This document shows, piece by piece, positions 1 through 39,821 of a DNA stretch of 39,821 nt. The position numbers and the translations under genes are program-made. Numbering within the stretch: the stretch's first letter is position 1; the number at the start of each line of letters is the position of its first letter. The DNA comes from an uncultured Candidatus Saccharibacteria bacterium (GTDB lineage: Bacteria > Patescibacteriota > Andersenbacteria > UBA10190), in the NCBI GenBank assembly GCA_964359735.1, contig CAYHTZ010000008.1, forward strand, positions 1 through 39,821. The letters run 5' to 3'. The notes beneath the pieces are model-generated. The model saw only the letters and a list, made by a program, of their open reading frames with translations. It did not search any database and was not told the origin of the DNA.

Positions 1-1
1 A

Positions 2-3000
2 GGATTGGGTCCAGGTGGAGGTGGTTTGGTTCAGGGTCAAGGCGGCGTCGAGATCGAGGGTGTCTTCGAATTGGGCAAAGTCTAGGGTATCGTCAGTGAT
101 TTCGGCCGCGGCGACGGCACCAGCTGGGAGGACAACTTCGCCGGTGCCGGTGCCATCGGTCGTAAGAGTAATGCTGGTGACATCAGCGCTGCCGATCGTG
201 ATCGCCCCAGCACCAGTAGTGTCGTAGACAGTATCTGCCGCACCAGCGTCATCGGCACCTAAGATGGTAACCGTGCCGGCAGTGTTGCGGATAAAGGTGA
301 AGGTGGCGTCAGCGGCTTCCGCGATATCAATCGAGTCACTGTTGGCACCAGTGATGTCGCCACCGGAGACGGTGAGGTCGCCCGTCACTGTGACATTCCC
401 GACCGTGCCACCATCAGCAACGGTCATCAAATCGTTGCCAGAGGTATCTTCGATGGTGAGTGTACCAGTGGCAAGTTCAGCCAGGCGAATGCCATCTAGT
501 AAGAGGAAGTTAGCACCGGCGTTCAAAGCATTCGTAATATCACCAGCTGAAGCATCAATGGCATCGACAATATCGCCAGCAGTGCCCGACGTAGTCGTAA
601 TCAGAATTGCGTCCGTCACGGCGCTAGCAGTGTTCTCAGCGTTACTGAGACGAATGAGAGCTTCATACGAGCCAGCACCAGCGTTGGCGGTGGCCGCGGA
701 ATTAATAACTAAGCCAAAGACATCGGCATCGGCGTCATTGGCGGTTAAGGTAGTGACAATACTTTCAAAGTCAGTCGCCGCAGTGGCACCATCATTCACG
801 GTAAGAGCCACGTTGATGCCATCCACGGCGGCATTCCCCGCCCCCACATTAATGTCTAAGACACCCGTGGTGGTGGTATTGGCAGTGGTAGAAGCATCAA
901 TCGTCAGGAAGCCAGATGCGGGGAAGGTAAAGTCAATCGTCGAGTCATCTTCGAACAGGGCAACATTCGTAGTCCCGTCTCGAACAGCAAAGTCTCCCGT
1001 AGAGTCAAGATCAACACTGAGAAGATTCGCGCCGAGATTGATGTCAGTGGCAGCGTCTACGTCGAGAGTGTCTTGGAATTGGGCGAAATCGAGGACATCG
1101 TCACCTACGTCGGCGGCGGCAATGGTGCCGTCTAAGATTTCGGTGGAATCAATGCTGCCGGCGGGCAAGGCTACCTCAGCAGTGCCGGTGCCATCGGTAG
1201 TGACGGTGACGCTAGTGACATCCGCAGAACCTATCGTAATAGCATTTGCTCCCCCGGCGTCATAGGTGGTGGCACCGTTGCCGGTAAAGGTGGTGCCGGT
1301 CAGCTGAAGGGTGGTAGCTGTCACATTGACAGTGCCATCGGTATTATTGTCGATAGTCTCATCATTCTGCAGCACGATGTCAGTGGTGACATCGGTGTCA
1401 TCAATATTAATGGCATTGGTGACCCCACCCGCAATGTTGCCAGTATTCACAATGCGTAAGGCATCAGTGACCACGGTGGAGCCGGTGGTGGAGGTGTCGG
1501 CATTGTCAAGAGTGAGAAGCGCGGCCACGGCGTTATCGGTAGCGTTGGTGGTAGCCTGGTTTTGAATGCGCATGGCCGTCTCGGTGTTTCCCGCGATGGT
1601 GGGGTTGTTGGTGAAATTAACGGTCAGGCCAGCAAAATCAGAGTTAGCAGCTGTGCCTTGGGCATTCGTGAGATCAAACTGGATCTGTTGGATGGCAGCA
1701 TCAGAGGTAGCAGTATTGGTGGCGTTGACATCTAAGGCTGTGCCAGTGGTGAGGCTAGTGGCGCTGTAGGTGAGCCCATCAGTGGTGGTGCCGGTGAATG
1801 ATTGGGTCCAGGTGGAGGTGGTTTGGTTCAGGGTCAAGGCGGCATCAAGGTCAAGGGTGTCTTCGAAGCTGTCGAAATCAAGGCTGTCATCGTCAACACT
1901 GATCGTGACTGTGTCGGTTGCTCCCGCGGTGGCGGTAAGATCTGCACCGGTAGCGATGGTGACAGTGTTGCCGTCGGTGATGGTTTGGGAAGTACCGGTA
2001 TCCCCGGCGAGAGTGAAGGAACTCATGCTGCTCGCCGCGCAACTCTGCCACTCAAAATCTCCGGTTGTTGTCTCATAGGTGAGGCATTCTTCGTCAACGG
2101 CGGCGTCGACGGCTTTGAGATCAGCTTCGAGTAAGGTGTCGTCGAGAATTTCGGTTGAGTTAATTGCGCCGGTGGGTAGGCTCACTTCACCGTCGCCCGT
2201 GCCATCGGTGGTGACGGTAAGGGCATCGAGGCCAGCAGAGCCGAGTGTAAGTGTGCCGCTGGCATCAACGCTGTAGGAAGTACCAGTAATAGTATTGGCA
2301 CCGACGTTGAGGGCATTGGTAATGTCAGCAGCGGAGGCGTCGATAGCGTCTACGATGTCCCCCGCTGTCCCAGATGTCGTAGTAATTAAGATAGCGTCGG
2401 TAACGGCGCCGGCGGTGTTTTCGGCGTTCGTTAAGACAATCAGACCTTCATAACTGCCGGCGGCAGCGTTCGTAGTGGCGGCTGAGGATATTACCAGTCC
2501 AAAGAGATCGGCATCAGCGTCGTTAGCAGTGAGAGTAGTGACAATTGCTTCTTGATCCGTGCCGGCGGTGGCACCGTCATTTGAGGTCAAGGCTACATTA
2601 ATACCGTCCACAGCGGCGTTGCCGGCGCCTACATTAATATCAAGTACACCTGTGGTTGTAGTGTTAGCTGTAGTTGAAGCATCAATGGTAAGAAACCCAG
2701 CCGCGGGGAAGGTGACATCAACGGTGGAGTCGTCTTCGAAGAGAACAACATTAGTCGTGCCGTCACGAATGGCGAAGTCGCCAGTGGAGTCGAGATCAAC
2801 TGAGAGAAGATTCGCTCCCAGATTAATGTCAGTGGCAGCATCTACATCCAGGGTGTCTTCGAAGTCCACGAAATCCAGAACGTCATCGGTGATGTTGCTG
2901 CCGCCCACGCCTGAGACGGAAATACTGTGGGCAATGCCTTCGCCCGTGGCGGCACCGGTGGTAGAGATGCCCGAACCAGCGGCAATGGTGGCAACGTAGT

Positions 3001-5704
3001 CACCAGTAGTATCGGTGGTTAAGGCCACGGCGTTAGCGGCTATGGCGAGGGTGCCGGTGGTGCCAATGGTGGCATCGCCGCCCATCACAACCGGGTTAAA
3101 GTTCGTGCCATCCGCCACCAGCACTGCCCCGGACGTATTGGTGGTCATGAATAGGTCGTCGCCGGAGATGGTGAGATCACCGGTCACGGTGGCATTACTG
3201 CTGGTCGTGACAGTGCCAGCCGTTAGCGTGATAGTGCCATCGGTGTTGTTATCAATGGTTTCATCGTTCTGTAAAACGATATCGGTCGTGATGTCAGCGT
3301 CATCAATGTTAATGGCGTTGGTGATACCTCCGGAGATATCACCAGAATTGATGATGCGTAAGGCATTCGTAGCCACGGTGGAGCCGGTCGTGGAGGTATC
3401 AGCATTGTCGAGCGTTAAGAGAGCAGTGACGGCATTGTCGGTGGTGTTCGAGGTGGCTTGGTTTTGTATACGTAGAGCCGTTTCTGTATTGCCCGCAACA
3501 GTCGGGTTATTCGTAAAGTTCACCGTAAGCCCAGCAAAGTTCGTGTTAGCGGCCGTGGCCTGGGCGTTAGTGAGGTCGAACTGCACTTGCTCGATTGCGG
3601 CATCGGCAGTGTGGGTGTTAGTGACATTCACATCAAGGCCAGTACCGGAGGTTAAGGAAGTAGCGCTGTAGGTGAAGCCATCGGTGGTAGTGCCGGTAAA
3701 CGATTGCGTCCAGGTGTTCGTGGTCTGGTTGAGAGTTAAGGCCGCATCGAGGTCGAGGGTGTCTTCGAAGTCCACGAAATCCAGAACGTCATCGGTGATG
3801 TTGCTGCCGCCCACGCCTGAGACGGAAATACTGTGGGCAATGCCTTCGCCCGTGGCGGCACCGGTGGTAGAGATGCCCGAACCAGCGGCAATGGTGGCAA
3901 CGTAGTCACCGGTGGTGTCGGTAGTTAGGGTGACGCTGTTGGCCTGGATTGTGAAAGCACCAGCGCTACTGACATCGACGTCACCCGAAGCATCGACTGG
4001 ATTAAAGTTGGTGCCGTCGGCAACCAGGATGAAGCCAGATGTATTGGTACCCATCACAAGATCATCACCAGAGATGGTAAGGTCGCCAGTTAAGGAAAGG
4101 TTGCCGGTCGTGCCAGCATCGGTGAGTGTCATTAATGTGTTCGTTCCATCGGTAAAAGTAAGGGTAGAAGCGTCTAGAGCAATGGTGTCGGCTAAGCTTG
4201 CACCATCAATTGAGTCTGCCTCCACAGAAATGGTGATGGTATCGGTGGCAGAAGCAACGGAGTTGATGCCCGTGCCGGCGGTGATGGTGAGCGTGTTACC
4301 GTCGCTGATGGTTTGACTGGTGCCGGACTCCCCAGCCACGGTGAACGAGGTCATACCGCCGCTCGAAGTTGACCACGAGAGTTGTCCGGATCCATCGGTA
4401 GTTAAAATTTGGTTAGTGCTACCGTCGGAAGATGGGAGAGTCCATAAGACACTGGAGCTAATAGTGCCCGGAGCTTGGAAGCCGATATAGTTATTTGATC
4501 CGGGTGCGGCAAAGCGAACGTCTGATTGGCCGGTGAGGGTGAGGTTGCCCGACATTTCATCGCCGGTATTGAGCACATAAATATCCTCAATCTGTTTCTC
4601 GTTGAGACAGTTAGTGCAATCTACGCCTCCCACGGTTACCTCTCCGAAATTTTTCCAGACAGGAGTTTGCCCCTTGCCTTGACTCGTAAGCACTTGGTTG
4701 GCATCGCCGGCTTGGCCATCAAGGGTGAGTGTGCCTTGGATGTCGAGTTTTGACCCACCGTGCGCGATAATATTTTTGTCGTGGTCGATAGTGAGAGTAT
4801 CGTGCTCATGGTCGCGCACAACGAACTTGGTTCCATCATCACGCAGATCTATATATAGGTATTCGGCGGGAGCGTAAATGTCGAAGGAGAGGCCGCCTTC
4901 CTTGTCATCAGCAGTAATGGCCCTCTCAATGCCAGGTTGCTGATCATAAATAGACTCGAAGGTTATGCCATGTCTTGCAGAAGTAGTCCCGGCCACGCGG
5001 CTGGCAGATGAAGACGAACCTGGCATCCTCTCTTCACTGGTAGTTATCCCCACTACTTCAGCCATCTGCTCTTCCGATGAGATATCCTGCTCTTCGCTTG
5101 GTTGAGGCTCTATGTTGTCTTTAGCCCACGTGATATAAGAAGGATTCGCTGCTTCCCCTCCTTGCAAAGTAGGCTGGCTAGCCGTCCTACCCCAGGCTGC
5201 CACGGCTACGAGAAAGAGAACTACTGCTGCCACGGCCCAGCGAGGATTGCGAACAAATAGCTTTTTGACTCTTTCAAAAAATGTCCCCGGCCTGGCAATA
5301 GTTTTTGGTCTACTTGGGACACTGTTTAGTAACGGCGCCGCCTTGAGGGCAGATTTTCGCTCGCGCCGACGGGCAGCCGCCACCCTAATGTATTGATGAA
5401 TCGTTTCCTCGGAATAGAGACGCTCTCCCCCTTCACTGCGTTTTGGGGTAAGGAGTCCGTCTTTTTCCAGACGGCGAAGAGTAGAAGCGGAAACCCCCAA
5501 CTTTTTGGCTGCTTCTGAAATGGTCAGGGGCTGTGTGGCCTTCACTCTTTCTAGCTCAGCGACATCAAAATACCGGTTCCTCCCCTTCAGCCGATTGGAG
5601 TGGATGATGCCTTTTTCGTCCCAGCGGCGGATTGTATCTATGGAAACACCAAGCAAGCGGGCAGCTTCCCGGATCGGTACCCAACGAGAGGAGTAAGACT
5701 CCAT
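2..5704 (-). CDS. Giant membrane-anchored protein: 2x MerR/HTH_17-type HTH + TM helix + long repetitive T/D/G/A-rich fibre-like region (3' end outside window)
   Basis: Manual translation from ATG 5704: MESYSSRWVPIREAARLLGVSIDTIRRWDEKG...LTISEAAKKLGVSASTLRRLEKDGLL...; TM WAVAAVVLFLVAVAAW (~5192-5239); NYIGFQAPGTISSSVLWTLPSSDGSTNQILTTDGSGQLSW (~4370-4490). The same frame reads ...TWTQS at positions 2-16. Absent from the ORF track because no stop lies in the window. Confidence 0.9.
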   Translation of the reverse strand, partial: MESYSSRWVPIREAARLLGVSIDTIRRWDEKGIIHSNRLKGRNRYFDVAELERVKATQPLTISEAAKKLGVSASTLRRLEKDGLLTPKRSEGGERLYSEETIHQYIRVAAARRRERKSALKAAPLLNSVPSRPKTIARPGTFFERVKKLFVRNPRWAVAAVVLFLVAVAAWGRTASQPTLQGGEAANPSYITWAKDNIEPQPSEEQDISSEEQMAEVVGITTSEERMPGSSSSASRVAGTTSARHGITFESIYDQQPGIERAITADDKEGGLSFDIYAPAEYLYIDLRDDGTKFVVRDHEHDTLTIDHDKNIIAHGGSKLDIQGTLTLDGQAGDANQVLTSQGKGQTPVWKNFGEVTVGGVDCTNCLNEKQIEDIYVLNTGDEMSGNLTLTGQSDVRFAAPGSNNYIGFQAPGTISSSVLWTLPSSDGSTNQILTTDGSGQLSWSTSSGGMTSFTVAGESGTSQTISDGNTLTITAGTGINSVASATDTITISVEADSIDGASLADTIALDASTLTFTDGTNTLMTLTDAGTTGNLSLTGDLTISGDDLVMGTNTSGFILVADGTNFNPVDASGDVDVSSAGAFTIQANSVTLTTDTTGDYVATIAAGSGISTTGAATGEGIAHSISVSGVGGSNITDDVLDFVDFEDTLDLDAALTLNQTTNTWTQSFTGTTTDGFTYSATSLTSGTGLDVNVTNTHTADAAIEQVQFDLTNAQATAANTNFAGLTVNFTNNPTVAGNTETALRIQNQATSNTTDNAVTALLTLDNADTSTTGSTVATNALRIINSGDISGGITNAINIDDADITTDIVLQNDETIDNNTDGTITLTAGTVTTSSNATVTGDLTISGDDLFMTTNTSGAVLVADGTNFNPVVMGGDATIGTTGTLAIAANAVALTTDTTGDYVATIAAGSGISTTGAATGEGIAHSISVSGVGGSNITDDVLDFVDFEDTLDVDAATDINLGANLLSVDLDSTGDFAIRDGTTNVVLFEDDSTVDVTFPAAGFLTIDASTTANTTTTGVLDINVGAGNAAVDGINVALTSNDGATAGTDQEAIVTTLTANDADADLFGLVISSAATTNAAAGSYEGLIVLTNAENTAGAVTDAILITTTSGTAGDIVDAIDASAADITNALNVGANTITGTSYSVDASGTLTLGSAGLDALTVTTDGTGDGEVSLPTGAINSTEILDDTLLEADLKAVDAAVDEECLTYETTTGDFEWQSCAASSMSSFTLAGDTGTSQTITDGNTVTIATGADLTATAGATDTVTISVDDDSLDFDSFEDTLDLDAALTLNQTTSTWTQSFTGTTTDGLTYSATSLTTGTALDVNATNTATSDAAIQQIQFDLTNAQGTAANSDFAGLTVNFTNNPTIAGNTETAMRIQNQATTNATDNAVAALLTLDNADTSTTGSTVVTDALRIVNTGNIAGGVTNAINIDDTDVTTDIVLQNDETIDNNTDGTVNVTATTLQLTGTTFTGNGATTYDAGGANAITIGSADVTSVTVTTDGTGTAEVALPAGSIDSTEILDGTIAAADVGDDVLDFAQFQDTLDVDAATDINLGANLLSVDLDSTGDFAVRDGTTNVALFEDDSTIDFTFPASGFLTIDASTTANTTTTGVLDINVGAGNAAVDGINVALTVNDGATAATDFESIVTTLTANDADADVFGLVINSAATANAGAGSYEALIRLSNAENTASAVTDAILITTTSGTAGDIVDAIDASAGDITNALNAGANFLLLDGIRLAELATGTLTIEDTSGNDLMTVADGGTVGNVTVTGDLTVSGGDITGANSDSIDIAEAADATFTFIRNTAGTVTILGADDAGAADTVYDTTGAGAITIGSADVTSITLTTDGTGTGEVVLPAGAVAAAEITDDTLDFAQFEDTLDLDAALTLNQTTSTWTQS
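2850..3910. repeat. Exact 155-bp direct repeat inside the giant ORF (2850-3004 and 3756-3910)
   Basis: Base-by-base identical AGGGTGTCTTCGAAGTCC...GCAACGTAGTCACC; offset 906 bp (in frame). Confidence 0.95.
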
Positions 5705-5806
5705 TACCTTTACGCTGAAGGATTAACCGCCCTTTCTTGCTTCCCCGAATGTTCTCCCCTATGCAAACCCTGTTCAATGGCTATGGTTTGCCCATTCAAT
5801 AGCTTA

Positions 5807-5815
5807 ATTTTACCA
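5807..5815 (-). promoter_or_regulatory. Extended -10 (TGGTAAAAT) upstream of the giant ORF
   Basis: TGnTAAAAT about 100 nt upstream of ATG 5704. Confidence 0.55.
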
Positions 5816-5871
5816 TGTTTTGCTACCTTCTTTTAGGGTCTGCAACTCTCATCTAGGATTACTTATCCACA

Positions 5872-5975
5872 GTTCGATGCGGTCGCCTTTGGCGACCTTA
5901 CTCACTGTAAACACCCTGACATCGAACTATCCTGAGTGAACGAAGTGAGTCGAAGGACACCACTTCGCTCGGTGG
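5872..5975. repeat. Cluster of REP-like palindromic repeats (TTCGA...CTCA / CCTGAG...GTCGAAGG type)
   Basis: TTCGATGCGGTCGCCTTTGGCGACCTTACTCACTGTAAAC and CCTGAGTGAACGAAGTGAGTCGAAGGA; related to CCCTTCGACAAGCTCAGGGCAAAC at 26237-26260. Confidence 0.6.
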
Positions 5976-5994
5976 GCTTCACAGTGCAGGCACC

Positions 5995-6360
5995 TCAACC
6001 CCTCACTTTTGCTCTTGAGGAGGACCCATAGAAGATTTCGCCTAGGATAACTAGGAATCCAGCCACAATGCATATATCAGCCAGGTTAAAGGCAAAGTTC
6101 TTTACTGTAAAAATGTCCAGGACTTGCTGTCGGACAAGAAGGTCGAGAAGGTTGCTACCCCCGCCCCCCACGATAAGAGCTAGGCCGCTGGAAGGATACT
6201 TAGCCAGGCCCCATAGCGCCACGACTGTGACCGCGAGCGCAAGCAGAGGGTGGTAGAGTTCTCCCTGTAAATAAGGAAGATGAAACGCTACGGCAGCAAG
6301 TTTAAGCCCCTGGTCAACAACTACAACACTGATAATGAGAGCCAAGAGGCGCCAACTCAT
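5995..6360 (-). CDS. lspA: Lipoprotein signal peptidase II (short form)
   Basis: DQxxK near the N-terminus, GGGGSNLLD, VLDIF and FNLAD catalytic motifs; hydrophobic. Confidence 0.85.
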   Translation of the reverse strand: MSWRLLALIISVVVVDQGLKLAAVAFHLPYLQGELYHPLLALAVTVVALWGLAKYPSSGLALIVGGGGSNLLDLLVRQQVLDIFTVKNFAFNLADICIVAGFLVILGEIFYGSSSRAKVRG

Positions 6361-6701
6361 GTAACGAGGGTGGTAGCGGCAGGGTTAGCGTGCAGGCGCT
6401 TTTCGGGGATAATCTCGCCTTTATCAGTAAGGCCGTATTTGCCTTCGGCGATACGGCTCAAGGCGGCATTCACTTCTCGGAGGCGTGCTTCCTTAGCCTC
6501 GGTGACGGCTGATTTAGCGGTGTAATCGGCAATTTCAGTAGCATTATCCTCTTCTCCCTGGCCATAAACCGGGAAATCGGCCACATAATTACCTTCTTGT
6601 TTGTGGGCACTGCCACCCAGCTCTTGCTCAAGGCGGCTCTTCTCTTCTTCTAAGAGGCGCCTCATTTCGGCTATAAACTCATCAGAATGGGCTTTAGGCA
6701 T
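6357..6701 (-). CDS. DksA/TraR family protein (no Cys4 zinc finger)
   Basis: Coiled coil with EEDNATE tip and ALSRIAEGKYG...IPEKRLHANPAAT. Start reassigned to ATG 6701 (MPKAHS), which has TACACT 6 nt upstream. Confidence 0.85.
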   Translation of the reverse strand: MPKAHSDEFIAEMRRLLEEEKSRLEQELGGSAHKQEGNYVADFPVYGQGEEDNATEIADYTAKSAVTEAKEARLREVNAALSRIAEGKYGLTDKGEIIPEKRLHANPAATTLVT

Positions 6702-6715
6702 GGGTTTAGTGTATT

Positions 6716-6769
6716 CCTTCGCCCGGCCGTCGCCAAGGCTATGGCCGGCAGGCGAGGCTACGCGGGGCA
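6716..6769. repeat. Nested palindromic mini-repeat (element within element)
   Basis: CCTTCGC[CCGGCCGTCGCCAAGGCTATGGCCGGCAGGC]GAGGCTACGCGGGGCA. Confidence 0.75.
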
Positions 6770-6779
6770 TTTTGGCGGC

Positions 6780-6835
6780 AAAATGAAAAAGGCCATCAAG
6801 AGCCAAATAGAAAGTTTATAGGGCCGATGGCCTTT
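6780..6835 (-). terminator. Terminator-like hairpin followed by a U-tract on the minus strand
   Basis: Minus strand: AAAGGCCATC...GATGGCCTTTTTCATTTT. Confidence 0.5.
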
Positions 6836-7345
6836 AAGCTCGCGCTAAAAGCCATCATATCGCCTATTCTGTCTGACCTTGTAGGGGGAAACAAGATCAG
6901 ACTGATAAGGCGATCGATAGCAATTTTACAAGCGTGAGCTGTGTGCATCTCTCATCCCCTTCTGCATGGGATAAGATTCCTTGACTGCGATTGCGGATTC
7001 GGTAGAGGCGGTATGTTTGTGCCTCACCATCTCCGCGGCAATGAACGAATGAACAAACGCGTGTTTGATCATATGTTTGTGTTTGCTATGTGAGGCCTGT
7101 GCAGGCAGGCACGTCCTCGCAGCAAAGGGGGTACTCTCTTTCACAAGGAAAGGAAGTACGGTTAGGGAGTATAGGGGGACATACTCCCTAAGCGCACCTC
7201 CTATCTAGGAAAGAAAATACTGAAGTGGGTTGGGAAGGAACTAATCTGGGGGCCTGGAGTGCTGTACACGAGGTATGCTCACCAGGTCCCAAAAAGCTTA
7301 TTTGTCTTGCTTTTTTGTGTTTTAGGCTGATTTAGCCTACTTGTA
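6785..7345 (-). ncRNA. Candidate large structured ncRNA (~560 nt), family unrecognised; strand assigned from promoter
   Basis: About 10 consecutive hairpins, no convincing ORF, upstream TTGATC-17-TATAAT promoter and downstream hairpin plus U-tract. Confidence 0.6.
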
Positions 7346-7351
7346 AAGCTA

Positions 7352-7380
7352 ATTATAGCACGTCGTTGACAGGGGATCAA
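7352..7380 (-). promoter_or_regulatory. sigma70 promoter TTGATC-N17-TATAAT with extended TG
   Basis: Plus-strand ATTATA at 7352-7357, GCA at 7358-7360, GATCAA at 7375-7380. Confidence 0.8.
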
Positions 7381-7437
7381 ACTAAGTAAACCTCAAGTTG
7401 TACACAATCAGTGTTAACAACTTTTGCTGCACTTTTT

Positions 7438-7474
7438 CACCCCGGGAGAGGAATCCAGTTCCACTCCCGGGGTG
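7438..7474. other. GC-rich stem-loop downstream of dinG
   Basis: CACCCCGGGAG / CTCCCGGGGTG 11-bp perfect inverted repeat; no U-tract on the dinG strand. Confidence 0.6.
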
Positions 7475-7489
7475 TTTATAAGATCAGCA

Positions 7490-7527
7490 CCCCGCGAAGC
7501 CCCGCCAGCCGGCGGGGCGAAGTGGGG
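7490..7527. repeat. Nested palindromic mini-repeat
   Basis: CCCCGCGAAGC[CCCGCCAGCCGGCGGG]GCGAAGTGGGG. Confidence 0.75.
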
Positions 7528-7573
7528 TTATTCGGGGAGCCCCGCTGCCGCCACCCGTTCCCCCCTCAAATTT

Positions 7574-10183
7574 TTAGAGTGTCTTTTGCCAGCGAGTGAT
7601 GGTTTCGGGACCAAAGTGCTCTTCAATTTTTTGGGGAAGTTCATGCTCCGCAACTACTTCCACCGGAGCCGGGGGAAGAGCGTGGAGTACACCTCGCCCA
7701 TATTTTTTTTCGAGCAACCTTTTATCCAAAAGGATGACTACCCCCCGATCAGTGGTGGCGCGAATCAGGCGGCCGACTCCTTGTTTCAGCCGGAGTGTCA
7801 TGCGGGGAAGCATCACTTTTTCGAAAGAGTTCGTGCCGGCTTGTTCGGATAACCCTTCGATAATGGGATCAGTGGGTTGGGAGAAGGGAAGCTTCGGGAT
7901 CACTAGCACAGAAAGAGTTTCCCCGGGACTATCAAAGCCATCCCAAAAACTATGAGTCCCAAGCAGTATGCTAGAGTGCTCATCTCGGAAGCGCCTGGCG
8001 ATATTATGCCTGCCTCCTGATATTTTCTGAGAGAGCAACCTGGTTTTGCCTCTATTAAGAATAGAAGTAAGCATCTCATGAACCGCCCCGACGCTGGCCT
8101 GAGACGTAAAGAGAGCCAGTAGCCTGCCGCGAGTGACTGCGCCTACTTTTCCAATTACTTGAGCGACGAACTGGTCGAATCCGCTACTCCCTGCTAAGGG
8201 GCCGTCTTCGACAACGAATATGCGCATTTGATCGCGGAAATCATAGGGGCTTTCAAACTCTACGGTCGGCCAATCAAAGATGCCAAAGCGCTCCTTTATA
8301 TAGTCAAAGCCCGTTTCGGTGCTCAGAGTGGCCGAAATGAGGATAGTGGGCTGAATCATACCCAGACACTCAGTGGTATAGGGGGCAATACTAAGGGCAG
8401 CATCGTGGAAGCTTACCTCTTCACTGGCGGGATCTTGCTCTATCCATTGCACCCGCTCACGGCTCTTAGGGTTTACGATGTCCTCAAGCTCTAGCCGGAA
8501 CTTCTCTATTTGCCTGATCGCTTCTCTATAGAGCGTCATTTCTTCTTTTTTCACTGACTTCTCTTGAGAGCGTGCCAGCCCCAGCAGGAAAGAAATACGA
8601 CTCAGGCAGTTTACCCCTGATTCTTTTAGCTCGTGAAATAGCCGGCTGCGGCGTAGCGTAGGCGAGAGCCTCAGGCGAGTCTCTTCTCCCCCATGAGAGT
8701 GAAGCAGGAGAGCCCCACGATCTTGGAGTAGGTCGAACTGTTTTAGGAGCGAGGTGGTTTCTTCACTAATTTTTTCATGACCAACAAAGCTTCGGAGAGT
8801 CTTCAGCAGTTCGGCAAGTACACCGGCAGAAAGTACCACTTCGCTGGCGGCCGTTGCCGCATCTTCCAGCTGGTGCCCTTCATCAACAATGAGAAGGCTG
8901 TAGTCACTCCCGAGGCGATCTTCTCCCGGGGAGGCGTGGAGCAAAAGGGCATGGTTCACGACAGTGATGTCGGCTGACTGAGCTGCTTCTCGGGAGCGCT
9001 GGTATGGGCAGTTCTCACAGCGCCGGGTGCAAGCGGCTGTATTCGCCGTAAGAGCCTGAATGAGCCATGGAGGCTGGTGAGAGAGATTCAGGCGTTCAAT
9101 GTCGCCGCTGCCTCCCCTCTCCAGCCACAACAGTACTTTTAGTAGTATCCAAGCCTCAGACGGCGAGAAGCGTTTGCCCTCGAGTAATTTTCTGAGCCTC
9201 GTTCCGCACACGTAATTGCGCCTTCCTTTCAAAGTAGCCACGCTCCGCTCGACCCCCAGGCTGGCCAGCAATGCGGGGATATCCTTTTCGACGAGCTGAT
9301 CTTGGAGTACGCGGGTGTGGGTAGAGATGAGGGTGCGTCCGCTACTCTGTAGGGCGCTCGCAAGATAGGCAAACGTCTTACCTATACCTGAAGGCGCTTC
9401 AATAATGGCGGAGGTTTTTTTGGCGATACTCTCCGATATATACTCGCTGAGGCGAACTTGCTCTGCCCGCGCAGTAAAGCCGGCGAGGGATTTCTCTAGC
9501 TTTCCTCCTGGTCCAAGTACTGAGGCAACTGAGACTTCCTTTGCATCAGGTTTCCCGGCTATCTTTGGCTTCCTTACTATCTTTTCAGGCATCTCATAAC
9601 CGCCTGGAGTGAAGAGAGGCAGATAGTGCAGCTGGCCACTTCCCTGCAGGATATGCTTCACCTTTTCTTTCAGGCTGGCAGAAATTTTTAGGTTCTCACG
9701 AATCTTCTGTAAGAGCTTCCACGTGAGTACGATATCTGCGCCGGCGCGGTGCTCGCCGGTTACCGTGATGCCTAGGTCTTTGGCGAGCGTACCCAGGTTG
9801 TAGCTATCGGCTTCCGGCCACGTGACAGCCGCCAGCGGGAAGGTATCCCAGACTGGCTGCGGGAGACGGCAGCCGTGGGTATGTAACCAGGAAAGATCGA
9901 AGGGAGCATTGTGGGCAAAGAGGGTATCTTCTCCTACGAACTTTTGTACCTGTTCAATGTGTTCCGAAAATGGCGCCATGCCTTCAACCATGGCGCCTGT
10001 TATCCCCGTAATAGCGGTAGTTTCTAGAGTTATGGGGCGGCTGGGGCGGCAGAGGACCTCAAAGCGGTTAAGCTCACGGCCTTCTTCCAGATCAAAGCGG
10101 ATGGCAGCTACTTCGATAATCTCCCCTGCTTTCGGGTCGAGAGCAGTGGTTTCGATGTCTATTCCCACCACAGTTTTCACCAT
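7574..10183 (-). CDS. dinG: DnaQ-like exonuclease / DinG family helicase fusion
   Basis: DIETT, HNAPFD, HRAGAD (DEDDh exonuclease); APSGIGKT, four Cys (Fe-S), DEGH, QGVGRLIR. Confidence 0.92.
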   Translation of the reverse strand: MVKTVVGIDIETTALDPKAGEIIEVAAIRFDLEEGRELNRFEVLCRPSRPITLETTAITGITGAMVEGMAPFSEHIEQVQKFVGEDTLFAHNAPFDLSWLHTHGCRLPQPVWDTFPLAAVTWPEADSYNLGTLAKDLGITVTGEHRAGADIVLTWKLLQKIRENLKISASLKEKVKHILQGSGQLHYLPLFTPGGYEMPEKIVRKPKIAGKPDAKEVSVASVLGPGGKLEKSLAGFTARAEQVRLSEYISESIAKKTSAIIEAPSGIGKTFAYLASALQSSGRTLISTHTRVLQDQLVEKDIPALLASLGVERSVATLKGRRNYVCGTRLRKLLEGKRFSPSEAWILLKVLLWLERGGSGDIERLNLSHQPPWLIQALTANTAACTRRCENCPYQRSREAAQSADITVVNHALLLHASPGEDRLGSDYSLLIVDEGHQLEDAATAASEVVLSAGVLAELLKTLRSFVGHEKISEETTSLLKQFDLLQDRGALLLHSHGGEETRLRLSPTLRRSRLFHELKESGVNCLSRISFLLGLARSQEKSVKKEEMTLYREAIRQIEKFRLELEDIVNPKSRERVQWIEQDPASEEVSFHDAALSIAPYTTECLGMIQPTILISATLSTETGFDYIKERFGIFDWPTVEFESPYDFRDQMRIFVVEDGPLAGSSGFDQFVAQVIGKVGAVTRGRLLALFTSQASVGAVHEMLTSILNRGKTRLLSQKISGGRHNIARRFRDEHSSILLGTHSFWDGFDSPGETLSVLVIPKLPFSQPTDPIIEGLSEQAGTNSFEKVMLPRMTLRLKQGVGRLIRATTDRGVVILLDKRLLEKKYGRGVLHALPPAPVEVVAEHELPQKIEEHFGPETITRWQKTL

Positions 10184-10189
10184 AGAGAG

Positions 10190-11404
10190 TTATTTCTGCT
10201 CAGCGGAGAGCGGGAAGACGAGTGAGACTTGCCTCCCATCTCCCCACGCCAGCAGCCCAAAAAGGCGGGGCAGGGAGAGTTTCTGCATGATTTCAGCGCT
10301 GAGACTGACATGCCACAGTGAGGCAGGAGGCGGGGAGGAAGCCAGGGTAGTGAGGGCCGGCGTGGTAGAAAGTACAGCCCGGCCAGGAGTTTGGCAGAGG
10401 AATAACGAGAGCTCAGAGTTGCGGCAGCCCTGGTCATCCGGAGGGGTAGTAAAGGCCGGGACGAGCGCGGCCGGGCGCTTCTCATACCCAATCGTACCGT
10501 CGGGCAGACGAAAGGCACGGGTGACGGGGTGAGCGTGGGCTACCTCTTCCCCCACCCAGGAATCGGCGAGTACGATAAAACTTTCTTCCTGCCTGACAGT
10601 TCCCAGACGAGCTTCGTGATTAATCCCTGCCTCAATGTGATCAAAGGCAGCGAGTGCCTCCACGAGATCAGGTTTGGAAGAACGCAAGCCAAACCTTTGC
10701 CAGAAATATTGATTCCACACTTGCCTTACGGGAGTAGGGAGTGCGGCAAGGTATGATCCCGGAACGGAGACCTGAAACCCGGCCGGTAAGGTAAAGGGCG
10801 GCACTTTTTCCGCGCTCGGCCAATTCTTTCCTTCGGAACCTGCTACAACAAGCATGTCGTTTCGGAGTTCAGCCACCAGGTGGAAATCGCCGGGCAGTAC
10901 GGGGAAGGCCGAGGCAGAAAGAGAGGCGAGCAACGTGGGTCGAAGAGGCAAGCGGTCGTGAAAGAGCCACGAGGGCAGGTGCTTCAGACCGGCGAGAAGC
11001 AGCTGGGATGACTTTCCCTGGAGAGCGTCTTCCCGCCGGCTTGCCAAAACAAGCAGGCCTAGGCGCCGGCTATGCCAACCCTGCTCGGTGAGGTTAGCTG
11101 GCAACCCGTAGAACGTACTCAACTTGGGCAGCAGCACGGCACTTTCGCCACTGCCCGAGCGCGTATAGACGACACGGGAAATGGAGCCGAGCGGCAGAGC
11201 AGAAAGCTCGTCAAGGTGGTACTGGCTGCGGAGGGACTCAAGAAGTTCTACTGCCTCACCTCCGTCGACATATACTTTTAGCGGAGCATCAGGGACGAGC
11301 CCCCACATGAAGTAGGCTGAAATGTGAATACAGTAGCTCGCCGCGGCGGCGGCGAGGATAAACCCAGTGATCAGGCCGATCCCGAGAAGCACTTTCTGGG
11401 ACAT
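10190..11404 (-). CDS. Hypothetical protein with N-terminal membrane anchor/signal
   Basis: 404-aa ORF, hydrophobic N-terminus, tight operon spacing with neighbours. Confidence 0.75.
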   Translation of the reverse strand: MSQKVLLGIGLITGFILAAAAASYCIHISAYFMWGLVPDAPLKVYVDGGEAVELLESLRSQYHLDELSALPLGSISRVVYTRSGSGESAVLLPKLSTFYGLPANLTEQGWHSRRLGLLVLASRREDALQGKSSQLLLAGLKHLPSWLFHDRLPLRPTLLASLSASAFPVLPGDFHLVAELRNDMLVVAGSEGKNWPSAEKVPPFTLPAGFQVSVPGSYLAALPTPVRQVWNQYFWQRFGLRSSKPDLVEALAAFDHIEAGINHEARLGTVRQEESFIVLADSWVGEEVAHAHPVTRAFRLPDGTIGYEKRPAALVPAFTTPPDDQGCRNSELSLFLCQTPGRAVLSTTPALTTLASSPPPASLWHVSLSAEIMQKLSLPRLFGLLAWGDGRQVSLVFPLSAEQK

Positions 11405-11438
11405 GGGACTTTAGATTACTTCACTTTCGGGCTCGCGC

Positions 11439-13451
11439 CTAGGGAGTGGAAGTTGGTGTTGCGGAAGGTGCAGGCGAGGTTGTCGGGCTGGGTACAAGCG
11501 ATGGGCTAGCCGCAGGAGCTTTTCCATGAACTATGACACCAGAAAGCCTAATACCGGTGGGAGTAACTTCCTGAGTAACGGCCGCGGGCAGTTTCGCCTC
11601 GGCCGCGGGTAGAAGATCCAAGAGCGGCGGGAAACTGAGGTATCCCAATAGGAAACCTTGAGTCACGGGTAGCACTCCCCATTCCTTGAGGAGTACATTC
11701 CACGGTTCACTGGCTTCTAAAGTGGGGGTGCGTTTCGCGGCGACATCCAGGAGAGTAAACATGCCTTCCTTTGAACTCGCAAAGCCTACGTTGTTTTCGC
11801 TGAGGGTGTAATCCAGCGCCTTCGTGGACCCCGCCACGTTCAGGAAGCGTAGGGGGGCTTGCTCGTACGCGCCATCGGCAAAGGCTAGGGTGACAGCAGG
11901 TTTTCCCGACATAATGAGGGGCAGTGCAGCGGAAAACGCTTGCTCGAGCGCAGTATCCCCCATAACTACGGGCGGGGTAACTTCCGCCGGTATGGTAAAG
12001 ATCAGGCCTATATCGGGCGACCCATCGCGGCCAACTCGCTCATAGAAAGCGTACGGGCTAGTAAGCTTTCGGACGAGGCCAGCCACGGCAGCTTGATCAA
12101 GCACGGATTTATCCAAGACGCGGGCTATGTCTTGCCAGGCAGCAATGTCGGACGCCAAATTGGCGCCCAGGCGCACAAAGGTGGCATCCGGCGGCAAACC
12201 GCTCAGAAAGGTTTGGTCTACTTGACCAGCGGGGGTTGGGGCAGCAGCACCAGTTGTTAGGCTCGCCTCCCCGAGGCCATCAAACAGGAGCGCCTGCCGA
12301 GAAGAGGTGAGGCGGGCGGACAGCAAAGCAGTTTTTACTGAGCCGGCGGCAAACTGCTCCCCTGCGCTGCTCTCACGGATTTGATTCAAGGCCGACTCGG
12401 CGAGGTAGATCCGGATAGGGCTTACGTCCCCGGTATCTTTGAAGCGGGTTTTTACCGCATCACTCATTCCCTTCCCCTGGGCCAAGGCTTCCAAAAATGG
12501 AGCTGAGTTTAAGGCGTGGAGAACGTACCAGCCGCTTACTTCATTAATCTGGCTGGGGCTAAACTGAGCTAATTCCTGGTCGCCCATTCCTTCTTTGGGA
12601 ACGAGCAAGTAGGGGCGACTTTCCCCTGAGAGCGTCACGTACATCAACTGTTTTACATTCGGATTGTTCAGGAAGACCTTGGGGTTACCTTGGAACAAGG
12701 TTTTATTCGAACTTTGCCAGAACCCCAAAAGTTCACTGCGATCGCTCCCAGCTTCAACCCGATAATGTAAGGCAATCGAGGCCGAAGCCGGTATGACCTC
12801 GGTTGCTTCCACCGCAGCTACCAGGGGTTGTTCCTGCGCGGGAGCTGGCGCCGAGACAAACGTTATAAACGCCCACGCTCCCCCACCAACGACAACAATG
12901 AAGAGCAGAATAAGGCCGCCCCACATGAAAAGACGGCGGCGATTGCGGCGCGCTACATGAGGCAGGGTGCCTATTGAGGTAGCTGCCGCCGCGGGGACGG
13001 GAGCAGGTTTTGGTTCATTGCGTGGGGGGAGAGGAAATTGGGCTGGGGCTGGAGGAGTTTTAGCGGCAGCGGTGGAGGTAACAGGGGCAGGCGAAGGCGG
13101 GGGGGTCAGTGGTTTCGGGGCTTGCCCCGTTCCTGACCCAGTCCCAACGGGCCTGGCAGTCCCGCCAGGGGCGGGACTTATCAGGAACGGGGTGGAAGAA
13201 GCAGGGGGCACGCTCGCAGGAGAAGGGGTAACCGGCGGCGGAGAGGCAGGTTTTGCCAAGCGAGAGGTAGTAATAATGGGGCCTAGGGCAGGTACTGCAG
13301 GCAGCGGCTTGGCCGGCCCAGCTTTTGCTAAACCTGCCTGGCCGGCAGGCAGGGCTTCGGCGGGCAAGTTAGACGGTTTTGCAGTACCGCTACCCGACAA
13401 ATCGTCCTTCATCGTGTGGATAAAAATGTTGTCCCCTCCCTGATCTGCCAT
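11439..13451 (-). CDS. Hypothetical bitopic membrane protein with Pro-rich N-terminus
   Basis: 670 aa; P/A/S/T-rich region, RRNRRR then TM helix, large C-terminal domain, PT-rich tail; TGGTAAAAT 6 nt before ATG. Confidence 0.8.
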   Translation of the reverse strand: MADQGGDNIFIHTMKDDLSGSGTAKPSNLPAEALPAGQAGLAKAGPAKPLPAVPALGPIITTSRLAKPASPPPVTPSPASVPPASSTPFLISPAPGGTARPVGTGSGTGQAPKPLTPPPSPAPVTSTAAAKTPPAPAQFPLPPRNEPKPAPVPAAAATSIGTLPHVARRNRRRLFMWGGLILLFIVVVGGGAWAFITFVSAPAPAQEQPLVAAVEATEVIPASASIALHYRVEAGSDRSELLGFWQSSNKTLFQGNPKVFLNNPNVKQLMYVTLSGESRPYLLVPKEGMGDQELAQFSPSQINEVSGWYVLHALNSAPFLEALAQGKGMSDAVKTRFKDTGDVSPIRIYLAESALNQIRESSAGEQFAAGSVKTALLSARLTSSRQALLFDGLGEASLTTGAAAPTPAGQVDQTFLSGLPPDATFVRLGANLASDIAAWQDIARVLDKSVLDQAAVAGLVRKLTSPYAFYERVGRDGSPDIGLIFTIPAEVTPPVVMGDTALEQAFSAALPLIMSGKPAVTLAFADGAYEQAPLRFLNVAGSTKALDYTLSENNVGFASSKEGMFTLLDVAAKRTPTLEASEPWNVLLKEWGVLPVTQGFLLGYLSFPPLLDLLPAAEAKLPAAVTQEVTPTGIRLSGVIVHGKAPAASPSLVPSPTTSPAPSATPTSTP
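13317..13368. repeat. Nested palindromic mini-repeat, in frame within CDS
   Basis: CCCAGCTTTTGCTAAA[CCTGCCTGGCCGGCAGGCAGG]GCTTCGGCGGGCAAG; translated as LPAEALPAGQAGLAKAG. Confidence 0.75.
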
Positions 13452-13523
13452 TTATTTATTTTACCATGGCAGCCTAGCCTTCATAAACAGGCATTTCTGT
13501 GGCCTGGCGTACTATCAATACCG

Positions 13524-15074
13524 CTAACTAACTGCAGGCTGCCAGGGTGTTTTGCGCCGAAACGCCAAACAGAAGAAAGCGGTAATCGCAACTATTAGCA
13601 CCGCGGAACCCACAATCCAGACTGGCTTATTAACAACATTGCTGTAGACAAACAAGGGTAACCCCACGAAAGTAGCTGTGATAATACCCCACATTACACC
13701 GCGGGCATCGAGGCGCGACCAGTACAAGCTTAAGATCGTCGGCACAGCCACAGTGGACGCTACCGCATTGAAGACCCACCATAATTGTTGCAGACCAAAT
13801 TTCGGAGTGAAAATCACTGCCAGCGCCACGAGAAATCCAAGAATGGTAATCACTACCATAGAAGTTCTGCCTCCGCCCAGCCGCCGGGCGTCGAGTAAAT
13901 GCTTGTCCAGTTGTTCACGGTCGGTCATCGGATTTCCCTCATCATGCTTCCGCAATAGCTTTCGTTCGTAGTCGGTATATTTCATGATGTCCGTGGCGTA
14001 CAAAGTAGCGGCGGCGTTCATGCCAGAATCAAGCGTTGAGGAGAGCGCGCAGAGCAACATAATGACGAAGAGGAACACGGTCCAGGTTGGTAGCAGCGTG
14101 GTTACTGCTGCCACACCAATCATGGAGGGGTCAGTTCCCTGCGGCAGCGCAATGCCTAAACTGGGGTCTGCACCAATAAATCCAATCAGCCCCAGTAAAA
14201 TCGGCACTATCCCAAAAGCAAGTGCCCCAAAGATGAAGGCTTTGCGCAGGTGACCTTCGCGAACCGCAAAACCTCGCTGCCAGTACTGCTGGTCGGAAAC
14301 CGCCCCAGCCAAGAGGCCGATTGACGTCACAATTCCCAAGGAAAATGCAATGCCAGGGTTAAAAATGTTTGCGCTGCCTTTTGTGCCAGCCAGACCATTC
14401 AAAAGCACGTGCGGGCCCCCGGCCGCTGAAATCAGCCATGGTACGATAATGAGAATAGCAACGATAATCAAGAGCAACTGAAAGAAATCCGTAATAAGGG
14501 AGGACTCGAAGCCAGAAACCAGCGTATAGATCAAGGGAATAGCTCCTAAAATAACAATGGTTATGATAGTGGTGGCTTGATAGACGGGAATTCCAAGTAG
14601 CACACCCAAAAGAGTTCCGCCCGCGAAGAGCTGGACCGTAACAGACATGAGCTGATAAAAAAGGAACGGGATAAGATAAATCTTATGCAACCGTTCGCTT
14701 TCCAAGCGATATTTAATCCATTGCGGTAAGGTATATCCAAACGGCATCTTCCTACGAATAGTTGGAGCTAAAACTGCAAAGATGGCTAGGGCTAATATGT
14801 TAGGCGCCGTGAACCAAAATAGGCCGGCCAAGCCGCTTTCATAGGCGAACAACGTGGAAACAAATACGGCTGGGGCCCAAATCCATGAAGCCGCGATGCC
14901 GGTTCCCCCTAAAATCCAATTCACCTTACGCTCGCCGATTAAGAAGTTTTCTACCTTAGATGATGCTTTGTTCCAGCGCGCAAACAAGTACGTAACAACG
15001 AGCATGCCCAAGCCAAACAAAAACAAGATGACGTAAGCCTGGCCAGGACTGATTTGTACAAGTTGATTCGTCAT
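13524..15074 (-). CDS. Sodium:solute symporter family transporter (DUR3/urea-like)
   Basis: About 13 TM segments; ASWIWA, DQQYWQR, ALSSTLDS motifs. Confidence 0.85.
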   Translation of the reverse strand: MTNQLVQISPGQAYVILFLFGLGMLVVTYLFARWNKASSKVENFLIGERKVNWILGGTGIAASWIWAPAVFVSTLFAYESGLAGLFWFTAPNILALAIFAVLAPTIRRKMPFGYTLPQWIKYRLESERLHKIYLIPFLFYQLMSVTVQLFAGGTLLGVLLGIPVYQATTIITIVILGAIPLIYTLVSGFESSLITDFFQLLLIIVAILIIVPWLISAAGGPHVLLNGLAGTKGSANIFNPGIAFSLGIVTSIGLLAGAVSDQQYWQRGFAVREGHLRKAFIFGALAFGIVPILLGLIGFIGADPSLGIALPQGTDPSMIGVAAVTTLLPTWTVFLFVIMLLCALSSTLDSGMNAAATLYATDIMKYTDYERKLLRKHDEGNPMTDREQLDKHLLDARRLGGGRTSMVVITILGFLVALAVIFTPKFGLQQLWWVFNAVASTVAVPTILSLYWSRLDARGVMWGIITATFVGLPLFVYSNVVNKPVWIVGSAVLIVAITAFFCLAFRRKTPWQPAVS

Positions 15075-15220
15075 GGGTATAAAAACTTGAGTTAATAATA
15101 CGCGAGTCTAGGTTCGCGCACCTGTGCATAACTTGACAGGTATGGAAAACAGAGTATCGTGTTGCACCATACGTTCATAGAGTGGTAAATAGCACTCTAG
15201 GGTGGTACTCTACACCACAT

Positions 15221-15988
15221 ATGTATCGGGAGATATTTCAACAGTTAGGACTCTCAAAGAATGAGGCAGCGATCTACGAGACCTTGCTCACGCATGGTGA
15301 ATCTTCGGTTGACCTCATTTCTCGCAAATCGAAGGTATATCGGCGTAACGTCTATGATTCTTTGCGCCGCCTCATGGAGAAGGGATTAGCGTTTGAGATT
15401 TTGGCGAGTCGCGAAAAACGTTACCAAGCCGTTGAGCCGGACAAGCTCATGGAGCTGCTGCAGGAGAAGGAGGCAATGTTGGCGAACGTGATGCCGGAGC
15501 TTAAGCAACGCTACCGCTCTATCCCCCGCGAGCATGCCGTCTTTATTTACCGGGGGCCAGAAGGCTGGAAAAACTATCTCAGTGATATGCTACGCAATAC
15601 CAAAGAAGCGCACTTCATTGCGGCTAAGGGTGCGTGGCTGGATAAGCGGATACAGATGGCCTTTCCCCAATTCTCGAGTATGGCGAAGAAGAAAGGACTC
15701 ACGTTCTACCACCTCTTCGACCACGAAGTGAAAAAGGATTTCCCAGAGATTTTGAAACACGCGGGCAGCAACTACAAGTTCCTGCCTAAGGGGTATTCAA
15801 CGCCGGCGGCCATCGATGTGTTCGGTAACCGTGTGTATGTGCTCTCTGATATTCGCATTGGCGGTTTCGAGGAGGATTTTGCGATTACGGTGATTGTGAA
15901 CCAGCAAGTCGCGGATGCGTTTCGGACGTGGTTTAAGCTAATGTGGGATTTGCTGCCAGAAGAGAGACGCGCAAAAGCCAAAACCTAA
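15221..15988 (+). CDS. TrmB family transcriptional regulator
   Basis: LGLSKNEAAIYETLL...RRNVYDSLRRLMEKGL wHTH; start taken at ATG 15221. Confidence 0.85.
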   Translation: MYREIFQQLGLSKNEAAIYETLLTHGESSVDLISRKSKVYRRNVYDSLRRLMEKGLAFEILASREKRYQAVEPDKLMELLQEKEAMLANVMPELKQRYRSIPREHAVFIYRGPEGWKNYLSDMLRNTKEAHFIAAKGAWLDKRIQMAFPQFSSMAKKKGLTFYHLFDHEVKKDFPEILKHAGSNYKFLPKGYSTPAAIDVFGNRVYVLSDIRIGGFEEDFAITVIVNQQVADAFRTWFKLMWDLLPEERRAKAKT

Positions 15989-18213
15989 CGGGGTGGGCGG
16001 GGGCCGCGGAAGGGGCCGGGACGGCCGCCGCCGTGATGAGGGCGACCTCCGCCTCCATGGCGAGGACCACGGTCACGTTCAACGGGTTTATAGTTCGGGT
16101 TTACGGCCGCGATGTGCGATAAGTTAATGCGGCCCATAGAATCGATTTCGGTCACTACCACCGGGATGACATCCCCTACCTTTACAACATCGTGAATGTT
16201 TTCTACGCGCTCTTCGCGGAACTGGCTGATATGCACCATGCCTTCGACACCGGTGCCGGGGATTAACTCGACAAAGGCGCCGAAGTCCATCAGGCGGGTG
16301 ACTTTACCGTCGAAGCGCTCCCCTACCTGAATTTCGCGGGTCATGTTCTTTACCCAGGCGACGGCTTTCTTCATGGCCTCGGCATCATTGCTGGTGATAG
16401 ACACTAAGCCGTCGTCAGCGATATCAATTTCCACGCCCGTTTCTTCGATAATGGCGTTGATGTGCTTGCCTTTGGGGCCAATGACATCGCCAATCTTTTC
16501 CACGGGGATGCGGATGGTTTCAATCCTCGGTGCATACGGGGACATTTCTTTGCGCGGCTCAGGCAAGACAGCATTCATGGCATCTAAGATCTCTAACCGG
16601 GCTTTCTTGGCCTGCGCGAAGCCTTCGCGTAACACGTCGAGTTTGACGCCATTTAGCTTAATGTCCATTTGCAAGGCAGTAATGCCATCCGCGGTGCCGG
16701 CTACCTTGAAATCCATGTCGCCTTGTTCGTCTTCTACTCCCGCGATGTCAGTTAAGATGCGGTGCTCCCCTTTCTCATTCACGAACAAGCCCATGGCAAT
16801 ACCGGCCACCGGTTTTTTGATAGGGACACCGGCATCCATCAGCGAAAGCGAGGAGGCGCAGGCAGAAGCCATGGAAGAGGATCCGTTGCTTTCTAAAACT
16901 TCTGAAGTTAAGAGCATGGTGTAGGGCCACTCTTCCTGAGAAGGCAGCACGGGAATGAGGGCGCGTTCCGCCAAGGCACCATGGCCGATTTCACGCCGGC
17001 CAGGGCCGCGGGAAGGTTTGTTTTCTCCCACCGAGAAACTAGGGAAATTGTAGTAATGGATGTAGCGTTTTTTCTCGTCGACTTCCATGGTGTCTATCCA
17101 CTGCACATCAGATGGGCCGCCGAGGGTTGCCACATTCAAGATTTGGGTTTCCCCGCGCTGGAAGAGGCTGCTGCCATGTGTGCGAGGCAGGAGACCGGTT
17201 TTCACCACCAGCGGGCGGATTTCATCGAAGGCGCGGTTGCCTTCGCGCCAGTTGGCCTCGAAGGCTTGCGAGCGGGCGTAGGTGCCGCGTACATCGTGAA
17301 TGGCGTGCCCGATCATTTTGTCAGTGATAACTTTTTTCTCTTCTTCGGAAAGAGCAGCTTTGACTGCTTCCACGGCAGCATTTTCTGCCTGAGAAATTTC
17401 CTTCTTGGTACGCGCGGTTTTCATCTTCTCAATTAAGACATCGCGCCCCAGGCCTTGGATTTTGGTAAAGATTTCCGTGTCGTGCTTCATAAAGCTGGGT
17501 TCCTGCTTGGGTTTGCCATAGTCGGTCTGGAGTTTTTGAATGACCGGGACAATTAAGGCTAAAGCTTTTTGGGCTTCCGCGAGTGCTTCTACCATGACGT
17601 CTTCGGGTACTTCGTTGGCACCGGCCTCGATCATGACAATGTGCTCGCCAGTACCGGCCACCACGAGATCAAGGTCGCTGGCTTCTCGTTCTTCTTCCGC
17701 GGGGTTAATGAGAAATTTTCCGTCCTTGCGTCCTACGCGCACGGCGGCAATAGGGCCGTTCCAGGGTACGTCGGAAACAGATAAGGCTGCGGAAGCGGCA
17801 ATAAGAGCAGGAATGTCGGGATCATTTTCCCCATCGTAGGAGAGAATAGTAATCATGACCTGCACGTCATTAATCATGTTTTCCGGAAAGAGCGGACGGA
17901 TGGTGCGGTCAATTAAGCGCGCGGTAAGTGTGGCCTCGTCAGAGGGTCTGCCTTCACGCTTGATGAAGCGGCTTCCCTTAATTTTCCCGGCGGCGTAGTA
18001 GCGCTCTTCGTAATCAACTAGAAGGGGCAGGAAGTCCCCGTCTGGGTAGAGAGGTTTGCGGATATTAGCTGTGGCCAATACGACCGTGTCGCCATATTGA
18101 ACTAACACTGCGCCGCCCGCTTGCTTGGCAAGCTCGCCAGTACTTAAACATAATTCTTGCCCCCCAATTTGGGTGGTGCATCGCGCGGATGCCGCTGTCA
18201 CAATTGAACTCAT
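15985..18213 (-). CDS. pnp: Polyribonucleotide nucleotidyltransferase
   Basis: RREIGHG, SNGSSSMAS, GDMDFKVAG, KH and S1 domains. Confidence 0.98.
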   Translation of the reverse strand: MSSIVTAASARCTTQIGGQELCLSTGELAKQAGGAVLVQYGDTVVLATANIRKPLYPDGDFLPLLVDYEERYYAAGKIKGSRFIKREGRPSDEATLTARLIDRTIRPLFPENMINDVQVMITILSYDGENDPDIPALIAASAALSVSDVPWNGPIAAVRVGRKDGKFLINPAEEEREASDLDLVVAGTGEHIVMIEAGANEVPEDVMVEALAEAQKALALIVPVIQKLQTDYGKPKQEPSFMKHDTEIFTKIQGLGRDVLIEKMKTARTKKEISQAENAAVEAVKAALSEEEKKVITDKMIGHAIHDVRGTYARSQAFEANWREGNRAFDEIRPLVVKTGLLPRTHGSSLFQRGETQILNVATLGGPSDVQWIDTMEVDEKKRYIHYYNFPSFSVGENKPSRGPGRREIGHGALAERALIPVLPSQEEWPYTMLLTSEVLESNGSSSMASACASSLSLMDAGVPIKKPVAGIAMGLFVNEKGEHRILTDIAGVEDEQGDMDFKVAGTADGITALQMDIKLNGVKLDVLREGFAQAKKARLEILDAMNAVLPEPRKEMSPYAPRIETIRIPVEKIGDVIGPKGKHINAIIEETGVEIDIADDGLVSITSNDAEAMKKAVAWVKNMTREIQVGERFDGKVTRLMDFGAFVELIPGTGVEGMVHISQFREERVENIHDVVKVGDVIPVVVTEIDSMGRINLSHIAAVNPNYKPVERDRGPRHGGGGRPHHGGGRPGPFRGPRPPR

Positions 18214-18223
18214 AGGTTGTAGA

Positions 18224-18335
18224 GATCCAGCGGGTATGGTGGAGTGTAATCTTCAGGCTTCTCGTCCCGTGATCGCCATGAGCGATTTTACGGGATTAAA
18301 AGTCTAAAGACACTTACTCACCTTTTCGCTGAATC
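18224..18335 (-). promoter_or_regulatory. Long imperfect hairpin in the pnp 5' leader
   Basis: Nested pairings GATCCAGCG/CGCTGAATC, TCTTCAGGCTT/AAGTCTAAAGA, TCCCGT/ACGGGA, ATCGC/GCGAT. Confidence 0.65.
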
Positions 18336-18350
18336 AGGTTAAAAGTGAAC

Positions 18351-18902
18351 TTAGGTAAAGATTTTTGCTAACCGCTTGGTTGGTTTTGGTTTTCTATCTG
18401 ATATTAAAAACGTTTTCGGATCAGAAGACAAGTCTAGGAAGCTATCGGCGGCGGCCACTAAGGCGCTGCTGGTGCTTTCGCGGAAACCCATGACTTCAAA
18501 GCGCAACCCCTGTTGTTGACCAAACTGGATCAAGGGAACGAAATCGCCATCGCCGCTCACCAACACCGCCACGTCGAGTTTCGGCTGCAGGCTCAAGATA
18601 TCCATAGCAATGCCGACATCCCAATCGCCTTTCTTCTGTCCACCGATAAAGGTTTGCAAGGGTTTCGTTTTCACTTCAAAGCCTTGCTTCCCCAGTGCTT
18701 GGTGGAACTCTCCTTCGTGCGCTTCTTCCGTGGTAATGCCATAGGCAATGGCGCGCACGAGCTGGCGGCCCGCGACAGCGCCTTCCAGCACGCTGCTAAA
18801 GCTGACCTTTTGGTTGTGCAGGGCACGAGCGGAATAGTACATGTTCTGGATGTCGACAAAGACACCGACACGTTGCTGGGGGAACTGACCCGGTTCAGGC
18901 AT
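18351..18902 (-). CDS. NYN domain (LabA/DUF88 family) protein
   Basis: [26 protein letters not shown] motifs. Confidence 0.92.
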
Positions 18903-19173
18903 TTTGCTGTTTCAAATCAAGTTTCTTGGTGATAGCTTGGTACCGTTTTTCGTCCTGGCGTTTTAGGTAGGAAAGGAGCCGGCGACGCTTGCTCACGAGA
19001 CCTAGGAGACCGCGGCGGGAATGAAAATCCTTCTTATTCTTTCTCAAGTGCTTCACGAGCTCCTCAATTTTCTCGGTAAAAATAGCCACTTGGACTTCCG
19101 GGGAGCCCGTGTCTTTATCGTGCAGCTTATATTTCTTAATAATCCCACCTTTTCGTTCGTCGACTTTTGACAT
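18895..19173 (-). CDS. rpsO: 30S ribosomal protein S15
   Basis: [27 protein letters not shown]. Confidence 0.98.
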
Positions 19174-19275
19174 GGAATATGGAATCTAAGTTAGAATGCG
19201 GAATTACTACTTGCCTTAAGAATATGCCAGAATACCCGAACTGGCAAAAAAGTCAAAACTTGTCTCCTGAATGGC

Positions 19276-19401
19276 CTAATTTTTCTTCTTGGGGGTCGGA
19301 TGCGTGTCTCGAGTGCCCAAGTAGCCGAAAATAGCGATGATTGTTAATGCAATCGCAAGGGTAAAATAAAACAAGAGGAAATCTGTGGTTTCAGGGGCCA
19401 T
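19276..19401 (-). CDS. 41-aa single-TM small protein (not in ORF track)
   Basis: MAPETTDFLLFYFTLAIALTIIAIFGYLGTRDTHPTPKKKN; overlaps the end of the upstream ORF. Confidence 0.65.
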   Translation of the reverse strand: MAPETTDFLLFYFTLAIALTIIAIFGYLGTRDTHPTPKKKN

Positions 19402-19591
19402 ATGATGCTTTCTTTATGAAGTATGGGCTCGCGACCCAGGCGGCGCAAGATACTCCGAGGCCAAGAAGAACAAAGGTGGGGTTGCGGACCTGAAAAAGAA
19501 AAGGAACTACTATACCCGCAAGGCTTACCTGGCCAATATCGGCACAAATATCGCCTACTTTCTTACGTTGATCAGAATTCAGCGTGAACAT
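19391..19591 (-). CDS. 66-aa two-TM small protein
   Basis: Two hydrophobic segments; TACAAT 7 nt before ATG. Confidence 0.7.
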   Translation of the reverse strand: MFTLNSDQRKKVGDICADIGQVSLAGIVVPFLFQVRNPTFVLLGLGVSCAAWVASPYFIKKASYGP

Positions 19592-19614
19592 ACGAGATAT
19601 TGTACACTATTTCT

Positions 19615-20511
19615 ATGTCGCAAAACCTTAAAGGGCTCCATATCGATTTCTTAGAGGACCTGGAAATTGGGCAGGGGCGGAGTGGCAGAACAACGGCAAA
19701 TTACGACCGGTATCTCCAGGCGTTTTATGCGCAGGAAAAACTGGAAAAGGTTCCCGATATTACGCTTGATGCCGTGAGAACGTTCCGGCGCTGGCTCAAT
19801 GGGAAGAAGTTGGACTTGGCCACGCAGAACTACTACCTGATTGCAATCCGCCAGTTCCTGAAATACTTAATCAAACGGGACATTGCGGCGCTTTCCCCTG
19901 AAAAGGTGGAGCTGGCCAAGTTGCCGGAGCGCAATATTGACGTGCTCTACCCGGAGGAGATCGACCGGCTGCTTGAATCAGTGGAAGGAGCTGATAGTGA
20001 AGCGCTGCGAGATAGGGCTATGCTGCACACGCTCTTCTCCACGGGTATGCGTGTGTCGGAGCTGACGAGCCTCGATCGTGACGATGTGCGAGAAAAAAGT
20101 GCTGAGATTGCCATTCGCGGAAAGGGCAATAAAGTGAGAGTAGTTTTTTTATCATCAGAGGCAAAAGAAGCGATTGCGGCTTACATTGAGAAGCGAGAAG
20201 ATGTCGACCCGGCTCTCTTTGTCCGCCACAAGAAGGGGGCGGGTAAGGCCGACGACCTGCGCCTTACTCCCCGCTCGGTGCAGCGCCTCGTCAAAAAGTA
20301 CGCGGCGGCGGCAGGGATTACCAAAGACATTACGCCGCACACGCTGCGGCATTCATTTGCGACGGATTTACTTTCCAACGGCGCGGATGTGCGGGAAGTA
20401 CAGCAGCTTTTAGGGCACGCTTCGATTACAACGACCCAGATTTATACGCACTTAACCGACACTCGGCTGCGCGAAGTGCACGAGCGCTACCACCGTAAGC
20501 GAACAGGTTAA
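19615..20511 (+). CDS. XerC/XerD-family tyrosine recombinase
   Basis: RD..TGMRVSEL, GKGNKVR, TPHTLRHSFAT, LGHASITTTQIY; start ATG 19615. Confidence 0.93.
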   Translation: MSQNLKGLHIDFLEDLEIGQGRSGRTTANYDRYLQAFYAQEKLEKVPDITLDAVRTFRRWLNGKKLDLATQNYYLIAIRQFLKYLIKRDIAALSPEKVELAKLPERNIDVLYPEEIDRLLESVEGADSEALRDRAMLHTLFSTGMRVSELTSLDRDDVREKSAEIAIRGKGNKVRVVFLSSEAKEAIAAYIEKREDVDPALFVRHKKGAGKADDLRLTPRSVQRLVKKYAAAAGITKDITPHTLRHSFATDLLSNGADVREVQQLLGHASITTTQIYTHLTDTRLREVHERYHRKRTG

Positions 20512-21515
20512 TCTAAAAGCTCCACGCCGCAGGGAAGGGTGTGGTTTATTTCCGCAGCAGCCAAGGTAATACCCAGCGGGGTCCAGACAAAGTTGCCATC
20601 GTGCTCAAACTGAATGAGGCCGTAACGGGCCAGGAGATCGTTGATGAGAACCTGGTTGATGACAATGGGCAGGGCTGACTCGTGGAAGAACCGGGAGAGG
20701 GATAGGCGCACGGGAGTCTGCAGTAAGCCCTGCTCAGCCCACAGCGGCGCAAAGATTTCGATGAGGCTCAGACACCACACCTGTTTATCGACAACTTCGC
20801 CCGCGCGGGCATCTTCCGCCAATTCCCAGAGCAGAGGCACGTAATCTTGGATAACACGCAGTTCGTCGTGCCAATCGGGAGCATACTCCCCCCAACAGAC
20901 GTGGTAGACATCGGCATGCCAGAGCACGAAGTACTGATAGCTGCGGGGGAGGCGCAAGAAAGTTTTGAGGCGGGAACGGACGACTTGGAGCTCCCCTTTG
21001 TGGTTCCTGAGCAGGCGTACCGCCGAGAGGAGATCGCGCAAGCGCTTCAGAGCCGGGACATCCCATTCACTGCCGCCCCGGGAGGGAGTCTCTCCTTCGA
21101 AAGAATCCAGCCTTTTGAGGAGCCGGGGAATATCCTGCGGGTGAAGCAGCGTTTGCCCGCCGCGGTGAATGAGCCGAGCCGGCTTGTGGGTGAGAGAGTC
21201 GAGGAAGCTTAAGGCGTCCAAGAGAACAAACGTGCTCGTGGCCTGCTGTTTCGTAAGGGGGATGTCGGGTAAGGAGGGAATGTCGGGGTGGTGATGAGCC
21301 CACAGAGCCGTGAGCGTTTTGCGCCACTTTGCCACTAACGCCGGAGAGTCAGAGAGAAGTTCCTCTGAGACAGCGGCAAAAACGGTGGCTGGGTCAGGAG
21401 AGGTGCGGGTCAGGCTTTCTAGCTCCCCAGCGGTAACCCCCCGGCGAAATTCACTCAGCTTCAGCAGGGCTTTGAGGTGAGCCCGCTCAAACAGACGCTC
21501 AGGAGCTTTCGCCAT
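20508..21515 (-). CDS. Hypothetical protein
   Basis: 335-aa ORF filling the interval; no motif recognised. Confidence 0.7.
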   Translation of the reverse strand: MAKAPERLFERAHLKALLKLSEFRRGVTAGELESLTRTSPDPATVFAAVSEELLSDSPALVAKWRKTLTALWAHHHPDIPSLPDIPLTKQQATSTFVLLDALSFLDSLTHKPARLIHRGGQTLLHPQDIPRLLKRLDSFEGETPSRGGSEWDVPALKRLRDLLSAVRLLRNHKGELQVVRSRLKTFLRLPRSYQYFVLWHADVYHVCWGEYAPDWHDELRVIQDYVPLLWELAEDARAGEVVDKQVWCLSLIEIFAPLWAEQGLLQTPVRLSLSRFFHESALPIVINQVLINDLLARYGLIQFEHDGNFVWTPLGITLAAAEINHTLPCGVELLD

Positions 21516-21561
21516 ACACCCCTTCTATACCACGTTTTTCCAAAGGTCGTCAGTGGAAAAG

Positions 21562-22146
21562 TTATTCTTTTTCCGATTCTAACCTTCTCTTTACAGCCTG
21601 GAGAACTTTACCATACCCCGCTGGTCCCACCAGCTGGCTCGGCAAAAAGTTAGTCTCAGTTCCATCTTTCTTCCTTATATATCCTTCCGGAGTTAGCTCG
21701 CTAGAGTACTCGTTCAGAAACCACTCGGCATCCTCTGTTGTTAAGTAGCGAAGGCTTTCTTGTTCCAATACTCGTGGATACCGAGGATCTCGTTTTAACT
21801 CATTGACGAGCTGGCGAAGGCTATCTTCATTACTCACTGGGGCTTCACTCTCCAGCCTTCGCTGGACAGCCTCAAGTACCTGTGCATAGGGGGCCCCGCT
21901 TATAAGCTGGCTGGGCAAGAAGTTACTCTCCCTCCCATCATCTTGCATGAGATATCCGCCAGCACTAAGTTCCCCAGTATACCCTTGCTCAGAGAACCAT
22001 CGGGCATCGGTAGTGGTTAAGTAGCGGAGGCTTTCCTCAGCCAAAAATCCTGGAAATCTTGGATCTAACCTTAGTTGCTCTTCTAGTTCCCGTAGAGGAT
22101 CTTTTGGTGCTTTAGTTTCGACTGGGGGGCTATCTCCTGATGACAT
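21562..22146 (-). CDS. Hypothetical protein made of two tandem ~85-aa repeats
   Basis: DPRFP..ESLRYLTT.DA.WF..NFLPSQL..VL.AV.RRLESE occurs twice. Confidence 0.85.
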   Translation of the reverse strand: MSSGDSPPVETKAPKDPLRELEEQLRLDPRFPGFLAEESLRYLTTTDARWFSEQGYTGELSAGGYLMQDDGRESNFLPSQLISGAPYAQVLEAVQRRLESEAPVSNEDSLRQLVNELKRDPRYPRVLEQESLRYLTTEDAEWFLNEYSSELTPEGYIRKKDGTETNFLPSQLVGPAGYGKVLQAVKRRLESEKE

Positions 22147-22206
22147 ATTGAATACTATAACATGGTTCTAGGGTAGTGGCTAGAGCGCGCGAAAACCTTT
22201 TGGGTT

Positions 22207-24888
22207 TTAGACAGGGGTAACTTCCTTTTGGGTGCGGCCGACTTTTTCGAAAGCGATATCGTCACCGCGCAGGACGGCCTTAATCGTAGAGCCCTTGGGG
22301 AACTGCCCCGAGAGCAAGGCGGTGGAAAGCTTGTTTTCGAGCCGACGCTGGATTTCACGGCGGAGGGGGCGGGCTCCGAACTCCGGATCAAAGCCGTCAG
22401 AGGCGAGGCGGTTTTTCACTTCTTCGCTGATTTCAAGTTTCAGCCCGAGCTCTCCCACCCGAGTCACCACTTCTTTCAGCAGTAGGTCGGCGATTTTTTG
22501 CACATGTACCTTCTCAAGAGGGTGAAAGACAACAAATTCATCTATACGGTTCAAGAACTCGGGACGGAAAACGGTCTTGAGTTTATCAACGACCAACTCC
22601 TTCGTGATGCTATCGCGAATGACGTTACTGGTCATGATAATAAGGGTGTTCTTAAAGTCGACGGTGCGGCCTTTGCCGTCGGTCAGGCGGCCATCATCAA
22701 AGACTTGCAACAGAATGTTGAGGACATCCGAATGAGCTTTTTCAATTTCGTCTAAGAGAATCACTGAATAGGGCTTGCGCCGGACAGCCTCGGTGAGCTG
22801 CCCCCCCTCCTCGTGCCCGACATAGCCGGGAGGAGAGCCAATCATGCGGGCTACAGAGTGTTTCTCCATATACTCAGACATGTCGAGGCGAATCATCGCG
22901 TCTTCGCTGCCAAAGAGGACGTCGGCTAAGGCCCGTGTGAGCTCCGTTTTCCCCACGCCGGTGGGGCCCAAGAACAGAAATACTCCTTGGGGGCGGTCAG
23001 GGTCCTTCAAGCCCGCGCGGTTTCTGCGGATGGCCTCGCTGACCACCCGGACCGCTTCCTCTTGAGCGATCACACGCTTATGCAACTCGTCTTCCAGGTG
23101 GAGAAGCTTTTCTTTCTCAGCCTCGGTAATCTTTTCCACCGGGATACCTGTCCAGGCGGCAATGATGTTTTCAATATCGGCGGCTTTCACCTCCGCTTGA
23201 GAAGTACCGGTTTTCTTTTGCCAGGTTTCCTTGAGCGCGGCGAGCTCTTTCGTCAGGCGCTCCTTTTCCGCTTCAAGGTCTTTCCGCTTGGTTTTGTTCT
23301 TGGCACGGGTGGCCGCGGCCAGCTCTCGATTCACACGCTTCAATTCCGCTTCCTTGCTCGCAATCTCATCAGGGTGGGCCATACTTCCCAAGCGCACCTT
23401 GGCGGCAGCTTCATCCATGAGGTCAATGGCTTTGTCTGGCAAGAAGCGGTCGCGCAAATATTTATCGGAAAGTGTCACCGCGGCCACAATGGCTTCATCT
23501 AAGATACGAACTTTATGGTGGGCTTCGTAGCGGTCCTTGAGCCCGCGCAGGATTTCAATCGCATCGGGAATACTCGGTTCCTCTACCAAGACAGGCTGAA
23601 ACCGGCGCTCGAGTGCCGCATCTTTTTCAACGTGTTTCTTGTACTCACTCAGAGTGGTAGCCCCGATGGCTTGGAGCTCGCCGCGCGCTAAGGCGGGTTT
23701 TAAGATGTTGGCGGCGTCCAGTGTCCCGCCTTCCCCCCCTCCGCCAGCGCCGACCACGGTATGCAACTCGTCAATGAAAAGAATAACTTCCCCTTTGGCT
23801 GCCTCAATTTCATCAACTACTTTCTTGATACGCTCTTCAAACTCCCCCCGGTATTTGGTACCGGCCACCATGGCGGGGAGATCGAGCGCCAACACACGTT
23901 TGTTTTTCAGCGTGTCAGGCACGGCGCCATTGACGATGCGGGTAGCTAACCCTTCCGCAATAGCAGTCTTGCCTACGCCGGGTTCGCCAATGAGGACAGG
24001 GTTATTCTTCGTGCGGCGGGAAAGAATTTGGATGACGCGCTGGACTTCATTGGTGCGGCCGACCACGGGGTCGAGCTTGCCGGCGCGGGCGAGCTCTGTC
24101 AGGTCGCGGCTATACTGGTCGAGCGTAGGAGTATTACTTTTCGTTTGGGCCGCACCGGTTTTCTTACCGCTTTTCCCCACCGCGGAGAGCACTGCTTGGC
24201 GAAGTTTAGTTTGAGTGAGGCCATACTTCTTGAGGGTCTGGGCAGCTAGGCCTTCGCCTTCTTCCAGGAGCCCTATGAGCACGTGTTCGCTGCCGACGTA
24301 GTCGTGCTCTAGGTTGCGAGCGGCGTGCCAGGCGAGCTCTAAGGCTTGTTTAGCGCGGGGGGAAAGCTCAGGAACCACGCCTTCCGCGTACTCCTTCGTA
24401 CCTTTACTCATATTTTCTTTCAGATAGCTGACGAGCTCGCTGGGGTTGATGTCGAGATTCTTTAAAATGATGGCGCCTACCTCAGGCTCCTGCGCCACTC
24501 CCAGGAGTAGGTGCTCGGTGTCTAAACTCGGGGAGCCGGCTTGCTGGGTTGCTTCAGCTGCTTTTTGGATAACCTGTTTGGCTCTATCAGAGAAGGCGTC
24601 CAAGATGTTGACCTGTTCTACTCCAGGGGAGGCGCTGAGTCCCCCATGCTGATGACGACCCCGCGCCAAAAAAGGGTCGTCTGCCCAGCCTTCTCGGCCG
24701 AAAAAATCACTGAAGCCGGGAAAGCCTGAAAACGGCCCCACTTCGCTAAAGCTACGCGGGGCAGAAGAACTCACCAGGCCGAGTTCTTCTGCACAAGCCT
24801 GGCAGAGGCGCTGACGGGTAGTTCTTCCCGCCAGCGAGCGCTGGACTTCTAGAGAAGCTTCTCGGGAGCGGCAACGTTCACACACCAT
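22207..24888 (-). CDS. clpC: ATP-dependent Clp protease ATP-binding subunit with N-terminal CxxC/CxxC zinc finger
   Basis: MVCERC...LCQAC, Clp_N repeats, [23 protein letters not shown]; start reassigned to ATG 24888. Confidence 0.92.
24736..24764. repeat. Palindromic mini-repeat, in frame in clpC
   Basis: CCCCACTTCGCTAAAGCTACGCGGGGCAG, read as [10 protein letters not shown]. Confidence 0.85.
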
Positions 24889-24937
24889 ACATGTATCATA
24901 GACATTTCCGTTAAACCGTGGTAGCGTCAAGAGTTTT

Positions 24938-26014
24938 ATGAAAATTATTTTCGCTGGGCAACCTAACCTCTCCGAGCGGACCGCAGCCCTCTCGCCCTTA
25001 CTGGCTAGAGCCGGCCATGAGGTTACGGTACTTGAAGGAGCAGCACGCACTTCTCCTCGTTTGCGCACTATTCAAGGAGTGAGGTTGAAACGCGTTCCCT
25101 CGCGTCTGCCCGGCCAGCTGGGCGAGTGGTTGTATACTTTGGCCGCAGTGCTGCGAGCGAGCTGGGCGGGCGCGGGCGTAATTCACATTCACGGTTGGAA
25201 GCTGGCGGCCGCTGCCCCGCTGCTGGCGGCACTGGCACCGGGCGCTGTGATTGTTTGGACAGTTGATAGCCTACCGGCGCGGCCCAGATGGCTTTTGCGA
25301 TTTGTGGCGAGAAGAGCGCAGGCGCTCGCACAGGCGGTGACAGTCACGCGCCGCGACCTCCAGTGGCATCTCCTTGAGATTTCAGGGGTACGAGCAGAGT
25401 ACATACCAGACGGGTACAGCGAGAGCGACACCCCGCTGATTTCGCCGCGCCGTTGGAAGCTGTGGACGGGCCGTTATATCGCGGCGACGGCTGAGAGCAA
25501 AGCGGAGTTAGCCTTCTTAGCACAAGCATATGCGAAGGTACGCAGCCGCAAGAAATTGGTGGTGCTGACTTCAAAGGCGGCCGAACTCTCACCGCTCTCC
25601 CGCAAACACCCGTTCATTACCCTGGTTGAAACAGAGAGCCCGCGGGTGGCGCGATCTCTCATGCAAGGGGCGGCCGCGATTATTTTGGGAAGCCGCCGCG
25701 ACACGCTGCCTACGTTGCTTTCTGCTCTGAGATGCGGGAAGCCGGTTGTGGCTGTCGCTGAACCTTTCCACGAAGAGACGCTCGGCGTATGCGCCCAGTA
25801 TGTGAAAGAGGGCGATAGTGAGACCTTGCGACGTTCCTTAGCCACCGCTGGGCGAAACGCTCGGCAGGCAGACAAGGGGCGCGTACGGGCAGAAGCCCAT
25901 TTCCGCTGGGAACGCATTCTCCTGGATTACCTACATTTGTACCAGCCGGCAGTATTCTTAGTGCCGATTGATTCAGCCCAAGGCGTGAAGTTTTCTGAGC
26001 CAGTGGTAAACTAG
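24938..26014 (+). CDS. GT-B (GT4-like) glycosyltransferase, degenerate motifs
   Basis: MKIIFAG, LARAGHEVTV, VIHIHG, ALRCGKPVVA, FRWE. Confidence 0.75.
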   Translation: MKIIFAGQPNLSERTAALSPLLARAGHEVTVLEGAARTSPRLRTIQGVRLKRVPSRLPGQLGEWLYTLAAVLRASWAGAGVIHIHGWKLAAAAPLLAALAPGAVIVWTVDSLPARPRWLLRFVARRAQALAQAVTVTRRDLQWHLLEISGVRAEYIPDGYSESDTPLISPRRWKLWTGRYIAATAESKAELAFLAQAYAKVRSRKKLVVLTSKAAELSPLSRKHPFITLVETESPRVARSLMQGAAAIILGSRRDTLPTLLSALRCGKPVVAVAEPFHEETLGVCAQYVKEGDSETLRRSLATAGRNARQADKGRVRAEAHFRWERILLDYLHLYQPAVFLVPIDSAQGVKFSEPVVN

Positions 26015-26021
26015 CCCTTAC

Positions 26022-26081
26022 GCGGATGTGGCGAAATGGCAGACCCAGCCTACGCTAAAGCTACGGCGGGCAGGCGCGCAC
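26022..26081 (+). pseudogene. tRNA-Leu-like 5' fragment interrupted by a mini-repeat
   Basis: GCGGATGTGGCGAAATGGCAGAC, then the repeat (26045-26075), then GCGCAC; no 3' half follows. Confidence 0.65.
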
Positions 26082-26101
26082 TTTATTCAATTAACAATCA
26101 T

Positions 26102-26184
26102 GCTGGGGTGGTGAAACGGCAGACACGCTAGCTTTAGGAGCTAGTACCCGAAAGGGTGTGCAGGTTCAAATCCTGTCCCCAGCA
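26102..26184 (+). tRNA. tRNA-Leu(TAG)
   Basis: Acceptor GCTGGGG/CCCCAGC, anticodon loop TTTAGGA, long variable arm, GTTCAAATCC. Confidence 0.95.
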
Positions 26185-26200
26185 CACAGACTCCTCCCGC

Positions 26201-26260
26201 GCCCCGCGAAGCCTTGGCGAAGTGGGGTCATCCGCACCCTTCGACAAGCTCAGGGCAAAC
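26201..26260. repeat. Two adjacent palindromic repeats (mini-repeat plus CCCTTCGACAAGCTCAGGG type)
   Basis: GCCCCGCGAAGCCTTGGCGAAGTGGGG and CCCTTCGACAAGCTCAGGGCAAAC. Confidence 0.8.
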
Positions 26261-26472
26261 TACACGAAAATCAGGTTGAAGATAGCGGCGGAGAGCGCCA
26301 GCAGGGTTAAGAGAATCAAGGCAATGGCCATCCAAAAGCGGATACGCGCCTGCTCAGGGCCGTATCCCACCATCCAGGTGTGCCGGGCGGCTAAAATCAG
26401 GACAATAATCGCGAGCACGAAACCAATCACAAAGAAGGTCGTATTCAGACTCACGAAGAGTTGTGGGGTCAT
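26260..26472 (-). CDS. 70-aa two-TM membrane protein
   Basis: Start MTPQLF with TACAAT 6 nt upstream; two hydrophobic helices. Confidence 0.7.
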   Translation of the reverse strand: MTPQLFVSLNTTFFVIGFVLAIIVLILAARHTWMVGYGPEQARIRFWMAIALILLTLLALSAAIFNLIFV

Positions 26473-26518
26473 GGATGCATTGTAGCGCGTAATGTGCAAT
26501 GTGTAATGATTAGTAAGA

Positions 26519-26547
26519 AAAGAGCCGCCCGAATTAGAGCAGCTCTT
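26519..26547 (-). terminator. Putative terminator after the pilin array
   Basis: AAGAGC...GCTCTT hairpin followed by TTCTT on the minus strand. Confidence 0.45.
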
Positions 26548-26584
26548 ATTACTCGTTACTGGTTACCTTTACTCGTTACTTTTT

Positions 26585-26932
26585 CTAGGCTTGTCCGATG
26601 GCACCCACCACGAAGTTCACGATAGCAGCGGCCAGACCGATGAAGATCAAGCCGATGACAGCGTAGAGAATGCGATTTTTCGCTTTTTCTTGGCCGCTTT
26701 CATCGCTTCCCGAGGTAATGTATTGGACACCACCGATAATCAGAAAGATCCCGGCGACCAAGGCGGCTAAGATGAGAAGAATATTAATGATGTTCGTAAC
26801 CGCCGTAGGGAGGTTGCTTTGAGCAGTGCCTTGGAAAGGCTGGATTCCCGATAAGCCTTGGGCAAGCGTAACGGCTGGCCAGAACCCGGCCAAACTCGCG
26901 AGTAACGCCCGCTTCATTGTTTTTAGATTCAT
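26585..26932 (-). CDS. VirB2/TrbC-like pilin (candidate major pilin)
   Basis: Signal peptide, TM-GGVQYITSG-KAK-YAVIGL-TM; AAGGAGGTGA Shine-Dalgarno. Confidence 0.85.
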   Translation of the reverse strand: MNLKTMKRALLASLAGFWPAVTLAQGLSGIQPFQGTAQSNLPTAVTNIINILLILAALVAGIFLIIGGVQYITSGSDESGQEKAKNRILYAVIGLIFIGLAAAIVNFVVGAIGQA

Positions 26933-26939
26933 GAGCTGC

Positions 26940-26966
26940 TCACCTCCTTATGATTCAATCTTAACA
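26940..26966 (-). promoter_or_regulatory. Extended -10 (TGTTAAGAT) and strong SD (AAGGAGGTGA) for the last pilin
   Basis: Plus-strand TCACCTCCTT at 26940-26949 and ATCTTAACA at 26958-26966. Confidence 0.7.
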
Positions 26967-26969
26967 TGG

Positions 26970-27398
26970 CTATCGCACAATGTCACCAGGCCCCCGGATA
27001 ACTCCGCCTCCACCAGGAATATTGATGCCCCCGCCCGTGCCGCTGCCCCGGCCTTGAATAGCGTTGATCGTAAAGTTCACAATGGCGGCGGCAAGACCAA
27101 TCACAATTAACCCGATGACGGCGTAGATAATTTGGTGTTTGGCTTTCTCCTGACCACTTTCGCTATCACCCGAGGTAATATAGCGCACGCCTGCCAAAGT
27201 CAAAAAAATCAGCGCAGTAATACCTGCTAGGATCAAAAATGCATTTGCGATGCCCTGGATTGCAGGCGCAAGCTCGCCGCTAGCCATGCCGGGCAAGGGG
27301 GTCACAGGAATGAGGCCTCCTTGATTTTGAGCGTGAGTGACAGCCGCTGGGGCAACGAGGAGTACGGCGATGGCAGAGACGATGATAGCGATTTTCAT
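26970..27398 (-). CDS. VirB2/TrbC-like pilin with Gly-rich tail
   Basis: AGVRYITSG..KAK..YAVIGL motif. Confidence 0.85.
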   Translation of the reverse strand: MKIAIIVSAIAVLLVAPAAVTHAQNQGGLIPVTPLPGMASGELAPAIQGIANAFLILAGITALIFLTLAGVRYITSGDSESGQEKAKHQIIYAVIGLIVIGLAAAIVNFTINAIQGRGSGTGGGINIPGGGGVIRGPGDIVR

Positions 27399-27403
27399 GC
27401 CAA

Positions 27404-27799
27404 CTACTTCCCACGAATGGCAAAGACAGTGAAGTTCACGATGGCAGCGGCGACACCGATCACAATGAGCCCGATGACAGCATAAATGATAGCTTTTTTC
27501 GCTTGCTCGGCATGTTTCTCATCACCAGAGGAGGTAACATAGCGAATGCCGGCAATAATGATAAAGAGCAGAGCTACGACTGACGCCAGGGTTAGGACAA
27601 TTTTCGTAATACTGATAACCACATCAATTAAGTTGGTTTCTTCCCGAAGCCCCAGATTCTTGGCTTGATCTTTGGTGATAGGCCCGAACCCGGGGAACTT
27701 AGGAACAGCAGCCAGGGTAGGCGCCGCAGTGCTGGCTACGAGACTCATGCTGAAGACGAGGGTAATCAGTTGAGCAAGAATCTTTCGGCTGTGCTTCAT
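27404..27799 (-). CDS. VirB2/TrbC-like pilin
   Basis: AGIRYVTSSGDE..AKKAIIYAVIGL. Confidence 0.85.
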   Translation of the reverse strand: MKHSRKILAQLITLVFSMSLVASTAAPTLAAVPKFPGFGPITKDQAKNLGLREETNLIDVVISITKIVLTLASVVALLFIIIAGIRYVTSSGDEKHAEQAKKAIIYAVIGLIVIGVAAAIVNFTVFAIRGK

Positions 27800-27801
27800 A
27801 A

Positions 27802-28203
27802 TCAGATTTTCCCTTGAAGTGTATTAACAACGAGATTGACAATGGCCACGGATATACCGATAACCACGAGACCAATTATAGCATAGATGAGGGCTTTTTT
27901 TGCTTTCGCGGCTTTTTGCTCATCGCCGCCGGCTGTCACATACATAAACCCAGAGACAACGATAGCGATAACGGCAATAATAGCGGCTAAGGTAAGCGCC
28001 ACTTTCAAAAACGTCAGGATGATATCCACAGGCCCGACATCCTTGATGCCAGATTTATTTCTGATTTCCTTGACGCAATTGAAGCTCGTCTTGAGACTCA
28101 GGTTAGTAATATCGAATGTGCACGTGCCGGCTTGGGCGGCAGGGGCGCCGAGCAGCACGGTGATCACACCAGTCCAAAAAAACGTTCTCAGTAAGGTACT
28201 CAT
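27802..28203 (-). CDS. VirB2/TrbC-like pilin with Cys pair in the variable region
   Basis: SGFMYVTAGGDE..KAKKALIYAIIGL. Confidence 0.85.
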   Translation of the reverse strand: MSTLLRTFFWTGVITVLLGAPAAQAGTCTFDITNLSLKTSFNCVKEIRNKSGIKDVGPVDIILTFLKVALTLAAIIAVIAIVVSGFMYVTAGGDEQKAAKAKKALIYAIIGLVVIGISVAIVNLVVNTLQGKI

Positions 28204-28209
28204 TGCTTC

Positions 28210-28605
28210 TTACCCCAATATATCAGCCACGAGGCCGACAATTAAGAACGAGAGCCCAGTGATAATCAGCCCAATAATGGCGTATAAAATGGTGTTCTTG
28301 CCTTTGAGAGCTTTATGTTCCCCTCCCGTAGCAGCCCCCGTGGTAATCTGTATCCCTCCCCAAATAATCGCGCCCACGGCGAAGACAGCCGAAAGACCGA
28401 GTAAAATCTCAATCGCTGTCACAATCACGTCGCCAAACCTCTGCGCAGCATTGCCGCCCTTCAAGCCGCTCTTCCCGATTTCCGCGGCTACATCCGGATC
28501 TTTGTTCAAGCCTAAATCAAGCTGAGCAGAGACAAAAGAAGGGATAAGACCAGCGAGCATGACTACGCTTACGGCGATGCCTACAATCTGGGGGAGATAT
28601 CTCAT
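28210..28605 (-). CDS. VirB2/TrbC-like pilin
   Basis: GGIQITT..KGKNTILYAIIGL; start reassigned to MRYLPQ. Confidence 0.8.
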   Translation of the reverse strand: MRYLPQIVGIAVSVVMLAGLIPSFVSAQLDLGLNKDPDVAAEIGKSGLKGGNAAQRFGDVIVTAIEILLGLSAVFAVGAIIWGGIQITTGAATGGEHKALKGKNTILYAIIGLIITGLSFLIVGLVADILG

Positions 28606-28615
28606 GGAACCAGCA

Positions 28616-28933
28616 TTATTTGACACCGAGAATGTTACCAACCAGCACCAGAATAGCCCGGGAGAGAATGATCACAATGAGACCGATAACGGCGTACAGG
28701 AGAATTTTTTTGGCTTTGCCAACTTTGCTCTCATCGCCGAGCGAAGTGGCATACGTGAACCCGGCAAAGACAATGGCGCCAAGGGCGAATATGGCTGCAC
28801 CGGCCAAGAATGCGTTGATCGTGCGAGCGAAAATACCACCCAGCGTCACATCCTTCCCGAGAGGGTTCGTAAAACCGGCGAGGGCCAGGCAAGGATACAA
28901 GAGCAGAAAGAGGAAGATAAGGGAGCGGGGCAT
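28616..28933 (-). CDS. VirB2/TrbC-like pilin
   Basis: FTNPL, AGFTYATSLGDE..KAKKILLYAVIGL; start reassigned to MPRSLI. Confidence 0.8.
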   Translation of the reverse strand: MPRSLIFLFLLLYPCLALAGFTNPLGKDVTLGGIFARTINAFLAGAAIFALGAIVFAGFTYATSLGDESKVGKAKKILLYAVIGLIVIILSRAILVLVGNILGVK

Positions 28934-28934
28934 A

Positions 28935-30242
28935 CTAGGGTGCGGGAGCTGCACCCGCAGGGGGGGTGGTTATAAGCTGCTCGAGCTGGTCGGCACCACT
29001 GCGCAAGGCTTCGGGGACGGTGACGCCCTCTTTGATAACACTGTTCACCATACGGTTAAAGATACCATCGGCGGCGAGGATATCAACGCGCGGCCAGGTG
29101 GCGGCAATGAGCGACTGCTGGGCAAAGGGGCCAAGGATGGGGTCGCGGGCAAACGTCTCAATCGAATCCAGGCGGGCGGGCGGAAGCACCTGCGCCTTGT
29201 TCAGAGTCTCTGAAGCCTCCTTGCTGGTGAGAAACCGGACGAGCTGCCAGGCGGTCACGGGAGCGCGCGAGGTGTTGGAAACAGCAAAGGGCCAGTATGA
29301 AGCAAAGGCACGCGGGTTTTGGGTGCCGCCGATTTGAGGGACGGGGGCAATGCTGAAGTTAAGCCGCGGTTGTTTACTGCGCACGGTGGGGATATGGTAG
29401 GAGTAATTAATCATCATGGCTGTCTCCTGCTCACTGAAAGCATCGATGGAGAAATCCTGCGTGACATCCTCCCACGTAAAAACTTTCTTCGATTTATTAG
29501 CGAAGTCAGTGTAGAACGTAAGGGCTGTTTCCCCGGCCGGTTGGGTGAAATCGATTTCACCTTCGTCATTTGTAATGGAGAGCCCGCTTTGCAACATGAG
29601 GAGCTGCACGATATCGCTGGCGCGGTTTACATTATCGGCGGTGCCGAGCGCGGCAGCCGACTGCTGCAGCTGCCCAGTGCGCGTGACGCGGGTAATGCTT
29701 TGAACAGCGGCGGAAAATTTTTCCCAGGTGGCGGGAGGTCCGGGAACGGCGTTGGCATTGAGAAGGTCGTTATTCACATAGAGGGCGAGGGTATCAACGG
29801 AGGTGGGCAGAGCATAGACAAACCCATCGCGCACGACATCTTTCCTAACCACTTCTACGAATTCATCTTGCACCGCTCTCTCGTCAATGACTTCCGGAGG
29901 AGCCGGGCTCATGAGGCCGCGCTTGCCTTCTACCCAGGTGTGGTGAATCACAAACACGTCCGGGCCGCGGCCTTGGGCGAGAGCCTCGAGTAATTCTTTT
30001 TCATAGGTAGCGACGGAGGCGCGCTTTTGGTAGTCGACTTTCACTCCCGTCTGAGCCTCAAAGGCATCCAGCAAAGGTTGGATCTGCTCGCTCTCCTGCC
30101 AAAGCCCCCATACCACGAGAGGTTGGTCCAGGGCATCGCCCGCGCCGCTGGGACGGCGGCAGCCGAAGCCGGTCAAAGCAAAGACACTGACCAGACCGAG
30201 CACAACCAAAGCGAATTTAGCGCCGCGTGAGGATGAGTCCAT
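28935..30242 (-). CDS. Extracellular solute (sugar)-binding lipoprotein, ABC SBP family 1
   Basis: Lipobox-like TGFGC, GRGPDVF, YALP..DTLALYVN.DL, P.TWE; start ATG 30242. Confidence 0.88.
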   Translation of the reverse strand: MDSSSRGAKFALVVLGLVSVFALTGFGCRRPSGAGDALDQPLVVWGLWQESEQIQPLLDAFEAQTGVKVDYQKRASVATYEKELLEALAQGRGPDVFVIHHTWVEGKRGLMSPAPPEVIDERAVQDEFVEVVRKDVVRDGFVYALPTSVDTLALYVNNDLLNANAVPGPPATWEKFSAAVQSITRVTRTGQLQQSAAALGTADNVNRASDIVQLLMLQSGLSITNDEGEIDFTQPAGETALTFYTDFANKSKKVFTWEDVTQDFSIDAFSEQETAMMINYSYHIPTVRSKQPRLNFSIAPVPQIGGTQNPRAFASYWPFAVSNTSRAPVTAWQLVRFLTSKEASETLNKAQVLPPARLDSIETFARDPILGPFAQQSLIAATWPRVDILAADGIFNRMVNSVIKEGVTVPEALRSGADQLEQLITTPPAGAAPAP

Positions 30243-30768
30243 AGTGGTAGGGGCTCGCATCAAAGGTTTCCTGGGTGACAAGACCGACGCTTTCCGCAAT
30301 TTCGCGGACAATCTCTTCCTTGGGAATACGCTTCGTCGGCGGAGGGCCGATGGGGCTTGCCACCACATCCCACTCCACCACTACCAGTTTGCCTTTGGGC
30401 TTTAAGAGACGCTTGCCTTCCGTGAGTAACTTTTTGGGGTCAGCCTGGTGAATGATATTGGCAACTAAGACGAAGTCGGCTGACTCATCTTTGAGTCCGC
30501 TGCCGCCGGGAGCTTCTAAATCCCCGCGATGGGTCTCAACAATATGGTCCAGGTGTTGCAGCCGGGCGCGGTTCTCCGCTTCCGAGAGCATGTCGGGACG
30601 GATATCCAGCCCAATGGCTTTGCCGGAGGCCCCCACCATCTTCGCCGCCGGGATCAGCCAAAACCCGGCGCCGCAGCCTAAGTGGACAAAGGTATTTTCC
30701 GCGCGAAGGCCGATCTTTCGTAAGACTTCTTCCGGTCGCAAAAATGAGGCGGAACTCCCTACTCCCAT
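30217..30768 (-). CDS. Class I SAM-dependent methyltransferase
   Basis: HLGCGAG, GLDI, RLLKPKGKLVVVEW. Confidence 0.88.
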   Translation of the reverse strand: MGVGSSASFLRPEEVLRKIGLRAENTFVHLGCGAGFWLIPAAKMVGASGKAIGLDIRPDMLSEAENRARLQHLDHIVETHRGDLEAPGGSGLKDESADFVLVANIIHQADPKKLLTEGKRLLKPKGKLVVVEWDVVASPIGPPPTKRIPKEEIVREIAESVGLVTQETFDASPYHYGLILTRR

Positions 30769-30811
30769 GCCTCCAGAATACCACAAACGCTATAGCGCTT
30801 CACGAACCCCT

Positions 30812-33271
30812 TTACGCTTCGGTCCAAGTGGTGAATGTCGATATGGTTCCCGTTTTTTCGTCCGGCTTCATGAGGCGGACACCTTGGGTGGCGCGGCCGA
30901 GACGCCGGACTTCACTGGCATGGAAGCGAATAACTTGGCCTTTCTCGGAAATAATCAGAATGTCGGTGTGATCAACGTTGTCGCTTGAGATAAGCTCGGC
31001 ATTTACCAGCGGCCCGGTTTTGCCGGTGATGCTAGCGGTTTTAATACCGGAGCCGCCGCGGCCTTGGATGCGGTACTCTTTCACGGGCGTGCGTTTGCCC
31101 AACCCTTTTTCGGCAATCACGAGAACCTCGTAGTTTAGGTTGGGCACCACGTGCATGGCGACTACGTGGTCGCCCTTTTTCAAGCGAATACCTCTCACCC
31201 CGGCAGCTACCCGGCCCATGCCGCGGACATCTTTCTCTTTAAAGCGAATGGCCTGGCCGCCCTTCGTGATAATCATAATTTCATCTTTGCCGCTGGAGGT
31301 CTCTACCCACTCCAGCGTGTCGCCTTCGTTTAGGGTGATGGCGCGCAGGCCCGTGCGGCGGATATTTTCAAACTCCCGGCGCGAGGTTTTCTTGATATGT
31401 CCCAGGCGTGTGGCCATAACCAAATACTCGCCGACGTCTTCCTTGGTGGGCAGAGCTTGCACGGCGGTAACTTTCTCATCCGGGCCGAGTTCCAGGAAGT
31501 TTTGAATCGCCTGGCCCTTGGCAGCGCGGGTGGTGGCGGGGATTTCGTACGCCTTGGTGGAGAAGACGCGGCCTTGGTTAGTAAAGAAGAGCAGCTGTTT
31601 ATGAGTAGTGGTGGCGAGAAATATATCGACGACATCCTCTTCGCGCGTTTGCATACCGCGTACCCCTTTGCCGCCTCGGCGCTGGGCCTGATAGGCAGAG
31701 GTAGCCAAGCGTTTAACCGTACCTGCCTGTGTCACAATGACGACCGTGGGGTCATCGGGCACTAAATCTTCTTCAGAGAATTCCCCTATACCGTGCGCGA
31801 TGACGCGGGTACGGCGTTCGTCGCCGTACGTGTCCACGAGAGCTTTGTACTCGTCTTTCAAAATGGCTAAAACTTTTTGGGGATCTTTCAAAATACCTTC
31901 GAGTTCCTTGATAAGCGCGCGTTTTTCTTTGAGCTCATCTTCAATCTTCTGCCGCTCCAGTCCCGCTAACGTGGAGAGGCGCATTTCCAGAATCGCAGTG
32001 GCTTGTTCCGGGGAGAGGCGGAAGCTTTTCTGCAGGTTGGTATGGGCTAGCTCCTTGGTTTTGCTCTTCTTAATAGTGGCAATGACTTCATCGATGTGAT
32101 CGAGAGCTTTCTTTAGCCCTTCCAAGATATGAGCGCGCTCGCGGGCGCGAGCGAGGTCGAATTCCGTGCGGCGCGTAACCACGTGGCGACGGTGGCTGAT
32201 GTGTTCTTCCAGAGCTTCCTTGAGCGTGAGAACTTTGGGCTGGCGGCCTGCCTCGACGAGCGCCAGCATGTTGACGTGGAATGATTTCTGAAGATCAGTA
32301 GAGGCAAAGAGCTGGTTTAAGACTTTCTTGGGGTAGGCGTCGCGCTTTAATTCAATGACAATACGGATCCCGTCTTTGTCGGATTCGTCTCTAAGATCTC
32401 GAATGCCGGCGAGTCTCCCCTCCTTGACGCCTTCGGCGATCCGGGTAATCAGCGCGGCTTTATTCACGAGGTACGGAATCTCGCGGACGATAATGCGGTG
32501 GCCGCTGCCCTCTTCTTCGATTTCAGTCACAGCGCGTGTGACAATGCTACCCTTGCCGGTGGCGTAGGTTTGTAAGATCTCCCGTTTGTTATAAATAGCG
32601 GCGCCGGTAGGAAAATCAGGGCCGGGGATGTGCTTCATCAGATCCTCAATGGAAGCTTTGGGGTGGTCAATAATATGAATGAGGGCGGCGCAGACTTCGC
32701 GCAAGTTATGAGGCGGGATATTTGTGGCCATGCCGACGGCAATACCGACGGTGCCGTTCAGGAGAAGCTGCGGGAGTTTGGCGGGTAACACGAGTGGTTC
32801 TTCGCGAGTGCCGTCGTAATTGGGGACAAACCCGACGGTTTCCTTATCTAGATCCTGCAGCATTTCATCGGCAATCTTGGTGAGTTTGGCCTCGGTGTAC
32901 CGCATGGCCGCGGGCGCATCGCCGTCAATGCTGCCCCAATTCCCTTGGCCATCGACAAGCTCGTAGCGTAAGGAAAACTCCTGGGCTAGGCGGGCGAGAG
33001 CTTCATAGAGGGCGATATCGCCGTGGGGGTGGTATTTTCCCAGTACGTCACCGACGACGTGAGCGCTTTTGCGAAACTTAGCTGTGGAACGGATACCTTG
33101 CCGCCACATGGAATAGAGGATGCGCCGAGCCACTGGTTTTAGACCGTCCCTGACATCAGGCAGGGCGCGCGCCACAATAACGCTCATAGCGTAGTCGAGG
33201 TAACTCCGCTGAATCTCTTCGGAGAGACCTTGGGAAATTACTTTGGAATCGGAAGTAGTAGAGGTAGCCAT
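30812..33271 (-). CDS. gyrA: DNA gyrase subunit A
   Basis: [27 protein letters not shown], GyrA box QRRGGKG. Confidence 0.98.
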
Positions 33272-33272
33272 A

Positions 33273-33485
33273 TTAATGGGTATCAGGAGTTAAAACGGGC
33301 GTGGGAGTGGCGGCCGTATCATCTCGGAAAGCCCGCCGGATTTGCAGGGGTAGGAAAACAGCCACCCAGACAATGCCGATCACTGCCCCAAGGATAATGG
33401 TATAGCGGATAGCCACCTGGAGGCGAACATGCTCAGGTTCGCGCCGAAGATCCTCGATTCTCTTTTGGATGCGTTGGCCAAGCAT
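33273..33485 (-). CDS. Small single-TM hypothetical protein
   Basis: 70 aa, basic N-terminus plus TM; operon-like spacing. Confidence 0.7.
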
Positions 33486-33495
33486 TACGGTTTCA

Positions 33496-34125
33496 TCACG
33501 GTACTAAGACAGCTACTTGCATGTCTTCCTGAGACAAGCGGCTGGCTTTAATGAGGATTTTATTTTGAGCCTCCGACGATTTCAATCCGAAAGCCTGGCT
33601 GAACTCGGTGACACTTTCAAGTTTTTCAGTAAGGCCGGGAAGGGCATAGTAGATAGGAATAACCAGGCGAGGCTCAATGGTTGTAATCATCTTCAAGGCT
33701 TGTTTGGTGGTGAGAGACGAGCCGCCTCCAATGGGGACTAAGAGAACGTCTATGTCCGTTTTTTCAATCTCTTGGAGCTCGGTGCTGGCAAGCTCTCGAT
33801 TCAGGGAAGCCAGGTTTAGGAGTGTGACATTCTCAATTTGCCAACGGTGAATGGCGCGCTCGGAGCCATCCTCTGCCTGCCAGGGAATAGCGTTTAAGGT
33901 GAACCCGTTACCAGTGAGCTCTCCCGGGCCTGCGAAAACTAACGGTTCCCCCTGAACGGCTTCTCGGTGAGACATGTCCTTATTGCCCGGGTGGGTTAAA
34001 ACGACCACGTTTCCCTGTGCGCGAAAAGGGCGGAGCCCAACGCTGGGAGCATATGGGTCAGATACGATCGTCGTATCTTGCGTCTGAATTTTGAGGGTGT
34101 ATTGCCCGTGCCAGGATATATACAT
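33496..34125 (-). CDS. MBL-fold metallo-hydrolase-like protein (degenerate metal site)
   Basis: ISWHG, SDPY, GPGE, IDVLLVPIGG, IEPRLVIP. Confidence 0.8.
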   Translation of the reverse strand: MYISWHGQYTLKIQTQDTTIVSDPYAPSVGLRPFRAQGNVVVLTHPGNKDMSHREAVQGEPLVFAGPGELTGNGFTLNAIPWQAEDGSERAIHRWQIENVTLLNLASLNRELASTELQEIEKTDIDVLLVPIGGGSSLTTKQALKMITTIEPRLVIPIYYALPGLTEKLESVTEFSQAFGLKSSEAQNKILIKASRLSQEDMQVAVLVP

Positions 34126-34183
34126 ATTAGGTAAGGTAGCTCACTTTTTGACTCGTGTCTACGTTTGTGGCATGCTGCTGCGC

Positions 34184-35554
34184 ATGGTAACAACACAGGT
34201 GTCAGAAGACAACACAGCTCAGGGAGCAATGTCACAACTTCTCAAGGACAACGAGGCGTTAGTACATGTACCGCGCTTGGGTGAAATTATGACCGGCACA
34301 ATTTTGGAGAAGGCCAGTAACTCACTCTATGTTGACTTAGGAAACTTTGGGGTAGGGGTGGTGTACGGCAGAGAGTTATTTGACGACTTGGATTCCTTCA
34401 AGCATGCGCGGCCAGGAGACACCATTCAGGCTACGGTCCAAGAGCTGGATAACGAAGATGGATACATTGAACTTTCACTGCGATCAGCGTCTCGGGAGCG
34501 CAGCTGGGGGGAGCTCCGCCGCAAGATGGCGAATGATGAGATTTTTGAAACGGAGGTACTGGATGCCAATAAAGGAGGGCTGATTGTACGGGTGAGTGGA
34601 ATCACCGGGTTTTTGCCGGTGTCGCAGCTGGCGCCTGATCATTACCCGCGCGTAGAGGGGGGAGACCGGACAAAGATTTACGACCGTTTGAAAGAATATG
34701 TAGGTGAGAAGTTCCGGGTAAAAGTTATTAGTGCGATTCAGGATGAAGAGAAGCTGATTGTCTCAGAAAAAGCCGCCGTGGGCGAAGAAATGCGGGATGT
34801 GTTGGGCAAACTCGGCGAAGGTAAAGTGATTGATGGCGTGGTCAGCGGAGTCGTAGACTTTGGAGTCTTCGTAAAATTTGAGGTGGATGGGAAAGAGCTG
34901 GAGGGCTTAGTGCATATTTCAGAGCTGGCCTGGCAGCGGGTAGATAGCCCAGCTGACTTTGTGAAGGTAGGAGAAGAGGTGAAGGCTAAGGTAATCGGGG
35001 TAGACCAGGGCCTCCGAATTTCCTTGTCTCTTAAGCAGATGACACCCGACCCATGGCTTAAAGTAGGAGAGAAGTACAAGCTGGGAGACAAAGTGGAGGG
35101 AGAAATTTTCAAAGTGACACAGTTTGGAGGCTTCGTGAAATTAGACGAGGATATTCATGGATTGATTCACGTCTCCGAATTGCCAGAGGATTCCCAGCGG
35201 GAACCGGCGGCCGTGCTGAAGCCGGGAGAGGTGGAAGAATTCACGATCATTTCTCTCGAACCGGAAGAGCACCGTTTGGGCCTTTCACTTCGCACGAATC
35301 CGGAGCTAAAGCAGAAAATGGCAAAGAAGAAAATTGCCGTGGAGGCGGTAGTGGGTGAGACCGAGCCAGAGAAGCCAGAAGGTGCTGAAGCGGTTGTGAA
35401 AGAGCTAAAGGCCGGGGAAAACAAAATTGAAGAGAACCCCACTTCGCTAAAGCTTCGCGGGGCAAGGAAAACCGTGAAGCGTGCGACGAATCCCACTTCG
35501 CCTAAGGGGCTACGCGGGACAGGAAAATCCGAGGAGAAATCTGAAGAGAAGTAG
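34184..35554 (+). CDS. rpsA: 30S ribosomal protein S1 (4 S1 domains plus charged tail)
   Basis: NKGGL..GFLPVSQL, FGVFV..EGLVHISEL, GLIHVSEL; start taken at ATG 34184. Confidence 0.93.
   Translation: MVTTQVSEDNTAQGAMSQLLKDNEALVHVPRLGEIMTGTILEKASNSLYVDLGNFGVGVVYGRELFDDLDSFKHARPGDTIQATVQELDNEDGYIELSLRSASRERSWGELRRKMANDEIFETEVLDANKGGLIVRVSGITGFLPVSQLAPDHYPRVEGGDRTKIYDRLKEYVGEKFRVKVISAIQDEEKLIVSEKAAVGEEMRDVLGKLGEGKVIDGVVSGVVDFGVFVKFEVDGKELEGLVHISELAWQRVDSPADFVKVGEEVKAKVIGVDQGLRISLSLKQMTPDPWLKVGEKYKLGDKVEGEIFKVTQFGGFVKLDEDIHGLIHVSELPEDSQREPAAVLKPGEVEEFTIISLEPEEHRLGLSLRTNPELKQKMAKKKIAVEAVVGETEPEKPEGAEAVVKELKAGENKIEENPTSLKLRGARKTVKRATNPTSPKGLRGTGKSEEKSEEK
35437..35523. repeat. Two palindromic mini-repeats in frame in the rpsA tail
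   Basis: CCCCACTTCGCTAAAGCTTCGCGGGGCAAGG ([10 protein letters not shown]) and TCCCACTTCGCCTAAGGGGCTACGCGGGACAGG (PTSPKGLRGTG). Confidence 0.88.
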
Positions 35555-35579
35555 AGTTCTGTATCACGGAGGACCGTGT

Positions 35580-36542
35580 CTAGCTCTTTCTCGGAAAGGT
35601 TTTATCGATTTTACTTTGTAGGGTCTGATAATATTCTTTTAGGATTTTCTCCGGCTCTCCACTGTTGAAATATGGCCCATGCTTCTCAACGAGAGCTCGA
35701 TAGAGAGCGGGGCGAGAAAGGCTTGCTAGCTCTTCAGGGTTAGGTTCTATGTCCTTCAAACTCACGGTAATACCTAAACCGACATCGGAAAGATGGTAAT
35801 AGGGCCTATTTTGTGTTTCAGCTTCGATTTCTTCAAAAGTAGGCAATTGGTGTTCCTGAAGATACCTGGGAGAAACACTGATGCGAGGGCGTAGGGTTAT
35901 TTCTCTAATGTCGTGCTCACCTCGTATGGAATACTGCTCTTGTTCTACATCCACTCGGAAATTTGGATAACGAGAGCTAAGTTCTGCCTCAGTTTCGCGT
36001 ATGGCCTGCGCAAATGCGCCAAGCTCCGCCGAACTATAGTCCACCAGAAATTCGATGTACGGTTCATCGTATTCAAGGCCGTTTTGGCTAAGTTCAGTAA
36101 TAGCACCTGTTATTTCCCCCTCCGCTAACGCATGTGTTGCGGCCACATCCATTTGAAATTTTTCCTTGGTAATTGGAAAATGGCCACTGCACACGTTTGT
36201 AGTTTTTGCAATGTCTAGACGATTTATAGTTCGAGCAAGCTCTCGGACACCTTCATCAACAATCGGGTAGTACTCTGAATCATCTGGCATGTACCATGGT
36301 TTCCTCGACTCTTCGGAATCACCCTCGGCTTGTTTTCTTTGCCAATCTAATAAGGCCTGCCTGAGTGCTACGCCCTCTAGTTCGTGATTAGGGTCAGTCT
36401 CAGACCGCGGAGGCAGAATTTGCATATGTTCCTCCCATCTGACAGGACTGGCATCTCGTTGTTCAGCAGGAGGTGTGTATCCATCTGGAATCTGTGCACC
36501 GCTCTTCCAAAGGCTAGCGCCTGCTTCAGACTCTTGATTCAT
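35580..36542 (-). CDS. Hypothetical acidic protein with TYW3-like motif
   Basis: 320 aa; VDEGVRELARTINRLDIAKTTNVCSGH. Confidence 0.75.
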   Translation of the reverse strand: MNQESEAGASLWKSGAQIPDGYTPPAEQRDASPVRWEEHMQILPPRSETDPNHELEGVALRQALLDWQRKQAEGDSEESRKPWYMPDDSEYYPIVDEGVRELARTINRLDIAKTTNVCSGHFPITKEKFQMDVAATHALAEGEITGAITELSQNGLEYDEPYIEFLVDYSSAELGAFAQAIRETEAELSSRYPNFRVDVEQEQYSIRGEHDIREITLRPRISVSPRYLQEHQLPTFEEIEAETQNRPYYHLSDVGLGITVSLKDIEPNPEELASLSRPALYRALVEKHGPYFNSGEPEKILKEYYQTLQSKIDKTFPRKS

Positions 36543-36543
36543 G

Positions 36544-36615
36544 TCGGGGATGCCGGATTCGAACCGGCGATCTCACGCACCCGAAGCGTGCGCGTTACCA
36601 CTACGCTAATCCCCG
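36544..36615 (-). tRNA. tRNA-Pro(CGG)
   Basis: CGGGGAT/ATCCCCG acceptor, loop TTCGGGT, GTTCGAATCC. Confidence 0.95.
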
Positions 36616-36616
36616 G

Positions 36617-36687
36617 TGGACTTAAGGGGAATCGAACCCCTGTCTCAGCAATGCGAATGCCGCGCACTACCACTGTGCTATAAGCCC
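36617..36687 (-). tRNA. tRNA-Ala(CGC)
   Basis: GGGCTTA/TAAGTCC acceptor with G3:U70, loop TTCGCAT. Confidence 0.95.
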
Positions 36688-36696
36688 GCGCCCTTG

Positions 36697-36767
36697 TGGA
36701 CCTATGGGGAGTCGAACCCCAGACTGATCCATGCCATGGATCCGTAATACCGTTTTACTATAGGCCC
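36697..36767 (-). tRNA. tRNA-Ala(GGC)
   Basis: GGGCCTA/TAGGTCC acceptor with G3:U70, loop ATGGCAT. Confidence 0.95.
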
Positions 36768-36798
36768 ATTTGGTAAACACTATGATACGATAGACCAC

Positions 36799-37986
36799 AT
36801 GCGAGTGCAATTTTCAAGCATTTTTCCCTACCTCTTCTTTGTTAGCCTGGCTTTGCTTCCCCTTTCCCGTCCACCATTTCACTTTTTTGAAGTCCTTTTG
36901 GCCGCTGTTCTCGCGATCTTTTTTGTGAACGCTTCCTACTGGCGAAGGGTGCGCGAGGTACATCTGATGCTTGGAGTTTCACTGTTCGTTATGGGAATAA
37001 CTGTACTGGCCGCTGCTGCCGCTGATCCTCAGGGGAATTGGTTATATGTAGCACGTTTTGGTTTAGCCATCTTTTCTCTCCCAGCTGCAGTATTTTTGTT
37101 ACGGAAGCAAGGTAAGACGTTCTTTGCGCTCGTTTTTATCAGCATACTATTGCTTCATGCGCAATGGGGGGTTCTCCAGTTCATCTGGCAGCAAAGTTTA
37201 GGGTTGTCATCTATAGGTGAAAGTGTGCTCTCTCCGCTTACGCCGGTAGTGGCAAAGTTTTCCTTCGATAGTTCTCCAATTATGCGTGCGTACGGGCCCT
37301 ACCTGCACGCGAACACTTTTGGGGGTATGGCCTTGATGGGCTTGGTATGCTTAGGCTGGCTTTGGTATAGAAAGAATCTTTCTCCTCAGCATATATTTTC
37401 TCTGGCTAGCTGGCTTACCTTGGCGCTAGCGGTCATAACTTCGTTTTCAAGGGCGGTGTACGTTGGGGCAATCGTCCTTCCTCTCCTGCTGGTGTTCCTC
37501 TTTCGTGTGCGCATTGCCCATGTTTCACTCATCAGTTTCATAATTATTCTATTGTTTCTTCCGCTGCTGCAGGCACGGTTTTCGGACACCCAAGATCGCG
37601 CCACACCCGAACGAGCCCGTGGATACAGCTGGTGGCAGGAAATCCTTACTCAGTATCCCGTTTGGAGAGGGGCTGGCCCCGGGCAATACCCATTGGCTCT
37701 TGAGAATCATTTAAACCAAGAGCAAGTACGGTATGAAGCGTGGGAGATTGCCCCTGTTCACTCTGTTCCACTGCTCCTGGCGGCGGAATGGGGTATGATC
37801 GGAGGGGGATTTTTACTGGGGTATGCTCTTTTCTGTCTTCTCCGGAGAGACTGGCAAAATATAGCTTTCTGGCTGCTGCCTATCCTACCTGCTCTTCTCC
37901 TCGACCACTACTTTCTTACCCAAAACGCTCCTCTGGTATTCCTTATGGTGCTGGGACTGTTACACTTTCAACCGGCGAAGTCGTAG
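36799..37986 (+). CDS. O-antigen ligase/Wzy_C family membrane protein
   Basis: RAYGPYLHAN, SFSRA, RGAGPGQY, PVHSVPLLLAAEWG. Confidence 0.85.
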   Translation: MRVQFSSIFPYLFFVSLALLPLSRPPFHFFEVLLAAVLAIFFVNASYWRRVREVHLMLGVSLFVMGITVLAAAAADPQGNWLYVARFGLAIFSLPAAVFLLRKQGKTFFALVFISILLLHAQWGVLQFIWQQSLGLSSIGESVLSPLTPVVAKFSFDSSPIMRAYGPYLHANTFGGMALMGLVCLGWLWYRKNLSPQHIFSLASWLTLALAVITSFSRAVYVGAIVLPLLLVFLFRVRIAHVSLISFIIILLFLPLLQARFSDTQDRATPERARGYSWWQEILTQYPVWRGAGPGQYPLALENHLNQEQVRYEAWEIAPVHSVPLLLAAEWGMIGGGFLLGYALFCLLRRDWQNIAFWLLPILPALLLDHYFLTQNAPLVFLMVLGLLHFQPAKS

Positions 37987-38110
37987 GCAGATTAATAAGC
38001 GACTCAAGAAAACCGCTGCGATATTCCAACCAGGCCCCAGCGGCAATCACTAAAGCGGTAATGACTACGGTAACTACGAGACGACTCAGTTCTTCTCCTA
38101 GGTATTCCAT
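37943..38110 (-). CDS. 55-aa single-TM small protein (not in ORF track)
   Basis: MEYLGEELSRLVVTVVITALVIAAGAWLEY...; TGCTACAGT 6 nt before ATG. Confidence 0.55.
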   Translation of the reverse strand: MEYLGEELSRLVVTVVITALVIAAGAWLEYRSGFLESLINLPTTSPVESVTVPAP

Positions 38111-38146
38111 GATCTTACTGTAGCACCACCATGGTATAGTGGAAGG

Positions 38147-39821
38147 GTGGAACCATATCTTGCCTCAGTAGAAGAAGTTTTGCGAGAGCTGCGGGTGCGT
38201 CCAGATACAGGTCTTTCCGGCACGGAGGTGAAAAGGCGTCAAGCGCACTGGGGAAAAAATGTTATTCCGCGGGATGACCCGTGGCGGCTGCTCAAAATTT
38301 TTTTTGAACGCTTCCGAGACCCGCTGGTAGTTATCCTCTTAGCGGCCGGCGTTATCTCAGTCGCCACCGGAGAGATTGGAGATGCCATCATTATTGTCAT
38401 TGCGCTTCTGCTTGATATTGCTTTGAGCTTTGCGCAAGTACTCCGTACGGAGCGGACGCTGCAGCGCCTGCGAGCCGAGGTGCCGGATTTAGTCAGTGTT
38501 ATCCGGCATGGAAAATCACAGCCGGTACCGGTGGAGTCGCTGGTGGTCGGGGACGTTATGGAAGTGAGGTCGGGAGAACGGGTGCCGGCAGACGCCCGAG
38601 TGATACGGTCCCAGGGGTTGCTCACCCAGGATGCCGTGTTGACCGGCGAAGTCCGAGATGTGGCCAGGACTACGGCGCGCCTTTCTGGCAAAGTGGCGCT
38701 CTCCGGGCAGCAGAATATGTTGTTTGCTGGAGGTACGGTGGTAGCCGGCTCAGGAGTAGCAGTAGTGACGGCGACGGGACTTAAAACACAATTCGGGAAA
38801 ATTGCGCAAATGTTACGGGCCGAGAAGTCGCCCCCCTCTCCACTGCGCAAAAAACTTCACCGCCAGGGGGTGGTCACGGCCTGGGTGATTGTGATCGCGG
38901 TGATGATACTCTCAGCCGTAGGCTTCTGGCAGGGCAGGACGCTACCGGAAACGGGGAGACTGGCGATCACGCTGGTGGTGAGCGCCATTCCCGAAGACCT
39001 GACGGTGATTTTGACGATTGCGCTTACGGTGGGAGTGGCCCGCATACTGCGGCACCGAGGTGTGGTCCGCGACTTAAGCTCGGCGGAAACGCTGGGAGCG
39101 GCGACGGTTATTTGTACGGATAAAACAGGCACCTTAACGGAAGGGAAAATGAAGGCCACCAAACTTAACTTCTTGCAAGGAGACGTACTGCTCCCCGGTG
39201 AGCGCGTAGGAAAGGATGCCTGGCATACGCTGGCTCTCTCCGGCTTGGTGCTGGCTTCGGCGGCTTACCGGAGGGCCGGCACCGAACAGGAATTTTTTGG
39301 TTCGGCGACAGAGCGAGCGGCGCTGGCGTTTGCCGATGAGAGCGGCGTTAACCCGGAAGAGGTGAGAGCACGTTGGAAAGTAGTGAACGAGATCGGTTTT
39401 GACCCCCGCTGGAAATACCGAGCCGTGCTGGCTCTCCACCCCACGCAATCTCATCAACTCATACTGGTGACCGGGGCTCCAGAAATTTTACTGAATCACA
39501 GTAGCACTACCTTAAACGAGCGGCGTGAGGTAGTGCGCTTAACTTCGCGGCGACGCGAGCGCTTCTTGAAAGCGTTTCACGAGATGGCTTCACGCGAGCA
39601 GCGTTTAGTAGCCGTAGCGGTGAGACGCCAAGTGCAACTGGAGAGCCTCTCGCACCGCGATATTCGAGGCTTACTCTTCCTAGCCGTGCTCACGATTACC
39701 GATCCGGTACGGTCAGAAGTGGTGAAGGCAGTTCGGGAAACGCAGCAGGCTGGCGTAGAAGTGAAGCTGGTGACCGGCGATCTTTCGGCGACGGCTATAG
39801 CCGTCGCCCCCCCCGTGGGGG
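38147..39821 (+). CDS. Cation-transporting P-type ATPase (type II-like), truncated by window end
   Basis: Manual translation from GTG 38147: MEPYLASVEEVL...GERVPAD, LTGE, IPEDL, DKTGTLT, DPVR, LVTGD. Confidence 0.92.
   Translation, partial: MEPYLASVEEVLRELRVRPDTGLSGTEVKRRQAHWGKNVIPRDDPWRLLKIFFERFRDPLVVILLAAGVISVATGEIGDAIIIVIALLLDIALSFAQVLRTERTLQRLRAEVPDLVSVIRHGKSQPVPVESLVVGDVMEVRSGERVPADARVIRSQGLLTQDAVLTGEVRDVARTTARLSGKVALSGQQNMLFAGGTVVAGSGVAVVTATGLKTQFGKIAQMLRAEKSPPSPLRKKLHRQGVVTAWVIVIAVMILSAVGFWQGRTLPETGRLAITLVVSAIPEDLTVILTIALTVGVARILRHRGVVRDLSSAETLGAATVICTDKTGTLTEGKMKATKLNFLQGDVLLPGERVGKDAWHTLALSGLVLASAAYRRAGTEQEFFGSATERAALAFADESGVNPEEVRARWKVVNEIGFDPRWKYRAVLALHPTQSHQLILVTGAPEILLNHSSTTLNERREVVRLTSRRRERFLKAFHEMASREQRLVAVAVRRQVQLESLSHRDIRGLLFLAVLTITDPVRSEVVKAVRETQQAGVEVKLVTGDLSATAIAVAPPVG

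Follow-up and report, generated by a model that had tools for sequence, protein, structure and literature searches.

A giant Patescibacteria gene with tandem MerR-type units, a membrane helix and a fibre-like ectodomain, and a conserved dyad upstream of its family

A giant gene at the end of a Patescibacteria contig

The window, by which we mean the whole stretch of 39,821 nucleotides analysed here, comes from a small-genome groundwater Patescibacterium (1.12-Mb genome) and opens inside a giant gene. Its frame (2..5704, minus strand) starts with ATG and continues for 1901 codons, stop-free up to the window's first base; upstream of the ATG the open frame adds just six codons (1907 aa altogether). 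The gene is present in a single copy in the source genome. Its neighbours are housekeeping genes (signal peptidase II, a DinG-like helicase-exonuclease, PNPase and a XerC/D-type recombinase) with no phage genes among them, and Rfam at gathering threshold found four tRNAs only in the window and no RNA family upstream of the giant gene.

Pfam recognises two MerR/MerR_1/HTH_17 units in the N-terminal head of the product. The first MerR-type winged-helix unit occupies aa 8-50 (..IREAARLLGVSIDTIRRWDEKG..; 5555..5683, minus strand) and the second aa 60-107 (..ISEAAKKLGVSASTLRRLEKDG..; 5384..5527, minus strand; Pfam bounds 61-97 and 60-107). PF00376 matches at E 2e-25 (88.7 bits against a cut-off of 28.2), its best stretch being aa 61-97, and PF13411 reaches 77.8 bits over the head against a cut-off of 21.6, which qualifies it as a MerR-family winged helix. 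The AF2 model of the head (pLDDT 80) likewise contains two b-a-a-wing-a units. The best Foldseek matches of this model are DNA-bound MerR-family structures, BldC, RacA (rank 9) and Xis, with a probability of 1.0 yet E above 1e-3 throughout, and PDB profile searches retrieve CueR (1.1e-6), BldC (7.8e-6) and RacA (1.7e-4). The NCBIfam equivalogs CueR, SoxR, ZntR, MerR and HspR all score far under their own cut-offs on the head. Across 10 relatives the head is the most conserved part of the protein, with 45-52% identity to the window's head and 27 invariant columns, the first unit included, and the MerR-type DNA-contact signature is conserved in both units. The long C-terminal coiled-coil dimerisation helix and the effector-binding domain of MerR-type proteins are absent; in their place stand a helix of about 22 residues (H99-121 in the model), a basic linker and a transmembrane (TM) helix, the stretch at aa 108-156 (5237..5383, minus strand) being presumably cytoplasmic. 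Homology thus supports a DNA-binding fold for the head, as the initial annotation had proposed, and DNA binding itself is predicted; the conserved dyad described below points the same way indirectly.

A Kyte-Doolittle scan of the 1901-aa frame finds exactly one hydrophobic segment, aa 157-175 (5180..5236, minus strand), whose N-terminal flank is basic and whose C-terminal flank is neutral to acidic. It is a putative signal anchor that would leave the N-terminus inside and the C-terminus outside. A single TM helix follows the DNA-binding units at 75 of 80 family loci, in 17/17 long proteins and in 83 of 94 representatives of at least 300 aa; the positive-inside bias across the family is moderate (49/75 loci; mean flank charge +2.0 vs +0.5). 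Because this helix is the sole hydrophobic segment, the ectodomain has no other export signal. The proposed architecture of tandem MerR-type HTH units, one TM helix and a huge ectodomain is therefore borne out by Pfam, hydropathy and the 1901-codon frame together.

The contig ends within this gene, in repeat-rich sequence, and one public contig carries a 906-bp in-frame skip between fibre repeats, so we considered whether a regulator gene and a fibre gene had been merged by an assembly or sequencing error, whether the start is false, or whether this is a prophage tail-fibre gene. Such an artefact is extremely improbable. Public contigs from four DNA runs in two studies, identical to the window, span the HTH-TM-ectodomain junction with 0 substitutions or indels, and neither they nor the frames of relatives are broken by a stop or a frameshift on the way from the HTH units to the fibre, the fault that the initial annotation had named as fatal. 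Of 34 other genomes in the same family, 14 likewise have long stop-free frames that begin with this N-terminal module of two HTH units and one TM helix (E<=1e-18; 18 places), and all 80 loci fetched elsewhere show it at the head of an uninterrupted frame, which excludes a chance read-through. An artefact would moreover leave the ectodomain stripped of its only export signal, and it sits poorly with the housekeeping neighbourhood. We regard the observation of a giant HTH-TM-fibre gene as confirmed.

A survey of this architecture, which the initial annotation had suggested, places the module at 233 loci in species-representative genomes across Patescibacteria, 80 of which entered the locus-level counts given here, and, at E<=1e-30, in 194 protein clusters among 1.84 billion representatives, nearly always at residues 1-130. 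Its partners are giant fibres, Kelch/FN3 ectodomains or a small SH3 domain, the last joined to the head in 6 of 7 proteins of 291-355 aa. One variant, P0019, has four modules ahead of the TM helix. Since the family is widespread and its ectodomains are very varied, the module is not fibre-specific. The initial annotation knew of no characterised protein of this kind; that holds in the literature we searched, where we found no description of the architecture, but the window's protein is no singleton.

Ectodomain and the Peptidase_S74 domain on a second contig

Beyond the membrane segment, aa 176-1901 (2..5179, minus strand) form an acidic repeat ectodomain rich in T (16.4%), A (12.9%), D (10.6%) and G (9.6%) and poor in K+R (1.9%), built of alternating modules of about 300 aa. 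Within the source genome, repeats of this kind are confined to the window's contig (C8) and contig C27. The C27 frame (3..4283, plus strand; 1427 aa) opens with an identical 12 residues, shares a near-identical 37-nt overlap with C8 in which the last two bases differ, and carries the only Peptidase_S74 domain in the genome (aa 1042-1094 of the C27 frame). PF13884 matches the C27 fragment at E 6.5e-10 in Pfam (39.6 bits against a cut-off of 22) and at 45.4 bits in the genome scan, and the S-D-x-R-x-K-x-N motif is invariant in five of five aligned C-termini. Elsewhere, P0011, L076, L078, L084, L089 and others hold the N-terminal module and the S74 or C-terminal domain within one uninterrupted ORF. 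None of the public-run contigs compared spans the window's first base and bridges C8 to C27, and the join is our inference; very probably, the missing end of the giant gene lies on C27, for a total of about 3,300 aa or more. The Peptidase_S74 chaperone foreseen at the C-terminus is accordingly present in a frame that continues the same repeat. Another 333 residues follow it, among them a stretch resembling a coiled coil and, at the C-terminal end, a conserved beta-rich domain common to family members; S74 usually forms the extreme C-terminus of tail fibres, but does not do so here.

Kinship with phage tail fibres is otherwise sparse. The initial annotation had likened the motif YIGFQAP..WTLPSSDG..QILTTDGSGQLSW to trimeric tail-fibre proteins, a resemblance that HMM, PHROG and PDB sequence searches do not confirm: neither the YIGFQAP region nor the C-terminal 400 aa returned anything significant from the PDB, and no tail-fibre HMM or PHROG matched along the shaft outside the S74 region. 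The sole PHROG tail match, phrog_33119 (4.9e-5), covers that region, and S74 is the only tail-fibre kinship that stood up among those tested. The ESM Atlas gave weak S74 leads (score 0.82), and an AF2 model of the last 400 aa, run as a monomer on a 5-row alignment, reached a pLDDT of 43.8. By analogy with tail fibres and endosialidases, S74 may drive trimerisation of the fibre and then cleave itself.

A conserved dyad upstream of module genes

A new feature to emerge from this analysis is a conserved dyad of about 30 bp, ACCTATGCA-TTGnTTAAnCAA-TGCATAGGT, just upstream of module genes. As many as 40 of the 80 upstream regions share 8- to 10-mers around CCTATGCA, where shuffles reach at most 14. 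Of 79 upstream 300-bp windows, 62 contain the half-site TGC[AC]TAG and the other 17 lack it altogether; it is present in 35/619 far-upstream and 10/326 intragenic windows. Strict half-site pairs number 23 in 23.5 kb of upstream sequence vs 6 in 1.01 Mb elsewhere, at 19 of the 80 loci only; relaxed dyads are found at 41 of 79 scanned loci, a few of them spurious in appearance, and the consensus of these 41 anchored dyads is a three-block palindrome. Half-sites are paired in direct as well as inverted arrangements, which favours a DNA site over an RNA hairpin.

We scanned five genomes whole, allowing up to three mismatches and using the reversed pattern as a control. Seven sites emerged, against none for the control: five directly upstream of a module gene, a sixth upstream of a paralogous TM-fibre gene that retains only an HTH remnant, and a seventh next to no such gene. 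In these five genomes, then, the dyad is nearly confined to module genes. Among 401 genomes sampled from the phylum, one contained the strict 8+8 palindrome, away from any HTH gene, and two its reversed control; with so strict a pattern and so patchy a family, this comparison is uninformative. The dyad also appears to covary with the first recognition helix: a first HTH reading VSIATVRRW pairs with TGT[AG]TA[GT]A half-sites, and VS[IV]DT..RRW loci pair with TGCATAGG, though the former rests on just three loci, probably related, and a fourth 'A' locus has no dyad.

The window's own copy is weak. The operator-like dyad ACCATAGCC-N-TGCATAGGG (5756..5787, minus strand), 52-83 nt before the ATG, combines one good half-site, TGCATAGG (5758-5765), with a degenerate one 22 bp upstream. 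The 1.12-Mb genome has just three occurrences of CATAG-N17-CATAG and yielded no other convincing dyad, and further TGCATAGG copies lie mostly inside ORFs. By eye, an extended -10-like element, TGGTAAAAT, sits 19 nt upstream of the dyad (5807..5815, minus strand; coordinates hand-counted, and the string occurs twice on the strand), and in close relatives, as in the window, the dyad follows a TGnTAnAAT-like element by 9-35 nt. A promoter scan of 5600-6100 returned 0 promoter-like sites and no full sigma-70 site, so the placement of the dyad downstream of a promoter is a by-eye reading only. Two terminator-like sites in 5600-6100 lie on the plus strand, inside or adjoining the gene start, and seem irrelevant.

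These distributions bear on whether the protein might be a structural tether between nucleoid and envelope, comparable to RacA, its head binding DNA with low specificity and anchoring the chromosome or holding the fibre base with no regulatory role, the dyad belonging to another factor. RacA, a MerR-type chromosome anchor, is among both the PDB and the Foldseek matches of the head; the union of the head with a cell-wall-binding SH3 domain in most short members resembles a DNA-membrane-wall staple; and the four modules of P0019 would suit the same role. Near-confinement of the dyad to module genes and its covariation with the recognition helix, within the limits of three probably related loci, argue the other way, as does the single gene copy, which would supply few molecules for a general tether. 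On balance we hold a purely structural role to be unlikely.

Candidate functions and known counterparts

The reading we prefer, at a probability of roughly 55%, makes the giant protein bitopic: a DNA-binding protein, tethered to the membrane, whose target is an operator at its own gene and whose likely role is autorepression. In the cytoplasm, some 155 residues would provide two different tandem MerR-type winged-helix units followed by a helix and a basic linker; a single membrane-spanning helix would be the sole export signal; and outside would stand an acidic repeat fibre of at least 3,100 residues, S74 and then the conserved beta-rich domain, with S74 expected to trimerise the fibre and cut itself off. 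The head, still tethered, would bind the ~30-bp palindromic operator between the -10-like element and its own start codon, each tandem HTH pair covering one 15-bp half (an outer TGCATAGG block and an inner TTAAnCAA block), so that two chains would occupy the palindrome in a 2x2 geometry. The likely outcome would be repression to cap production of a very expensive surface protein, with the side effect of tying the locus to the membrane. Binding of the dyad by the head, the 2x2 geometry and the repression are all proposals, and another regulator could own the dyad. A trimeric fibre mismatches a two-fold symmetric operator. The cost-control rationale is weakened by the short SH3-type members, in which the module is not tied to a costly giant gene.

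We also considered that the head might act after release. Substrates of regulated intramembrane proteolysis have a cytoplasmic regulator, one TM helix and a large outer domain, as this protein appears to. In a Notch-, RsgI- or MYRF-like scheme the tethered head would be inactive or sequestered until engagement or assembly of the fibre led to a cut in or close to the membrane, perhaps by a site-2 protease, freeing the tandem HTH to act on the dyad and possibly other sites. The genome encodes an M50 site-2 protease (C3:55369-56379, 181 bits), the dyad evidence fits this scheme equally well, and an autoproteolytic S74 domain is present, as is reported for MYRF (PMC3742440, PMC3742443). Yet the M50 gene says little, as all 14 of 14 control genomes have one and such proteases are near-universal; no rhomboid was found in the genome; some 3,000 residues of ectodomain separate the S74 site from the membrane, so cleavage there cannot free the head; and in cells this small a tethered head can probably reach DNA unreleased. 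We therefore rate release as unlikely.

A bolder extension, that the family acts as a contact or force sensor, strikes us as no more probable than release. Engagement of a host cell or wall would be relayed through the fibre or SH3 domain and the TM helix to a head bound at the operators of its own and paralogous fibre genes, changing its oligomerisation or releasing it and so switching a surface programme. If true, this would give ultra-small episymbiotic bacteria, with their few conventional regulators, a Notch/MYRF-like pathway made of one protein. The initial annotation's interpretation, a cytoplasmic DNA-binding head on a surface fibre that might couple attachment to transcription or tether the chromosome at the contact site of an episymbiont, is partly supported, in its architecture and in the fold of the head.

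Patescibacteria account for much of bacterial diversity, and they spend their lives attached to other cells with few regulators that can be recognised; this family bears on how they might sense and control that attachment. In it a single polypeptide unites the cell's largest surface structure with a DNA-binding head that looks sequence-specific, and the cell surface may thus be wired directly to gene control. The predicted operator makes the idea directly testable, a 125-residue protein and an oligonucleotide of 30 bp being enough.

Among known systems, RodZ offers a precedent for a different role: it has a cytoplasmic N-terminal Xre-type HTH that binds MreB, one TM helix and an outer domain, a layout that the giant protein shares. 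By that precedent the HTH units would bind a cytoskeletal or secretion partner rather than DNA and would position or export the ectodomain, and the joining of the module to unrelated ectodomains is what a generic anchor would predict. But the units here are MerR-type with a conserved DNA-contact signature, not Xre-type; no RodZ family (neither the Xre-type HTH_25 nor DUF4115) appears among the Pfam matches listed; and a protein-binding adaptor would leave the gene-linked dyad unexplained. Such a role seems to us quite doubtful.

For the preferred reading, a tethered head at its own operator, the nearest parallels are ToxR, CadC and TcpP, bitopic one-component regulators that act on DNA while membrane-bound. 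They too combine a cytoplasmic winged-helix DNA-binding domain, a single TM helix and an outer domain, the topology of the giant protein being read from flank charge. Theirs is a single OmpR/PhoB-type domain, whereas here there are two tandem MerR-type units, and no OmpR/PhoB-type winged helix (Trans_reg_C) is among the best 25 of 27 Pfam families at E<=1; their outer part is small and sensory, but in this family its size runs from about 100 aa (SH3) to more than 3,000 aa (fibre). Should the tethered head bind its own gene, the family would be a MerR-type counterpart of ToxR-like regulators and would offer a natural case in which a gene product holds its own locus at the membrane. The winged-helix unit of the head is shared with BldC, RacA, Xis/excisionase and the fused-dimer HspR, of which the first three likewise lack an effector domain, and the tandem HspR model NF047377 matches the head at E 9.9e-8, far below its cut-off; unlike the giant protein, none of them has a membrane anchor or a surface protein attached. 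The operators of canonical MerR proteins sit within a long -35/-10 spacer, whereas here the dyad appears to follow the -10-like element seen by eye. Phage tail fibres and endosialidases likewise end a long repetitive fibre with an S74 domain bearing the S-D-x-R-x-K motif, but the present gene is chromosomal and cellular, with an N-terminal TM anchor in place of a virion adaptor and the long extension after the S74 match. Lastly, the eukaryotic transcription factor MYRF, itself membrane-bound and equipped with a phage-type S74/ICA domain, is reported to place a DNA-binding domain, a TM helix and the S74 intramolecular chaperone in one polypeptide, as here (PMC3742440, PMC3742443). Its DNA-binding domain is Ndt80-type rather than MerR-type, and its order, DNA-binding domain-S74-TM, lets the S74 cut free the DNA-binding domain, whereas in the order DNA-binding domain-TM-fibre-S74 the cut would fall outside the cell. 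The giant protein would thus be a bacterial polypeptide with all three parts of MYRF, arranged differently.

The giant gene and its putative continuation

The giant gene starts with an ATG on the minus strand and runs from 5704 down to 2, 1901 codons free of stops to the contig end; upstream of the ATG the open frame continues for six codons only. All 25 Pfam families shown, of 27 matched, are of HTH type and fall within aa 5-123, with no non-HTH family among those 25 in the scan of the 1901-aa frame; PF00376 (E 2e-25), PF13411 (6.7e-22) and PF12728 (3.2e-15) match two stretches apiece. The NCBIfam neighbours of these HTH units are HspR, excisionase, SoxR, CueR and BldC, every equivalog scoring far under its cut-off. 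Hydropathy identified one hydrophobic segment in total (aa 157-175), strongly basic on its near flank and neutral to acidic beyond, after which the remaining 1,726 residues form an ectodomain of alternating ~300-aa modules, rich in T/A/D/G and almost devoid of K and R. Public groundwater DNA from two studies (four runs, which may include the source sample) gave contigs that match the HTH-TM-ectodomain junction with no substitution or indel. ORF calling, Pfam, hydropathy and these contigs bear out the stop-free frame, two MerR-type HTH units, single TM and T/A/D/G-rich repeats described by the initial annotation, and we regard this architecture as close to certain. One contig, from public run X2, lacks 906 bp of the window: it passes straight from 2849 to 3756, an in-frame jump over 302 codons between repeat copies (2834-3000 and 3740-3906) that are 97% identical. 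Either the population is polymorphic in repeat number or the assembly collapsed here.

The window, contig C8, belongs to a 1.12-Mb genome of 41 contigs with a completeness rating of 100%. Another of these contigs, C27, opens with a 5'-open plus-strand frame of 1427 codons, whose first 12 residues, TLNQTTSTWTQS, are identical to those that end the window frame. The two contigs overlap by 37 nt of DNA, mismatched only at the window's last two bases, and the fibre's repeats, as DNA and as protein, are confined to C8 and C27 among the genome's contigs. The initial annotation had suggested looking for a Peptidase_S74 chaperone domain (S74) at the C-terminus; the C27 frame carries one (aa 1042-1094, 39.6 bits vs a cut-off of 22), the single S74 match in the whole genome, followed by a coiled-coil-like stretch, a beta-rich domain ending in ..FSWVALG and a proline-rich tail. 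Motifs S-D-x-R-x-K-x-N and G-x-x-A-Q are invariant across five aligned C-termini. Complete ORFs that start with the tandem-HTH-TM arrangement and are closed by the same C-terminal domain and/or S74 occur among proteins from our searches (P0011, P0005, P0007 and P0009) and genomic loci (L044, L058, L072, L076, L078, L084 and L089). From the overlap, the contig-limited repeats, the lone S74 and these complete ORFs we infer that C8 (minus) and C27 (plus) carry a single gene at least about 3,316 codons long; the join stays inferential because no bridging contig was seen among contigs of public runs matching the window.

Directly upstream of the giant gene lies a 121-aa signal peptidase II-like ORF (5995-6360, minus) whose match to PF01252 covers just the C-terminal half of that family. 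It overlaps by 4 bases a 149-aa ORF without a family (6357-6806, minus); the pair may represent a single lspA gene that is split or has a misassigned start. The window also holds adjacent minus-strand ORFs of 404 and 670 aa (10190-11404 and 11439-13451) with no Pfam family at E<=1e-3, three adjacent tRNA genes (36544-36767, minus) and one further tRNA (26102-26184, plus). A prophage tail fibre was ruled out: the neighbours are signal peptidase II, a DinG-like exonuclease-helicase, a sodium:solute symporter, a TrmB-type regulator, PNPase, an NYN-domain protein and a XerC/D-type recombinase.

A family defined by its head

The HTH-HTH-TM-fibre architecture, which the initial annotation proposed to survey across genomes, recurs. 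With each species represented by one genome, a pattern scan located the N-terminal module of tandem HTH units at 233 loci; 1.84 billion cluster representatives, searched exhaustively with a profile, yielded 194 matches at E<=1e-30, 943 at 1e-10 and 13,638 at 1e-3, the looser thresholds taking in ordinary MerR proteins. Nearly all of the 150 top-scoring profile matches carry the module at residues 1-130, and they are up to 5145 aa long. With the first 200 residues as query, uninterrupted long frames without internal stops appeared in 14 of 34 other same-family genomes at E<=1e-18, and in 16 of the 34 when the threshold is E<=1e-3, the longest reaching 3129 codons, and a word-indexed search limited to proteins of 1045-3327 aa gave 16 proteins, including one of 1571 aa with MerR and S74 in a single chain and one with Kelch/FN3 domains outside. 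Titles of the 80 retained loci (L025-L104) name Saccharibacteria/Saccharimonadia, Davies-, Woese-, Levyi-, Chisholm-, Pace- and Andersenbacteria, Microgenomates, 'Patescibacteria group', one Eisenbacteria and about 25 'uncultured Gammaproteobacteria' (third-party assemblies), a title that looks unreliable on Patescibacteria-type gene records.

A lone hydrophobic segment follows the module at 75 of the 80 loci (weaker in three more; two end before it), in 17/17 long proteins and in 83/94 representatives of 300 aa or more. An assembly artefact is essentially excluded by the recurrence of the fusion at the 80 loci, by the relatives' stop-free frames and by the identical junction in public contigs, which shows neither stop nor frameshift; the giant protein is a family member and no singleton. 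The head is the conserved part of the family (45-52% identity to the window's head in ten same-family relatives; 27 invariant columns), its two HTH units being consistently distinct (..GVS[IV]DT[VI]RRW.. vs ..S.ST[LV]RRL..), and the ectodomains are mutually unrelated.

Complete members span 291 aa to over 3,400 aa, and a bacterial SH3 domain ends six of seven scanned proteins of 291-355 aa. In P0019 (623 aa), four tandem modules in a row, or eight HTH units, precede a single TM; P0020 (289 aa) has two modules, and P0021 (1015 aa) shows 12 profile stretches, an array of MerR-type units without a hydrophobic segment. The SH3-ended short members and P0019 favour a rival reading of the head as a RacA-like, non-specific staple between nucleoid and envelope.

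Head fold and an upstream dyad

An AlphaFold2 model of the head (11-row alignment, pLDDT 80.4) contains two strand-helix-helix-wing-helix units and then a helix at 99-121. Foldseek against the PDB placed DNA-bound MerR-family structures on top (MtaN, NmlR, SoxR, GlnR), followed by BldC, RacA and mycobacteriophage Xis, with single units superposing at 1.0-1.7 A over about 50 residues; match probability was 1.0, yet every E-value exceeded 1e-3. A PDB profile search returned CueR (1.1e-6), BldC (7.8e-6) and RacA (1.7e-4). These close structural relatives are all DNA binders; the head could alternatively be a RodZ-like protein adaptor.

Within 300 bp upstream of 79 loci and the window, 8- to 10-mers around CCTATGCA/TGCATAGG occur in up to 40 of 80 regions vs at most 14 in shuffles. 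Half-sites pair at a spacing of 21-22 bp, inverted (ACCTATGCA..TGCATAGGT) or direct, and 41 anchored dyads, a few of which look spurious, give the consensus taCCTAtGcAtTG.tTAA.CAATgCATAGGtA, a palindrome of ~30 bp whose outer and inner blocks are conserved. This conserved dyad before module genes is new. TGC[AC]TAG is present on either strand in 62/79 upstream windows vs 35/619 windows >1 kb upstream and 10/326 intragenic windows; the 23.5 kb of upstream DNA contains 23 strict half-site pairs, from 19 loci, and the remaining 1.01 Mb has 6, four of them just 337-983 bp upstream of module genes. Scanning five whole genomes for the palindrome (up to 3 mismatches) yielded seven sites: five directly upstream of a module gene, one directly upstream of a paralogous TM-plus-fibre gene with a decayed HTH, and one (3 mismatches) without a module gene. 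The reversed pattern gave 0 sites in the same genomes. Where the first recognition helix reads VSIATVRRW (three loci), half-sites TGTGTAGA, TGTATAGA or TGTGTATAC replace TGCATAGG; this covariation, probably a single evolutionary event, fits direct recognition of the dyad. Because direct-repeat versions cannot form hairpins, we read the dyad as a DNA site, not an RNA structure.

Close relatives have a TGnTAnAAT element 9-35 nt ahead of the dyad, which itself precedes the ribosome-binding region or even surrounds it. The window's own degenerate copy (5756-5787, minus; ACCATAGCC..TGCATAGGGG) has one good half-site and lies 19 nt after TGGTAAAAT; CATAG-N17-CATAG has three copies only in this genome.

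A paralogous fibre gene, L110 (G422:C32:15915-18944), keeps the dyad (about 1501-1530), a TTGACA element and the TM; its head has decayed to a second-wing remnant (..LEKRGKITPVRSEGGTRLYS..), and a start codon is not obvious. The intact paralogue of that genome may regulate it in trans. Contig C9 of genome G000 (about 23.5-27 kb) carries a type IV pilin-like cluster (GFTLIELLV-type N-termini) and a prepilin-peptidase-like ORF, with three TGC[AC]TAGG half-sites inside 600 bp, one overlapping a pilin-like gene's ATG (C9:25140); being single half-sites, they may be chance. Saccharimonadia-labelled loci (e.g. L070, L078, L082, L083, L091, L095, L101) share a second block, TA(A/T)ACTATGCATAAGCTTTC(T/A)TAACAG, 60-72 nt before the ATG, with a half-site-like CTATGCA right after a -10-like hexamer.

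Proposed mechanism and known systems

We propose that the giant protein lies N-in/C-out, head inside and fibre outside, given its flank charges and a TM that is the sole possible export signal; family-wide, the N-flank is more positive in 49/75 loci (mean +2.0 vs +0.5). In endosialidases and tail fibres S74 mediates trimerisation and self-cleavage, and by analogy the fibre would trimerise and then self-cleave at the S74 serine. The head is predicted to bind its own dyad, two chains with two HTH units each covering the palindrome, and the dyad's position after a -10-like element suggests autorepression. We put this whole package at a probability of roughly 0.55; its dyad-binding prediction is sharp and cheap to test. 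The head might instead be released by regulated proteolysis; the genome encodes a site-2 protease, but such proteases are universal, and a search of the genome for a rhomboid found none.

Full-text searches of the main texts of openly available papers found nothing on MerR with transmembrane in Candidate Phyla Radiation or on Peptidase_S74 in Saccharibacteria, and nothing relevant on membrane-tethered or -anchored MerR; among matches listed for MerR with Saccharibacteria surface protein, none was relevant. With neither effector domain nor long dimerisation helix, the giant protein does not qualify as a canonical MerR regulator, and it likewise falls outside the definition of a phage tail fibre. 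With eukaryotic MYRF (PMC3742440, PMC3742443) it shares a DNA-binding domain, a TM and S74; unlike MYRF, its order is DBD-TM-fibre-S74, so an S74 cut cannot free the head. Its logic is like that of ToxR/CadC-type bitopic regulators, except that its head is tandem MerR-type and its outer part can be a 3,000-residue fibre.

Follow-up and report, generated by a model that had tools for sequence, protein, structure and literature searches.

Members of the candidate phyla radiation (CPR) have genomes of about 1 Mb and almost no spare DNA, and an intergenic gap of ~871 nt, very large for a genome of such size, raises the question of what it contains. Such a gap separates a dinG-like from a dksA-like gene in a Candidatus Andersenbacteria (Patescibacteria/CPR) genome of 1.12 Mb, which is assembled in 41 contigs and rated 100% complete. 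The window analysed here is contig C8 of this assembly at its full length of 39,821 nucleotides. An initial annotation had placed in the gap a new class of large, stand-alone, structured non-coding RNA (ncRNA). To our knowledge, large and intricately folded bacterial RNAs of unknown function are rare, the discovery of each has opened new biochemistry, and no such large RNA has been described for the CPR. We report with high confidence that the gap holds a real, single-copy gene for a structured ncRNA of ~560 nt, whose family is absent from Rfam 15 and of which we found no published description. Its independent transcription is inferred; none of the 17 listed sequencing runs containing the stretch is recorded as RNA, and the DNA runs are groundwater metagenomes.

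A conserved fold upstream of a DksA/YteA-like gene

All genes around the gap are encoded on the minus strand, with a DinG-like exonuclease-helicase gene upstream (7574-10183; Pfam RNase_T, Helicase_C_2 and DEAD_2), a DksA/YteA-like gene downstream (6357-6701), then an lspA-like gene and a giant ORF. For the dksA-like ORF, the ATG at 6701 is the most likely start, and the intergenic gap therefore spans 6702-7573. Its product, 114 residues long and without cysteine, matched TIGR02890 (yteA) at E = 1.1e-14 and 54.8 bits, below the cut-off of 134.4, and DksA_like at E = 1.4e-8; there was no Pfam match at 0.001. Two short GC-rich repeats, which recur in many genomes, flank the RNA (7487-7530 and 6716-6760).

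The minus strand from 7345 to 6785 folded at -220.1 kcal/mol, compared with -143.0 ± 6.6 kcal/mol for 100 shuffled sequences, none of which did as well (z = -11.67); for the plus strand of the same interval, z was -6.65. Together with collinear conservation and covariation, this fold defines an ncRNA of ~559 nt on the minus strand (6787-7345). The -10 box places its 5′ end and the U-tract its 3′ end, both by inference and without mapping.

A DNA search of 61 related genomes gave matches in 33. Those to the RNA body were confined to the host's own family, f1 (28/34 genomes), and the remainder were to the two flanking repeats. Sensitive blastn returned collinear blocks from 7322 to 6769 of the window (~550 nt), nearly the interval initially annotated, and a motif scan added four species genomes and 17 non-redundant metagenome contigs, with no match to the RNA in viral contigs. 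The RNA body is single-copy in its own genome, and a covariance model, R1, found one locus per genome in relatives. Duplicate rows were dropped (L052, L053 and L058, identical to L017; L068, identical to L057), as was L015, nearly identical to L016, and 13 of the 17 genome-contig matches duplicated loci already in the set. In alignment A3, which mixes sense and antisense matches, only the best match per source was counted, giving 45 distinct rows.

Across 29 full-length homologues (alignment A4), RNAalifold predicted 63 pairs, 46 of which showed compensatory changes (28.7 in shuffles). Alignment cells were paired in 96.1% of cases, compared with 80.3% after shuffling and 40-44% in slid controls, and 300 cells were changed on both sides, against 83.7; none of 500 shuffles reached any of these measures. 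Among 34 core sequences, 15 pairs were changed on both sides, compared with 3.7 in shuffles. A cross-family alignment of 20 rods, selected for carrying the apical loop described below, had 90.1% of cells paired (62.7% in shuffles) and 125 doubly changed cells (43.7). For all three sets, 0/500 shuffles attained the observed paired fraction, number of doubly changed cells or covariation score, and slid controls reached 40-56% paired vs 90-96% for the structure. The RNAalifold structure was derived from the alignment also used for counting, which inflates the contrast with slid controls, and the shuffles disregard the relatedness of the sequences; the margins are nevertheless very large. R1, which covers the rod region, scored 98.3 bits on the minus strand vs 40.6 on the plus strand, and frequent G-U pairs (GU:21, UG:19, GU:13), which are mismatches on the opposite strand, fix the strand as minus. 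By its conserved secondary structure beyond these controls, the locus qualifies as a structured ncRNA.

Architecture of the RNA

Near the inferred 5′ end of the RNA lies the hairpin P1 (UAGGCU/AGCCUA; 7323-7339), present in the minimum free energy (MFE) fold and backed by column counts in the 29-sequence alignment (83% of cells paired, 3/5 pairs changed on both sides). It is followed by an A/C-rich single-stranded linker (AAACACAAAAAAGCAAGACAAAUAAG; 7295-7322) that is unpaired in the MFE fold and kept in relatives as AAACAAAACAAGCAAAACAAAC-like sequence. The next hairpin, P2 (7245-7293), has a conserved internal loop, GAG..GCG..ACAGCA, and rests on single-sequence folds of relatives, in which an outer stem of different sequence forms at the same place; its column counts (48-50% paired) lend no support in the MAFFT alignment, which is visibly out of register at P2.

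A rod domain occupies 7151-7202, where P3 (7202-7193 with 7160-7151) encloses P4 (7190-7181 with 7172-7163). In this domain, 97.8% of cells are paired and 12/20 pairs are changed on both sides. The apical loop, GUCCCCCU (7180-7173), contains the UCCCCCU that is invariant in the loop-selected cross-family set. Within the family, both P4 strands and the loop are invariant across all genera except g2, amid covariation of the flanking P3; genus g2 has a different P4 loop without the five cytosines.

Downstream of the rod, segment C (7131-7150; GAAAGAGAGUAC and the loop preceding it) has two complementary partners, the 3′ strand of P3 and a stretch upstream of P3. Its helix with the P3 strand (B:C) shows compensatory changes in 9/10 pairs, and we considered a riboswitch-like switch between P3 and B:C, since both helices are compensatory. 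The predicted energies disfavour this switch without ruling it out: B:C comes out 9.5 kcal/mol less stable on average, and P3 is favoured in 33/34 sequences. Alternatively, segment C may pair upstream and so lengthen the rod.

The central domain (6979-7128) is closed by a long-range helix, P6 (7128-7117 with 6990-6979), whose 12 bp are paired in 95.4% of cells, with 9/12 pairs changed on both sides. This helix was found with RNAalifold and replaced a local hairpin, CCUU..GAGG, that bore the name P6 in our first model. Inside lie GGACGU, P7 (7110-7107 with 7098-7095; 97.4% paired, 3/4 pairs changed on both sides), a second A/C-rich linker (~7094-7068), P8 and P9 (7036-7033 with 6996-6993; 99.1% paired).

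Towards the 3′ end, the hairpin P10 (6947-6976) was assigned from alignments of relatives by its conserved A-GCAG-nAGG loop, with weak column counts (54-58% paired). P11, a 104-nt irregular rod (6837/6838 to 6939/6940), covaries extensively: its three helix segments are 92-97% paired and 21/23 pairs are changed on both sides. At its apex the host genome carries a second UUUCCCCCUA loop (6891-6882), also present in locus L069 and absent from other relatives. The last element is a terminator with an inner hairpin. For this inner hairpin, P2 and P10, the MAFFT columns are only 48-58% paired; all three are likely to be real, which remains unproven. The tiling of hairpins described in the initial annotation reappears in this model, with 6788-6835 corresponding to the terminator, 6837-6940 to P11, 7162-7191 to P4, 7247-7291 to P2 and 7323-7339 to P1.

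Predicted promoter and terminator

Scanning 6300-7800 revealed a sole promoter-like site (one found vs 0.9 expected by chance), TTGATC-17-TGnTATAAT on the minus strand (7352-7380), with the -35 box TTGATC at 7380-7375, a 17-nt spacer containing TG and the -10 box TATAAT at 7357-7352. Of the 43 homologues whose upstream sequence is long enough, 35 have the same layout (TTGACC/TTGACA, 17-nt spacer, TATAMT), and the TG is present in 34 of these. At the other end, an intrinsic terminator (6786-6835) consists of an outer stem (AAAGGCCAUC/GAUGGCCUUU), a nested hairpin and a U-tract; it escaped the terminator scan because its loop, which contains the nested hairpin, exceeds the loop limit of the scanner. 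In the 29-sequence alignment, 89% of cells in the outer stem are paired and 5/7 pairs are changed on both sides, with compensatory pairs such as GC:17/CG:9 at one position and AU:12/GC:8/CG:6 at another. In 4/5 sister-family loci, nhmmer located the terminator module directly before the DksA-like gene.

The conserved promoter, the covarying terminator and the strand-specific model scores argue for a stand-alone transcript of the minus strand, and both the promoter and the hairpin with U-tract are as initially annotated. Judged by these sequence signals alone, the locus qualifies as an ncRNA gene with its own promoter and terminator, transcription being inferred. A separate -10 box claimed for the dksA gene was not confirmed in the window, where the scan of 6300-7800 found no separate promoter for this gene. 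In many relatives, an extended -10 seen by eye only lies 7-12 nt before the dksA-like ATG, suggesting a putative leaderless dksA-like mRNA with its own promoter.

Comparison with known RNA families and reading frames

A search of the whole window with Rfam 15 (4227 models) yielded tRNAs alone at gathering scores. The best match between 6600 and 7700 was to mir-21, at 20.4 bits against a cut-off of 52 bits (E = 0.09), and nothing beyond tRNA and chance matches was found in the loci of 31 relatives (16 of family f1 and 15 of other families). RNase P RNA and tmRNA are encoded elsewhere in the genome (C1:61285-61754, 197.2 bits, and C11:6482-6883, 81.9 bits). For 6S RNA (RF00013) there was no match in the genome at E <= 0.001 and none in the region at E <= 10; this model is insensitive, since a control search was positive in only 5/14 named genomes. 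The multi-domain fold of ~560 nt also departs from the ~180-nt rod with a central bubble that defines 6S RNA.

Models of the signal recognition particle (SRP) RNA (RF00169, RF01854) had no match even at E <= 10, in the genome or in the region. Nor were the protein partners detected in this genome: no SRP_SPB domain of Ffh was present, the SRP54 domain reached 21 bits only, tblastn with E. coli Ffh gave nothing below E = 1, and FtsY was not found. Neither SRP RNA nor the Ffh M domain was detected in any of 61 relatives. We dropped an SRP RNA identity given the absence of Ffh and FtsY and these 0/61 relatives. SRP loss in many CPR bacteria has already been published (PMC8080830), and the SRP genes in PMC10768705 are those of the host and not of TM7x.

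Both strands of the locus contain possible ORFs of 30-99 codons. A comparison of the 29 homologues showed that neither the ends nor the frames of such ORFs (at least 30 codons, either strand) are shared, and in one homologue the sense strand lacks any ORF of 30 codons. The proposal that the RNA is not RNase P RNA, tmRNA or SRP RNA and belongs to a new large class has thus withstood comparison with Rfam, the folding and covariation controls and the comparison of reading frames. No description of the RNA was found by full-text literature searches or by a term search of bioRxiv 10.64898/2026.10.21.760802; subscription journals and supplementary files were outside the scope. We rate it as a new class of large structured ncRNA.

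Occurrence in the family and across the phylum

Within the class, R1 detected the RNA in its own genome and in 29/34 species of f1, with no match in f2 (0/6) or f3 (0/1). Three of the five f1 genomes without a match are 76-80% complete, and the other two are 100%-complete genomes of genus g2 (G018, G022). In a sample of the phylum, R1 matched 8/151 genomes, namely the host genome, 6/6 of f1 and one genome weakly (E = 0.004). The R1 model is too narrow for the full spread of the RNA family.

Five loci of f2 and f3 were fetched via the DksA-like protein. Upstream of the DksA-like gene they have a strong promoter, and a long hairpin with a different stem and the same UCCCCCU loop; the central A/C-rich block was found in 2/5, with one further weak match. 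In the sister family, the end of the terminator lies only 19-35 nt before the start codon of the DksA-like gene. Hairpins of the same type occur upstream of DksA-like genes in four other families, and a strict hairpin pattern matched 9/401 genomes, with none in the reversed control. In the 20 cross-family rods chosen for having the loop, UCCCCCU is invariant (20/20) and the stems differ. A second covariance model, R2, built on the rod, matched 18/151 genomes of the phylum sample: the host genome, 5/6 of f1, 2/2 of f9 (weakly), 4/4 of f11, 2/2 of f15 and one each of f36, f49, f53 and f61.

The RNA family is therefore wider than the single window of the initial annotation, with divergent versions in both sister families and in seven or more other families of the phylum. 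Features common to these versions are a TTGACA-17-TGnTATAAT promoter, the rod with its C5 loop and a CAAAAACAAAAACAAAA-like linker, along with additional domains and a terminator; the DksA-like gene usually lies downstream. Structured, ORF-free regions of 450-650 nt also lie upstream of the DksA-like gene in f7, f21, f37 and f39; none matched R2, an A5C linker is present in those of f37 and f39, and that of f21 has a strong promoter.

DinG is kept upstream in 5 of the 19 related loci that reach that far, and the loci of relatives retain an ORF-free gap of 470-1600 nt followed by a DksA-like gene (~113 aa) and lspA. The DksA-like gene lies downstream of the RNA in families f1, f2, f3, f11, f15, f36, f53 and f61, and in 8 of the 10 R2-positive genomes outside f1 that were also searched for the protein, the RNA is 0.4-3 kb upstream of it on the same strand. 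In three genomes (G127, G115 and G104), the RNA and the gene are 0.9-3 kb apart with other sequence intervening. The DksA-like protein itself was found in 49/101 sampled genomes, many without detectable RNA, and in 11/25 further DksA-like loci the upstream gap is shorter than 300 nt.

Discussion

What might such an RNA do? The loop, and within the family the P4 strands as well, stay invariant amid covarying neighbours, which points to recognition by a macromolecule; in other families, the loop alone survives replacement of the stem. The conserved location upstream of the DksA/YteA-like gene suggests a connection with that protein, with RNA polymerase or with regulation in cis. We tentatively infer, in the absence of expression or binding data, that this is an abundant trans-acting molecule, either a ribonucleoprotein or a regulatory RNA; for its abundance, partner and function alike, this is inference only. 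Inferred with high confidence to be transcribed from the minus strand, between a strong sigma-70-type extended -10 promoter and an intrinsic terminator of its own, the RNA folds in the order P1, A/C linker, P2, P3/P4 rod, P6-closed central domain, P10, P11 and terminator. In the trans-acting model, the rigid rod could offer its C-rich loop, along with the unpaired A/C-rich linkers, to a macromolecular partner, for which the best candidate would be the cysteine-less DksA/YteA-like protein from the downstream gene and, through this protein, RNA polymerase. Alternatively, the loop may pair with G-rich RNA. Hfq was considered as a binder of the (A5C)n linker and dropped, no Hfq gene having been found. 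Taken as a whole, the explanation combining an RNA gene with a trans-acting mechanism has our moderate confidence.

In its ~600-nt size class and its many conserved helices set among invariant nucleotides, the RNA resembles OLE RNA (RF01071), ROOL, GOLLD and raiA, and like them it is lineage-restricted and single-copy, with a function that is not evident from sequence. OLE RNA is linked to oapA, and the new RNA likewise shows a conserved linkage to one protein gene. It differs from all four in matching none of their Rfam models, in its Patescibacteria host and in lacking a membrane-protein neighbour. ROOL and GOLLD are often prophage-linked, whereas none of the matches to the new RNA was in a viral contig. 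A neighbour related to polymerase-binding factors recalls 6S RNA (RF00013) and Ms1 of mycobacteria, abundant stand-alone RNAs that act on RNA polymerase; for the new RNA, a polymerase link is inferred from the gene neighbourhood only, and in contrast to 6S RNA it is three times longer, without an RF00013 match and without a rod bearing a central bubble that resembles an open promoter. Staphylococcus RNAIII is likewise a multi-hairpin RNA (~500 nt), and C-rich apical loops are conserved functional elements of RNAIII and of RsaE/RoxS; there is, however, no homology to these RNAs, no coding part and no enrichment in a crude scan for sites. Finally, the RNA resembles the T-box and long leaders of Firmicutes ileS-ylyA-lspA in sitting before a DksA/YteA-like gene followed by lspA and in ending in a terminator; in Bacillus, ileS with its T-box leader occupies the corresponding place upstream of ylyA-lspA. 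Unlike T-box leaders, it has no match to Rfam cis-regulatory models, T-box included, and no recognised tRNA-binding features, is about twice as long and precedes a gene for which, judged by eye, many relatives show an apparent separate promoter.

These likenesses lead to several competing explanations. One, which we think unlikely, makes the RNA a giant leader or attenuator that acts in cis on the DksA-like/lspA operon, with transcription starting at the strong promoter and the terminator setting read-through into the downstream gene. Such a leader would be on the same strand and immediately upstream of the DksA-like gene, as the RNA is in many families; the short distance from terminator to start codon in the sister family (19-35 nt) and the lack of a separate dksA-like promoter in the scanned interval fit it too, and compensatory changes in 9/10 pairs between segment C and P3 are the expected signature of alternative helices. 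That alternative helix, however, is 350 nt from the terminator and loses to P3 by the predicted energies given above; many relatives appear by eye to have an extended -10 close to the dksA-like ATG, and the intervals of 0.9-3 kb in G127, G115 and G104 also count against a leader. With ~560 nt and many conserved domains, the RNA is moreover oversized, and we know of no leader that approaches it. We give no more credence to a base-pairing regulator of the RNAIII/RsaE kind, in which the loop would pair with G-rich, Shine-Dalgarno-like mRNA sequences. Although UCCCCCU is invariant at the tip of a long rod across families and recurs at the P11 apex of the host genome, AGGGGG was not enriched before start codons relative to GGAGG and other G-rich words (0.18 vs 0.18 in a crude, uninformative scan), no target was identified, and genus g2 lacks the C5 loop. 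The failure to find Hfq agrees with base pairing of the kind in Gram-positives that use C-rich loops; the invariance of both P4 strands within the family suggests that the helix is recognised too, and not a seed alone.

That this is a known housekeeping RNA such as 6S or SRP RNA, greatly diverged or expanded, is very improbable. In favour of this idea, neither RNA was detected in a genome rated 100% complete, and the neighbour is related to an RNA-polymerase-binding factor; yet the region has no similarity to RF00013, RF00169 or RF01854 even at E <= 10. With SRP RNA and the Ffh M domain in 0/61 relatives, an SRP RNA would be partnerless, Ffh and FtsY being likewise absent, and the RNA, three times as long as 6S RNA, has no obvious central bubble. 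A 6S-like function, as opposed to membership of the 6S family, is not excluded. Least credible, and largely refuted, is the idea that the interval merely collects palindromes with no relation to one another, such as REP/MITE-like repeats or stacked terminators, or that it conceals a small protein gene. Recurrent GC-rich repeats do flank the RNA, but its body is single-copy in the host and relatives, collinear over ~550 nt and held together by a 12-bp helix that spans ~230 nt with compensatory changes; the ORFs of 30-99 codons that can be drawn share neither boundaries nor frames, and one homologue does without any such sense ORF.

The trans-acting reading leaves room for a bolder, doubtful extension, in which the RNA and the cysteine-less DksA/YteA-like protein would together form a ribonucleoprotein specific to Patescibacteria, with contact made through the UCCCCCU loop. 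This particle might act on RNA polymerase in place of 6S RNA, or the RNA might itself be catalytic, and the 450-650-nt regions in other families would then be diverged members of one ancient, phylum-wide RNA.

For experiments, the invariant C-rich loop on its rod and the DksA/YteA-like neighbour that accompanies the RNA across distant families offer two handles, a binding partner and a possible link to RNA polymerase. With helices that are compact and covary heavily, the RNA is well suited to cryo-EM, and the alignments and the two covariance models, R1 and R2, make the RNA family searchable in other data. That a 560-nt non-coding gene with a near-consensus promoter is kept in so small a genome implies an important role for this RNA in the bacteria that carry it.

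C-rich loops of the RNA and absence of SRP components

The apical hairpin P4 of the rod P3/P4 carries an invariant UCCCCCU loop, and a near-identical UUUCCCCCUA loop occurs a second time in the RNA, at the apex of the 104-nt irregular rod P11 (positions 6882–6891), where it was seen only in the genome studied here (G000) and its closest relative (locus L069). In the genus g2 of the same family (loci L089–L100), the P4 hairpin is retained with another sequence and another loop, such as UUCCG, GUCCG or GACC, and the changes in its stem are compensatory. Additionally, R1, our covariance model of the rod region, gave no match in two complete g2 genomes. Together with the differing loops, this indicates that the P4 loop, elsewhere invariant, is dispensable or replaced in this one lineage.

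Searches of G000, rated 100% complete, returned no match to SRP RNA (RF00169, RF01854), and both the M domain of Ffh and the NG domain of Ffh/FtsY are absent from this genome. Similarly, SRP RNA and SRP_SPB were detected in none of 61 related genomes (G000 and 60 relatives). That many CPR bacteria have lost SRP subunits is already stated in the literature (PMC8080830).

Recurrent elements on both sides of the RNA

Between the dinG stop codon and the promoter of the RNA lies a GC-rich element of nested hairpins (CCCCGCCGGCTGGCGGGGCTTCGCGGGG-like, 7487–7530), of which DNA searches recovered many further copies, at 85–98% identity, in G000 and in genomes of other genera; possible explanations are a dispersed repeat and a terminator used in common. 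A second dispersed element, consisting of a hairpin (GCCGGCC..GGCCGGGC) followed by GAAGGA, occupies positions 6716–6760, between the terminator of the RNA and the start of the dksA-like gene, whose Shine-Dalgarno-like sequence in G000 is provided by it. Cores of this element of about 30 nt, 88–97% identical, occur at several sites each in a number of related genomes, reaching about seven per genome among the matches listed (for example in G021 and G036).

The downstream DksA-like gene

When the start of the DksA-like gene was inspected by eye in five relatives (L062, L065, L034, L066 and L056), an extended –10 box (TGTATAGT, TATAAT or TGTATACT) was seen 7–12 nt 5′ of the ATG and no Shine-Dalgarno sequence preceded it, an arrangement which suggests, from visual inspection of sequence only, that these mRNAs may be leaderless. 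Further along the minus strand, downstream of lspA, a giant ORF (positions 2–5704) exceeds 1901 aa and continues past the end of the window.

The gene called 'dksA' (6357–6701, minus strand) encodes a 114-aa product with zero cysteines, which matched YteA and DksA models solely below their cut-offs and the Pfam zinc-finger model with E = 0.34 at best. This product is a member of the DksA/TraR/YteA group without a zinc finger, and such a zinc-finger-less DksA-like protein is found in 49 of the 101 genomes sampled from the phylum.
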